The notes: generated by a model not told the origin, from the sequence alone. 64,000 bases of DNA from Rebecca billardiae RCC1528 (GCA_965240325.2 OZ251227.1:930001-994000), one strand, 5' to 3'; counted from the first letter of the stretch, positions 1 through 64,000 are shown. Translations and numbers: made by a program.

Positions 1-11
1 GCTGGGAGAAC

Positions 12-2561
12 TTGGGCAAGGATGGAGACGACGAGAACAGCGGCAAGGACGTGAACGGCCATCAGCCCGCCCCAGTTGCTCCCCTCATTGGGTTGAAGCC
101 AGGCGTGGCCGAGCGCGCGGCAATGCCGCGCGGCTCATCGGCGGTTGCGCGCAAGCGCACGCCAGACTACCTCGCGGCTGCCCTGAGGGGCATGCAGGCT
201 GAGAAGAACCGGCAAGGCGAGAAGCTCACGCTTCTCCGCAAGCCCATCTCCAGCGCCTCCGGGCCTGGCAACATCGCTGACCTGAACTCAGGCAGCATCG
301 TGTCGTATGCGCGCAATGCTGCATCGCACGCAAGGCCTCGAGCCGACATCAAGGATCACCTTGAGGAGGAGGTTCGCGCACAGCGCGGTGAGGAGGAGCG
401 TTGCCGCTCGCATCCCCCGCCATCGCGCCACTCCATCCGCACGCACGTCGTTGCGCAGGGGATCTCAACAACTACCGCCCGGGACTCTGCGCCCGCGAGC
501 GCGGTTCAAGAGCGCGCGGCTGAGAGCCCGCAGCTCAAGGAGTGCCTTGCGGCCTCCGAGTCATCGAACGAGGTCACCGAGCGTTCCGGGGCAGATGTAG
601 CGCTCGACGCTGCTGCCGCTGATGCCGCTCCGACCGTCGAGGCCCTCGAGCCTGCCGACGCTGCTCCGCGTGCTGGCCATCTGGCCGCCGCCTGTGACAG
701 CGCAGGTCGTGCCACCGCCGCAGTCAGTCTGCAGCCTCGCGCGCGTGACACTGTGTCTGAGTCTGACCGATCGAACGAGGACATTAGCACCGATGAGTGC
801 GACGCAAACGACCTGTATGGTCTGGCAGAGCAAACTATGCTCCAAGATGCTACGACACGTGACTCTGTCACAGCGAGCTCAAGCATCAAGTCAGCGGCCG
901 CATTTATTATTGATGCGCCTGACCCAAACAAATACGTTTACCCCAAAATTACCAGCCTCACGATGGCTTCCGAAGCCGAGCTGCTCGCCACGAGCGACAC
1001 AAGCAGCCGCGAGATGACCGCCGCAGAGACGGCAGAGTCCTCGTCTGGCACGTATCGACTCGCGTCGAACGTAGGAAGCGCATGCGATGCAGGGGGGGCA
1101 TCATACACCTGCTTGACGGCAAAGCCGCAGCAAAACCAAGTTGGCGAGCGCGACGCGCGTGCGCATGCATCAGCTGCGTCAGCCATCACAACGCCACACT
1201 CTTGCAAGGAAGAGTATTCCGCCGAAGCTGCCGCGGATGCACATGCATCACCGCTGGACAGAACGAGCGTGAAGAAGCCCAAAGAAGGCACCACAGCCTC
1301 GACGAGGGTCACTCCTCGCTCGAAGGTAGAGCGCGAATCGCCACAGAGCGCGCGCGACACATCGACCAATGCACTTGAGTCGAAGAAACGTGACTGGATA
1401 GTCATCGAAGGAGGAGTCACAGACTCTAATCCAACCAAGAAGGAACGTGTGTTCATGGCACGCGAATCCTCGGCAGGAGTGGATACACCCGCCACACACA
1501 AGCTGACACAGTCAGCTCTGAAATCCAAGCGCGCGGTACACAGCGCGATACGGGATGCACTCGCAGAAGTGAGCACCTACTACAAGGGCAAATCCTCAGA
1601 TGTCACACCTGACATAATGGAGCCCAAGGATAGCAAGCTATCCGGCTTTCAACTCATTGCCAAAGACAAATGGGTGAAAGACGCAGCCAAAATCGATCCA
1701 TACAAGGCTGACAACGCTGACGCCAACAAGATCGGATCGGTCTACGATCGATCTGCGGCAGCGATATTCAAGCAGCTGAAGGACTCTATCGAGCCTCAGT
1801 TATTCGCCTATCTGGAATCGAAGCTGCACATCAGCGATCCGACCAAGAACTACTTGGATCTGGCGCTGCTGCTACAGATATTTGAGCGCGAGCTCAAGAT
1901 CACAACTATGTCCGAACTCAGGGATGAATTCCTGAAGTTATACCCGACAAAGGTGTCGCCCATTGGCGCATCGGACATTATCAAGAAATCCGTCGAGCAA
2001 GTCCGCTCATCTCGATATGGGAATCTGGACGATGCTACGATGTTGGTCTTCAAGCTGTATAACAGCATGCACGACCATCCCCAAGTCTACGAGTCAGTTA
2101 TCTCGCACTTCGGAGCGCTCACGCCCGAGCAATGTGTGGATAACACTGACCAGATAATGGCCCAGATGGAAGATGCCTACAAACGGCACGGCTCAATGAA
2201 GCTACTCCATCAGAACAATACCAAGGGGAGAGAGACCGAAAACTATTCCAAGATACGCCAAAATGCTGATTATCAGCAAGGCACGCGGCGACGCGGTGAC
2301 TTTGAGGGCGCCGAAGTCTTCGCCGCTCAGGCCCAAAAGGCTCCAGCCAATGGCGAGAGCGGGCCGAATAACTCGGACACCGGCAAACGGTGCACTCACT
2401 GTGGTCTCAAGAACCATACTGCCCAGCAGTGTTGGAAGCTCCACCCAGAGCTACGCCCCAAGGCCAACAATTACAACAAAGGCAAAAACAAGGGAGCCAA
2501 CAAATTTCCCAAGGAGCGTATCCATTTCCTGGATATTCCTGCTCCGGATGCCTATGATTAA
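12..2561 (+). CDS. gag: Gag-like polyprotein with C-terminal CCHC zinc knuckle (probably N-terminally incomplete)
   Basis: CTHCGLKNHTAQQC-WKLHPELRP is a CX2CX4HX4C knuckle with a copia-like WxLHP tail; long disordered N-terminus; no protease, integrase or RT follows. Confidence 0.75.
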   Translation: MGKDGDDENSGKDVNGHQPAPVAPLIGLKPGVAERAAMPRGSSAVARKRTPDYLAAALRGMQAEKNRQGEKLTLLRKPISSASGPGNIADLNSGSIVSYARNAASHARPRADIKDHLEEEVRAQRGEEERCRSHPPPSRHSIRTHVVAQGISTTTARDSAPASAVQERAAESPQLKECLAASESSNEVTERSGADVALDAAAADAAPTVEALEPADAAPRAGHLAAACDSAGRATAAVSLQPRARDTVSESDRSNEDISTDECDANDLYGLAEQTMLQDATTRDSVTASSSIKSAAAFIIDAPDPNKYVYPKITSLTMASEAELLATSDTSSREMTAAETAESSSGTYRLASNVGSACDAGGASYTCLTAKPQQNQVGERDARAHASAASAITTPHSCKEEYSAEAAADAHASPLDRTSVKKPKEGTTASTRVTPRSKVERESPQSARDTSTNALESKKRDWIVIEGGVTDSNPTKKERVFMARESSAGVDTPATHKLTQSALKSKRAVHSAIRDALAEVSTYYKGKSSDVTPDIMEPKDSKLSGFQLIAKDKWVKDAAKIDPYKADNADANKIGSVYDRSAAAIFKQLKDSIEPQLFAYLESKLHISDPTKNYLDLALLLQIFERELKITTMSELRDEFLKLYPTKVSPIGASDIIKKSVEQVRSSRYGNLDDATMLVFKLYNSMHDHPQVYESVISHFGALTPEQCVDNTDQIMAQMEDAYKRHGSMKLLHQNNTKGRETENYSKIRQNADYQQGTRRRGDFEGAEVFAAQAQKAPANGESGPNNSDTGKRCTHCGLKNHTAQQCWKLHPELRPKANNYNKGKNKGANKFPKERIHFLDIPAPDAYD

Positions 2562-2829
2562 CTATCAAGGCAGGGCATGACCCAATAACAAGGTCCAAAA
2601 TCAAGGCCAAAGAGTGAACATATGGTGCAAATAAGCCCAGGACTGACTCGGGTTACCCAAAACCGTCACACGGAAGTCCCAGCACATGACCCGTATCCTG
2701 GCATTGGCAACCAGCATTACTGACTCCAATTCACTCATGCACACAGATGCACAAACAATACCAAGCCCAAAATCACTCATAATCCAAGCTTAGTCCTCAC
2801 AGACGAGCGCATATTGGATTGAGGGGGGG

Positions 2830-3151
2830 TGTCAAAGGAATCGCCAATCTACAGTGATTTCCAATTTCCAATCCAACATTTTACTCGCAGTCACACAGTG
2901 GCGGCGCGACCGCTGCGGCGGCGCTCGCACAAAATCCTCCAAAATCGACCTGAACCTCATCCTAAAATACAGCAGGACAGCATGGCTGGCGGCGACCTGG
3001 CGGCGACATCTCGAAGTATTCCAGATGATTCTGAATGAACGCGGAAACATGAGCCGAGCACCACGAACTCGCTGAGCTCACCACCGCAAACAAGAGCCGA
3101 AGCCGTCGACCGACCTCGCGACCGTCAAGCCTCGAGACGCGTTCCCTGACA
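2830..3151 (+). repeat. 3' LTR (about 322 bp)
   Basis: TG...CA termini with imperfect inverted repeat TGTCAaaGGAA / TTCCcTGACA, preceded by a PPT; candidate TSD ATTAC at 3152-3156. Confidence 0.75.
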
Positions 3152-3392
3152 ATTACTTACTATCCTAAAGTAACGTCCACTAGAGACGCAATCATTGGCA
3201 GCGATATGCTCTCAAATTGAAATGCGCCTTTCACACCTTTAATAAATCCACCTACGTCCGACCAAAAAACCTAAAATCCTGCGCGCATCCTCTTTTTGAT
3301 TTTGCGGAGCACGTGCGCCGCCCCCGCCGGCTTTCGCTCACGCTCAGACCTTTCGGGGGGGGGGGGGGGGGGGCGTGCGGCGCGTGCGCCAT
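3152..3392 (-). mobile_element. Family-A Helitron2/Helentron-like element, terminal portion (copy A0, interrupted by the LTR element)
   Basis: Aligns with 7109-7325 (ATTACTTACTATCC...CCTGCGCGCATCCTCTTTTTGATTTTGCGGAGCACGTGCGCCG...GCTCACGCTCAGACCTTTCG(G)nCGTGCGCCAT). Confidence 0.8.
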
Positions 3393-3796
3393 GATACTAA
3401 CAAAACCGTTGCATCACTGAGTCGACATCACATTGTTTGTATCAGTCGTTTACACCATCTTATCGGCATTCTTTGACACAATGGTAGCTTAGACGGTTTC
3501 TATGTACTAACAGTTCATTACTACGTGTCCTCACCTGGTGTCCAGGGGTACTCGGCACCGAGCGAGATCTTTGGAGATCGCTGCTCGACAACGGCGGCAG
3601 TGGCAACTGGCACCGTGGGCGGGGCAGCAGCAGCAAGTTTTTTTTCAAATCGTCCGCTCGCGCCACGGTCGGCAGTGCTTCCGCCTCGCCGCTGCTTTCA
3701 ATTCATATCGTCCGAGCCGGAGGGGGTGTCCGAGCCGGAGGGTCGCGCTGAGCGGTGTGGACGTCTGTCTATGGCTGGCGGCTGGGCTGCTGGTCC

Positions 3797-5413
3797 ATGA
3801 TGCACGAGCATCAGGAGCAGGCGCCGGCGCCTGCAGCCCATGAGGCTGAGCCACCGGCAGCGGCCCCAGGGGGTGCCAACAGCCCACATGCGCCGGTGCA
3901 GGCCGTCTACGTCCGCACGATGGGCAGCTTGCCGGGTACATCGCGGCTGACAGCCAACGCCGAGCACCTGACGGCGCACTTTGTGCCCGTCTACTCGGAC
4001 CAGACACCCCGGCGACGAGACACTGGGCCCGAGGCATCGACTGCCGGGCAGACGCCATACACGGGCATGGTGGCGAGCTCCGTGGTCGACACGACGCCGC
4101 GTCCCCTGGGCGGCTCGCTCGCATCGTCTGGCTCGTTCTCCCCCTCGCCCGCGACGAGCGTCGCCGCTGACCCGGCTGAGGACGGCGGCGGGCTCGGAGA
4201 TGTTTTCGATGCAGACAGTGCGGCGGACAGTCCCGCGCCGGAGGCCGCGCCAGAAGCCACTCGGCCTCGTCGGAAGCGGCCTCTCGGGCTGTGCGCCCTC
4301 GTTCTGTGCGTGTGCTGCGTGTGTGGCGGCACGAGCATGTCCATCCTGCTGCTCGTGCTGCACGCGAGGAGCGTGCAGGTCGACACCTGGTCTTACAGAG
4401 AAGGGCTGCACGGCGGGCCGAGGGTCGTCGGGCCGATACCGGGAGGATACGTCGCGAGCGCGGCGCACATCGACTCGCCTCCCACCCCGCCGCCATTCAG
4501 CCCGCCCACACCACCGTCGCCGCCCGTCCCCTGGCTTCCACCGCCGCCGAGCCCCTCCCCTCCTCGCCCGCGCCCTCCCCCACCACCAAGCCCGGCGCCA
4601 CCACCGCCGCATCCATCGCGCCCGCCGCCCCACTCGCCACCACAGCCGTCGCCTCCACCCCCGCCCATTCCGCCGTCGAGCCCGCCGCACGTTGGCAGCG
4701 GCCGACACCGTCGCCACCGCAGGCGGCGCGAACGTGGGCCGCCGGAGCTGTGCCACGGTTTTGGCTGCAGAGCCGACATCTACCAGGCCGGGTACGAGCA
4801 CAAGAGCGCAGACTTCCGCCTCGAGGTCTTCTCGACGAGTGATCCGGGCGCCGTCGCGGCGGTGGTGGACTTCACATTGTACGTCAACCTCTCCCAGCAG
4901 CTGCCGCAGAGCGCCAGCCTCGTGCGCTTCGGCGGCCAGACGCTGAGCACGCGCCCGACATTGTTTGCGCACTGCCCGGACTTCGGGCCCTACGACATGC
5001 TGCCCTCGTACGGCACGCTCAGCTTGTGGTCTGTCGGCCAGAAGCTCGTCCTATCGCAGGACGCGGCGGTGCGCTTCACGCCGAGGCACTGCGTGGAGGG
5101 GCAGCACCTGGACGAGGTGGAGTTTGCTTCGTTCGGAGGCCGCTGGGGCGTGCGGTACGGCCCTGCCAACACCTCACACGGCCACGCCGCGTCGCTCCGA
5201 ACGGGGCCATGGACGTGCCACCGCGGCATCGGCAAGTGTCACGAGCCGTGTTATGCCAACGAGCATCTTGGCCACTGCACAGAAGCGTGCTTCGAAAGCA
5301 TGCAGGTCGACGACGCCGCGTACACCCTAACTCATCTGGACGCATCATCATCTGCTGGTGCTGACGACGACGATGCCAGCGGCAGCGCCCAGCCAAGTGG
5401 CAGGCGAAGATGA
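3797..5413 (+). CDS. Hypothetical type-II membrane protein with Pro-rich (PPSPP) stalk and Cys-rich C-terminal domain
   Basis: Long ORF; hydrophobic segment after RRKRP; poly-Pro/Ser linker typical of algal surface proteins; ATG at 3797 chosen. Confidence 0.65.
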   Translation: MMHEHQEQAPAPAAHEAEPPAAAPGGANSPHAPVQAVYVRTMGSLPGTSRLTANAEHLTAHFVPVYSDQTPRRRDTGPEASTAGQTPYTGMVASSVVDTTPRPLGGSLASSGSFSPSPATSVAADPAEDGGGLGDVFDADSAADSPAPEAAPEATRPRRKRPLGLCALVLCVCCVCGGTSMSILLLVLHARSVQVDTWSYREGLHGGPRVVGPIPGGYVASAAHIDSPPTPPPFSPPTPPSPPVPWLPPPPSPSPPRPRPPPPPSPAPPPPHPSRPPPHSPPQPSPPPPPIPPSSPPHVGSGRHRRHRRRRERGPPELCHGFGCRADIYQAGYEHKSADFRLEVFSTSDPGAVAAVVDFTLYVNLSQQLPQSASLVRFGGQTLSTRPTLFAHCPDFGPYDMLPSYGTLSLWSVGQKLVLSQDAAVRFTPRHCVEGQHLDEVEFASFGGRWGVRYGPANTSHGHAASLRTGPWTCHRGIGKCHEPCYANEHLGHCTEACFESMQVDDAAYTLTHLDASSSAGADDDDASGSAQPSGRRR

Positions 5414-5646
5414 CGACTGATCGCTCGCCCATGATGATGATGACCGTTTATGACGACGACTCGTCAGCAGCTCAGCCGCCGCCGGCCCGCCGTACCGTTC
5501 CGACGCTGCGGTAACAGTATACTGCCTTCTGTAGTACTGGCAGCGGTAGCTACTCATAAGCTAGCGCCTAGCCAGTAGCCGTATTGTGTCTTGTGACAGT
5601 TCGGTGTCACACTCGTCCGTCACGAGTTCACTGAAACGTCCGCGAC

Positions 5647-5735
5647 TATATATTACTATATCTATATCTATATCTATATCTATATCTATCTATATATATA
5701 TAGATATAGATATATATCTATATATATATATATAT
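5647..5735. repeat. (TA)n/(TATATC)n microsatellite
   Basis: Direct reading; abuts the family-A terminal hairpin. Confidence 0.95.
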
Positions 5736-7325
5736 GATCGGCTACGCCGATCTTCGGGTACTGTGAACAACGAAGTTGATGGCGCACGGCCCTGGTAGTT
5801 GTCGCGTTCTTCACCGAATCACTACTCTCTACGATGCGCGCGCCCGGCGCCGTCGCCGTGCAGGAGGCGCGGGCGCGAGTACTGATCCGGACTCGATCGA
5901 CGGCCTCGGGGGGCTGGGCCGTGTCGAACTCGACGCGCAGCAGCCGCAGCGCCTCCGCCCGGTGCGCTTCGGGCAGCCCTGCTGTGGCCGCGCGCAGCGC
6001 TGAGATCGCGCTCGGCAGCCCGCCCGTCAGCCTCGCACAGCCTCGCGCGCCGGCGGGATCGGCGCAGCGTCGGACAAGCTCGCGCAGCTCGTCGTCGGCG
6101 TCGGCGGGGAAGAGCGTCGCGAGCAGCCGCGGCTCGAGCCTGTCTACGATGTCCCGCAGCCGCAGCAGCCGCTCCTTGCACGCCCTCGGCGTCTTCCCCT
6201 CGAATGCGGGGCACGCGCGCTGCGAGGTCGCGTGCAGCACGTGCGCCGATACTGCGACTGCAGCAGCTCACACGCCGCGCACCGCGCGCGTGGCCGTGAT
6301 GGGTCGGCACAGCCCAGTCAAAGACACGGCATCGTATCGCCCTCTGGCCGCCAGCAGCATCAGCACCTCTGCCGTCTGCGAGCGACTCGTAGTTGCAGCA
6401 GCAGCCGCCAAGAGCTTGCACAAATAAACTGCGCGACGGGCGCGCCGACGCGCGTGGACGCGGGTCGGCACCGGGGCGGGGCGCGAGGGGGGAAAGAGGC
6501 ACGAATGCGATGCCGACGGCCGTTGGGACCCACCGCAGCCGCGCGCACCTGCGCTGAGTCTGTCGGATTGAACGATCGTGCGGCGGCGCCTACATGGGCA
6601 GTGGCGGCTTTCTGCGGAGCCTGCTGCCCGCCCGTCAATGCGAGAGCCACACAAAGGCCGTACCATGGCATAGTATTAATCACGAAGGGAGATATTATGA
6701 AGATTTGTCCGCTCAAGTTTATCGTTCATATTCGTCAAGCTCTCCCGGACGCGCCGGTATTAAATGGGAGAGAATCAAGGGTCGTGCGTGAAGCGGTAGA
6801 AATTCTTATGCTCATGAGATTTCAGGCCCGTCAATGTATCAGTAGATCGATGACCAAAAGTATAGTTAGTATATCAGCAAGTGTAGCTTGATAACCGTAT
6901 GATACCAGGGCGCGCGGGAACGTCGATTCAAGCTACCCGCGCAATACCATATCGCGTCGCTTTGATGAATCTGAGGAGTGAACAGCTTACAGCTATCCAG
7001 AGAATTAGTTCGATATATCACCTTTTTTATGGTCAGTTCAACACACGAATCTTGACTATCAGAAAGGTATCAGAGTTGACTTCGTCCTATTGGATTCCGA
7101 TTTCTTCTATTACTTACTATCCAAAGATTAAGGGGCAGTACAAACGCAATCATGAGCAGCGATATGGGGTCTCTATGCTGCGGTTTCACACCTAAATCCA
7201 CCTACAAAAATCCCCCAAATCCTGCGCGCATCCTCTTTTTTGATTTTGCGGAGCACGTGCGCCGCCCCCCCCCGGCTTTCGCTCACGCTCAGACCTTTCG
7301 CCTTTCGGGGGGGCCGTGCGCCATA
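5734..7325 (-). mobile_element. Family-A non-autonomous Helitron2/Helentron-like element (copy A1, about 1.6 kb) with gene-like cargo
   Basis: Hairpin GATCGGC-TAC-GCCGATC at 5736-5752; 14-bp asymmetric inverted repeat ATGGCGCACGGCCC (5779-5792) / GGGCCGTGCGCCAT (7311-7324); same ends at 24030-24717, 63388 and 3392. Confidence 0.8.
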
Positions 7326-8331
7326 AGCCTAAGGGCCTCCCGTACTAACTAACCCGCATCATTCGGCATTGTCACTTACAGAATTCCCGTATACATACAA
7401 CTGGTATACTCGTCGTCACGGTATAACTGTTAGAGGTAGCTATCCTACAGGGTCTCCAACATTAATTAAACTGGACACTTTGGGCAGCAGCTCAGCGTAC
7501 GGCCTGTGGCTGCCTCGGGCGGGGTCAGGAGCGGCCAGCTCGGCTCGTGTGCACCCCACTAGGTCTGTCTGCGACCGCGCATAGCCGGGCAGCCCGCGTT
7601 GAGCACCCCTCTAGGTCATGCGGACAGTCGGCACAAGGCTGGTCGTGAGGGCCGTGAAGCAGCCGTGCCCGTGTGGCTTCTGCGCATGCGGCATGTCTGT
7701 AGCCAGCAAGCCCGCTCAAGGCCGCGCAGATATTATTACGTGGCATTGTCGGTGACTATGCGACATGCGCTCGACAGCCCTGGGCAAGCCCGGGCGTGGC
7801 GCTACACCAGGAGTATATACGGCCCGATCGGACATTCGGACCAGGCTACCAGTTGCGCACCTCTCTTGCACAGCTGCTGCACAGCCAGTCGATCGGCTCT
7901 GGCCGTGCAGGCAAGGGCTACAGTCGGCGCCACTACCCGCAGCGAACGCTGGAGGCCCACCAGTGCGCGCACCACCCCGCCCGCCGCCAAATGCAACCGT
8001 GCGCCAGATACGAATTTTAGCAGGCATGCCACCTGCGGGGGCTCCGTGGACCTGTTCAGAGCCAACCGCTAGTCGGTTGAGCTGTACATGCAAGCCAGCC
8101 CTGGCCACACGCTGAGCGCGCCGCTCGCTGCAACCACATCCTGTCGTCATCCGAGAAGTAAGGTCCATGGCGCTACTGCGAGCCTCTGGGCCTGGCCCAT
8201 CTCATCGTCAGCAGCCGTAGTCAGCAAAAATCAGTGTCCGAACATTGAACAATTGTTGGGGACCCTGTAGTATAAGTAGTGACAGGGAGACAGCAGCCTC
8301 GTCAGTCGTCGTGGGGGCTTTTGCGTGTCCG

Positions 8332-8450
8332 AGTGGTTAAGTACTCGGCGCAAAGCTTAACATAACGCGGTTCCTTCCGGCGGGTTAATTTAAACGCGGG
8401 TTTGTTCTTTAGCCCGGTGTTGTTCCTTCACCATCGAGTACTTAACCACT
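8332..8450. repeat. 119-bp segment bounded by a perfect 16-bp inverted repeat (mini-MITE-like)
   Basis: AGTGGTTAAGTACTCG at 8332-8347 / CGAGTACTTAACCACT at 8435-8450. Confidence 0.6.
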
Positions 8451-8461
8451 TTAAGCTTTAG

Positions 8462-8582
8462 GGCAGGGGGCTGGCCAGGGTAGGGCTGGAGGCTTCGGCC
8501 CCCAGTCGAATCAGGAGAGCTGCGCCCTCGTGCCTGTGTCTTTAAATCATAGAATTATAGTCTGATCACCTGGAGCCCGTTA
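8462..8582 (-). repeat. Dispersed repeat family B fragment; continues at 10246-10264 after the Helitron and contains a 51-bp insertion at 8508-8558
   Basis: Reverse complement of about 25043-25122; a further copy at 47858-47933. Confidence 0.8.
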
Positions 8583-8670
8583 TCTACTCTACTTAATCGT
8601 GTGAAGTGAATCTGCGCGGCAGGTGCGCCCGGAATACGAAAATGCCCACAATTCGGACTTTACCTATGAA

Positions 8671-8760
8671 AAGTCAGCGGATCGACGCTTTTTACTCCGA
8701 AAGTCAGCGGATCGAGGGGTTTTACTCCGAAAGTCAGCGGATCGCCGGCTTTTACCCCGC
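8671..8760 (+). repeat. 30-bp tandem repeat x3 inside the Helitron
   Basis: AAGTCAGCGGATCG-n4/5-TTTTACTCCGA units at 8671, 8701 and 8731. Confidence 0.9.
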
Positions 8761-9369
8761 GTACCCGTGGTTGGGACAGTCTTCGCACATATTTGCTGCG
8801 ACAGTAGATAGTGCCAATCCACGTGTGAGGTATGCGTTTGTCCTTTCCTGCTTGAGTTGCCGCTATTATTTGGGCCCCGCGCGGCCATGAGTATTGTTCA
8901 ATATATGGGGGTACAGCTGCGAGGTACAAGTATTCAACGCAGGGGTCGTATTCGTCGATCGATTACAGCCGACGCGACTCAAGTTAATTGGCGGCTCATT
9001 ATTTGAACAGCAACCGCGATGATAGTCGCTCGTCAAGAGGGGCCCGCTCCAAAGAAATAGAGGGGGCGCTCGGGCCAGGCTGACCGCCGTGACGGGAGGT
9101 CGAGATGCCACCGCGGGCGCCGCGGGGCTGCGACCGAGGGTGTGGACCGTCGGGGTGATGTGTGAGCAAGATGTTCACGCCCTGTCACCTGCAACTGTCG
9201 ACGGCCGTCCTCCACCTGCACCTCGCCTGCACCTCACGACCGGGTGCCCGGATGACCGATCTGTAACGCTCGACGAGTGATCCCGACGGCTCGACGAGTG
9301 ATCGAGTGATCCGCACGACGGGCGTCGCTTGCAACTGATCACGGCCGCTCTCCTGCCCGGCGCTCAGGA

Positions 9370-9915
9370 GGCGCACGCTTGATGCGTGTCCTGCGCGGTT
9401 GTCACCTAACGACCTGCCCCGGCGGTTGCAACTCTCTACATCTCTCGACGGAGTGGCGCGCCGCCGTCCGCGTTGCTCGACTGGATCTGCGCACCGGGCC
9501 TCGCCTGCAACTGTTTTGATGCGTGCCATGCCCTGCGCGGTTGGCACCTGGCTGCCTGCCCCTGCTGCTGCAACTCTCGACGGCGGCGCGCCGATCAGTG
9601 TTGCTCGACTGGATGTGCGCACCGGGCCTCGCCTGCAAGTGTTTACGGCCGTCCACCAGCCCTACGGTCCGAGGCTCAGTCGGCGCGCGCGCTTGATGCG
9701 TGCCGTGCCCTGCGCGGTTGGCACCTGGCTGCCTGGCCCTGCTGCTGCCGAACTCTCGACGGCGGTGCGCCGAATCAGTGTTGCTCGACTGGATTACTGC
9801 GCACCGGGCGTCGCCTGCAAGTGTTCAGTACGGCCGTCCACCAGCCCTACATACACGGTGCGAGGCTCAGTAGACAGTAGGGGCGCGCGCTTGATGCGTG
9901 CCCTGCGCAGTTGTC
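9370..9915 (+). repeat. About 150-200-bp tandem repeat, roughly 3.5 copies, inside the Helitron
   Basis: Recurring TTGATGCGTG..CCTGCGCGGTTG.CACC / AACTCTCGACGG / GTTGCTCGACTGGAT..GCGCACCGGGC.TCGCCTGCAA. Confidence 0.85.
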
Positions 9916-10417
9916 AACGCAGGCTGCACCCGCCACCCGCCCCAGCGTCCGCAGCACTCGGGACCGTGGCGGCAGCAGCTACCTTGACGAATGTAAAGTG
10001 ACGACCGCCAGCTGTCTTACTCTTAGTATGACGCTGCGCGGCTGCCAGCTAACCATCAATAATCTGAGCAGTTCATTTATAAGAAGTCCTCAGGGCTGGC
10101 ACGTGCGCACGGCGGCGTCGTCTGCATCAGCGAGTGCCGAGTCTGCAGCGCGCTGTCCGCACCCGGCTATCAACGTCTGAAGGTGATGGTCGTGATTCGT
10201 GAAGCTGCCGCCGGCGTGCAGCGGCGGCTGCAACTCACTCTCTAGTAAAGGGGAATTTTGAAACTGTCAACACGACTCCGGGTGTGGCTCTGCAGCCGGT
10301 CCGGTGGGTCTGTGTAAGTAAGTAAGGGTAGTACTAGTAAGTAGCTAGTCTGTGGGTGGCGGGTGCCGATACCGAGCGGGAAGCACTGCGGAGGCGCCGG
10401 GGAAAGCGCTGTCCATC

Positions 10418-10819
10418 ATGGCCGCGCGCGGCGAGCGCGTGCTTGACAGTGTTTACCCACCAACGGGGCTCTCCCCTGTGTACACGTTCGTGAGTAAGGC
10501 GGCTGCGATGTGTGTCTCCTTCGCGGCGATGTACGGGTACATGAGCACGCCTGCAGCCGAACGCAGCGTGTTCCTGATTCCCACGGGCTTGGGGTTCACA
10601 GGTCTCTTCACTCTGGCGGTCCGCAGGAAGGCGGGGCAGCAGGAGCCCAAGTACCAGGTGCTCGTCGTGATCGCTATGATATGTGCCTCTCTCGCACTGC
10701 ATCTCTTGTACCTCCCTGCCGGGCTTTGCTGCTTCGTCTGCCTCATGGTCTGCCAGAACGAGTTGATCTACAAACCGAAGTTCAAAGCCTTCAAGAAGAG
10801 CTCGGGCAAGCAGTCGTGA
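10418..10819 (+). CDS. Small hypothetical protein with about 4 TM helices
   Basis: Hydrophobic helices, Lys-rich C-terminus, coding-like GC3. Confidence 0.6.
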   Translation: MAARGERVLDSVYPPTGLSPVYTFVSKAAAMCVSFAAMYGYMSTPAAERSVFLIPTGLGFTGLFTLAVRRKAGQQEPKYQVLVVIAMICASLALHLLYLPAGLCCFVCLMVCQNELIYKPKFKAFKKSSGKQS

Positions 10820-11377
10820 CCAGCGTGATGGGCACACGCAGCTTCACGCATGCGCGCAAGCGTTGCGCTGTTCAAGGAAGCCTACACTTGTGGTGGTTCA
10901 GATCTGACGGCCTCGTCATGATCCCTATGGCGTCTCCACCATTCGGAGAGCCGCGTGATTGAGCCGTCTGGCACCGGCGACGTATTGTTCATCGTCGACC
11001 GCGATAGGCGATGGCCGGCATATGAAACTTAACAAGCTAGCTTACTCACCGGCTGTGCGCGACACGCGTCTGGTTCGTCTGATTGCTGGCAGCGCGGCGC
11101 CGCGCTGCCGCCCGCGCGGCCGCGACTAGTGCAGACTCAGTGACAGACTCTTCACCCGGACGCCGGGCAGGCCGAGGGCAGCTCCGCTTAGACCGCGGCT
11201 ATAATAATAATAATAATAATAATGAGTAATATATGGGCAGCCCGAGCCGGCCCGCTGAAGGGTACGGAAGGTCGTCGTAATGTCATCACGACGCGATATT
11301 CATCAGATCCCAGATGGCGAATTTTGGCGGCCGCAACTTTGTTCATTGTTGCGGCGCGTACGTGCGGTGTGTACAGG

Positions 11378-13029
11378 TCAACTCAGGCTACTGTGCGCCC
11401 GCTTTGCCTTTGCCTGCTTAAACTTCATCGCCCATGTTCGGAGCGGCTTCGTCTCGCTACCGAGACACGAGGGCGCTCGACGTTCGCAGCACTCAACATG
11501 CTGCTCGCACGACCCATCCTCGGTGGGCTTGCAAGCATGGGGTCCGTGCACGACGGCCGGGCGGCCGCTCACCATGGATATTCCCGACGCGAGCTCGACC
11601 GGGTCCCTCCCGAGGTGAAGATTGTACGGCAGGTTCGCGATTCCTGCGCAGTGTGCTGGTGGTCCGCGCCTGGACCTGTGGGCGGGCGCTCCGTTCTCGG
11701 ATGGCCATCGCACAGGCTCCATCGCCATGTGACCAAAGGCACCCTGGTCTCGGTGAAGAAGCACCGCGTTACGCTCCACGCCCTTGTGGGTCCTCGCTAC
11801 CGCAAGCGCGCGAGCCGAGAGGCCCGCCGCGTACTTCCACCACCACCACGCGCTGATCTGCAGGCACAGCCAGGTTTGCGCGCAGTTGAGCCAGGGGGGC
11901 GCTCGGTGTGAAGCGTCGATCAAGAGATGCGTGGCGCGAGCGCCTTCCGCGCGCTCGAGGCGCACCAGCGCGGTGCTCGGCGCTCGCGCCGCGCGACGTC
12001 ACCCACCTGTGAGGCTTGGACAGAGCGCCGCACGACCATGACGCCCGTGTTCGCCTTGCAGAACGTGAGCGGCAGCCTGTTGAGGCAGCGCGTCACGCAG
12101 CGCATGTGCGCGCGCGGACCAGCGAGCAGCACGGCCTGGCTTTTGCACCGCTCCTCGCACGCTGCCGCCGGGCCCTGGTGCGTGTTGTGCTCGGCGATGC
12201 GGACGCTGAGCGAGGCATTGACCGCGGCCATCGCGTCATCCACGCCCGCGATCGACTCCGCCACGTCCGCGCGCAACGATACGTCCGCGTCGACCAGCAG
12301 TGTCGTCTCGAACGGCGTGCTCCCCACGGCGGCGATCTTGTGCAGCCGCGAGTACCGACCAATCTTGGCGTTGCGCTGCAAGGGCCCAGGGATCTCCTTG
12401 TGCGCGTCGAGCTCGTCCGCGGCGAGCGCGCAGAGAGAGCATGGCGCACCGGCCTCGTACGCATTGCGTTGCGAGCTGTGCTCAGCGCCGCCACCGGCCC
12501 CGCTGTCCTCACCGCCGTCGCTGCTCCTGGCACCCACGCCAGGGGGAGGGGCCGGCTGGCGCAGCGGGATAAGCCGCGCCCACGCCGGCTCAGACTTGGG
12601 CTCGGGCATGATGATGGCGCGCAGCTCGGAGTCAATGACCGGTACACGGCACGGTAGTGGCACGACGTGGATCGCTGACAGCCAGCGGCGCGCGCCTCGT
12701 GGCGCGACGCGGACGTACCGCTCAATGAGTGGCCGCCACAAGCGCGCGGCCATGGGCGTGGTCACGAGGATGCACGCGGGCAAGGTGGGATTCGCCTCGA
12801 GCGAGCGGCGGATGTTATGTAACGCGCTAGAAGCGAGCGTTTCCTCTCCCTTGATGAATGTTGGCTTGCCGTTCGTGGTGACGCAGTCCCTGGAGTAGAG
12901 CGTCAGCACCCAGCACACGCCAAGCAAACGCAGGCCCGCTGCGCGCGCCGCTGCTGTTCGGCATGCGCCACCGCTACTGCAGAGTGCGGCGGAGCGACAA
13001 CACGCCAGAGGCGCCCGCGAAGGACCCAC
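11378..13029 (-). CDS. Putative nucleotide-sugar glycosyltransferase (GT-A fold); intron 11858-12006; start uncertain
   Basis: KIAAVGSTPFETTLLVDADV (DxD), NTGVMVVR, RDQGAF and VVH motifs; a phase-0 GT-AG intron joins ORFs 11920..13029 and 11378..11965. Confidence 0.65.
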
Positions 13030-13192
13030 CGAGAGTCCTGCCCGTGGCGCTCGGCGTGCTCAGCTCCGTGCGACGCGCCGCCTCGTGGCGCGCTGCGCCA
13101 CGCCGCCGTCGCCGGCGCCGGGCGCGCTCGTCGCAGTCGTCGCCGGATGAGCGGAGCCGGTCGGCGGGTTGCTCACTCTCCCGACTTCCACG

Positions 13193-14896
13193 ATGGCGGC
13201 CACGTGGGGGCTGTTCCTGCATTTGGTGGTGGTGGCTGCTGCACGGAGTGCGACGGCAGGTGCTCCGGCTGAACTGCGCACCGTCGTCTTCGATGCCGGC
13301 AGCACGGGCACACGCATCCACGTGCTGCGCTGGGCACGCCGTGCCGGCTCAGCCGACGCGCTGCCCAAGCTGCTCGACTCGCGGACGCGCAAGGTCGAGC
13401 CTGGGCTGTCGTCATTCGCCTCCGCGCCCGACGAGGCGGTGGCCTCGATATCACCGTTATTGCGCTTCGCCGAGTCGCACGTGCCGACCGAGGAGCGCAG
13501 CACCACGATGCTTCTGCTGTACGGCACAGCAGGGATGCGCCTTCTCGCCCCATCAGCGCAGCAGCGTGTGTATGCGGCCGTGCGGCGCGCCTGCGCAGCC
13601 TCGGGCTTCGCCATACCCTCGCCTACATTCAGCACGCTCACGGGGGACGACGAGGGCTTTTACGCCCTCCTCGCCCTTGTCTGGCTCGAGGACGCCGGTC
13701 GCGACCACGACGCGCGCGCGGCCGTCGACGATGCGCACGTCGGCGTGCTCGACCTTGGCGGCTCATCGACTCAGATCGCGTTCCCCCGGCCGGGCGTGAG
13801 CAGCGCGGGCGACACGGACGGGCTGGTGCTGAGCGTGCATGGCGCTAGCCTCCCCGTCTTCACGCGCTCGCACCTGGGCTACGGCAGCAAGGCGGCTCTA
13901 CTCAGGGTCGATGATCGGCTCGGCGCTGCAGCGCGGGCGATGCACGGCTCCGGACGCGGCGCGCCGACGGCCGTTGCGCAACCGTGCTTCCACCGCGGGT
14001 ACAACTACACGCGCGGCGGGCTGACGTTTTACGGTACCGCGAACAATGAGCGCTGTCATGAGCTCGTCGCCGCGCTCTTCCGGCCGTCCGCCGAGCCGTG
14101 CGCCGCGCTGAACACGAGCGCGGGGCCCATGGGCTGCGCTCGCCCGTTTGAACGCGGAGCGCTTCCACCGGCCGAGGTGCGCTTCTTCGGGCTCTCGGCG
14201 ATGTTCTACATCGCCAACTACCTGGACTTCCGGCAACGTGTGCCTGACATGCCCATGCCGGCGATGTACGACCTCCGCCGCGCGCTCGAGGCCGTGTGCA
14301 CCATCCCGTGGGCCGCAATTTACTCGAGCGCGCGGGAGCCGTTCACGCCTGAGCACAAGCTGCCGCAGCGCTGCTTTGATGGTCACTACATGCTCGCGCT
14401 CCTCGTGGACGGCTTTGGCTTCAGCGAACGCAGCGCGCAGATTACCTTCGCCGAGAAGGTCGGTGAGTGGCAGCCCGAGTGGCCCTACGGCGCCGTGCTG
14501 CACCATCTCCTCGCGCGCGACGATGCGTCCGCAGGCGGCGCGGCACGTGCGTACGTGGCTCCGCGGCCGCCGCCTCAGCAGTGGATGGCGGGCCTCGCGC
14601 TTGGCGTCGGTCTGGCCTTCATGCTGTGCATCGTCCTATCGGCGAGCCGAGGACCTGCGCCACTGCGTGCAGGGCGATCCCCCCACTTCTTCGCGCGCTC
14701 GGTCTTCGCACGTGCGTACCGACCTGTGTACGCGCGCGTGTGCAACGACAGCTGCCGAGGCCGCAAGTCCTCCGACGCGTGCTCAGACACGCAGGATGAT
14801 TCGGACGGTGGCGATCGCGAGACGATGCAGCTGATGCAGGTGCCGGCGGCAATCAGCGCGCGGAGTGGCAGGGCGGCCGCGACCGAGGTGGTGTGA
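13193..14896 (+). CDS. GDA1/CD39-family NTPDase (apyrase)
   Basis: Signal peptide; apyrase conserved regions DAGSTGTR, TAGMR, EG, DLGGSSTQ and W.YG; C-terminal TM helix. Confidence 0.92.
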   Translation: MAATWGLFLHLVVVAAARSATAGAPAELRTVVFDAGSTGTRIHVLRWARRAGSADALPKLLDSRTRKVEPGLSSFASAPDEAVASISPLLRFAESHVPTEERSTTMLLLYGTAGMRLLAPSAQQRVYAAVRRACAASGFAIPSPTFSTLTGDDEGFYALLALVWLEDAGRDHDARAAVDDAHVGVLDLGGSSTQIAFPRPGVSSAGDTDGLVLSVHGASLPVFTRSHLGYGSKAALLRVDDRLGAAARAMHGSGRGAPTAVAQPCFHRGYNYTRGGLTFYGTANNERCHELVAALFRPSAEPCAALNTSAGPMGCARPFERGALPPAEVRFFGLSAMFYIANYLDFRQRVPDMPMPAMYDLRRALEAVCTIPWAAIYSSAREPFTPEHKLPQRCFDGHYMLALLVDGFGFSERSAQITFAEKVGEWQPEWPYGAVLHHLLARDDASAGGAARAYVAPRPPPQQWMAGLALGVGLAFMLCIVLSASRGPAPLRAGRSPHFFARSVFARAYRPVYARVCNDSCRGRKSSDACSDTQDDSDGGDRETMQLMQVPAAISARSGRAAATEVV

Positions 14897-15291
14897 GCGT
14901 CTATCCTCCTCTGCTGCCCGATCAGCATGTATCCACGGGCACGGTATCGTGCGACGTGCATCATCGGGCAGCCTGTGTGTGGGCCCGTGCAAGGCTCTCG
15001 GACTTGGCGGCGCAGACGCGGGACAGCGGGTGACTGGTCAGCGGCGGCGGGCGCGGCAACCTCAACAATGATCACCAGCAGTGACGCGACGACATCATCA
15101 TCATCATTCTGAGTCATCAGTATAGCTTATAATGCGTGAGTACCGGGTACTAGTAGGCACTTACAAACAACGCGGTATAACTATATAAGGCGGTCTATAT
15201 ATAAGAAGGTCTATAAGCCGACCATGTTACAACCAGCATGTAACATGTTGTCGTCTATTGTTGACCATGTTCGAGCAATGACAGACAGCAG

Positions 15292-16440
15292 TCATCGTGA
15301 TGATGATAATGATGATGAGTAGTCCACAGTCACACTCAGGTTGCCAGCAAGTGCGGCGTCGACAAGATCGCCCGTGGATGGGTCGACCCCCGCGAGCGCC
15401 TCTGCGCCCAAGTCGAGCGTGTCCACGTGCGACCCTGCCCTGCTGCCGGCGCTGAAGGCCAGCCGCGGGTGGGCAGCGCCAGCCACGGTGGGCGGGGCAA
15501 AGTCGACAGAGTAGACGCTCTGCCTCGGGATTGTGCGTGTCGCGATGAATCGCGCACGGGCGCGGTCGTACACGAGGACGCGCCCATCGCCAGTGACGGA
15601 GTCGACGCCGCCCATGCCGATCATCGAGCGCGCGCCGTCCCTCGAGAAGCGGCACGCGTACAGCATGCACTGGTGCTCAACACCGTCCTGGCGCGAGCTG
15701 AGCGAGAGCTGCACGGCCGCGTCCGCACCCGGCCGCCGCCTGTCGAAGATGCGGAGCTGGTCGGCGCGCGCGTGCGAGCCGGCAAGCACGTCGTGCCCAT
15801 GCATGTCCACGCAGTCGCCCGTCACGAACGGCCCGAAGAACGTCGCGCTCGGCGTGGCTGAGCGCAGGTCCCAGACGTGCAGCACGCGGTCCCACCCGCC
15901 CGTCACGAGCGTGTGCGGCTCCGAGTCGTGGAAGCGCAGGCTGAAGATCGGCGTGACGTGGCCCTCGCGCAGGGTGGAGTCCGAGCCTCCGCGCAGCAGC
16001 GCCCACTCGGTCTTCGTCGCCTCCTCGTACACGCGCACGTTCGCATCCTTGCCAGCTGCCGCAAAGAGGCTGCCGTCCGCCGCGTAGTCGAGGCAGTACA
16101 CCTCGTTGGCCTGCTGCTGAATGGAGTGAAGGCAGCGGCGGGAGGGCACGTGCCAGTGACGGATCACGCCCGCGCAGTTGCCCTCGACCAGCACGCCGCG
16201 GCTCCTGCCTGAGCTCGCCGGCCTCCAGCAGAGCGCGAGCGTCGGGCTGGACTCCAGCGCGCTCGTGCCAGGGTCGAGGACGTGCTTCACCTCGTTCGCA
16301 GACGGGTCGACGACGTGAATAAGCGAGTCGTCGTCGCCCACGGCGATGCGCGTCGCATCTGGGCTCCAGCGCACGCAGTACGGGCGCGCCTCGAAGTCGA
16401 GCCGTGTCAACGCCGGCGGCGTCGCGTCCGCACCTGCCAT
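15292..16440 (-). CDS. WD40-repeat protein
   Basis: Multiple WD repeats (GHVTPIFSLRF...TGGWDRVLHVWD, AAGKDANVRVY); ATG at 16440. Confidence 0.85.
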   Translation of the reverse strand: MAGADATPPALTRLDFEARPYCVRWSPDATRIAVGDDDSLIHVVDPSANEVKHVLDPGTSALESSPTLALCWRPASSGRSRGVLVEGNCAGVIRHWHVPSRRCLHSIQQQANEVYCLDYAADGSLFAAAGKDANVRVYEEATKTEWALLRGGSDSTLREGHVTPIFSLRFHDSEPHTLVTGGWDRVLHVWDLRSATPSATFFGPFVTGDCVDMHGHDVLAGSHARADQLRIFDRRRPGADAAVQLSLSSRQDGVEHQCMLYACRFSRDGARSMIGMGGVDSVTGDGRVLVYDRARARFIATRTIPRQSVYSVDFAPPTVAGAAHPRLAFSAGSRAGSHVDTLDLGAEALAGVDPSTGDLVDAALAGNLSVTVDYSSSLSSSR

Positions 16441-16547
16441 GGGCGTGCCCGAGGCAACGGCTGCCTTCAAATAAAAAAAGCCGGCCGGGTCACTTGTGAG
16501 CGTAATAAAAAAGGCCTCGCGTCGAAAATGAAACTCGTCGTAGCGGG

Positions 16548-18011
16548 ATGGCGGACCGCGACGGGCGTCCGACAGGACGTGAGACACTACCTGACGAAAT
16601 GAGCCCAAGTAGCACCACAGTGGATTGCGATGCTGCCCCAAGCTGGTTTGCGCTGCCCTCGTGCAACCTCGCTGAGCACTCGCTGGCTGCATGCCAGCGG
16701 TTTGCGCGGTGCAGCGACGCGATCACGTGCCACAATCGCGGCACGTGCTCTGATGACGGCCGGTGTGTGTGCGCCCCCGGCTACTCTGGCCTCGACTGCT
16801 CCATCTCGCTCGAGGCATGTGCGTGGGCGGACGAATTTGAGGGCCCCGCGCTGGACACGCGGCTGTGGCAGCCGTACATCGGCTGCCGTGGCGGCGGGAA
16901 TGGCGAGGCGGAGTGCTACACCGACCAGCCTGACAATGTCTTCACGCGCGACGGGATGCTGGCCCTCCGGGCCGTGCGGGAGGACTGGCCCGGCACGCGC
17001 ACAAACTGCACCGACCCTAACCCCGTCTGGTGCCTGAATGGAGGGACGTTCCGCTCGGGGCGCGTGGACTCGCGCCGTGGGCTCTTGTACGGGCGCGTCG
17101 AGGTTCGCGCGCGCATGCCTGCACGCCCGTTGGCCTGGCCGGCGCTCTGGATGGCGCCAGTCGAGCAGCTGTACGGCTACTGGCCGCGCTCCGGTGAGAT
17201 CGACATCGCCGAGGTGCGCGGCGGCGAGCAGGCCAACGAGACGTTCGGCACGATCCACTTCGGTCGCGACTGGCAGCACCACGCGTGGCTCGAGGGATCG
17301 ACGCGCCCGGCTGACGGCCGGCCACTGAGTAACGCCGTGCACACGTACGCGCTCGAGTGGACGCAGCGCGCGATCGAGTGGTCGCTTGACGGGACCACGT
17401 TCCACCACCAGCGCACCGACGGCTGCTTCCCGGGCGAGTCAGCGCCGGGCAAGCCCTTCGACATCCCGATGCGCCTCATCCTCAACCTCGCCGTCGGCGG
17501 CAACTTCTTTGCGGGATTTGATGCGCGCTCCTTTGACGCAGACGCGCTCGCCGAGCGGTGGCCGGGTGGGAGCGCCGAGCTCCTCGTGCACTCGGTGCGC
17601 GTCTTCGAGGCAGATGCGCTGGCTCGGCCGTGGCACCCGGCTGTGCCGCCCGCCGCGGCGAGGAGCACCGTTCCCGGCCGACACGTGGACGCCACGGCTG
17701 TGGCCGCCCTCATCACGGTGAGCGTGATGCTGCGCGTGGCGCTACGGCTGGCGTGCCGGGCGTGCGCGCGGCGTGCGGCAGAGTTGAGCGCTCGAGGGCA
17801 CGGAGTCGTCGTGGCTGAGGACGCAGAGACTGCGGGACCCGGAGACGATGAGTCCCTCGAGACGGCAGCAGAGGAGGCGGCACCTGGCGCGCACAATCTT
17901 CATCACCAGGCAGGGGCTGCGGCACTGCAAGAGCCCTTGCTGGGAGCTGGCAGCGGCGCCGCGTCGGCGTACGCCGCCGCGGGCAGCGCGCCCGCGGGCC
18001 GGTTCCGCTGA
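16548..18011 (+). CDS. EGF-like domain + GH16 beta-1,3-glucanase/transglycosylase + C-terminal TM helix
   Basis: CHNRGTC..C.C.PGYSGLDC; WADEF, YGRVEVRAR, WPALW, WPRSGEIDIAE catalytic motif, KPFD..LILNLAVGG. Confidence 0.9.
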   Translation: MADRDGRPTGRETLPDEMSPSSTTVDCDAAPSWFALPSCNLAEHSLAACQRFARCSDAITCHNRGTCSDDGRCVCAPGYSGLDCSISLEACAWADEFEGPALDTRLWQPYIGCRGGGNGEAECYTDQPDNVFTRDGMLALRAVREDWPGTRTNCTDPNPVWCLNGGTFRSGRVDSRRGLLYGRVEVRARMPARPLAWPALWMAPVEQLYGYWPRSGEIDIAEVRGGEQANETFGTIHFGRDWQHHAWLEGSTRPADGRPLSNAVHTYALEWTQRAIEWSLDGTTFHHQRTDGCFPGESAPGKPFDIPMRLILNLAVGGNFFAGFDARSFDADALAERWPGGSAELLVHSVRVFEADALARPWHPAVPPAAARSTVPGRHVDATAVAALITVSVMLRVALRLACRACARRAAELSARGHGVVVAEDAETAGPGDDESLETAAEEAAPGAHNLHHQAGAAALQEPLLGAGSGAASAYAAAGSAPAGRFR

Positions 18012-18224
18012 ATCATATGCATGATGAGTATTAACTAACAGTCGTAACAGTTGACTTAGCATCACAACTTTGGTGTATATCAGTGACTGCGCATTCGGCA
18101 TTGCGCTAGCTTAAGCCGTTATACAGTGGGAATATTCGTCGTAGCACTGCTGCTCTAGGCGGTATAAACTGAGCATGGATCCGTGATGAGTCCGAATTTG
18201 ACGCGGTGCGGCCCAGACAGCGGA

Positions 18225-19610
18225 CTAGCTGGCAGATGCAGACCCAAACAGCCGGCCGAGCACGGCCTCGACGATGCGGTCGACCGCGCCGCGCGGGTCC
18301 ACCGCCTGCTGGGCGGACGCGGCCGCCGCAGCCGCAGGCGGGCGCGGCACGGCGGCCTTCGCGGCGCCAGCGCCGTCCGGAGGGTCATCGACCACGCGCG
18401 CGCTTGGCTGCCGCACTCGCGACACCATGCCGAGCGCGCGCGCGCTCAGCGCGTCCGCTGCCTCGCCCGCGTCGTGCTCGAGCAGCGCCATCAGCCGCGG
18501 CACGATGGCTGCCTTGTCCGCGCCAAAGTGCGGGCGCGCGCCGGGCTTGACGGCACAGCACGCGCGCGCGAGATCAAGCAGCTTCGCCTGCAGCTCCGTG
18601 TCCGTGCGCGCGTCGCGCGCGGGCAGCAGCGCCGCGACCGCGTCGAAGTCGACCCCGAAGTTGTTCAGCCGTGGCACATCCTCCGCTGCCGCGCGCGTCA
18701 GGCTCTCGATCGCGAGCACGCCGAAGGAGAAGACGTCGGCGGTGGCGTCGAAGCGCTCGCCGCGGAGCATCTCGGGCGCCATGATCCACGTCGTGCCGCG
18801 CACGGTCATCCGCACGTCGTCGGGCACGTACCGCGCAAGCCCCAGGTCGGCGACCACCGCGTAGTCGCCGTCGAGCGGGTCTCTGGCGCGCAGCAGCACG
18901 TTGTCAGAGTTGAGGTCGCGATGGACGAGGTTGCGCTCGTGCAGGAAGGCCATGCCGTTCGCGACGCACCAGAGCACGTTGAGCACCGTCGGCAGCGCCG
19001 GCGTCTCGCGGTCGAGCACCCCGCGCCACGAGCCCGTGCAGAGCTCGGTGAAGAGGTGCAGCCCCTTGGTGGGCGAGTCGCATGCGCCGTACACCTTGAC
19101 GACGTTGGTGTGGCGCACCGAGCTGAGGATGCGGATCTCCTGGAGGAAGGACTCTCTCGACGGCCCGTCCTGGAGGATACCGTCGTGCAGCCGCTTCAGC
19201 GCCATGTCGCGCTTCGAGCCCTCGTGCCGCACGTGCCACACCTCGCCAAACCCGCCGGCGCCGAGCCGCTTGATCACGCGCACGTCCGACAGCCTGATCG
19301 TGAGCGTGCGGAAAGAGCCACCGCCGCTGGACGGCGAGGGCGAGACCGTCCCGTAGCGGGGCGAGGAAGCGCGAGGGGGCGTCACCTGCACGCCAACAGG
19401 CGGCGTTCCTCGCGCGCGCAGCTCGAGCGGCAGCGTCCCCCCACGCGGCGGCGTGGACGGGTCGAAACGCGGCCTCGCCAGGGGCTCGGGGAGCGTCGCG
19501 GCGCGCGCGTCAGGCATCGGTGGCTCCAAGGCCGTGGCCCCGCCGGTGAACGAGCCCCGTCTGCCAGGGCTCATACCCGACTTGCTCACTGCTGGCAAGG
19601 TACCCGCCAT
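18225..19610 (-). CDS. TKL-group protein kinase, LIMK/TESK-like
   Basis: GAGGFG, ALK, HRDLNSDN, VVADLGLAR, MAPEMLRG, DVFSFG, VPR..FGVD; start uncertain. Confidence 0.85.
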   Translation of the reverse strand: MAGTLPAVSKSGMSPGRRGSFTGGATALEPPMPDARAATLPEPLARPRFDPSTPPRGGTLPLELRARGTPPVGVQVTPPRASSPRYGTVSPSPSSGGGSFRTLTIRLSDVRVIKRLGAGGFGEVWHVRHEGSKRDMALKRLHDGILQDGPSRESFLQEIRILSSVRHTNVVKVYGACDSPTKGLHLFTELCTGSWRGVLDRETPALPTVLNVLWCVANGMAFLHERNLVHRDLNSDNVLLRARDPLDGDYAVVADLGLARYVPDDVRMTVRGTTWIMAPEMLRGERFDATADVFSFGVLAIESLTRAAAEDVPRLNNFGVDFDAVAALLPARDARTDTELQAKLLDLARACCAVKPGARPHFGADKAAIVPRLMALLEHDAGEAADALSARALGMVSRVRQPSARVVDDPPDGAGAAKAAVPRPPAAAAAASAQQAVDPRGAVDRIVEAVLGRLFGSASAS

Positions 19611-20502
19611 GCGGCGGCGGCCGGCGAGGCGGCGCGCGTCACCCAGCAAAGCTTGACGGTGTGCTCAGCGCCTCAGCCGTGTGCCCGCGTTGCAGATCGC
19701 TCCGCAGCCTCCGCTCCGCTCTCGGAGCTCCGCTGTAGCTTCAAACCGGACTCGTCGCAGGATGGCGGTCAGGCCGTCGCGGTCCCGGCGAGAGGCTTGG
19801 TGTGGGGGCGGAGTGGGTTAGTGGGGGGTGGGGGGCGGGGGGCGGGGGGCGGGGCGGGAAGCGCTGAGTCCAGCGCTGAGTCCAGCGCTGGCTGTGATGG
19901 GCCTTGCGTCGGTCTCCGTGCGCCCTATTCATCCTGTAGAACCCCTCATGGTTGGTCCCCTCCCGCAACGGGGTGGCACCGTCTGTCAATTCACTCCGCT
20001 CGGACCAAGCTCCAAATCGGAGGTCATCCTACGAGCATTGAAGAACGCTGACAACTCGGCCGGTACGGCTGATTGCTTTGATCACGCCACAGGAGGGCCA
20101 CGGGCCCACGGCGGCATCACTAACGTGCAGTAAGCTAGCGACTCAAACAGTTTGGCCGAGGGTCGGTCAGAAACCGTACTCAGTACATGTCCGTAATGCC
20201 GGCACGATCCGCCGAGTCGGACTGCGACGCAGAGCCGAGGCCCCGTCGTCGTCGATGACGGGCCGGACGGAGTCGGCCTGGCCGCTGACAGCAATCGAAC
20301 GAGCAACCGCGAAACCTCTGCGGAGTCCGCCGCCGACTGCGGAGTCTGCCTAGCTGGGCTCTCGGCCTCCGGGGCACGCGGACGCGGGACGGGACTCGGG
20401 AGGCGCTGCGGCCCGGCGAGGCTGGCGACCACGGCCGCCATGAGGTCCGCGCCGCCGGCGGGCGACCCCGCCGCGGCCCTAGTTAGCCAGCCTTAGTACC
20501 TT

Positions 20503-20850
20503 ACCGTATGTCTACGAGTCGGTCTGAGTCTCTTACTAGTGAGTGACACTCACCAATTAGTTCAGTGCCGAGCGCAGGCGGCTGAGAGGCTCCAGCGCAG
20601 GCCGAGTGGCCTCCGCCGGCGGAGGCTCCGGGCGCCAGTCGGGACTCGAGAGCACGGAGCCTCCGCGAGATCACTAACCGTATGTCTACGAGTCGGTCTG
20701 AGTCTCTTACTAGTGAGTGACACTCACCAATTAGTTCAGTGCCGAGCGCAGGCGGCTGAGAGGCTCCAGCGCAGGCCGAGTGGCCTCCGCCGGCGGAGGC
20801 TCCGGGCGCCAGTCGGGACTCGAGAGCACGGAGCCTCCGCGAGATCACTA
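20503..20850. repeat. Perfect 174-bp tandem duplication
   Basis: 20503-20676 is identical to 20677-20850. Confidence 0.95.
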
Positions 20851-21032
20851 CCGCGGCGGTGACAGTCACTGGCAGCAATACAGTCTTAGCTAGCTTCTTA
20901 ATCAGCCACTTTAACAATGCGCCTACTCGGAGAACTCGCGCTAATTATAGTGTCAGGATCACGGCTTGCTCGAGTGCGGGTGGCCTGAGCTCATCAGCCC
21001 ATTGAACTTGTCGACCCACTTGGCAGCCCGTG

Positions 21033-21608
21033 CTATCTCTTCTTGAAGCCGTATTTCTTGCGCTCGTAGAAGAGGTCCGTCTTCGAGCTTCCCAGGTTGA
21101 CAATCTTTGGACAGCCATCTCTCTGTAGGGTCCGGCGTCCAGCGCACGCGGCACACATGGAACGGGCAGGGTGAGCGTGAGTGCGGGGCGCGAAAGGCGG
21201 GCAACGGCGCGCGAGTGTCACTCAGGTGTACGCACGTCTTTCTCGAGCTGCGTGCACTCCTTGCAGTAGTACGCATCGGATATGCCGATGCCTCCGCAGA
21301 TGACGCAGCGACCCTGGTAAGAGCCGTAGTTGCACTCGTCGCAAATTCGCACCATGGTGCACGGTCGCACGTAGCTGTCGCAGATCACGCATTTGCCGTC
21401 GCCTGTGGGCACGATGCGCCAACAGAGCAATGGTGAGTAGGGGTGTGCCACGGTGTGCCACGGGCCAGTCGCTCGCAAGCAGGGGTAGGAGGGACCAAGC
21501 CAATGCCCGGCAGCGGGTGGGCGCGCACGCACATTTTTCACACAGCCGGCCGATGGCGATGCCAGGCTGCTTCCGGCACATGATCAGGTCGGGATGGTGC
21601 TTCGCCAT
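21033..21608 (-). CDS. PHF5A: PHD finger-like domain protein 5A (SF3b subunit, Rds3); introns 21403-21532 and 21123-21235
   Basis: Spliced product [39 protein letters not shown]...[29 protein letters not shown] matches the near-invariant PHF5A sequence. Confidence 0.98.
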
Positions 21609-21877
21609 CGCTCACAACGATGCCGTCGCAGCACCGTCCCTGCAAGTGCAAGACGAAGCTGACGAGGCCAACACGGCGGACGGGAAGTCCTCGTCGCACG
21701 TGCGGGGCGCGTCAGTGGGAACAGGGACGATGGCGTCGACAGCCCTATCATGTCCGGTAGCGGCAGGTACCCCTCCGGTTCCGGACGAGCGGCGGCGGCG
21801 GCGGCGCAGTGGCGTGCCCACACGGCGCACCGGTCGACAAGGGTGCTCGTTCAACCCGACGGCGTTGTGCGGGCGCG

Positions 21878-22597
21878 ATGCACCTCGTGCAAGCGCTGCG
21901 CCTCACAAGGCTCGCGAGGCTCCCAGAGCTTCGGTCCGTCGCTCTGGTCCCGATCCGCGCACTGTCCACCACCCCGAAAGAGAAGAAGGTGAAGGCAACC
22001 GGCAAGGCCAATGCGTGGACCGTGTTCCTGCAGGATGAGCTGAAGAAGGCCACCGGCACCGGCGCGACCCACCAGGAGCGCATGCGGGAATCCGCTAAGC
22101 GGTACAAGGCTCTCGACCCCGCGCACATCGAGGGCCTTCGCCTGAAGGCATCCGACATGAACGCCAAGAACGGGCTCTTGGACGAGCCACCGAAGAAGAA
22201 GGCGCCGATGAATGCGTATACGCTCTTTGTGAAGGACGAGATCCCGGCCGTCGCGAAGGCTTTCCCGGAGATGACAAACACCGAGCGCTTCTCGGAGGTC
22301 GCGCGGCGGTACAAGGCGCTCGATAGCGCCGCCCTGGCTGCCCTCAAGGAGCGCGCGCACGCGGACAAGCAGGCGTTTGCGGCCAGCGCACCGCCCAAGT
22401 CGCCCAAGTCGCCCGCGAAGCACAACTCGTGGACGCTCTTCTGCAAGAAGGAGTCAGAGCGCCTCGGCGACGACTTTCGCATCACGAGGGACACCATGCA
22501 GACGCTGAGCAAAACGTACGCCAGCCTGTCTGATGCAGACAAGGCGGCGCTCAAGTCGGAGGCCGTGTCGCTGAATAACGAGCGGGCGGGCAGCTAG
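21878..22597 (+). CDS. Three-HMG-box protein with mitochondrial-type presequence (TFAM/Abf2-like candidate)
   Basis: Arg/Leu-rich N-terminus ending RALST; three HMG-like repeats (KANAWTVF..YKAL, KAPMNAYTLF..YKAL, AKHNSWTLF..YASLS). Confidence 0.8.
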   Translation: MHLVQALRLTRLARLPELRSVALVPIRALSTTPKEKKVKATGKANAWTVFLQDELKKATGTGATHQERMRESAKRYKALDPAHIEGLRLKASDMNAKNGLLDEPPKKKAPMNAYTLFVKDEIPAVAKAFPEMTNTERFSEVARRYKALDSAALAALKERAHADKQAFAASAPPKSPKSPAKHNSWTLFCKKESERLGDDFRITRDTMQTLSKTYASLSDADKAALKSEAVSLNNERAGS

Positions 22598-22900
22598 TCG
22601 GGCCTTGCCTCTTGTCGATCGATCGATCTCGCATCGAATCTCAGCCAACCCGACAGGCTCGGTCAGCAACGGCGTGAATGCAGCCGTCCGGCCCGCCGGC
22701 ACTTCGGCCTGCCTGCAGACTCGCGGGGCACCGCCATCACTCATCAGGTGCCGTCCCGGCGTCCCGGCGTCCCCGGTAAAATTTTAATTAATCACTGCGA
22801 TCTAGGCATGTCACTGAGTGTCACTTGTCAGTCAGCATCCGACGCGGCACTCGTGTTCGGGCCGCATTCAGATACTTATAGTCTGAATGGTATCGTCTTT

Positions 22901-22958
22901 TTAACGGTTCGTTACATGTAACGGTTCGTTTCGTAACGTAACGGTTCGTTACGTTACG
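22901..22958. repeat. TAACGGTTCGT x3 including a 12-bp-stem palindrome
   Basis: CGTAACGTAACG-GTT-CGTTACGTTACG at 22932-22958. Confidence 0.8.
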
Positions 22959-22964
22959 CATCCT

Positions 22965-23803
22965 AAAGGGCGTGAGGTTTTTTGGACGGACGGGCGTCAC
23001 ACCGCCACGCGATTGAATAGTAATACAATTTACAAGCCGAAGCCGGACGTGCCCATTTCGTGCCTACAGTGAGTACAGGCAATCGCGGGCAATAAGGAGC
23101 TGTCACGTTAAGAAACTGGGGCTTGCTATCTGCGGATCTGGCCTAGAAACTGAGAATAGCCGGCCGCGATTGGCTGGTTCGTAATACGCATAGTCATCAC
23201 ACTAAGAATAAAGAAACCGGGACTACGTCGCCCGCGGCCGATGAGTGGTCCGCCGTGAGGGCCCGAGGCGCAGTGCCCGTGGGACGCGGCGCGCGGCCCG
23301 ACTACGACGGTACAGGCCAAGTCCCGACTGAGTCTCCTGATGACTGACTCCTGGCCAGTGCACCGCAGCATCCATGCAACATCATGCCAGATTTGCTCCA
23401 AAATGGCCCAAGTTTTTCGTCGGCCTCGCCGGCCGGGCCTCGCTAAACTAAAGACTCAGCGGGGGGCTCTGCCCCCCTGCGCCCCCCGCGCCTGCGCGGC
23501 GGCGGCGGACCTAGCTGAAAAACTGAGACTCCGTAGGCACTCTGGCTACCGAACGGCTAAGAAACCGAGACTAGCCCTGAGATCTCTGACTTCTTATTGC
23601 CCGCGATTGCCTGTAACTATGGGGGTAATGCATGCTGAAGGAGGTCTCAAAATTCGAAACTCGGTCCTCCAGCCCTGAAATTCGTCCCCCGTCCCTTTTT
23701 TCTTGCTCAATGAGTCAAAGATCTTTTTGAAACGTGGTTAGGGCCCGCACTGCGGGCTCCACCGAGTCCACGCTGCGCGCTCCGCCCTGCACCGCGGGCC
23801 ATA
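22965..23803 (-). mobile_element. Family-D Helitron2-like element, partial copy D2, interrupted by a MITE
   Basis: 23627-23803 aligns with 36556-36719 including the end CCTGCACCGCGGGCCATAA; weaker homology continues left of the MITE (CGGACG.GCCC.TTTCG). Confidence 0.7.
23076..23613. mobile_element. Tc1/mariner-type MITE (538 bp)
   Basis: Perfect 21-bp TIR CAGGCAATCGCGGGCAATAAG with TA duplication at 23074-23075 and 23614-23615. Confidence 0.9.
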
Positions 23804-24029
23804 ATTTCTCAGCACTCAGTGACGACCGTGACTCGTGACGGTGAGGCTTCGTCATGTCTCATCACCGAGCCATCACTCGTGACCCTCATATCGGCATTAT
23901 CACCGTGTCGTCGACTCATCACTCACTAGTGAGTGTCTAGTGCCGTAGTGGCGACTCACTCTCCAATCGGACTCACTGTCTCAGTAGTCAGTAGCACTAA
24001 CTAACTAGTAACTAGTAAGGCTTATAGTT

Positions 24030-24717
24030 ATCGGCTACGCCGATCTTCGGGTAGTGAACAACGAAGTTGATGGCGCACGGCCCTAGTGGCTAGTTGTAGT
24101 CGCGTTCTTCACCATCACAAAGCTTGTGAGCAGCAGCCGGCTTGTGACGACACGGTCGGACGGTCGGACGGTGCCGGTGCAGCGGGGGCAGCGGCGGCGC
24201 GACGGCGTCGGCGATGGCGCGCTCGCACAGCGTCTGCAGCGCGTAAGCGCAGCGTGACTGCGACACGTGTGCAGCAGCGCGCCGCTCAGCTCCCGCCGCT
24301 CCACGCCGCCGCAGCGGCGCGCGCGGCGCGCGCCCGCCTCGGCCGCGCCCGCCGGCCCGCCACTCCGTCGCGCCGCCGCCGGCTGCTGCGCCGTCGGTGA
24401 CGGCGGGAGCGTCAGCGTGGGCGGCGAGGCGACGCGCTCTCCGCCGCTGACGGAGGAGTTGACGGAGGTCGTGCGCGCGAGGTCGGCGGCGGTGTGCGCG
24501 GCGGCGCTGGGCGAGTGCGCCAGCCTCTCGGGCAGCACATGCCCCGCCGCGCGCCCGCCGCCGCCCAGGCTCCCGCGCTCGGCCTCGGCCTCGCGAGTCG
24601 CGAGCGAGTCGCGCCGCGCCGCCGCGCGGTCCGAGTGCAGACGCCTGTCGACCGGATAGGTCAGATTTGCGACGCAGCCGCTCACGCTTAGACCTTTCGG
24701 GGGGGGCGTGCGCCATA
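24030..24717 (-). mobile_element. Family-A Helitron2-like element (copy A2, about 690 bp) with different cargo
   Basis: Same hairpin/subTIR start and GCTCACGCT.AGACCTTTCG(G)nCGTGCGCCATAA end as A1; interior unrelated to A1. Confidence 0.8.
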
Positions 24718-24847
24718 ATCAGCTTGAAACTGGTCTACTCCGCAGTTTACTTTCAAGTAGTTAACTAGACGTCATCAAGCAATTATATATATGTTATTAT
24801 TTTATAATAAGCAGATGAATAATACTTCTAAGTGTACTCCCGATAAT

Positions 24848-25910
24848 TAGGGTGTGGGGGCAAACCCCTCCCGTCCCACGCAATGTTATTTATACTTAGA
24901 GGAAATTTAGATAGTTAGGCGGGATCTGGCTCTATTCAGTCCGGAAAAATAGCGTGGGACGGGTTAGCAGCGCGCCGCTATTCCGCGGGCCTACTTAGGG
25001 GAAATTGAAAATATTTAGCGTGGCCGTGCAACGGTGCCCTCGTTTAAAATTCCCCTTTATAACGGGCTCCGGGTGATCAGACTGGCGGCCGAAGCCTCCA
25101 GCCCTACCCTGGCCAGCCCCCAACCAACCACCACCCTCACCCAACCTCAAACCGCTGACCGAGACACCAAGTGCCTTGACACCACGCCTGTGTCTTTAAA
25201 TCATAGAATTGGTATCTCCTCTAAAGGTCTAAGTGGGAGATCGCGTCGCCGCATCGCGATCAGACTCGCGCGAATCGTTGCTGAAAGGGCAGACGAGGAC
25301 ACATGCTCTCGCTGGCGCAGCGCCGCACGGAGGCGCGCGCACGCGGCTCGCGAGCGTGCGCGCGCGCGTTCTCGCGCGTCCGTCGCGCATGGAAGAGCGT
25401 CCACCTTCGCGCGCCCCGCACGACCAGAAGTCGACCTGGCCTGCCTCGTGCACTCTGGCGTGCGCGCTGCGGGCGGCGGAGCCCATCGGCGTGCGCTCGC
25501 CGCGTGGTGAACTCTTTGAAGGGCGCGCGGCTCGCGGCTCGCGCGTAGGGGTGCGCCGGAGCGTATCGATGCGAACGAGTGGCGCTGCCGTGACCCGACC
25601 CCCTGCCCGTCAATGAAAGCGTCAAGGCGGCTTCGCGAGCGCTCGCCCTTGCAAGGCGGCGCGAGGTTCTTCCTGGGGCACCCTCGCGCGCTTTGACGAA
25701 CTTGAGATTGATTGATCTCTAACGTTAGACGGGCTCGGGTGCCCCCACACAAGGGCGGTACCCACACCTGCGCCCCTACCCCCGTCGTACGCCTTGCGCT
25801 TACAAAGTTCCGTATTTGCCGGACAATTAGAGACCGTAACATTGCGCAGTGGGACTCACTCACTGGGACGTCAGGGAGTGACAGGGAGGGGTTTGCCCCC
25901 ACGTACCCTA
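24848..25910. mobile_element. About 1.06-kb non-autonomous TIR element; contains a family-B repeat and an E fragment
   Basis: Left TAGGGTGTGGGGGCAAACCCCTCCCGTCCCACGCAATGTTA (24848-24888) is inverted at 25837-25910 once small insertions are removed. Confidence 0.7.
25043..25175 (+). repeat. Dispersed repeat family B (uninterrupted reference copy)
   Basis: Matches 8462-8582 plus 10246-10264 and 47858-47933 in reverse orientation; contains a C(TTCG)G-loop hairpin on the minus strand. Confidence 0.8.
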
Positions 25911-25972
25911 GATTAGTTCTGTCTCGGCAGGAATTGTCAGCAGATCGAATGAATCAGTAAACTCCTAAGTAA

Positions 25973-26081
25973 CTATCTATATATCTATCTATATCTCTAT
26001 CTCTATCTCTATCTCTATCTCTATCTCTATCTATATCTATATCTATATCTATATCTATATCTATATCTATATCTATATATA
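25973..26081. repeat. (TCTATC)n/(TATATC)n microsatellite
   Basis: Direct reading. Confidence 0.95.
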
Positions 26082-26635
26082 CGGTGCGTCGAGCTTCCGC
26101 TCGGCGATGGAGTGATGGGCGACTACGAGGGGGGGGGGGACGACGGCGAGGAGCGCTGATCCTGGTGTTTGTCTCTGCTGCTCGATCTGCCGCTACAGCT
26201 TGCTGACTCTGACGCCTGCCCGTTGCACACCACGTCGTTAATATATATATATATTCGTCACTCTATAAATTGAGCAATTGATTTTAAGTGGCATCCGAGG
26301 ACGACGTCGACGCCAGTCGGCTGGCGCTGCAACTGTCTGCAAGCGGACGCTGAGCGGTTACGAGGAGTCCGAGGACCACGTACTACTGGGAGTGCGGGAC
26401 TGCCGGCCCGACCGGGGGCGGTACTATGCAATTGCAGGCGCGGCGCCCAGCGCGCTTATATATATATCATGTGAGACCTCCATTATATTGAATATCATTA
26501 TAATAACTTGGCTAAATATAAATCCTATATCTAGCTGCTATTGAGTCTAGCCTCCGCCGGGGGGCAACTAGCTACTCCGTACTCGGTGCCCTCGGACTCG
26601 GAGCGCGAGCCCAAGCTGCGGCAAGCCGAACCGCA

Positions 26636-27649
26636 TCACCCCCCGGGCGCCAGGCCGTTCGGAGCCGACGGCCCGTCGGAGCGCCCCGAGACCAGGTCCG
26701 TCCACCCAGGGTTCAGAACCACTGCATCGAGCTGGCGCAGGCTGGCTGGTGCGAGACGCAGCACATCCTCCAGGTAGGTCGCCCTCCGGGCGAACGGGTT
26801 CCCCTCGAGGTAGAGCGTCTGCAGAGAGGCCATGCTCCCCACCGGCTTGGCGGCTTCCACCGCTTCGAGCGCGTTGTCGTTGAGCCACAGGTCCTCCAGG
26901 ACAGGCAGGTGCGCAAGGCTTGGCACGGCGCTGATCTTGTTGCCGGAGACGTCGAGCACCTTGAGGGCGAGGAGTGTGGGCGGCAGGCTGTCGAGCGAGG
27001 TGAGACCATTGTGGGCCACGTACAGCTCGCGCAGCCGCGCGAGCGAGGCGAGCCCGTCCAGCGAAACCAGCCTGTTGCTTGACAGCCCCAGGATCTCCAG
27101 AGACACCAGCCGCTCGATGCCGGAGGCAGACGCGAGCTTGTTTCGGCCCAGGTGAAGCTCGCGGAGGTTGGCAAGGTGGCCGATCTTCTCGATCTCGCGG
27201 ATGCGATTCGAGCCGAGCTCGAGCGTTTGGAGCTGCGTGAGACTCTCCAGGCCCTCGATCCGCTCGAGCTTGTTCTGCGGCGCGTAAAGCTTCTCCAAAT
27301 GCGCGAGGCCCTGCTCGCTCAGCGGCGCGAGCGAGCGGATGGAATTGTGCGAGATGTCCAGAGAGCGCAGGGCGCGCAGATGCTCGAGGCCACGCAGCTC
27401 GGCGATCTCGTTGTCGTAGAGCTCGAGCTCACGCAGCTTGTGCAGGTTGCCGAGCCCGCTGATCTCACGGATGGCATTTGAGCGCAGCACGAGCACCTCG
27501 AGCTCGCTCAGCGCGTCGAGGTTCTCGATCGCGGTGAGCCGATTCTGGGTGAGGTGCAACTCGATGAGCGTGGGCGGCAGCTCGTATCCAGCGCCGATCG
27601 CACCGTGCGGCTCACCGGTGAGGTCGAGTACGCGTCGTAGGTCGGCCAT
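26636..27649 (-). CDS. SDS22-type leucine-rich-repeat protein (PP1 regulatory subunit 7-like)
   Basis: About 11 LRRs of 22 aa (LELGSNRIREIE, LHLGRNKL, LWLNDN, LYLEGNP) plus LRRcap (LRQLDA). Confidence 0.85.
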   Translation of the reverse strand: MADLRRVLDLTGEPHGAIGAGYELPPTLIELHLTQNRLTAIENLDALSELEVLVLRSNAIREISGLGNLHKLRELELYDNEIAELRGLEHLRALRSLDISHNSIRSLAPLSEQGLAHLEKLYAPQNKLERIEGLESLTQLQTLELGSNRIREIEKIGHLANLRELHLGRNKLASASGIERLVSLEILGLSSNRLVSLDGLASLARLRELYVAHNGLTSLDSLPPTLLALKVLDVSGNKISAVPSLAHLPVLEDLWLNDNALEAVEAAKPVGSMASLQTLYLEGNPFARRATYLEDVLRLAPASLRQLDAVVLNPGWTDLVSGRSDGPSAPNGLAPGG

Positions 27650-27882
27650 GACACCCACGGCTGCCCTCCGCCGCAGCCACCTTGTCCCGGGTCCTCGGCG
27701 CGCTCGACGACCGCTCGGCGCTCGCGTGCTTGGCGGCGTGCCTGTGTAGCCAGCCACCTGCCGGACGCTGCAGCGTCCGGCCACCGACTCTGCACCGGCC
27801 ACCTTGGGACGGGGCACCCTTCGGGGGCCACCTTGACGCTGCAACGTGCTCGTTGCACCGCGCGCGCGCTCTGGTCGGAGGT

Positions 27883-29010
27883 ATGCCCGCCGCGGGCTCG
27901 GTGAGCCTGCTGCTAGACGTGGTGCCCTTCATGGCCCCGAGCTGGTGCCGCTCGCTGCGGGCGCCTCCCGCTGCACGTGTGCGTCTCGGTGTCATGCCGA
28001 CCCCGCTGCATCGGTGGTCTCCGCCATGCCTCGCGTCCAGTGGGGCGGAGGTGTACATCAAGCGCGATGACATGAGCGGAGGTCCCGAGCTCGGTGGGAA
28101 CAAGGTCCGTAAGCTCGAGTTCCTCCTGGCCGCGGCCTTGTCGCAGGGGGCGGACTGTATAGTGACGATTGGCGGTGTGCAGAGCAATCACGCCCGAGCC
28201 ACAACGTCGGCGGCCAGGATGCTCGGACTAGACGCTCATCTAGTCCTGCGCGTGAGCGACCGCGCCGCCGACGCAGAGATTGGCTTCGATGGAAATCTCT
28301 TGTTCGAGCGGCTCGCGGGCGCAACGATCCGCACTGTGACTAAAAGCGAGTACGCGCGCCACGGCTCCGAGATGCTGACAGCCACGCTTGCCGAGCAGCT
28401 GCGTGCGGCGGGGCGGAGGCCATACGTGATTCCAGTCGGTGGGAGCAACGCGCTGGGGACGTGGGGCTACCTCAGCGCCGTGGAGGAGCTGCTTGGGCAG
28501 ATAGGCTCGAGCCCTCCCCCGGACCACATCGTCGTCGCATGCGGCTCCGGTGGCACGGCAGCGGGCATCGCGCTGGGTGTTTGGCTCGCAGGCCTCAAGC
28601 ACACGACGGTCCACGCCGTCGGCGTGTGCGACTCGCCTGGCTATTTCTACAAGCACATCGGAGAGCTCATTGAGGAGATGGGCGTTGATCTGAATGGGCG
28701 CGCTGTTGAGGACCTGCTTGTCATTCACCAAGGCAAAGGCATCGGCTACAGCATGTCAACTGAGGCAGAACTGCGGACGATCGCAGAGACTGCTGCTGCG
28801 ACGGGTGTCACGCTGGACGCCACGTACTCGGGCAAGGCCCTGCACGTTTTTGCCGAGCTCATGAGGGCGGAACCCGAGCGCTTTGCCAGCTCGCGCGTGC
28901 TCTTCTGGCACACGGGTGGAGCACTGGGGATGTATGACCGCACGTCATCCTTTCAGGCGCTCATGCCAGACCACCAGGTCACACCACTGCTTCCCCGCCA
29001 TTCTTCTTAG
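27883..29010 (+). CDS. D-cysteine desulfhydrase (PLP-dependent, ACC-deaminase family)
   Basis: IKRDD..GGNKVRKLEF, GGVQSNHAR, CGSGGTAAG; YSGK and HTGG give the Ser/Thr signature of D-cysteine desulfhydrase, not the Glu/Leu of ACC deaminase. Confidence 0.92.
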   Translation: MPAAGSVSLLLDVVPFMAPSWCRSLRAPPAARVRLGVMPTPLHRWSPPCLASSGAEVYIKRDDMSGGPELGGNKVRKLEFLLAAALSQGADCIVTIGGVQSNHARATTSAARMLGLDAHLVLRVSDRAADAEIGFDGNLLFERLAGATIRTVTKSEYARHGSEMLTATLAEQLRAAGRRPYVIPVGGSNALGTWGYLSAVEELLGQIGSSPPPDHIVVACGSGGTAAGIALGVWLAGLKHTTVHAVGVCDSPGYFYKHIGELIEEMGVDLNGRAVEDLLVIHQGKGIGYSMSTEAELRTIAETAAATGVTLDATYSGKALHVFAELMRAEPERFASSRVLFWHTGGALGMYDRTSSFQALMPDHQVTPLLPRHSS

Positions 29011-29199
29011 CGCAGACTTAGTTAGCACTAGCAGGGGTAACGTAAACGTTCGATGACGTATTGGCGGTGGAGAGGCTTAACCTGCCACTCCTGCCAGTGG
29101 CACTTTTCAATCATCTCAGGCCTTAAGTTGGCCGAACTTGCTATACAATGGCTATAGAGTGTACATTGGGTCCGCGGCAACATCATGAAGGACGAGCGC

Positions 29200-30234
29200 C
29201 TATGGTGGGCGAAGATACTGCCTGGTCCTTGGCCTCCGCTTCACCTTTGCATACGGGATCGTATTCGTCAAGTCGCGCGGCGGCTGCACGTCCGGGCAGC
29301 ACTGCAGTGAGGTGACCCGGCACTGATTGGTCTTCTTGCCGCCGCACTCCGCTAGCGCCGCGCAGTGCTCGATGCGATCACGCTCGGAGCACGAACCGAT
29401 CACGCACGCCATCTGCTGGCAGAAGATGAAGTGCACGAAGCGCGGCAGCGGGAACTTGACGGCACTGTCGTCGGCATACTTGTCGGCCGGCACGGCCGGC
29501 TTGTCCGGCTGGCGTTTGTCCACGCGCGTGTGGCGATCCTGCTTACCACCTGCCAGCTTGTTCTCTGTAAGCTGCAGCACCCAGGAGCTGAGCACGTCCT
29601 GTATGACGTACTCACCGCCCGTGTCGTCCCACCACTGCGTGCGCGAGAGGTAAACGTCTTCGATGAAGTACAGCCCACCCGGGTTGAGCATGTCGTTCCA
29701 GAACACATCAAACGTGTGCAACATGTCCGAATTGAAGTGGGAGCCATCGTCGATGATCACGTCGAACCCGCCGCGCGGGCCGGCGCGCTTCGCGGCGGCC
29801 TTCCACTGCATCAGCGTGCGGAATTCGCCCTGCGGACCAGTGAGCGTATTGATGCCCTCGAGCTCGCCCTTCTCCTTTGAGCGCTGCACGCAGTCGGCGT
29901 CGAGCTCCGCCTCCCACAACTCAGCGTGGGGAAGGTACTCGCGCCACACCTTGACGGATGCGCCTGGGCCGTAGTTCATGTTGCACCCGAGGCCGATCTC
30001 GAGCATGCGCATGCCGGGCACGCCGCGCAGAGGTGCCAGGAAGATGCCGTACATAGTCTCGTACGGGTGTGTCGTGAATTTATCGGACATGCGGCCGTAC
30101 TTGGCCTTGTGCGACAGGCCGAGCTCGCGCAGCTCGTACACCTGGCCATTGTACCCCAGCATGTGCGTCACATTGCGCGGGTCGACGAGACCATTCGCGT
30201 GCGCCGCCAACAGCGCGAACACTGCCGCCCGCAT
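29200..30234 (-). CDS. Class I SAM-dependent methyltransferase-like protein (MycE/8-demethyl-O-methyltransferase-like) with signal peptide
   Basis: DK..H.Y...Y, MLEIGLGC..YGPGAS..W, FDVIIDDGSH, LNPGGLYFIED. Confidence 0.8.
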   Translation of the reverse strand: MRAAVFALLAAHANGLVDPRNVTHMLGYNGQVYELRELGLSHKAKYGRMSDKFTTHPYETMYGIFLAPLRGVPGMRMLEIGLGCNMNYGPGASVKVWREYLPHAELWEAELDADCVQRSKEKGELEGINTLTGPQGEFRTLMQWKAAAKRAGPRGGFDVIIDDGSHFNSDMLHTFDVFWNDMLNPGGLYFIEDVYLSRTQWWDDTGGEYVIQDVLSSWVLQLTENKLAGGKQDRHTRVDKRQPDKPAVPADKYADDSAVKFPLPRFVHFIFCQQMACVIGSCSERDRIEHCAALAECGGKKTNQCRVTSLQCCPDVQPPRDLTNTIPYAKVKRRPRTRQYLRPP

Positions 30235-30413
30235 CGCTCGAACCGAGGGCGGCAAAGATCCGCGCGCCCCGCGGCGGTGCCACCCTTGCGCGCCGACCGC
30301 CGAGGCAAATTTGGCCGAGGCGCCGAACTGGGCAAGCAGGCGGGATTTCTGCGTCCGGTTCCGCTCATTGTCAGCCAGGGTCCGGTGCAGATTGACCTGT
30401 CGACGTCGGTGCG

Positions 30414-30674
30414 ATGGCGGCCTCGCCGCCACTGCCAGCGGTGCTGATCACTTCCAGCGGCCACGTGGTGGGTCGAGTGCCACCGAAGCCTCGGAACGAC
30501 GTCCCGCGGGTACCCATCGTTCTCGGAGTACTCACATTTGTCGGGATCGTTTGCCTCGCTCTGGCTATGCTCGGTACAAGCAGGCGATCGGAAGAGACAT
30601 CCGCACACGTCGTCGTCAATATCCCCGCGTCATCCTTGCAGGGCGGCCTCAACGCATCTGTCGACGGCAGATGA
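30414..30674 (+). CDS. Possible small single-TM protein
   Basis: VPIVLGVLTFVGIVCLALAML helix; divergent from the methyltransferase. Confidence 0.35.
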   Translation: MAASPPLPAVLITSSGHVVGRVPPKPRNDVPRVPIVLGVLTFVGIVCLALAMLGTSRRSEETSAHVVVNIPASSLQGGLNASVDGR

Positions 30675-32191
30675 CGCGTCTCGATCACACTGGTTTGCCG
30701 GGCGCAGGTGTGGCGCCAAAACGCGACTCGCGCTCCACACTTGTCTGCTCTGCACGTTTGCACGCGCGCGCGCGTGTGCACGCACGGCTGCGTGATGAGC
30801 CCAAGCCAAGATTGATCGCGTGAGAAAAACACCACTGGCGAGAAGGTACAAGCTCTGACAGCTGCGCACAGGGGCGTGCGATGAGCTTGGTGCAGTGAGG
30901 AACATTATGTCATGAGGCCGATTTGGAGGCGCATTGTGTCGAACACGCAATGCGTCGCTGAATGAACTCAGCAGAAGGGATGATTTCTGAGCACCTCGCC
31001 AGCCCGCTTCCCTGCGATCGTGGCCGCCGGCCCACGCGGCGGCATGGGATGTTGCGACTAGGCCGCGGTTGCACACTGCCCCTCCCGGTCGCGGTGTGGG
31101 GTGACTGGGTTTTACGGTTCACCGCTGCCGTGCCGTGTGCTCTCTGACCGCGATGCGTCGCACTCGCAGTGTGTCCACGGTGCTGCCTGCTGATGATCAT
31201 GATACGCAATCGTGACCGCCCCCTCCTGCGTACGCGCGCGCATCATATCGCCCACGCCCTGACAATGGCAGGTGCAGTGCTAGGCGGGTTACTCCATCCA
31301 GTCGCGCAGCTCGACGCTTTTCTCTGGTGATAAGTTGTGCGCTCTGTCATTGACGAGTGATACTTGTGATACGGACTATTACGGTCTGCCGGTGCTGCCA
31401 TCTGCCGTCGGACCTGCGCGCGTTGCCACCGCCGCGTCACCATTTTCAAACATGATCAGAGCGATTCCGACGACGACGCTGCGAGTCATCAGCAACTTCT
31501 CACGTTGCATGCGCAACATGCTGCGCGTCCTTTTCGCATCATCACTCATCACTCATCAGTCTCAGAGTCTGCTTGCAAGATCGGCCAGCACTAACTAGTC
31601 AGACGTCTGTCACTCTGTCACACTAGCCGTACTCACTCACTAGTCACTAGAGCTCTAGAGTCACGCCCGGTGAGGCGGTCCGCTCAGTCTGGTCCGCCGG
31701 CCTTATGGCTTATCGCAGACAGTAGTAACGTATTACTGCTTAGACGTACTGCATCAATCAGTAGCATCAAACGTGAAGAGGTAACTGGTCCTAAGTGATG
31801 CCGCGCGTGTAACTGTAAAGTGTAAGCGTGAGTTGCCACTGACCGGTCGCGACGCCGGCGTCGGCCTACTAGCTACTCTGCTATTGATTGCCAAATGGTG
31901 GACCGTGATGCAGTACAGTATAAGTTGACCTTGCAGTTGTAGGCTGGCTTCAAGAGTGCAGGTATTACTATGCCATCACTAGCTGACTGTACTACTACTA
32001 GCTTTCTGCTACTTCTACTACTACCACTGAGAATACTCAGAGAGTCAGAGTCAGGTTTGCAGCAGGAAAGACCACCGGGAAAAAATTCAAAAAAGGCGGA
32101 GCTGGAAATCTTGGTCCGCAAATCTCGTCATCGACAAAATAATCTGCCGTTGTGTGCGAATCGTCACGGCGTCGCGACCTTTCCCGGCTCG

Positions 32192-33439
32192 ATGGCGGCT
32201 CTCGTCCAGCTGCTCGGCCGATCGGCTCGCCGAGCCGCCCCCCTCCAGCGGGCACTGTCGGCGGGGGTCGGCAACCGGGTGCCACTCGTTGCCGTCATCG
32301 ACACTGACCACCCCGGAGACGTTGAGGGGCTCTCGGCATGGCTCGAGGATAATCCCACCGCGATCGTCAAATGTGTCATGGGCAAGACTGAGGGGAATGG
32401 CGGCGCGAATGACTTCACCCGCGCCTTTGCGGCGTCCAGAGTGAAGTCCTGCCTCGCGGGCCACAATCCCATCGATGGCGAGCGCAACACGGCCATCATC
32501 ATCTCCGGCGGCACAGAGGGTGTCATCACGCCGCACCTCCTCGTGTTTGCCATCGCGGAGCCGCCAGGTGCTGCGCTCGAGGCGCGCGCTGATGCGCAGC
32601 CCGACCCCGATGAGGCCCGGCTGAGCTTCGGGATCGCACGAACGGAGCCTGTACTGCCCGAGCAGATTGGCACCCTCGCGCAGGTCGAGGCCACGCGCAA
32701 GGCCGTGCTGAAGGCGTGCGAAGACGCGCGTGTGAACCCGAAAGGCGGCATCGCGCTTGCTCAGGTCAAGTGCCCGCTGCTCACCTCCGCCAAGCTGCAA
32801 GACGCGACGCTCCGCGGCGAGACCGTGCGCACATCCGACGCGCATGTGTCGATGGGCCTCACTCGCGCCGCGTCTGCGCTTGGAGTCGCCCTCGCGACGG
32901 GCGAGGTGACTTCTGTCGTCGAAGCTGACATCGGCTCGCACGAGGCGATGGCGGACAAGTTCTCCGCAGTCGCAAGCATCTCGGCGGGCGCCGAGGCGGA
33001 CTACGCGGAGGTCTTCGTGATCGGAAACGCCCCGGGAAGCTGGAGCACGCTGCGCGCCGCCCACACCGTCATGCAGGACCCGCTTGACTCGCGCGCTATC
33101 GTGCAGCTGCTCGAGACCGAGGGCCTCGACACGCGTGATGGCCAGCTCTGTCCGACCGCCCACGAGCGGCTCATCTGCGTCCTCGCCAAGGCGGACACGC
33201 CGCGCTTGGTGCGCGAGCGGCGAACCACGATGTGTGATGACGCCGACTTCCAGGCCACGCGCCATGCGCGCGCCAGCCTCGGTGGCGTTCTCGGGAGCGT
33301 CCTCGGAGATCCACGCCTCTTCATCTCCGGCGGCGCAGAGCACCAAGGGCCGCCGGGCGGAGGCCCCGTGTGTGTCATCTACAGCTCCCTGCTTGGCGAG
33401 GCCTACTGGAGCCATGTGCGCGAGGGCTACTTCCCGTAG
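32192..33439 (+). CDS. atzD: Cyanuric acid hydrolase/barbiturase-family ring-opening amidohydrolase (AtzD-like) with mitochondrial-type presequence
   Basis: GKTEGNG..NDFTR, SGGTEGV.TPH, QVKCPLLT, SMG..RAASALG, AS.SAG.E, VLAKAD, TRHAR, SGGAEHQGP.GGGPV. Confidence 0.93.
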   Translation: MAALVQLLGRSARRAAPLQRALSAGVGNRVPLVAVIDTDHPGDVEGLSAWLEDNPTAIVKCVMGKTEGNGGANDFTRAFAASRVKSCLAGHNPIDGERNTAIIISGGTEGVITPHLLVFAIAEPPGAALEARADAQPDPDEARLSFGIARTEPVLPEQIGTLAQVEATRKAVLKACEDARVNPKGGIALAQVKCPLLTSAKLQDATLRGETVRTSDAHVSMGLTRAASALGVALATGEVTSVVEADIGSHEAMADKFSAVASISAGAEADYAEVFVIGNAPGSWSTLRAAHTVMQDPLDSRAIVQLLETEGLDTRDGQLCPTAHERLICVLAKADTPRLVRERRTTMCDDADFQATRHARASLGGVLGSVLGDPRLFISGGAEHQGPPGGGPVCVIYSSLLGEAYWSHVREGYFP

Positions 33440-34285
33440 AAGTGGGCGCAGCTGCAGTCCGCCGTCCTTGAGATCCCGAAAGCCACCTGACACAGCTCGG
33501 CGCATCAGGCCCACGCCATCACGGCGATCACTGTGTAGTTCTACACATGAGTCGTGCGACACTGCCGGCCACCGGCTCCCGTGGCTCCGGCGTCGTCCGG
33601 CCGTGGCCCGGTCCCAGAGACCGGACTGGCCGCGGACCCAGTCCGTCAGCCAGAGCTTGTCAACAGCAGTGTGGTGAGTGCGCGCTCGGATACTTATCCT
33701 GAATTTCAGTTTGTCGCCATCGAAGTGGCGGTCGTCATCATCACATCAGCATGCCGCTGATCGGCCTGACGATGCGGCATGCAGCGGCATCATCATCTTA
33801 TTCATCGTCAGTGACTACAGTATTCAGTGATTGCGGCATTGATGTCGTCTGATATATATCATATCATATCATCAGCGGCCACGCAGACAGAGATCGAGTG
33901 TCAGAGATACGAGTAGACGAGCTGTATATAAGTGTAGTCGTGTGTCACTTATAGGCCACGGTGCTGTAGATAGCAGTTATAGAGATACTCATCTCGTCGC
34001 GCCTGAGACTGCCTGCTGATACTAGTTACTGCTGATGATAGCTATCACGTATAATATCGAGTATCATCGTCATGTGACATGTCACTCGTCACGTCAGTCG
34101 GAGTCAGGGGCGTTCCCCTCACTGGTCATATGCCACATAGCTACCGACAAATCGAGCCGCGTGTTCAATTATTGAAATAATGGATTTCCGCTCTAACTTC
34201 GTCAGTGACGGCGGACCGTAGCTTTATACATTATAATATTTTGATAACGCCAACGGCCCGCGCCAGTCCAGTCTTATAGCAGCAA

Positions 34286-34318
34286 TGCCCCCCATGGGGG
34301 GGGGGGGGGGGGGGGCAT
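34286..34318. repeat. Poly-G tract (about 20 G) with a complementary C-run
   Basis: TGCCCCCCAT(G)nCAT. Confidence 0.8.
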
Positions 34319-34850
34319 CAGCTTTCGGGAGCGTGTGGCAGGGACCCGGGAAAGCCCTTGAACTTGAAGACGAATTGAGATAGTGAGTCTGAGAGTGAGA
34401 GAGTGAGTCTGAGAGAGAAGCCTAGAGAGTAGAGAGAGCGTCTCTGAAAGAGCTGTGAAAGAGAGAGACTAGAGTTGTAGAGACTGGGTAGAGAGATAGA
34501 CCGTGGACGAGCTAAATGAAAGAAAATCGCCTGCTGTCGGTCGTCAATAAAAAGCTAAGCTAATAGCTACGCATCAGTATATTCGGTCCATATCTGCCCG
34601 CTCGGGTCTCGGCATCACCGTCACGCCGTGCCCGTGACGTACCGAGTAGCTGCTAATGCTATAGCCGTACCGCCTCGTCGCACAGTCACAGCTCACTCAC
34701 ATATCTCCGAAAGTCCGATCACAGTCGTATTCATGCACACTCATCTCTGACTCTCAGACACTCAGAGTCACTCGATCTACGACTGTTATCACTAATATCA
34801 GTGATTTACCGGCCGTAATAAATCTGTCACTGCATGATGATGTATAGTTA

Positions 34851-35301
34851 GAGGGGTCAGAGCCCCACTGGGGGGTGCGTGGCCCAAAATCCAACTTCCT
34901 GTCGTCTTAAGATGAGGCTCTCAAACTTCGGGATGTCAATATTCGCCTGAAATGAGCTGGGGTCACGCTGACAAGTTTTGCGAAAAAGTGTCACATACTG
35001 GAGATATACGACCTCAATATCGACGCGATCTCGGCATCATTAGTAGGGAAGATACACGATCTCCAAGGTGATCTCGCTATTTGCACCAGAATCGCACCGT
35101 CTAGATCACATTTTGGCAGTCTATATCACGTTTGGGCAGTCTGAAATTGGCACAGGCGGATTCTACACTCTGGAATTAAGCCTTAACGCCTACTAACTAG
35201 TTCGTCCAAGTAAATACCCGTGTGATAGTTCATGCTAAGAGATTTCGGGAGATTGTGGCACCCGAGAGTGTTCAGTGTAACAGTCGGAGCTCTGACCCCA
35301 C
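34851..35301. mobile_element. About 450-bp MITE-like element
   Basis: Imperfect TIR GAGGGGTCAGAGCCCCACTG / CAGTCGGAGCTCTGACCCCAC flanked by TA on both sides; AT-rich non-coding interior. Confidence 0.7.
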
Positions 35302-35364
35302 TAATGTATCATAGTACCGCCGTAGCCTAGTTTAAAAATATACAATAATTTAGTTTACATATAT

Positions 35365-36719
35365 ATGACCGCGTTCCGCGGTCCTCTTCCGTCAGAACCA
35401 ACGTAGTTGGGGGCCCGCGGCGCAGCTGTGCTGTCACCCACGTTGAGCACACAATATACGCGCAGTATCCCAAGGCTCGCAGTCGTCGGGTGAGGTGGTC
35501 GCGGCGGCGCGCGCGGCCGGCTGGGCCGCGTGGTGGGTGGTGCGAGCATTCAGGTGGGGGCAGCAGAGCTTCGCAGGATGCTGATCCGCAGCTGCCAGAG
35601 CGTGCGCACGGCGTCTACCCGGCAACTTGGCGGCCGCTCGCGTCTGAGCGCACAGCGCGCTCCAGCCGAGGCGCAGAGCACCGTGACTGCCATCGGGTGC
35701 CACGGTTGAACGCGTGGTCGGGCCACAGGCTACTGGTGGGCGCGCAAGCGGTGCCTAGCTGGCCCGCGGCCTCGGTGGCGTCGCGCACCACGCCTCCCGG
35801 CCCGCACCATCCTTCGGTGCTCGCACCAGACTGGCTCGACAGGGGCACCCGGGTGCGCACATGGGCCCCGGCGAGCCCGCGGCGAGGATCCGCGTTCGCG
35901 GGCGCTTGCGAGGGAATTTCGGTCGGGGGTCGGAACCGCTCGGGCGGGACAGTGCCACCTGCCCCGCGAGGCGCGCACCCGCAAATCGCGACACGACACC
36001 CCGACTGGCCGCCGCGTGGCGGCGGCGGGCTAGGCCGTACGGTTTTGCCTCCGCGCCAAAGCAGGCAGGCGGATGCCCGAGCAGGGCGGTCGGCCGCAGG
36101 AGCCGGGCCGCCTGCGAGCTGAAGGACGAGTTGGCTCCACCTCGGCTTCACGCCGGTGGCCAGCTCGCGCTCGTGCGCCCAGCAGCCCGCCCCCGGGCGG
36201 CGGGGGTCGGCTCGGCGAGGGGCGCGACGAGGGCGCCTTCGCGACGCCTCGTCTCCCGGATGTACAAAACGCGGGGATGTAACACGCCGCGTGCGCCCCC
36301 TCCGGCTCCACTATACGGATAGCTGCGGCGGGTATTTTTCAATGTCTCGCACTATTGGAGTTGGTTGGACGATTATGTCAACGGTCGTTCTTGGCATCTT
36401 GCGGCGGCGAGGCCATATTATTTTACTATGGTCACACTACATTAACGAGAGTCTACCCACAATTACCCAGCCTCGCACACTTGGGCGTGGGTTTCGTTGA
36501 AATCTTCCTCTGTTCGTCACTATTCAAGACGGCGGACGCGCCCTTTTTCGACGCTAATCCATGTGTAAGGAGGTCTCAAAAAATCGAAACTCGGTCTCCT
36601 CCACTCTGGAAAACACCGCCCCGTCCCTTTTTTCTTTGATCAAAGATCTTTTTGAAACGTGGTTAGGGCCCACGGAGCGGGCTCCACGCTGCGCGTTCCG
36701 CCCTGCACCGCGGGCCATA
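35365..36719 (-). mobile_element. Family-D non-autonomous Helitron2/Helentron-like element (copy D1, about 1.35 kb)
   Basis: Hairpin GACCGCG-TTC-CGCGGTC at 35367-35383; CCAAC-GTA-GTTGG; subTIR GGCCCGCGGCGCAG (35412-35425) / CTGCACCGCGGGCC (36703-36716) followed by ATAA; TA-rich flanks. Confidence 0.8.
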
Positions 36720-36822
36720 ATTAGTATATAATTGATCGGCACGAGGACGACTGCTAGCTGGCGGACTGATGGGCCGTAGGCTGCGCGTGAATCCATTATT
36801 GGCGGGCCGCGCTCATCTGTCA

Positions 36823-39800
36823 TCATGGTCCTCTGCTGCCGCCAAACCCCGCTCGTTGCTTTGCAGAAGTGCCGCCGAATCCACCTGGTCCTGACCCGGC
36901 GGCCCCGGCACCACGTTGAGGCTGCGCCGCGCGCCCTCCTGCCGCGCTCACGTCGGCTCGGCCGGCGTCACTTCTGGTCTCGCGGCGGGGACTGGTCGCG
37001 GGGATGTCCGCTGCCGTGATCTCCGTCACGGTCAGCACATCGCCTTCCTCCTCCTCTGAGTCATTCTGCGCGGGGTTGGACACCCTGGTCGTCCGGATCG
37101 TCGGCTTTGCAAAGGACGAGTTGGCGTCTCGTGCACGCCCGCCTCGCGCGGGCGAGCGGCAGTGAATCATCACGTCCTCGTCGTACTCCGAGACGCCGTC
37201 CGGCAGCGCGACGCCCGCGTCCGATGAGGCCTCGACGGTGACGTGCGTCATGCTCGACGAGCGCGCGACGTGCAGCAGCCTCTGGGCAAACTTGTTCGCG
37301 TTCGCCACGGCAAAGCCCACATCCGAGATGTTCGAGAGCTTCGCGAGCTTCTCCTGCGGGCACGGGCGCCGCGCGGCCAGGGCAGGGAAGGCAGGGGTGG
37401 CCGGCGGGCATGCTCGTGCGTGCGTGAGCACCGGCGTCGCCGATGCCGCCTGCAGATCCGCGCGCCGCGTGCCGGGCGCGCGCGCGTGTGTCGCGCGCGC
37501 TCACCTCCGCCTTCTGCTGCAAGTCCGCCTTCACCTCTGGGTAGAAGGGCAGCAGCGAGTCGAGGTCCTTCTTGGAGAAGACGAAGAGCGAGCAGAACGT
37601 CTCCGCCGTCACCGTCGCCTCGCGCGCACGGTCTGGCAGGAAGATCGAGAGCTCGCCGAAGTGGCTCCTGCGCGCGGAAGTCGGGCGCGAGCGCACGGCG
37701 CGCGCGCAGGAGAGCGTGCGTGAGCAGCGGCGGCGCGCGCTCAGCGCCGACCCTAGCGCTCCGCATCCGGGGCGGCACGCCCACTCCGCCAGCGCCGCCG
37801 CCCGGCGCGCACCCTGGGCCGTATTTCTCGAAGAGCTTCGGCTCGTCCTCGTCGGGCACGTTCAGCTCCGCTTTGAGCTCGCCGCTCTGCACCATGTACA
37901 TCTCCAGCCCCACCTGCGCGCACGCCGGGAGGCGGCCGGCACGAGAGCGCGCCGATGCGCGTTGGGCGGCGAGTGAGGCACGCGCGCGCGCGAGCGCGAG
38001 CGCAGGCGCAAGTGCGGCTGGGATCGCGCGCGGCGCGCGGCGGCGCGCACGTCGCCCTCCGTGTAGATCACGTCGAGCGGCGCGGCGAACATCGGCTTGA
38101 GCCTGTTGCACACCGAGACGATGAACTGTGCGTCCCGCTCCTTGAGGAACTCGACCGAGTCGATGATGCGCTTGTTGAGCGATAGCATGATCTCCGTGCG
38201 CAGCGGGGGCGGGAGCTCGCTGAGGATCTGCTGCTCGACGTCGATCTCGCCCGACTCGTTGAGGTACGTGTTGTAGTACGCCACGATCTGCTTCTGCAGC
38301 ACCTTGGGGTACTGCCGCTCCCACAGGTACTCCTTGACGTTGGCCATGCGCTCGCGCAGCCGCGAGCCGGTCGGGTCGAGGTTGTCCACCAGGTCGGTCA
38401 TGCCGCCGATCACGACGCCGAAGATGGACGCGCCGATGAGCATCACGATGATGGCCGCCCAGTACTCCACCTGGTTGCGCGCGACGATGTCGCCGTACCC
38501 GATCGTGCTCATCGTCGTCAGCGCCCAGTAGATCGAGAGGAAGTACTTGTGCATCTTGGAGAGGTCCTCGACGCCCGCCGCCAGCATCCAGTTGTCCTCC
38601 TCGACCGAGACGACCGCGCAGTAGTGCCACATGCAGCCCGCGAGGTGCACCATCAGCATCAGGTAGATGATCAGCTTGGTCAGCTCGAGCGTGGACGGGT
38701 TGATCCAGCCCTCCTCCTGCATCTTGCCCAGGATCTTGCTCAGCTTGAGCAGCCGCGCCAGCTTGAGCAGCCGCACGAGCCGCAGCATGCGCAGCAGCGA
38801 GACGATCCGAGGGCTCACGTCCACGCCGCGCACGCTGAAGTCGCCGCCGTCCTCCGACTCGAGCAGGAAGTCGAGCGGGAGCGAGGAGAGCACGTCGACG
38901 ACGAACCACGAGCGCGAGTACGTCTGCGCGATCTTGGTCGGCGAGGTGACGAGCACGCCCGCGTCGTCGAAGTAGGCGGTGCGGAAGTTGACGAGCACGT
39001 CGAACATGAACACGCAGTCGATGCACAGCTCGAAGATCCGCACGCTGCCCTCGGCCGCGACCACCATGAACACGCGGTACGGCACGACGAGCGAGGAGTA
39101 GCAGATGAGGACCGAGAGGAAGACGTCCCAGCACAGCTTGAACACCTCCTGCGGGTGGATCAGCAGCATGTCGCGGCACTCGATCAGCTGGCGGCGGTGC
39201 AGCGCCTTCTGGTCGAGCACGAGCACAGAGCGCTTGCGCACGAGGTCGGGCCGGCCGCTCCTCGACTGGTCGGTCAGACGGTCGGACAGCCGGTCGGCGA
39301 CGAAGTCGCGCGAGGCCGAGGACAGGCGCGAGCAGTCCGACACCTGCGACGACGGCGCACCCCTCCGCTCCCCCGAGCCGTTGGAGAGGGCGGAGGGCGA
39401 GACCTCCGAGCTGGTCGAGCCGTGCGAGCGCGCGTTGGCCGAATTGGAGCTGGTCGGATCGGCCGGCAAGAGGCGGCCGTCGCTGCCGGCGAGGCTGTTC
39501 TTGCGCGAGCTGCTCGAGGAGCCGCCACTCGTGCCGCTCGCCGCGGCCGGGCCCGCCCTGCCAACCTGCTCCGCCGCGGGCTCGGCTTGGCTCTCGGCGG
39601 CTTGCCCGCCGTGCGCAGGCGCGCCCGCCGCCGCCTCGCCCGCGCTGTCGCCGAGCGACGCGGCGTAGTCCTCGTCGTCCGGCATGGTGAGAGGCGTCGG
39701 CGGCTGGATGGAGAGCTCGAGCCCGGCGACGGGCTTGGACGCCGCCGGCACGCCTTCGTCGTCGTCGTCCATCCCCACGTCGATCGGCGGCGGCGGCTCG

Positions 39801-42800
39801 ATCGGCGCGAGCGGCGCGGGGCGCGCGTCCGCGCCGCCGGCCGTGGCATCGCTGCCCCCGCTGGGGCCACCGCTGCACTGGCTGCTGTGTGCGTCCGCGC
39901 TCGCGGACGAACCCGCTGCCGTGCTCCCCGCCGCGCGCGTGTCGTCCGCGCTGCCGCCCCCGCCCGCCTCGAGCGGGACCACCTGCGACGGCTTGGCCGC
40001 TCGGCCCATCGCCCCCTCGGAGGAGTTGGTGCGCCTGCTGCCCCTCAACCCGCGGTCGACCGTCTGCCGCATCTTGAGGGGCGAGTCCGGTGAGCCGATC
40101 TCGATCGGAGCGGCCTCCTCGCTGCTCGCGCGGCTCTTGCGCGAGCAGCGCGGGAGGCGCAGCGGCGCGCGCGGAGGGCTGCCTCCGCGCTCGGCCATCA
40201 CCTGCCCGAAGCCTCGAGCGCGTCTGCCGGCGGAGTCCTCGCCATTCCGAGCGGCAGCGCCATCGTCGGCACCGGCGCCGCCGGCGCCGCCGCCGCTGCC
40301 GCCGCTCGCGGCCATGCCAAACCCCCTGGGCGCGCCTGAGAACTTTCGCCTGAGCGGGCTCGCCAGCGGCGAGGCGGCGTGCTCGACCCCCAGGGTCGAA
40401 GGGCTCCGCTCGCGCGTCGCGGCCGTGAGCGCGACTGCCGTGCGCGTGCGCTGCCGCACCGAGCGCTTCAGCACGTCGCTGGCGGTCGGCCCGTACGAGC
40501 GCACCTCGCTCGGTCCGGTGCCGCGCTTGCCGGGCGAGGGCAGCGGGCTGGGGATGAAGCTCCCGCCGCTGACCGCGCCCGGCACGAGCAGGTGCGTGCC
40601 CGCGCCGGCCGCGCTGCCTCCCGGCTCGGCCGCGTCGGCCGCCGCGGCCGCGACCACGCGCGCGCGCTCGGTCGCCTCCTCCTTGATCGCCTGCTCCGCC
40701 TCCTTGAGCGCCTCGTACTGCAGCGTGTGGTACTTGGACTCGTGGCGCTTGGAGCGGGCGAGCGAGAGCAGGTCCTGCCGCATCCGCGGGAACGAGACGA
40801 GCACCTTCTCCATCCCCTCGCGGCTCAGCCACAGCATGTCGCAGTGGCCGCTCGCGACGCACGTCGCAGGCTGGCGGATGTTCATCAGCAGCGAGACCTC
40901 GCCAAAGTGGTCGCCCGCGCCGAGCCGCGCGGCGACCTCGTGCCCGGCGAAGCTGCCCTCCGGCGCGGCGGGGTCGACCTCCTGCGCCTCCCAGTCGTCC
41001 TCCTTGCTCACCTCCGCCACCACGTTCCCCGTCACGATCCAGTACATGTCCATCGAGACGACGCCCTCGAAGCAGATCACGTCGTTGGCCTCGGCCGGGA
41101 AGGGCTGCAGCACCGTGCCCAGCAGCCCGACGAACGCGCGCTTCTTGTTGGCCATGTACGGCAGCGAGCCGAGCACCTTCTTGTGCGAGTGGTACGCCAT
41201 CTTGATCCGCAGCGCGTTCGACACCTCAGACAGGATGCGCTCCTCGTCGAACACCGACTTGCGCTCGTAGTAGTACTCGTAGAAGGAGCGCACGCGCTGC
41301 TGCACGACGCGGTCGATCTTGCGCGAGTGCATGAAGTCGCCGACGGTGGACATCTTCTCGCGGTACAGCTTGAGGCGCACGTCGAAGGACTGGGAGAGCG
41401 AGGTCATCGTGCCGATGATGTAGCCGAACACGACGATCCCGAGCAGCTCCGCCGACATCACGACGAGCACCTCCTCGAGCCGGTGCAGCGACGGCTTCAC
41501 CTCGCCGTAGCCAACCGTCGTCATCGTCGTGAACGCCCAGTACATCGCGAGCTCCCACTGCCGCGCCTTGTCCTGCTCGGCGAAGCCCATCAGCTCGACC
41601 CAGGACAGGCTGTCCTCGTCGTCGTTGTTCGTCGCGCCGAACATGAGCAGGCACGCCATGTAGTGCGCGAAGAGCAGCACGCCGAGGATGAGCTTGATGA
41701 AGCGGATGAGGGACGGGTTGATCACGTCCTTCTCCTCGAGCTGCTTCACAAAGTGGTTCAGCTTCACCAGCCGCATCAGCTTGACGAGGCGGAAGAGGCG
41801 CAGGGTGCGCAGCAGCTTGGTGCTGCGCAGCCACGTCGAGTCCGAGCTCGACACGCTGCCCAGCGACAGCGACACCAGCCGGTCGAACGGCACCGTCGAG
41901 ACCAGGTCGAGCGCAAACCACGACGACAGGTATCGGTACGCGATGATGCGCTGCGAGTACGTCACGACCATCGTCGCCGCGGCGGCCGCCTCCTCGGGGG
42001 TGAGCTCCTCCGGCTCGACGTAGACAAAGATGCCGGTGCGGAAGTTGGTCACAATGTCGCACAGGAAGAACGCGTCCATCACCCAGTCCAGGATCGCCCA
42101 GCCGCCCATGGCTGGCTCGAGGAAGGCTATCCTGTACGGGATCAGCAGCGTCGAGTACAGGATCAGCACGGCGAGCACCACGTCCCATGCCGTCTTGAAG
42201 CGGCCCTGCGGGTGCAGCATGAGCGGCGGCACGTGCCGCGACGCGCTGCTCTCGTGCACGTGGTCGAAGTCCTCGACCGGGAACGAGCCGTAGGTGCTCA
42301 TGAAGCTGTCGATCTTGCGCGGCGCGGGCTGATGGTGCTCGGCGCTCGACGGTGCGCCCGCCCGCAAGAACGAGCTGCCTTTGACCAGCGTGGTGCCCGT
42401 GGCTGAGCCGTGGCGCGACGGTCGATCGATCATGATGCCCCCACCAGCATCCCACCGGCGCTGCAGGAGCGTCCGCTGCTTGCGCTGCCCACTGCTGTCG
42501 GTCGAGGTCTTTGACAACGACGCCAACCGTATGCAGCTGTTGGACACCTGCTTGCCCGCCTTGGCGAGCGCGGTGGGCAAAGCGGAGACGATGTTCCGCG
42601 AGCTGCTGCGCGAGGTCGATCGGCTCAGCGACGCGGCGCCACGCCCCCCGGCGCCCGGACCCTCCGCGTCGCCCGGACGCCTGTTCTCCGCATCGGGCGC
42701 AGCGCTGATCCCAAAGTCACCGTCGACTGGCGGCAGCTCTGCTGTCTCGTCCTCGCCGCTGAAGTTGACGCGCCCACGACCAGGTGGAGAGCGTGTGACC

Positions 42801-42877
42801 GAACTGGCCAGCCCGCGCGCGCTCTCAGCGCGCGCAGCCGCCTGCGGGGGCCCTTCCAAGGTTGCGTCCTCCTCCAT
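36823..42877 (-). CDS. Cyclic-nucleotide-binding K+ channel with two tandem 6TM-pore-CNBD modules; introns 37914-38050, 37668-37812 and 37354-37504
   Basis: Two S4 Arg/Lys arrays, pores TMTTVGYG and TMSTIGYG, two CNBDs (HFGEVSL, HFGELSI); the splices restore the reading frame. Confidence 0.9.
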
Positions 42878-43090
42878 GGAGCCAACGACACCCCCCGTTA
42901 GCTCATCCCCATGCCGGGCCGCCCTGCTTGTGTTGTGCAGCAGCGTCCCGGCAACTGCCCCGGACTCCGTTTTCCGGACTTCTCGTCACGCAAATGAAAA
43001 TCAACCGGAAATTAAGTGATGCTGCTGAATCCTGCTGATCGGGCTGAGCCTGATGCTGACGACAGCAGCAGTATTAACGACAAGTTTGCG

Positions 43091-44555
43091 TCAGAACGAT
43101 CCGACGAGCGCGGCCGCTCCGCCCGGCATGAGCATCAGGTCGTCCTCCTCCTCGTCAAGTGAGACGCCGAGCGGCTGCGCCTCCGGCAGCGCGTCGGCCG
43201 CGTGTGCGCGCCGCGCCGATGCGACCGCGCCTGGGTCGTGAATCCCGACAGACACGGAGCGCATGCGCATCCGGTTGGCCGCAGGGACGCCCACGCTCAT
43301 CATGAGCTTGGTGCGGAAGTTATCCGCCCCGCGGCTGGGGATGGCGTCACTCTGTTTCGGCCTCTGCTCCTCGTGCGCACTCATCGACGCCTGCCGCAGG
43401 CTGAAGTAGTACTGTGCATACTGCGCGCATCGTGCGAAGCAGGGGCATGGGTGGGCGGTCGCCGCAGTCAGCAGTGCCAGCAGTGCGGCGCGCAGGGGGC
43501 GGCGGCGGCGGCGCGGCAGGGCGCGCGGGCGCACCTGGCTCGACGAGATGATCGTGTCGTACTGCAGCAGCTCGAGAACGCAGCGCTCCAGCTTGTTCAC
43601 GTTGCGCACGGTGAACATCGGGCAGATGGTCGAGAAGTCTGAATTCCAGTAGCTCACGTCGTGCCACACCTTGGAGGCGAGCAGCAGGCACGAGAAGATG
43701 ATGGGCCGCCACGAGCGCGCGTGGAGCAGCACGCCGTCCTCGGACTTGCTCTCCAGCCGGTCCACGTACACCAGGCAGATGATCACGCAGTGCGGTGTGA
43801 GCCGCGCTTTCTTCCAGATATTCTTCAGGAAATGGACAATCGTGCGCACGGGCGGCACGCTGAACGCCTGCGGGCTCGGCGCGGGCTGCGGCAGCTTGAG
43901 GACGCCGAAGAGTGTGGGCATGCTCAACGAGCGCGCGAGCAGCAGCGGGTGCGCCACTTCGTACGTATCCGGCCGCGGAGGCCGCGTGTGCGTGTCCTCG
44001 CAGAACAGCGGGATCTCGCGCTTGTTCAGCGCCTGCTCGTTCTCTTCGAGCCGCCTGCGCGCGCCGGAGCGGGCGGGCGCGGGAGCAGGCGGCGCACGGG
44101 CGGGCGGGGTGGGGCGCGGACGTGGGCGCGGCGTGCGCAGCGAGAGATCTCGGTGCGCGCTGATGCGGGAGGGGGCGGCCCGGGCGGGCTGCAGCGCGCA
44201 CAGCAGCCTCCCACCTGTGGAGGACGGCGCTGACACTCTCGAGCAGCTCCTCGTGATTGGGCTCCGCGCAGGTGCTCGCACTCGACTGGCCGCTCGAGGA
44301 CTTCGAGGAGTCCATCGCGAGCGGCATCGACTTTCGGGGTGCAGATCGGTCGCGCATCGACGAGTCGATCGACTGGATGCGCCGCATCGCGAAGCTCCGC
44401 CTGCCGTGCGGCCTCACGCCCGCGTTGTCTGCAAACTTGACGAGTTGCCGACGCCGCGGCGCCTCGACCGAGGTGCTGATGATCTCTTCGTCAGCCGCGG
44501 GACTCCCATCGATCCTGCCTTTCGGCCGGGCCGCCATCTGCGGCGCGCACGCCAT
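43091..44555 (-). CDS. Cyclin Y-like cyclin; introns 44055-44214 and 43421-43534
   Basis: IICLVYVDRL, SWRPI..LLLASKVW.D.SYWN.DF, NKLER..LELLQY...SS.YA.YYF.LR. Confidence 0.9.
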
Positions 44556-44668
44556 GGCCTAGCACAGTGCGCCTCGGCACTCGCGCGCGTCGTGGGCGTG
44601 GGCACGTTCGAAAGAGCGTTGCCGGAGCAGAGCTACAGGCCGCGCGCGTTTCCTCCGCACGGGCACGC

Positions 44669-45331
44669 ATGGCGGCGGCTGCAGCACGCGCGACTATGCT
44701 GGCAGGCGGTGCGTCAGTGCTGGGCATGGGTGCCAGCTTCGTGGCGGACGCCGAGGCCATCCACGTTCCAGAGCATCTGCTCACGTCGCTACTCGCCGCC
44801 GGGGCGCTGGGCGCCGTCGCTGTGCAGCCCATCCAGGCTGCCTGGCACTGGATCACGCCGCGCATCATTCCGTCACACGGGTACCCAGTCCGTGAGGCCG
44901 TGCTGCGCAGCACGGTGTGCCACCTGAGCGCGGTGCCGGCGGCGAGTTTCGTGGCTGTCGCTGGTCTGTACACTCTGGATGCCGTGCCCGTTGAGCGCGC
45001 TCGTGAGCGCTTCCTCAGCTCGTGGGGTTCAGTCGTTGGCCTGTCTTGGGGTGTGGGCATCGGCTGGCAGCTCACCGATGCATTCGCTGCTTACTGCGAC
45101 GCGTTGCCTCGACGTCGGATGATCGGGGCGTTCACCGTCGGTGCGCTGTACTGCTCGGCTGTCGCTCTTCGCACACGGCAGTCCGCGCGGGATACCTACG
45201 AGGAGAAGGCCCACCCGACAGGCAACTTCCTCGAGCTGGGGCGCTGGCGCACATTCTCTCCCGATCTCGATCGCATGGCCGAGCTGAGAAACATTCAATC
45301 CTCGCGGAGGTCGGCCCCTGCACAGAAGTGA
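44669..45331 (+). CDS. Hypothetical multi-pass membrane protein
   Basis: Four to five hydrophobic segments; divergent from the cyclin. Confidence 0.6.
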   Translation: MAAAAARATMLAGGASVLGMGASFVADAEAIHVPEHLLTSLLAAGALGAVAVQPIQAAWHWITPRIIPSHGYPVREAVLRSTVCHLSAVPAASFVAVAGLYTLDAVPVERARERFLSSWGSVVGLSWGVGIGWQLTDAFAAYCDALPRRRMIGAFTVGALYCSAVALRTRQSARDTYEEKAHPTGNFLELGRWRTFSPDLDRMAELRNIQSSRRSAPAQK

Positions 45332-45703
45332 GAGATGTGACGGCAGGCGCGAGGGGTATGCTGTCAATGGGGCAGCATGGCAGCAGCAGAAACGTGTCTG
45401 CCTGATGTGAGAGCCTGATGCGGCAGCATCATGCGCATGACTGACTGACAGACTGTGCCGCGGGTCACCCGGTCATCACGACGAGTATCGGACCAGAGAC
45501 AGAGTCATTGGACTATCCATACTGTTGCCAATCTATCGAATAGCTGTCAAGCTGTCGGACGGCCGGACCGTCACCGTGGCGCGCGCTGCCTACCGAGATC
45601 GGAGATGCGGATGACGCGCGTATAAATATTCAGAGTCGTGGCATTTCAGCCGTCAGCGTCAGCTAGTGTCGTCCTCGCGCGGCTACTAAGCATAATTAGC
45701 AGA

Positions 45704-46708
45704 CTATGAGTACTCATACACCGACTCCCAGGGCTTCCGTGTAAGTGTCGCCCACTCCCCTGCTTTCTGCGGCTTGCGCAGCGTAAGAACCAGCTTGTCA
45801 CGCCTGCGCTTGACCGATGCCGACGTGATGCGCTTCAAGAGCAGTAGCTTGAGCGTGTGGCAGCTTTCGCCGTCCACGCTCAGGATGTTGAGCTCCACCT
45901 CGTTGTCCGAGTGCTCATGGAGCGTAACGCACGTTTCGGGCAGTGCAGCGGCGCCATCAAAGGGAACAAAGACTTTCACGCATGTCTCCTCGTCGCAGAA
46001 GGAGTAGTTTGCGATGAGCGTGCACTGGCGCTGCGCATCGTAGGCGGGAGCCCCAGTGACTCCGTCGCGGTGCGCGTAGTAGTAGGAGTACTTCCCCGCC
46101 TTTGAGAGGCTCTTTGCCAGAGCGCTCTCCCCGTCCGCTCCGCTCGCAGCTGCTGGGGAGGCCGCTTGCCCGCTGTCCTTGTCGGCCTCGCCCGCAGGAG
46201 TCGAGCTCGACGTTTCATCTCGCGCGTTCCCAGGACGCACGGCTGGTGGTGGTGCCCAGGCGTCGACGGTCCCGTGACGCGCCACCTCTGCCGGTGCCGA
46301 GGCCACCTTTGCGTTCTCCGGAGCAGCGGCGATCACAACTGATCGCATCACTGTGATGATGAGGTGGCCGTCACGGAAGGTGGCCTCCACTGTGGACAGG
46401 TCAGCATCACGCAACTGAATGTGTTCGTCCACAAGGCTCGGATCCTCTGCGCCTCGCACGGCTACGACGTCGCCTTCGATGCGCACATCAAAGTCCTCTT
46501 TCCCAAGCCCGGGAAAGGCTCCCGACCACTGAAAGCGATCGCCGAGCTCGCGAAGGCGCATCTTGGGCGGCACACAGACACGCTTGTGGAAAGGGAAGTC
46601 TTGCTTCTGACAGTTTGCATCGCAGTAAAGCGCCTTCCGACACCTGCCACACCGCATGAAGCGAGGCCTCTCTGCAAAGCATGAAGCGCAGTGCGGCTTG
46701 GCGGCCAT
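45704..46708 (-). CDS. MYND zinc finger + HSP20/alpha-crystallin-like + CS(p23)-like domain protein
   Basis: CASC..CGRC...YC...CQ..D...HK..C; PGL.KED..V...G..V.V.G...ATFRDGHL.I; YSF.D....VKVFV...L.L.LRK...W..L. Confidence 0.8.
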   Translation of the reverse strand: MAAKPHCASCFAERPRFMRCGRCRKALYCDANCQKQDFPFHKRVCVPPKMRLRELGDRFQWSGAFPGLGKEDFDVRIEGDVVAVRGAEDPSLVDEHIQLRDADLSTVEATFRDGHLIITVMRSVVIAAAPENAKVASAPAEVARHGTVDAWAPPPAVRPGNARDETSSSTPAGEADKDSGQAASPAAASGADGESALAKSLSKAGKYSYYYAHRDGVTGAPAYDAQRQCTLIANYSFCDEETCVKVFVPFDGAAALPETCVTLHEHSDNEVELNILSVDGESCHTLKLLLLKRITSASVKRRRDKLVLTLRKPQKAGEWATLTRKPWESVYEYS

Positions 46709-47857
46709 CGTGTCTCGGCCAGGTCGTTCAGCCCCTCGCCCCCTGTTTGGTACTCTCCTCCGGACTGCGCCGCCATCGTTACTCGGCGGGCACTCGCGTG
46801 AAGCGAGTGCGATGGCGGAGAGTACCAGCCAGCCTCGCCCCCTCCGGCTCGGCCCTGGCTGGACAGTACGAGTGCGCCGCGCCACGTCCACGCCTCCCGT
46901 TCCGCGTGATCGGGCGTAGACAGTCGGCAGTCGGCCTTGGGCCGCGCGGAGTAGTGCGTGCGGCCGCGCGCCAAGCGCCCCATACTGGCACGCAACGGCC
47001 TCAACGAGCGCAGCCATCGGCCCAGGCCGTCGGCCGAGGGTCATTCCAAGCCCGCCGCGCCGGCACGCCCCCATGATGCGGCTTCTCCTGCGCGTAGGCG
47101 CCACACATGCGCGCTCCCAGGTTTGGGCCGGCATGCGCTCGGCGCACTGACCGCGCGCGCGAAAGGCACTTCTCATAGTATGCCGAGCGGCAAGCAGGCG
47201 GTCGAGCGGTCGCGCAGGCGGGCCTGGATGCATCGCCTCCCGCGCACGTCGCGCTCAGGCGCCTGCTCACTCCGCGCACGCCGCGTGCGCGCAGCTCGAG
47301 CACTCGCTGCCTCGCGACCGAGGCTTCAGATTCAGCTCACTGCGGCGAGGTGCGGGCGAGAGACGCAATCAGAGCAGCGTGGCGCGAGGGGAGAACCGAA
47401 GAAGCGCGTGTCGCCGGACGCGCCTCCCCCCGACGAACATGAGGCCACAATCATCAGCCCGGGTGCGCGCGTCTGTGACGGGCTGCGAGGGTGCGATGCC
47501 AGTCGCCGAGCGGCCGCGGTTCCAGATGTCCAGTGAGACGCGAGTCGCGAGCTCAGCTGCGCCCGCGCCTGTCGGGACCGGTGAGCAGCGGCGCGAGAGT
47601 GGATCCAACCTGGACCTCACTCCTCAGCTGAGCAGAATTTTATTGGCTCTTTTCGATGCGTGACAGCGTGACGAAAGCGCATTTCTCATCGATCATCTAT
47701 GAATCGAGACTCGAGAGCTCTAGCAGAGGCGGCCCGTTGCTGCTGTCAGAGTCTTGACGATGTGATCGATCCGAGACGATCGAGAGGGGCGCGGAGGCAA
47801 ATACTTTATTGGCACCTGCCAGGCGGTAGTGCGCCAATTTACGTTCTAAGGTCCGGC

Positions 47858-47933
47858 GCACTAGGTGTCTCGGTCAATGGTGGTTTGAGGTTGGGTGGGG
47901 GTGGTGGTTGCGGTTGGGGGGCTGGCCAGGGTA
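47858..47933 (-). repeat. Family-B repeat fragment
   Basis: Reverse complement of about 25105-25175. Confidence 0.75.
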
Positions 47934-48213
47934 CCTGAGCATTCATGGTGTCACTGCGGCTGGCACAATCATTGACACGAGTTCCCGCAGAGCCCGAGTT
48001 GCCGTCCGGGTCATCGGCATCACGGCGTGCACTCGCAAAGTCTACTGCTGCTGGTCTCCTTAGAGCATATCGCGTCGAGTTGATGATGCGTGGATCGCGA
48101 GAACATCGGGCGGCTCGCGAGTCCAGGTTCCACCTGTCCACGCCCGCTGCCTGATGGTCGAGGCTGCACTGACGCTGTCAGCCGCGGAGTGCGGCACGGC
48201 AAGTTCCGAGCTC

Positions 48214-48576
48214 TTATGCCTTACTTCCACCCTCGCACTTGGGCGAAGGCGAGAACGAGGCATTTTGCTCCCACTGGGTGGGTGTCTTTGCGACAATCGA
48301 CAGCGCGTGAACCGGGCCGGTGGTGGCCAGCTCGTCCGCGAGGATCGCGTTGACCATCCGGTGCCTGTCGATAAGCTTCTTACCGTCGAACGCGTCAGAT
48401 ACGATGACCACCTTGAAATGCGTCTCTGAGCCCTTGGGGACGTTGTGATTGCCACTCTCGTTCAGAATCTCGATGTGGCGTGGCTCCAGCTGTGCCAGCT
48501 TGGAGCGGATGGTAGCCGCCACTGGGCCTACCTGCGCGTGCGTCGACATGGCACGGCGGGCGAACGCGGCAGCCAT
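48214..48576 (-). CDS. BOLA1: BolA1-type protein, mitochondrial
   Basis: NES..HNVPKGSETHFKVVIVS..F.G..L..RHRMVN..L..EL..VHALSI.AKTP.QW...SPKC.GG; presequence MAAAFARRAMS. Confidence 0.95.
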   Translation of the reverse strand: MAAAFARRAMSTHAQVGPVAATIRSKLAQLEPRHIEILNESGNHNVPKGSETHFKVVIVSDAFDGKKLIDRHRMVNAILADELATTGPVHALSIVAKTPTQWEQNASFSPSPKCEGGSKA

Positions 48577-48723
48577 CGTCGACCACCGGGCGCGGGCGAG
48601 GTCCGCTGCCGATCTCGCCGCGGTGTCCACCCCTCGCTGCCTCCACGCTGGCGGAGGTGCCGCGGCCGGTTGGCACGCCGCACGGTGAGCCACTAGACGC
48701 GGTCGAGCAGGATCGCGTCGGCC

Positions 48724-51434
48724 ATGGCGGCCCGCCGGCGCCCCGCTGAGATACGCGCGAGTGAGCTGCGCCCGGCGCCACACCTCGTCTTCCAGGCGCC
48801 GCGCGTCGCCGGCCCTGAGCTTCGGCCGCGCGCTGGTCACTCTGTGACTCCCCTGTCGGCGTCGGCGCTGCTGGTGTACGGCGGCTGGTGCGGGGGCACG
48901 GACTACCTGGACGACATGCGCATCCTCGAGCACGCACACGGGAACGCCTTCCGCTGGAAGGAGCCACACTTCCGCACGGACGGTGTTGCTGAGCCGCCGT
49001 GCGCGCGCGCAAACCACTCGCTCACCAAGGTGAGTGACAGCATCCTCGTGCTCTTCGGCGGCACCGCGGCCAGGCGGCTGACGCCGCGGCACGAGCCGGA
49101 CGAGGTGATTCTTGGCGATGTGCGCGTCCTGAGCATGGGTGCCTCCGGCTGGCACTGGCGCGCCGAGGGCGGGATCGGAGGCGACCCGCCGTGTGCACGA
49201 GGCGGCCACACCGCGGTGGAAGTGAGCGGCCTGCTCGTCTTCGGGGGCGGCTCGGGGGGCCACGTGTTCTACAACGACCTGCACAAGCTGCACATGGCCA
49301 GCTCGCCGCGCTGGTCGCGCCTCCAGGCGCAGGGCGAGCCCCCGTGCGCGCGTGGGCACCACACGGCGTGCGTCCTGGGCGCCGACCACGACCTAATGGC
49401 CGTGTACGGCGGGATCTGCGACGGCGGCGAGCAGCTCGCCGACGTGCACATCCTCGCGGTGCGCGCGGCGCGATGGGAGGAGGTGGAGCTCGCGCCGAGC
49501 CCGGGGGGTCCTGGCCCGCGCAGCTCGCACAGCGCCGTCGCCCTCCCGCCTCGGCCGGGCACAGACGGCGTGATGTGCGTCTTTGGCGGCCGGCTGGAGA
49601 ACGTTCGACTCAACTCGCTGTGCATGCTGAGCCTGGAGCCGCCGCCGCCGCGCGCGCACGGCGGCGCGCGCGCGGAGCGGAGGCGGATCCGCGCCGCGTG
49701 GTCGGCGGAGGTGGACGCCAAGTCTGCGGAGCAGCGCCGGCGGGACGGGCGCGCGTCCCACGGCCTCGCGGTGCTCGGAGGCCAGCTCGTGAGTATCGCC
49801 GGCTACCTGGGCAGTGGGCAGTACATCGTCGACGATGGCGTGATCACCGCGGAGCTGGCGGCGGTGTACGCGCTCGCAAAGTCGTTCGCTGCCAGCGAGG
49901 CACCCCCAGCGCAGCGCGCGGCGCAGAGAGCCGCCGCAGCGGCGAGCACGCGCGACTCGCCGGCCGCGCGCGGCGCTGGCCCGGCCGCTCGCGCCGCCGC
50001 GCGGCCGGCCGCGAGCGCACGCGCGGTGCCCAGCGCGGCGGCGGCAGCGGTGGGCAACGCCGCGCCGGACGCGCAGCGCGGCGCGGCTAAGCGGCCGCGC
50101 CGGAGTGGGCGCACACCCAGCGCCGAGGACCCCGCCGACACGCAGCCTGGCAGCGAGGACGAGGACGACGGCATGGCTGTCGACGGCATCGACGAGCCCT
50201 CGTCGGTGCGCGCTGGGGTGGAGGATGTCGCAGCGGAGGCCGGTGCCGGCCCTCCTGAGGACGAGGAGGTGAACGCGCGGGCGCGGGCGGCATGCGCACG
50301 GGCGTCCAAGCCGGGCGGGCCCTCGCGCGCACGCCAAGCCGCGGCAAGCCCGAGCCGCAGGACGCGGGACACACACTCGCGCGCGCGCGCCGCGGCGAAC
50401 GGCGCCGCCAGCGCCGCCGCTCAGTGGGGCGGCGTCGACGGCCTTGACCCCGTGCTGCTGGTACCCAGCCCCACCGGCTCGCCTGACGGAGCGCCGCCCG
50501 GCGACCTCGTGCCCGAGGCGGCCGTGCGCGCGATCGAGGCGAGGCTGGCGACGGCGCGCGACGCTCGCGAGCAGCTGGAGCGCGAGGTCGCGCTGCTGCG
50601 CGCGCGCGCGGCACAGCTCGAGCGCGAGCGAGACGATGCGCGCCAGCAGGGCGACGAGCGCGCGCGCGCCATCGAGCGGCTGAGCGCGCAGGCCGCTGCG
50701 GACACCGACGCGCTGCACGCCGCGAACCGACGGCTCGACGACGCGAACCACTCGCGCACGCGCGTGAGCGAGCTGCTCGACGACTCGAAGAAGCGCAACG
50801 CGGCGCTCGTCGCGCAGCTCGAGTCCGGGCAGCAGGAGATCAGCCGCCTCACGGCCGAGGCGAGCCATCACCGCTCGGCGGTCGAGTCGGAGCGCGCGCT
50901 GCGCCAGGCGGACGAGCAGCGGCGCATCGACCTGAACCTCGAGCTCAAGGCGGCGCGCGCAGAGCTGGCTGGACTCCGACAATCCCTCGACGATGCGCGG
51001 GTACGCGCACTCCGGCTGCGCGCGCGCGCTCTGCGCACGCGCCGTGGGGGCGGCGCGTGACCTCGCGCGTACGCCCACTCGCGTGCATGGTGTGTGGCCG
51101 GCAGGAGCGCGAGCGGCGAGAGGCGGAGAAGGTGGCGGCGCATGCGCAGGACGTGCAGGCAGCGCGTGCGGACGCGGACGCACATGCCAAGCGGTGCACT
51201 GAGCTTAGCCACCGCCTCGAGAGCTCGGAGGAGAAGCTGAAGCGGCTGCAGCAGGAGCTCACTGAGGCGCGCACAGAGAGCGAGTCCCGCCACCGCGAGG
51301 CGAAGGCAGCCGCCGAGAAGCTCGAGCGCAGCGAATACGAGGTGCGCCAGCTTCGTGCGCGCATGCAGCGTCACGTGGCCACGCTCGCCGCGGCCATGCA
51401 GGGCCTGCAGTCGGTTGTTGACGACTGCGCGTGA
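48724..51434 (+). CDS. Kelch-repeat protein with C-terminal coiled coil; intron 51001-51104
   Basis: Repeated PR.GH...YGG/FGG blades; heptad-rich tail; a phase-0 intron joins ORF 51057..51434. Confidence 0.85.
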
Positions 51435-52628
51435 TGACGACTGACGACTCCGACGAACGAGTCCCACCCGCCCGCCCGACTCTGACGAGTTGCTAGCAGC
51501 AGCGCTAGTATCGCCCCAGCCGCCTAAGCCGCGGTGGAGTAAGCGACCGCAGTATATCGTAGTAGTATAATATATATACATTAATATGTCGTGAGCTCGC
51601 GTATCTATATAGCAGCGGAGACCTGCCGGCTACCCGCAGCCGTGCCAGCCGTCTGCAGCCGACTACTGTCACTCGGCCAGTAGACTAAGCCTGACTAGCG
51701 CCGCCGGGCGGACAGGCGCGGGCCGCGTGCGCGCATGCCGTGTAGTATACGCTAGCAGTCGTAGTCGCTGATCCCACGCACGGCGGCCTTGGGCTGGTCA
51801 GCCTAAGTCCCGCGGGCGCGGGCCCGCGGGCACGGCCACGTCATGCTGACGATCGAATTTTATATATAGGCGGCTTCGTCGTATTGCGCGCATGATGATG
51901 ACGACGAATGCGAATGCTGATAACAATATATATGGGTCATCATTATCATCATCGAGCGTTTTACGATGGCGTGTCGGTCGCGAAGGCCGCGGTCAAGGGC
52001 CGCGTCGAGATGAAAAACATGTACGTGTGGCTGTCCGCAAACGCGCATGGCAATCAATTTCACTGGCTCGTCCGCAGTCGTCTCAGACGACTCAGTGTAC
52101 TTCGACCGCTACGATGCAATGGCGCGCGCAGCCAGCACTCAACAGCGCACTGTAGTCGCGTATTCAGCAGTCGGTGACCGTCAAGTCACAGTCGGGTAGC
52201 AGTCATGTCGCGCGGCGGATCGAGGCACAGGCTTCGTGACTCATGGTGATGACTATATACAAAATGATGATCAACCACATTGTAGTCAGCTAAGCTTACA
52301 GCGACGTAGGTTACTGTCTACAATGAGCTACGAACAGTTGCACGAATCGTCAAGATGCTCTGAGAATATGCTGATGATGATCTGCAGTAGCGCGCATCAT
52401 GATCATCAAGCCTCAAGGCGCCAAGGCTATAAGGATGGCCGCTTGACTGAACCTGCGATGGAGGCCGCACGCGCCCGTGCGCGGCGAGGGGTGGAGTGCG
52501 GGGCTGGCGGGCGCCGGGGTCGCCTCGAGAGGGTTGATAAGCACCCCGCCCAAGCAAGGGCCGCCCCCTCAGTCGGCCTCTTCGGGTCGCGCGCGTCGTC
52601 GGTGCGCGGGTGCTTTCGAGCGATTTTG

Positions 52629-52781
52629 AAGGCACGCCAAGGTACGAGTGGTTGGCCGCAGCGGCGGCGGCCACTGGCGAGGCATCACTCGCTCATCTCT
52701 CGCACTTTTCTCAGTTCTTCAAGGACTGATTTATTAAGCTCAATTTTGTGGTACACTACCACTCGTACCTCGGCGTGTCTT
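52629..52781. mobile_element. About 150-bp MITE-like inverted-repeat element
   Basis: AAGGCACGCCAAGGTACGAGTGGT / ACCACTCGTACCTCGGCGTGTCTT, 22 of 24 complementary. Confidence 0.6.
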
Positions 52782-52999
52782 TAGTCACCTTCGGCACCAG
52801 ACATGGCGCGAAGCGGTCAGAGTCCTTGATGGCCGTCACCACAGCGTCAGCAGCGCTGTGCGCTGTCTGCACAACGACACAATATGAATTATGATGATAC
52901 TGTATGATGGATGATTGGGTCGATCGATGACGTGTCTTCGAATTGCGTCGTGATCAGCCAGCGCATGTCACAATCGACATTGCTGTTGAGGCACCAGTA

Positions 53000-54418
53000 T
53001 CACATGCCGGGCTGCTGGTGCGCCCACGGCCACGTAGGCGTAGCCTGCGTCTCCAAGTCCGCATGGGCGGCAGCAGATGCGGACGGCGGCGACGTGAGCA
53101 TGCCGCTGGGCGGCGCAGCCGATGCGGTTGGCCCGGCAGGCCGCGGCTTGAGAGCAGGCGATGCGACGTGGCTGCCCTGCGCGTGAGGGCGCGAGAGCGG
53201 CTGATGCAGAGGAATCGCCTGTGACGCACAGCCGGCGGGGTCATTGGCTCCGGTCGACGAGCAGTGTCGACCGTGCGATGATGCATGCGTCGGCATCTTC
53301 GGCGCTCCAGCCTCATCAGCGCCAGCAGGCGCACTAGCCCGCGGCGTGCGCGGCGGCGCCTGCACAAGCGCGCCACCTGTGATCGCGCGCTTTGCCGGCG
53401 GCGCAGGCGCACAGCCCGTGCTTGATGCCAGCGGCGAGAGCTGCAGGGCGTCCACGTCATCGCGGAGCGACGCGAGCAGCCGAGATGTCTCGCGGCTGCG
53501 CCGGCCGACCAGATCGGCGAGCGCATTGTGCTTGAGCTCGCTCTGCGAAGCACGAGCCTCGTCGTCCGCCACGCGGGCCTCGAGTGCGGATAGGCGCGTG
53601 TTGCAGTCGGCAAGCTGTGTCGCCGCCAGCTCGTTGATCCGCGCTTGGGCTGTCTGCAGCGACTTGACATTGGCCTCAAGGCGGTCGAGGCGATCGCCCG
53701 CGGCACGGTGCGCCTTGGAGCACGGCGCATGCGCGTCACTCGCCTCCTTGCGCGCGGCGTGCACGCTGTCCTGCAAGCCGCCCAGGCGACCGAGCACAAA
53801 GGCTTCGAAGTCGCCAAACTTCTTGGAGGTTGCGTGTCGCAGCTGCTCGAGCCGAGCCTCGACCGCAGCCTCGAGCTCGTCAGCATCGCGCTTGAGCCGC
53901 GCGCGCTGGTCGAGGAGCCGCTGCTCGAGCATGGCGTGCACATGTGATGCCTGCACCGCGAGAGGAGGCAGCGCGGTGCTCTCGGGACCCTTTTCATTCG
54001 CAACTGCAGGCCACGCCGACAGGACGAACGGGCGCTCGCCCTTGTCGGAGGTGTTCAGCGTCGACAGCGCCGAGTTCTCGTCTGGCAGCGGGCGAGCAAC
54101 CTCGGCGCGCGCCTTCACTCCGGTGCGCTTGAGGACGATCGTCGTGTTCGTGGGAAAGAGCGTGTTCGGCGATGGGCACCACAGCGTTGGTGCCCACGTC
54201 AGCGGATTCGGCCGGAGCAGCTCTCGGACGACCAGGTCCTCCTTGGACGCGGCCAGCACGATGCCCACGGACAGCAGCGCGTCAGGACAGCCGTGCTTCT
54301 CGAACTTGGGATGGACGAAGAACACGGCGTCGTCTGGCTCGATCAATCCGCTGTCCGGCATCGGCGCGAGGTCGCGCGCCTCGCGGATGGTCGCGCACTT
54401 CCAGTCTGCAGCCATCAT
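53000..54418 (-). CDS. Hypothetical coiled-coil protein
   Basis: Long ORF with coding GC3 and a central heptad region; no family recognised. Confidence 0.65.
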   Translation of the reverse strand: MMAADWKCATIREARDLAPMPDSGLIEPDDAVFFVHPKFEKHGCPDALLSVGIVLAASKEDLVVRELLRPNPLTWAPTLWCPSPNTLFPTNTTIVLKRTGVKARAEVARPLPDENSALSTLNTSDKGERPFVLSAWPAVANEKGPESTALPPLAVQASHVHAMLEQRLLDQRARLKRDADELEAAVEARLEQLRHATSKKFGDFEAFVLGRLGGLQDSVHAARKEASDAHAPCSKAHRAAGDRLDRLEANVKSLQTAQARINELAATQLADCNTRLSALEARVADDEARASQSELKHNALADLVGRRSRETSRLLASLRDDVDALQLSPLASSTGCAPAPPAKRAITGGALVQAPPRTPRASAPAGADEAGAPKMPTHASSHGRHCSSTGANDPAGCASQAIPLHQPLSRPHAQGSHVASPALKPRPAGPTASAAPPSGMLTSPPSASAAAHADLETQATPTWPWAHQQPGM

Positions 54419-54649
54419 CGGGTCGAGGCCGGAGCGGGAGTGCTTGGGGCGTCCGCCGCAGCAGCGCAGGCGCGCGGAGCCGCGGAGGTCGACGGTTGGA
54501 CACCTTGCGTCGAGTGCACAACTTTTTTTGGCGTCTCTTACAGTTTGAAGTTTACTAAGAATAAGAGACGCACACAGCTCAGGCAGGCGAGATTGACGCC
54601 CGCCAACTGTCACCGCCCATGAAAGCCGTCGCCGATGGTAGCGCCGCTA

Positions 54650-55253
54650 CTGCCTGCGCCGGTCTGTTTTGTGGCGGTGTCTTTGTGCAGTGTTGGATGG
54701 CGTCATCACGCCTTTAACCAAGTGTGCACGTTAAAACATGATTCCCTCAACGGCAAGGGCGACTACTTCCGCAACTCGGCAAGACCAAGGCCGCGCACAC
54801 CGGCCAGAGCGACCCCATCCACTAACGGCACCACTGCATCAACTCGAACACGGCCTCGGGCCATCGACGCGTGCAGCTACATGATGACCAAGGCCGGCGA
54901 CGACTGCAAATAGGCTACAGCGGCATCCCTGGGCACCTACTGCCTCCGTGTGATCAGCATCGGCGACGACTACCTCATCCGCGGCCAACGCGCTCACATC
55001 CCCCGTCTCCAACCAGTACTTCGTCTTCGACAGACGAATCAGGAGAGCCGCGCCCTCGTGCCTGTGTCTTTAAATCAGCATAGAATTAGTAATAAGCTGT
55101 TCTTGCTGCAATGGCCGCCTCGATGCCAGGTGCGGCAGCGCGTCCCTCACCTGCCTGCGCCGGTCTGTTTTCTGGCGGTGTGTTTGTGCAGTGTTGGATG
55201 GCGTCAATCACGCCTCAACCGCAAGCGTGCACGTTTAATAAAGCATAGTAAAC
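54650..55253 (+). mobile_element. Decayed tyrosine-recombinase (DIRS/Ngaro/PAT-like) remnant flanked by direct repeats C1 (54650-54739) and C2 (55111-55253)
   Basis: Frameshifted LGKTK..TG, MM.KAG, SLGTYCLR.IG, TSSAANA and SNQY..FDR resemble YR motifs; third C copy at 57331-57465. Confidence 0.45.
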
Positions 55254-55530
55254 GCGCGGCTGTAGCATTAATTGTTGATGATGAGACTATTAGATGATGG
55301 TCATAACACTATAAATAAATAATCTCGTGATTAAGCGCGAGCCCGCCCGCCGCGCTGCCACTCCGCGCTCTCAGGTCAACAGACATGTCGATCCACATAG
55401 CTAGATCTGCTGAGCAAACGGATGTATGAGTGACGCTGGCAGGACCTGGCGGCGTTGAAAAGCATGTTCTCCGCACAGACTCACAGAGTGGGCGCCATGC
55501 TCCGAGCGTCCACGCGCCAGCACCACGGCA

Positions 55531-56085
55531 TCATCGCTCAAGTCCCATCCTCGGGGTCGGACTCGACCGAGTCCATCCGAGTGGCGAGGACACCCTCGAG
55601 CTGCCCGAAGATACACGGTCGCGGAACGGATCCGGCGAGGCGGCCAGCCTGCTTGCATCGAGCTGCTGCGACCACAGGATCAAATCCTCCGCCTCGCCAT
55701 CCATGGGCGGCTCAATTTGGCCGATGGCCCAATTCATTGTGAACGTGGATGCGGGTGTGAACCCGCTGGTCTGCGACGGGGCGGATTGTGGACGCGCTGT
55801 GCCCTCCGCGATCCCATACATACGTTGTAGCCTCTTGATCTTCTCCTCGCGTGACATCTGGCGAATTCCCTGCTTCCGTGGGACGCCATCCATGATGTGC
55901 GCAAGGCGAACGCGCTCGCGCTCCAAGAGCTCCTGGCGTCGCTGGAGGCGGTGAAAGAGGGCGGGAGGTAGCAGCAGGGGCCTGCTGATTGTCGTGTCAA
56001 GCAGCCGCTGCTCGGTTGAGGTTAGAGACGTGGCCACATACTGCCATTCGCGTTCCAGCGGTGCAGGGCCGCCATTCTCCGCCAT
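55531..56085 (-). CDS. Hypothetical protein (weak resemblance to the C11orf65/MFI C-terminus)
   Basis: REEKIKRLQRMY and DLILWSQQLD motifs; ATG start; divergent partner at 56250. Confidence 0.55.
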   Translation of the reverse strand: MAENGGPAPLEREWQYVATSLTSTEQRLLDTTISRPLLLPPALFHRLQRRQELLERERVRLAHIMDGVPRKQGIRQMSREEKIKRLQRMYGIAEGTARPQSAPSQTSGFTPASTFTMNWAIGQIEPPMDGEAEDLILWSQQLDASRLAASPDPFRDRVSSGSSRVSSPLGWTRSSPTPRMGLER

Positions 56086-56249
56086 GATGCCCCCCTCCGC
56101 CTGGCCGGCCCGGCGTCGTTAGTCGTTACTCGGAACCAGCGGTACTACAGAATTGCACGGTTACGCCGTTCCAGGCCAGTTACGTTAATTTTGCGGCCAT
56201 CATTTCCTAGGAGGACGAGGTGCCTTCACGTCCGTCCGCCCTTGCCGCC

Positions 56250-56987
56250 ATGATGACGACCACGATGGCCATCGTGCTGGCCCTTGGGCTCCCGCAACGC
56301 GCGCTCGGATTGCAGTGGGCCAGGCCCATTGGTCTTGGCTCCCGCCGCATCGACCACGCGCGCTCTGCGATGACCATGTCGGATACTGGTCCGCTGGCAT
56401 ATCTCGCCAGCCTGTTCGGAGACGAAAGCACCACGGATGAGCCCTCGCCTGAGCTTGAGGAGCTCGTCGAATTCTTGACGCGAGATGCTGGGTTCGTGTT
56501 CAGGATGACCCTCGGCTCGGAACCGGCGCGTATGGCTGGTGGGACTGGCCAGCTCGCCCAGGGCTCGAGCGCCACGGTGGGCATCGAATTGCCCTGCCGA
56601 TTCCGCGTGGACGACACGCCAGGCTTTGATCCGTTGCAAGGTGATGTCGAGGTGCTCAAGAAGTCGAAGTACCTGACCACGCCGCCGTGCTTCTGGATTG
56701 CTGACTGTGACACGGGGGAGACGTTGCCGTCGCTCTGGCAGATGCGCGTGCGCTGCACGGGCGTGAGCGTTGGAGGCGACGAGCTGATCCCAGATGGGCT
56801 CATCTTCTTGGATGCTCGGATCGGGAAGAAGCGGCTGGGCGGGTACGAGCTGCTCGATGGGAAGGTGACGGTGAAGGAAGACGTCAAGTTCAGTCGAGGC
56901 ATTCTGGCAGAGCTGAAGACCGTTGGCACATTCACCGTGTCACTCAGGGAAGCCGACGACCGGGACGAATCCTCTGCGGGGCGATGA
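56250..56987 (+). CDS. Hypothetical protein with signal peptide plus transit-like leader (possible plastid protein)
   Basis: Hydrophobic signal ending ALG followed by an Arg/Ser-rich stretch; globular C-terminal part. Confidence 0.65.
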   Translation: MMTTTMAIVLALGLPQRALGLQWARPIGLGSRRIDHARSAMTMSDTGPLAYLASLFGDESTTDEPSPELEELVEFLTRDAGFVFRMTLGSEPARMAGGTGQLAQGSSATVGIELPCRFRVDDTPGFDPLQGDVEVLKKSKYLTTPPCFWIADCDTGETLPSLWQMRVRCTGVSVGGDELIPDGLIFLDARIGKKRLGGYELLDGKVTVKEDVKFSRGILAELKTVGTFTVSLREADDRDESSAGR

Positions 56988-57330
56988 GACATTGATGAGT
57001 CACGGCAGGCCCGATGAGACGGGCCGGACGCAGCAGCAGCGGAGACGCTATTCTCCCTAGATATCATCCATGCTGCGCCGTGCGCGGAGTGCGCGGGAGC
57101 AGCGTCGTGTAGTGTCAGTGGCCACCGCACACCCGCGCGCCGATCAGTGCCGATGAGCCTCCCGATAATCGATATCAATTATCATCGATGACATAGTTAC
57201 AGCAGTGACGACATCTATAGAAATTTATTCGTGCGTCTATAAGAATTAAGATGATCGTCATCGTCATCATCACTCAGACACTCATAAGTCATATAGAATT
57301 CGATCATCGAGATTCCGCGCGGAGTACTGT

Positions 57331-57465
57331 ATGGCCGCCTCGATGAGGTGCGGCAACGCGCCCCTCACCTGCCTGCGCCGGTCTGTTTTGTGGCGGTGTC
57401 TTTGTGCAGTGTTGGATGGCGTTAATCACGCCTTAACCAAGTGTGCACGTTAAATCATAGTAAAC
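57331..57465 (+). repeat. Solo copy of structured repeat C
   Basis: Aligns to 55111-55253 and 54650-54739; ACTGTA occurs at both boundaries. Confidence 0.85.
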
Positions 57466-58045
57466 TGTACTCTTTCCGCGTCTTTTGACAATATAGAGAG
57501 AGAGAGAGAGAGAGGGAATACTAATACTTTGACCATTTATTCATCATCAATTTCATTATTCATTGATGGCGGGGCATTCATTGGCGCCGCCCGCGCAATC
57601 AGTCAGTCAGTCAGAATCCGAGCGGGAGCCTCAGCCAGTTACACACAGGCAACAGGCAGGGACCCGATGTAACCGGCCGACGCGGAACGGTGTCAAGTGA
57701 CCGCGCGGCCCCGGCTACGGCTGTAAGTGTAAATAAACGGACCAATGGACGACGACCATTCGACCAACGGCCGCCACGCTAGTCTAGCTAGTAGCTTACA
57801 CGAATCAGTCACGGTTCTCACTACTGACACTGAGTCTGAGACAGAGTGATTCAACCCGAACGGTGCAGAGCAGCTCACGGCGGCCAGGTGCCCCGGACGG
57901 GGTCGGGTGACGCACATGTCGGAATTGATGAAGTGGCTGCTGCCTCAGCAGTCAGCGCGAGTCCCAGCCAGGCACACGGTCCGTTGCGAGCCGCCTGCTG
58001 CGGCGTGTAGGCGCATCGGCGACAGGAAAAGGATAAGAGCCAGCC

Positions 58046-60796
58046 CTAGTTGTACGGCACGGCGCCTGGCCGATTCTTCTCGGCCTCCTTGTCCGCGGCG
58101 ATCTTCTTCTTGATGGTCTCCTCGTCGATCTCGACCTTGCCGGCGTACGACAGGAACGCAGGCAGCGTCTCGGGCCGCTTGGCGAGCTTGAGGAACTCTT
58201 GCCTGTAGTACAGCACAGTGTCGATGTGCGTCTGGTGCTTCACGGCAAGGTCGAGCGCGATCTCCCACTGGTGCCGCCGGATGTTGAGCTTGATCGCGCG
58301 GTAGATCAGCCGTCCCTGCACGAGCACCTGCGTCGCCTCCTCCGGCTTGCCCTGGAAGTTGAGCACCGCAGCCGAGCGTGACTCCTGCGGTCACACCACG
58401 ACGGGCGCGGAGGGCACGCGGATTGTGGCGCGCGCTGGGGGGTGAGAGCGGCGCACCAAGGGGCTTGCAAAATCTATTTTGTAAGCCCCTTGGGCGCACG
58501 CCTCGGGAGCAGCGCGGCGCGGCAGCACCGGAGCGGCGCGACACCGTGCGCACACACACCTCCGTGGGCAGCTCCTTGATGTACAGCATGTACTTGAGCT
58601 TGTCCACCTCCTCGATCGCCGCGTACGCCACCTCGGCGGCGTTGTAGTCCTTCCCTGCGACCGCCATCGCCGCGAGGCATGCCCAGAGCTGCTGGTCCTT
58701 GCAGTAGCGGCACAGCCGCAGCGCCGCCTCCCACTCGGACGCGGCGCAGTACGCCTGCAGCTTCGCCGGGTACGGCGAGAGGGCGACGGCCATCAGCGCG
58801 CCGTCCGAGCGGCGGATCGTGGCGCGCGTGCCCATGAACGACGCGCAGCGCGGCAGCTTGCCCAGCTCGCTCGCGTCCTGCTCGGAGCGCGTGCGCGGCA
58901 GCAGGTCGCGGTCTGTGAACGCCGCCTGCGGGCAGTACCACACGAGCAGCTTGCCGTCCGCGAGCGCGAGCAGCATGTCGTTGTCGTCGTTCCACTGCGC
59001 CGAGTCGACCATGGTGGTCAGCTTGACGAGGTCCGGCGAGTCCGACACGGGTGACATGTACAGGTCGCGGTTGCGGTCGATGATGCAGAACTTGCGCTCG
59101 TACGCGTGGCCGACCTGCGAGAGCAGCACCTCGTCCACGTCCATCACGTGCGAGAAGTCCTTGCACGCCTGCTTGCCGGTCACGCAGTCGAGGAAGCGCA
59201 CGATGGTGGGCGCGGAGCGCTCGACGCACGCCGCCGCGTCGTTCGAGATCGACAGCGTCGCGTGCGAGACGAACTCGGGGCGCAGCCCGGGGAACTTGAG
59301 CTGCGACATGAGGCGGCCCTCATACGAGAAGACCTGCACGCCCGTGAGGTTGTCCACGGTCGCAAAGTGCTTCGCCGTCAGCTTGAGCATCGAGACGGAC
59401 TCCTTCAGGTCGAAGATGTGCGGCGTGTTCCAGTTGTTCACGGAGTAGATCACGCACTGCGCCGATGTCGCCACCACCAGGTGGCCGAACCCCATCGCGA
59501 ACTCGATCACGCGGTCACGGAACTCGAGCTCGTCGGGCGCGCCGTCCGCGATCACGTCGTGCACGACCAGCTTGGCAGCCTCGACCAGCCGCACCTCGTA
59601 GTGGCTCCAGGACACCTCCCTGCGCGGCGCGGCGCGGTGGGCGGGGGGACGACGCGCGCGCTCAGCGACGGCGCTGCGTGGCTGACCGCCCCGCCCCTGG
59701 CTGCGCGACGCCCCGGCGCTGTGTGTGTGTCGCGCGCGCGCACCGGTCAACAATCTGCCCAAAGCAGACGGCGCCGTTACCGCCGGCCGCCGCGAGCTGC
59801 GTGCCGTCGCTCGTCCACGCGATGGAGTAGATGGAGCCCGCGTCGGGCGCCGAGCGCGAGAGCGACCAGCCCGTGCGGTCGCACAGCCGCAGCATGTTGA
59901 ACGAGCCCACCGCGAAGTACGAGCCGCTCTGGCACCACTTGACCGCCGTGACGGCAAAGTCGAACGGCGCCGAGGCGTACAGCTGCCGGCCAAACGCGTC
60001 CCAGATCTTGTACCGGCAGTCCTCCGCGCCCGAGACGATGAGGTTGTTCACCACGTTCCAGTCGACCGACGTGACCGGCGCGTCGTGCGCCTTCCACTGC
60101 GTCTGCTTCGTCGACGGCTGCAGCGGCTTGATGATGAGCTCCTTGCCCGCGGCGAAGAGGAGGGAGTTGGCGTCGGGCGACCACGCGATCGCGTAGATGC
60201 TTTGGTCTGCGCGCGCGGCGAGGGGTGAGGCGAGGGCGGCAGACGGGCGGGCGGTGGGAAGGGGGTCTGTCAGCTCCGAGCGCTCGTGCGCCACGCCTCG
60301 CGCCACCGCTGCTCACGCCGCGCTCGGCGCAGCTTGCGCGCGCGTGGGCGCGTCCGCCCGCACCGATCTGCGTGATGGTCGACCGCAGCATGCCTGCGCG
60401 ATTCCACGTCTTCACCACGCCGTCCTCGCCCGCGGTGGCGAGCGCCGTGCCGTTATAGTCCCAGCGGAGGGAGATCACCGCGCCCTTGTGAGCCTCGACG
60501 CTCTTCTCGATCCGGCCCGCCTTGTTGATCAGCTTGAACGTGCCGTCAGTGCAGGAGACCACAAAGATCTCCTGCTCCTTGCGGCCCGACTTGCCGGCGA
60601 CGGCCGGGAACCAGTCGAGAGCGGTGACGTAGCCATCGATCTCCATGAGCTGCCCCACCGGCTCCTGGTTCATCGACCATCGCCAGATGGTCTTGTCATC
60701 CGAGCACGACACGAGCTCGTTCGCAAACGACCAGCCGACGGCCGTCGCGACCTCCTTGTGCTGGTGCTGGCGCTGCGTGCTCACCTTGAGACGCAT
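58046..60796 (-). CDS. IFT80: Intraflagellar transport protein 80; introns 60207-60363, 59620-59743 and 58385-58559
   Basis: MRLK, GRIEKSVEAHKGA, TAGEDG..K.W.R.GMLRST, WKAHD, SGAEDCRYK.WD, AVGSFN.LRLCD.TGWS, NWNTPHIFD, AE.AYAAI.EVDK, THIDTVL. Confidence 0.97.
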
Positions 60797-60975
60797 CGTG
60801 CGAGGCGGGCACTCCCGACCGTCGGCGCCCCAGGAGCCGCCCCCGCGTGCACGCGGAGAGCGCTGGCGAGCGCAGGCAAGCCTGCTGGACCGCCGGCTCC
60901 GCCGCACTTGCGCAGCAACCGCTGCGCGCACCCTGTGTCTCGGCGTCCGTTAGAAGATCGACGCGGAGGAGCGCG
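60797..60975. promoter_or_regulatory. Putative bidirectional promoter shared by IFT80 and the CFAP52-like gene
   Basis: 179 bp between divergent ATGs; no motif verified. Confidence 0.5.
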
Positions 60976-63219
60976 ATGGAGCCCGGGCCGGCTGGTGCCG
61001 GCGCGAACGGCTCGGGCGAGCCCCTCGCCTCGATGGAGCTCGAGCACGCGATCGGCTTCACCGGCTCGCTGAAGAACTCGCTGCACCTGCTGCCCAACGG
61101 CCAGGAGGTCATCTACGTCGCCGGCGGCTGCGTGGTGATCGCGAGCCTGTCCGACCCGCACCAGCAGACGTTCCTGCGCGGCCACACCGAGCCGATCTGC
61201 TGCCTCGACGTGAGCCCGGACGGGCGGCTGGCCGTGTCGGGCCAGCGCGGACGGATCGCAGACGTCATCGTCTGGGACCTCGAGCAGCGCCGCGAGCTCT
61301 ACCGCCTGCAGGAGCACGACGCGCACCTGGAGGGCGGCATCGCGCTCGTCGCGTTCGCGGACGACTCGCGCTTCCTGCTCACGGTGGGCATGCTCCCGGA
61401 GGACAACAAGATGATGGTGTGGGACATGCGCACGGGCCACATCGTCGCCTCGTACGAGCGCGACACGCCGATGACCTGCGCGGCCTGGGGCGGGCGCGTG
61501 AAGGATGTGAAGCGCCGGCCGACCATGCACCCGCAGCTCGTGACGGCCGGCACGGACGGCCTCAAGTATTGGGACCTCGACCCAATGAACGGGCTGACGT
61601 GGGAGCCGGTGCTCACCTCGACGCAGAAGCGCGTATACACCTGCGTCGCCTTCTCCCCCGCCGAGGACCTCATGTTCGCCGGCACGCTCACGGGCGACTT
61701 TTGCGTGCTCAACGTGCCGCGGCGGCTCTCGTCGGGCGAGCTGGAGCGAGTCAACCTTCGGCTGACTGTGATGGTGTGCTCGGGCGGCATCCACTCGCTG
61801 CGGACGGACGGGCGGCAGCTGCTCGTCGGCGGCGGCGACGGCTCGATCACGGCGTACGACTGCGACTACGACGACGGCTTCAAGCCGCAGAAGGTCACCG
61901 AGCGGCTCGAGGGCCTGGTGACCTCGATCAGCGTGCGCTCGGGCCGCGCGGTGTTTGGCACGTCGCAGGGCTGCATCTACGAGCAGCCGCTGCAGCCGTC
62001 GGGGAGCTCGCACGGCGGGCCGCCCACGCCGGTCTCGCGCGCGCACTGCGCACGCGTCGTCGGCGTCGCGTACGCGCCGGGCGACTCGGTGCGCTTCGCC
62101 ACCGTCGCCGACGACCTGACGATGCGCATCTGGAACGCGTCCGACTACTCGGTCGAGGTGCAGGCGCTCACGCGCGACGCGGGGCTGCCGCTCTGCATCG
62201 CCTTCTCGGGGACGGCGGTGTTCGTCGGGTGGGAGGACGGGAAGATCCGCGCGTACGACGCGGACGACGGCGCGCACATCTGGGCCATCGACGAGTGCCA
62301 CCGCGGCGGCGTCTCCTGCCTCGTCCTCTCGCACAACCAGCGCTTCATGTGCTCGGGCGGGCAGCGAGGCGAGGTGCGAGTCTGGGAGCTCAAGACGCGG
62401 ACGCTCGTCTCCCACCTCGTCCAGCACGACGAGCCGGTGCGCGCGGCGGCGGGGGGGTCGCCCTCGGCGGGTCGCGCGCGCGCGCGCCACCTCCTGGCCG
62501 TGCTCGCCCCCGCGCTCGGCATCGCGTTCATCGCTCGCGCCCGTCCGGACCTCGGCGCGAGCGTCGCCGCCCGCCTGACGCCGCGATGCCCGCGCGCGCT
62601 CCGCGCGTGCGCGCCCGGCCGCCGCGCAGGTGAACGAGCTCGTGCTCTCAGACGACGACCTGCTGCTCTACTCGGCGAGTCGCGACCGCTCGTTCATCTG
62701 CTGGGACCTGCGCGAGGAGAAGAGGCTCGTGACGAAATCGCAGAGCGCCGGCGGCATCAACGCGATCGTGCTGCTTCCGGCGCCCACGCCCGAGGCGCGC
62801 GCACCGCGCCGCATGTGCTCTGCGCGCATTTGCTTTGGCTCCCGCGCTGACGCCGTGCCTGCTCCGCCGCTGCCCGCACGTCGCTCGCGCCCGCGCAGAA
62901 GCAAGTGTACGTGATGAGTGTCGGCCAGGAGAAGATGCTCACCTACTGGGACATGCGGCAGAACTCGCCGCTGAACAAGGTCCCGATCGGCAAGGAGCAG
63001 ATGTGCATCGCGGCCTCGTCCAACGGCAACGTGGTCGCGTTCGGCGGCGTGGACAAGATCGTGCGGCTGTACGACACGCTCGAGTACTCGCCGCTGGCAG
63101 AGTGCATCGGCCACTCAGACGCCATCGTCTCGATCAAGTTCAGCCCAGACGACCGCCAGATCGTGTCGACAGGTGCGGATGGATGCATCTTCGTCTGGAA
63201 CGTGTACTTCGGCGCGTAA
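60976..63219 (+). CDS. CFAP52/WDR16-like WD40 protein; introns 62437-62629 (GT-AG) and 62795-62898 (GC-AG)
   Basis: LEHAIGF.G, Q.FLRGH..I.CL.VS.DGR...SGQ...ADVIVWD, GHS..I..IKFSPD.RQIVS.G.DG.IFVW. Confidence 0.85.
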
Positions 63220-63387
63220 GGACTAAGGAGCCGTACTATTCGGCGTCGTAATAACGTCTGAGCAATCAGACTGTGCCGCCTGCCGAGTGCGAGTGCGGGT
63301 AGTCGGCGTTTCGATGACGACCGGCCGTTGCCACCTGGCGGCGCTAATTGAATATATTATTATAAACTAGCTATATATACATATTAT

Positions 63388-64000
63388 GATCGGCTACGCC
63401 GATCTTCGGGTAGTAAACAACGAAGTTGAGGGCGCACGGCCCTACTGGTATGCAATAGTCGTCGCGTTCTTCACCGAATGACGATGCGCGCGCCCGGCGC
63501 GTCGCCGTGCAGGAGGCGCGGGCGCGAGTAATCGACGCGGTCGACGGCCCGGGCCTCGGGGGGCTGCGCCGCCTGTCGAACTCGACGCGCAGCAGCCGCA
63601 GCGCCTCCGCCCGGTGCGCATCGGGCAGCCCTGTTGTCTGTGGCCGCGCGCAGCGCGGAGATCGCGCTCGGCAGCTCGCCCGTCTCAGCCTCGCACAGCC
63701 TCGCGCGCTCGGCGGGATCGGCGCAGCGTCGGACGAGCTCGCTGCGGGGAAGAGCGTCGCGAGCAGCCGCGGCTCGAGCCTGTCTATCTACGACCTCCCG
63801 CAGCCGCAGTAGCCGCTCCTTGCACGCCTTTGTCTGTCAGGCTCGCCGCCGCGTCGATGCACTCGGTGCGAGGGCCGCTGCATGGCTGTGCGCGTCGGTG
63901 CCGCCGCGGGTGCTGTCGGCCGACGGCCCGGAGCGCGAGGACTACTGCGAGCACGGGCGAGAGGGGAGCACGGCGTCGCCCGTAGCATATGCCAACTCGC
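63388..64000 (-). mobile_element. Family-A Helitron2-like element (copy A3; runs off the window)
   Basis: Hairpin at 63388-63404 and subTIR; about 63480-63827 aligns with 5831-6185, then diverges. Confidence 0.85.

Follow-up and report, generated by a model that had tools for sequence, protein, structure and literature searches.

An intact gene for a predicted ring-opening amidohydrolase of the cyanuric-acid type in the haptophyte Rebecca billardiae, and its relatives in other algae

Background

Why should the nuclear genome of a haptophyte carry a gene for a protein resembling cyanuric acid hydrolase, an enzyme that has been called rare and restricted to bacteria and fungi (PMC6557486), and the recent spread of which is treated in the specialist literature as a response to man-made triazines? 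Such a gene lies in a stretch of 64,000 nucleotides from Rebecca billardiae RCC1528 (GCA_965240325.2, OZ251227.1:930001-994000; hereafter called the window, and all positions are counted from its first letter). In this study, we considered whether the gene is the alga's own, from where it came, where in the cell its product would act, and on which ring. The reading that we favour, to which we would give a probability of roughly 0.6, is that this is an intact nuclear gene of the haptophyte for a predicted Ser-Lys ring-opening amidohydrolase of the cyanuric-acid type, which would reside in the mitochondrion and feed nitrogen salvage.

Eukaryotic members of the family are known. Fungal cyanuric acid hydrolases (Dodge, Preiner and Wackett 2013, J Bacteriol 195:5233, as this work is cited in PMC4051656 and PMC12342508) belong to the same family and, so far as these citations go, offer a eukaryotic precedent for a working enzyme, although from a kingdom different from that of the alga. 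The preliminary description of this locus regarded the family as mainly bacterial with sporadic fungal members, which holds as far as it goes and is incomplete: a homologue from Micromonas sp. RCC299 was placed in Group I by Peat et al. 2013 (PMC3758960), and a protein of Pelagophyceae sp. CCMP2097 already bears the name "cyanuric acid hydrolase/Barbiturase" at NCBI. A literature search, which covered works other than Seffernick 2012, Dodge 2013 and Aukema 2020, found none in which an algal enzyme is described or tested.

Gene structure and position of the start codon

In the ORF listing of the window, the AtzD-type gene is contained in a plus-strand frame that is open over 31970-33439 (for the features, see Table 1). 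The start was set at 32192, the Met of MAALVQLLGRSARR, from which 415 codons lead to a stop at 33437-33439, because the in-frame stretch upstream of it is of low complexity and AT-richer, because GC3 drops there to 0.43 from 0.82 within the gene, and because this Met is aligned with the starts of the relatives; in the alignment it is invariant across a four-member subfamily consisting of the window protein and its three nearest relatives. The protein was colinear with its homologues over residues 33-398 without a break, and the gene therefore has no intron. The ORF listing and this alignment agree with the intronless ORF of 415 amino acids that had been claimed for the locus.

Table 1. Positions of the AtzD-type gene, its parts and neighbouring genes in the 64,000-nucleotide window
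Feature	Position	Strand	Evidence
AtzD/TrzD-family ring-opening amidohydrolase gene, complete, single exon, 415 aa	32192..33439	+	ORF, profiles, PDB matches, AF2, codon bias
Upstream in-frame stretch, ATG-initiated, judged non-coding (5' leader/promoter region)	31970..32191	+	GC3, low complexity, relatives' starts
N-terminal extension, residues 1-28, MAALVQLLGRSARRAAPLQRALSAGVGN, predicted mitochondrial presequence	32192..32275	+	Composition, hydrophobic moment, AF2
Toblerone-fold catalytic core, three pseudo-repeats, about residues 29-398	32276..33385	+	Column table against 79 homologues; PMC3758960, PMC4051656, PMC6557486
Variable insert after first repeat, about residues 120-144, AIAEPPGAALEARADAQPDPDEARL	32549..32623	+	Alignments; pLDDT down to about 84
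C-terminal tail, residues 398-415, SSLLGEAYWSHVREGYFP	33386..33436	+	Alignments; AF2 helix 402-410
HMG-box protein	21761-22594	+	
LRR protein	26639-27928	-	
PLP enzyme, ACC-deaminase/D-cysteine desulfhydrase family	27682-29010	+	
Unassigned protein with leader and methyltransferase-like motif	29203-30447	-	
Tandem ion channel with cyclic-nucleotide-binding domain (CNBD), 1707 codons	37865-42985	-	
MYND-finger protein	45704-47233	-	

Family, fold and active site

The Pfam profile PF09663 (Amido_AtzD_TrzD) matched the protein at 352.1 bits (cutoff, 25; E = 4.6e-105) over profile positions 2-357 of 358, and TIGR02714 matched it at 311.6 bits (cutoff, 153.1); membership of the predicted protein in the AtzD/TrzD family is confirmed, with scores far above chance. 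Among PDB sequences, cyanuric acid hydrolase of Moorella was the best match (E = 2e-73), TrzD and AtzD were also matched, and barbiturase was weaker (E = 1.3e-62). The AF2 model, which was built on a 60-sequence alignment, has a mean pLDDT of 90 and a pTM of 0.89 and takes the three-repeat Toblerone fold. This fold is held in common with AtzD of Pseudomonas sp. ADP (4bvq), TrzD (5t13) and the enzymes of Moorella thermoacetica (6bum/6bup) and Azorhizobium caulinodans (4nq3): Foldseek comparison of the model with 6bup, 4bvq, 5t13 and 4nq3 gave target-normalised TM values of 0.87-0.91 (E, about 1e-43 to 1e-39). Barbiturase of Rhodococcus erythropolis (Bar, 5hwe) likewise has both family and fold in common with the window protein (target-normalised TM, 0.87). 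The bacterial cyanuric acid hydrolases and the window protein are identical in the Ser-Lys dyads, the three Arg residues, the five specificity residues (see below) and the SGGAEHQGPxGGGP loop; however, overall identity to the characterised enzymes is only 39-41% in the structure alignment, and the window protein differs from them in its nuclear gene, a presequence of about 28 residues, an insert after the first repeat and an 18-residue tail.

In an 80-sequence alignment, the catalytic triples of the window protein were assigned as K65/S105/R77, K193/S264/R225 and K333/S379/R360. All the motifs that had been listed in the preliminary description were found, namely GKTEG (K65), DFTR within NDFTR (R77), SGGTEG (S105), VKCP (K193), SMGLTR (R225), SAG (S264), RHAR within ATRHAR (T356 and R360) and SGGAEHQGP (S379-G380-G381), together with a third Lys motif, LAKAD (K333), which was not in that list. 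The metal-loop motif SGGAEHQGPPGGGP is intact. So are the central Ser-Lys dyad (S264/K193; S233/K162 in AtzD) and R77 (Arg54 in AtzD), and this dyad and the first Arg are reported to be universally conserved in the family (PMC4051656).

Cyanuric acid hydrolases (EC 3.5.2.15) are split from barbiturase (EC 3.5.2.1) by five positions (Arg195, Thr321, Arg325, Gly345 and Gly346 in AtzD numbering), at which barbiturase has Asn, His, Lys, Val and Ser/Ala (Peat et al. 2013, PMC3758960); in addition, the Arg of the second repeat is reported to be Gln in barbiturases (Cho et al. 2014, PMC4051656). At the five positions the window protein has R225, T356, R360, G380 and G381 (R/T/R/G/G) instead of the barbiturase signature (Asn195, His321, Lys325, Val345, Ser/Ala346). 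A control row of the same alignment, a Propionibacteriaceae protein (L067), reads N/H/K/V/S, which is exactly the barbiturase signature, and the column mapping is thereby validated. When the catalytic and specificity positions were taken together, 12 of 12 agreed with the characterised cyanuric acid hydrolases. The comparison with L067 upholds the earlier argument from residues, by which cyanuric acid hydrolase had been preferred to barbiturase, and assignment of the residue set to the cyanuric-acid type is supported as far as the sequence reaches.

Genomic context

A family that is overwhelmingly bacterial, with matches of about 45% identity in Alphaproteobacteria, raises the suspicion of bacterial contamination, or of a gene passed very recently from bacteria to this alga alone. 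The surroundings of the gene speak against both. The flanking genes are eukaryotic (Table 1), and the neighbour ORFs listed there share a strong third-position GC bias; codon usage of the AtzD-type gene (RSCU) correlated with that of three neighbours at r = 0.89, as compared with 0.62 and 0.36 in the shifted frames. The neighbours and the common codon bias thus bear out the earlier claim that the AtzD-family enzyme is eukaryotic, its gene being nuclear. The presequence and the nearest relatives, which are described below, also argue against a foreign or newly arrived gene. Bacterial contamination is excluded for practical purposes, and we consider this explanation as a whole, recent transfer included, to be extremely improbable.

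Genes related to biuret, allophanate or urea were not found within the 64-kb window; this window-wide look at the genes is in agreement with the preliminary description, which had noted the absence of biuret and allophanate hydrolase genes next to the locus, and it sets the locus apart from the bacterial systems, in which the gene stands in an operon with genes for biuret and allophanate hydrolases. In the mineralisation pathway of cyanuric acid, the hydrolase is followed by BiuH or AtzEG/H and these by allophanate hydrolase. No tRNA and no Rfam family was found in the 64-kb window. A gene cluster conserved with Diacronema lutheri was considered and rejected: the PLP-dependent and methyltransferase-type genes that lie close to the AtzD-like gene of that species were unrelated to the window neighbours in pairwise BLASTP.

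Phylogenetic position of the gene

In a word-based protein search, the best matches were 45-52% identical, and a near-identical protein was not found. The named algal matches came from a dinoflagellate (Prorocentrum cordatum), a pelagophyte (Pelagophyceae sp. CCMP2097) and two haptophytes (Diacronema lutheri and Isochrysis galbana), and many unnamed metagenomic or run-assembly sequences were also matched; in bacterial species genomes, mostly of Alphaproteobacteria, the best matches were about 45% identical, and the best bacterial sequences reached 45-47%. A scan of JGI metagenomes with the window protein gave no close relatives, a scan with the subfamily alignment gave only matches of ~39-47% identity with no further tail-bearing copies among the returned loci, and a feature search of the ESM Atlas brought up no clusters other than those of bacterial cyanuric acid hydrolases. 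No poly(A) tail was found on the contigs of three relatives (L003, L166 and L167).

The tree was reconstructed with IQ-TREE under LG+C20 with PMSF, after a quick tree, from 80 rows and 398 columns; it is unrooted, and no fungal or Micromonas sequence was among those retrieved for it. The window protein and 35 other sequences were separated from 44 bacterial sequences by a branch with 100/100 support. Only five of these 36 sequences are named eukaryotes, the others being assigned by clade membership and their N-termini, and the named members belong to Haptophyta (Diacronema and Isochrysis), Pelagophyceae and Dinophyceae. The terminal branch of the window protein is long (0.89). In the AU test, a single clade of haptophyte type (the window protein, the Diacronema group and the Isochrysis group) was not rejected (p = 0.217), where it should be noted that the group was chosen after the tree had been seen.

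These results bear on the suspicion of contamination or recent transfer, since the nearest relatives of the window protein are algal (up to about 52-53% identity), the bacteria lie beyond the 100/100 branch, and specific indels and the tail are common to the window protein and that of Diacronema lutheri. They also bear on the proposal of a horizontally acquired, host-adapted enzyme. Understood as an import into this lineage, the proposal is not supported by a clade of 36 sequences at 100/100, the named members of which span three algal groups and nearly all complete members of which carry similar presequences; because of this clade and its presequences, we regard the gene as old and shared by several algal lineages rather than recently transferred into this alga. 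As judged from the tree and the N-termini, it appears to be an old, widely held algal gene that has long carried an import signal. The preliminary description had set its own view against a broad vertical distribution among eukaryotes, and the distribution observed comes close to one, the spread extending across several algal lineages only.

N-terminal extension and predicted targeting

Bacterial homologues start about 12 residues ahead of the HPGD motif. The extension of the window protein (residues 1-28) contains four Arg and neither Asp nor Glu, and its helical hydrophobic moment was the highest in the compared set; the AF2 model places low-confidence helices at residues 2-9 and 13-26. R20 and S23 do not vary among the four members of the subfamily, and R20-x-x-S23 is what we take to be a possible processing site of the R-3 type. 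Similar presequences were seen in the named members of the clade (Pelagophyceae sp. CCMP2097, P. cordatum, I. galbana and D. lutheri). When 28 complete members were counted (Met-initiated, with an extension of 8-70 residues), their extensions had 109 Arg/Lys against 2 Asp/Glu in 553 residues; clade-wide, they are short, Arg-rich and nearly free of acidic residues, and a hydrophobic core is absent. A composition rich in Arg/Lys and poor in acidic residues is typical of mitochondrial presequences, and haptophyte plastid proteins need the hydrophobic core of a signal peptide. From the composition, therefore, we infer mitochondrial import as the best reading. The composition of the 28 residues and the clade-wide pattern fit the mitochondrial-type presequence that had been claimed.

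The enzyme might instead be cytosolic, or be targeted to the plastid by a longer N-terminus that begins at the upstream ATG at 31970. The frame is indeed open from that ATG, and the peptide encoded upstream of 32192, which contains SFLLLLLLPLRIL, has a hydrophobic start resembling a signal peptide. However, the fall in GC3 described above lies over this stretch, the relatives begin at the Met equivalent to that at 32192, and the extensions of the clade fit the mitochondrial pattern and not the bipartite pattern of plastid proteins. A location other than the mitochondrion is thus considered very unlikely.

The tail-bearing subfamily

The C-terminal tail is absent in bacterial and most algal homologues and is nearly identical in D. 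lutheri and two unnamed relatives; the sequence in Diacronema is SCLLGDAFWRHVREGYFP. In the tree, the window protein grouped with the Diacronema protein (P0020) and these two relatives (P0026 and P0030) at 90/86, and the grouping is backed by rare characters, that is, the 18-residue tail, a similar insert after the first repeat (the sequence pattern of which is common to Diacronema-type relatives) and the R-x-x-S of the presequence. In the three relatives, the first Arg (R77), the Lys of the central dyad (K193, replaced by Gln), Thr321 and Arg325 (R360) are lost, and these proteins retain only 62-68% of the family-conserved columns, while the fold and tail are kept; the Diacronema protein scores 222 bits against the cutoff of 360 for NF052395, the NCBIfam equivalog of cyanuric acid amidohydrolase. 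Since the tail is almost perfectly conserved despite the degraded sites, it would serve a function apart from catalysis. Among the members of the subfamily that we found, the window protein alone is catalytically intact; it is at most 53% identical to the named algal homologues, and its active site is intact whereas those of the Diacronema type are degraded.

The question arises as to whether the window protein is itself a relaxed or non-catalytic relic, in a subfamily drifting to a binding or structural role, with the window copy silent or enzymatically dead. The loss of the otherwise universal central-dyad Lys and of two of the three Arg residues in P0020, P0026 and P0030 beside a conserved tail would be expected in this case, as would the long terminal branch and the fact that the window protein keeps 90% of the family-conserved columns, where the other members have a median of 98%. 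A search for RNA runs over 31600-34000 listed none. Taken with that branch, the degraded relatives may be read as hints of a role of the subfamily other than cyanuric acid hydrolysis. Nevertheless, the catalytic, specificity and metal-loop residues are all intact in the window protein. In the 60-sequence alignment, 98 columns show conservation of 90% or more across the 56 rows with which it was compared; the window protein has the consensus residue in 88 of these columns, and its ten mismatches are conservative. Its ORF is unbroken with a strong, host-like codon bias, and the AF2 model is confident. We therefore hold it unlikely that the protein is a relic.

Possible substrate and function

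If the protein is a working enzyme of the cyanuric-acid type, the following course can be proposed. Guided by a cleavable presequence at its N-terminus, the precursor would probably enter the mitochondrion, where the enzyme would hydrolyse a single ring amide bond in cyanuric acid, or in a closely similar symmetric tri-oxo ring, to give carboxybiuret, which would lose CO2 and become biuret; a biuret/triuret hydrolase, followed by hydrolysis of allophanate or urea, would then yield ammonium for re-assimilation. The substrate might be scavenged from seawater or might arise in the cell when guanine or urate is oxidised, so that either organellar nitrogen salvage or clearance of products of purine oxidation is a plausible role. 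A natural pool of cyanuric acid in seawater or algae was not documented in the literature that we found. Triuret and cyanuric acid can form chemically from uric acid, and also in guanine oxidation, and trtA is reported from some fungi and phytoplankton (PMC7948467); among the work cited in PMC12623156 is the formation, from a guanine lesion, of a carboxamidine that is a precursor of cyanuric acid; and cyanuric acid has been reported from secretions of Paramecium (PMC12342508).

With the family and fold unchanged, the physiological substrate could also be another cyclic amide, in which case the words "cyanuric acid" would be annotation transfer only. Candidates are a barbiturate formed when pyrimidines are broken down oxidatively, a triazine or pyrimidine trione that carries an N- or C-substituent, and a novel algal metabolite. 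The algal clade lies across a long, fully supported branch from all bacteria and its members are uncharacterised, and the score of the window protein for NF052395 is marginal (365.0 bits, which exceeds the cutoff of 360 by only 5 bits; other members of the algal clade score 373-385 bits). Within the family at large, some members of Group V have neither cyanuric acid nor barbiturate activity (PMC3758960), and a solved member, 5hy0, is titled orotic acid hydrolase. In addition, one member of the algal clade (P0032) is fused to a TauD-type Fe/2-oxoglutarate dioxygenase, which suggests that an oxidised precursor may be passed to the hydrolase in that organism. On the other hand, five positions set the cyanuric acid hydrolases apart from barbiturases, as well as from Groups IV and V, and at every one of them the window protein has the residue of the cyanuric-acid type, as do 32 of the clade's 35 further members; a three-fold symmetric site of Ser, Lys and Arg suits a three-fold symmetric substrate (PMC3758960, PMC6557486). 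A different substrate is accordingly the less probable case, albeit one to be taken seriously, and cyanuric acid or a ring much like it is the substrate that we would predict.

At present, then, the locus offers a well-supported annotation joined to a hypothesis, and the pathway is not demonstrated; what is new is that a known family gains a member for which a link to nitrogen recycling in algae is plausible. The fact that several major marine phytoplankton groups share an intact clade with presequences speaks for a natural substrate of long standing, and would point to an unrecognised step of nitrogen salvage or damage clearance in algal mitochondria. Going further, one may tentatively imagine, although we rather doubt it, an ancient mitochondrial route in marine algae with red plastids (haptophytes, pelagophytes and dinoflagellates) that would lead from cyanuric acid to ammonium with the participation of triuret/biuret hydrolase, urease and guanidine hydrolase, and the inputs of which may be nitrogen-rich compounds obtained by scavenging, or else the triazines and ureides that arise when guanine and urate are oxidised. 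If such a route existed, cyanuric acid would be a natural metabolite and nitrogen source of the ocean and not mainly an industrial pollutant, and the published view that confines cyanuric acid hydrolase to bacteria and fungi would be overturned. Aside from these considerations, the algal enzymes could widen the set of cyanuric acid hydrolases that are studied for water treatment.

Specificity control and divergent members of the algal AtzD clade

The homologue from Propionibacteriaceae bacterium G1746, which forms a long branch and has all five residues published as the signature of barbiturases (N, H, K, V and S), was used as the internal control for the specificity columns. In the Pavlovales-type relatives of the window protein (the Diacronema lutheri protein, P0026 and P0030), the Lys of the central Ser-Lys dyad was replaced by Gln, two of the three Arg were gone, and the GKTEGNG motif was absent; the fold-level match was retained, and a C-terminal tail, LLG[DE].[YF]W.HVREGYFP, was near-invariant. 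These three proteins are probably pseudo-enzymes, or enzymes with a new function. Note that, in Diacronema, an MFS transporter gene was located 184 bp upstream of the AtzD-like gene on the same strand.

In protein P0032, a TauD/AtsK-type Fe(II)/2-oxoglutarate dioxygenase domain was joined to a member of the AtzD clade with intact catalytic residues, and structure matches of the dioxygenase portion were limited to the generic TauD group. This fusion is a hint that the ring-opening enzyme is supplied by an oxidation step in some organism. The called N-terminal extensions of some other clade members (P0028/P0029, P0137 and P0006) comprised 110-180 residues without a family match; they could be leaders called in error, or genuine additional domains.

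Homologues of the window protein and neighbouring genes in the window
Feature	Location	Strand	Remarks
Diacronema lutheri relative	L001:10001-11248 (JAGTXO010000015.1)		
TauD/AtsK-AtzD fusion, P0032	L003:180-2285 (JGI 3300032726)		701 aa, single ORF
Propionibacteriaceae bacterium G1746 homologue	L067:3001-4104		bacterial
AtzD-clade proteins with long N-termini	P0028/P0029, P0137, P0006		542 aa, 556 aa, 476 aa
PLP-dependent enzyme, ACC deaminase/D-cysteine desulfhydrase family	window 27682-29010	+	TIGR01275, 304 bits, above cutoff
415-codon ORF	window 29203-30447	-	GC3 0.83, coding-type
Tandem channel with cyclic-nucleotide-binding domain	window 37865-42985	-	two Ion_trans matches

Neighbouring genes

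The 415-codon ORF and the AtzD-type gene are divergently transcribed, 1.7 kb apart. Searches of this ORF against Pfam and NCBIfam gave no match; its product has a leader-like hydrophobic stretch, a Cys-rich C-terminus and a LEIGLG...IIDDGSH motif similar to SAM-methyltransferase motifs. In the PLP-dependent enzyme, about 100 N-terminal residues precede the domain. The ORF of this enzyme and an LRR-protein ORF on the opposite strand (26639-27928) overlap at the end of the latter. The channel ORF was uninterrupted over 1707 codons, with a GC3 of 0.94.
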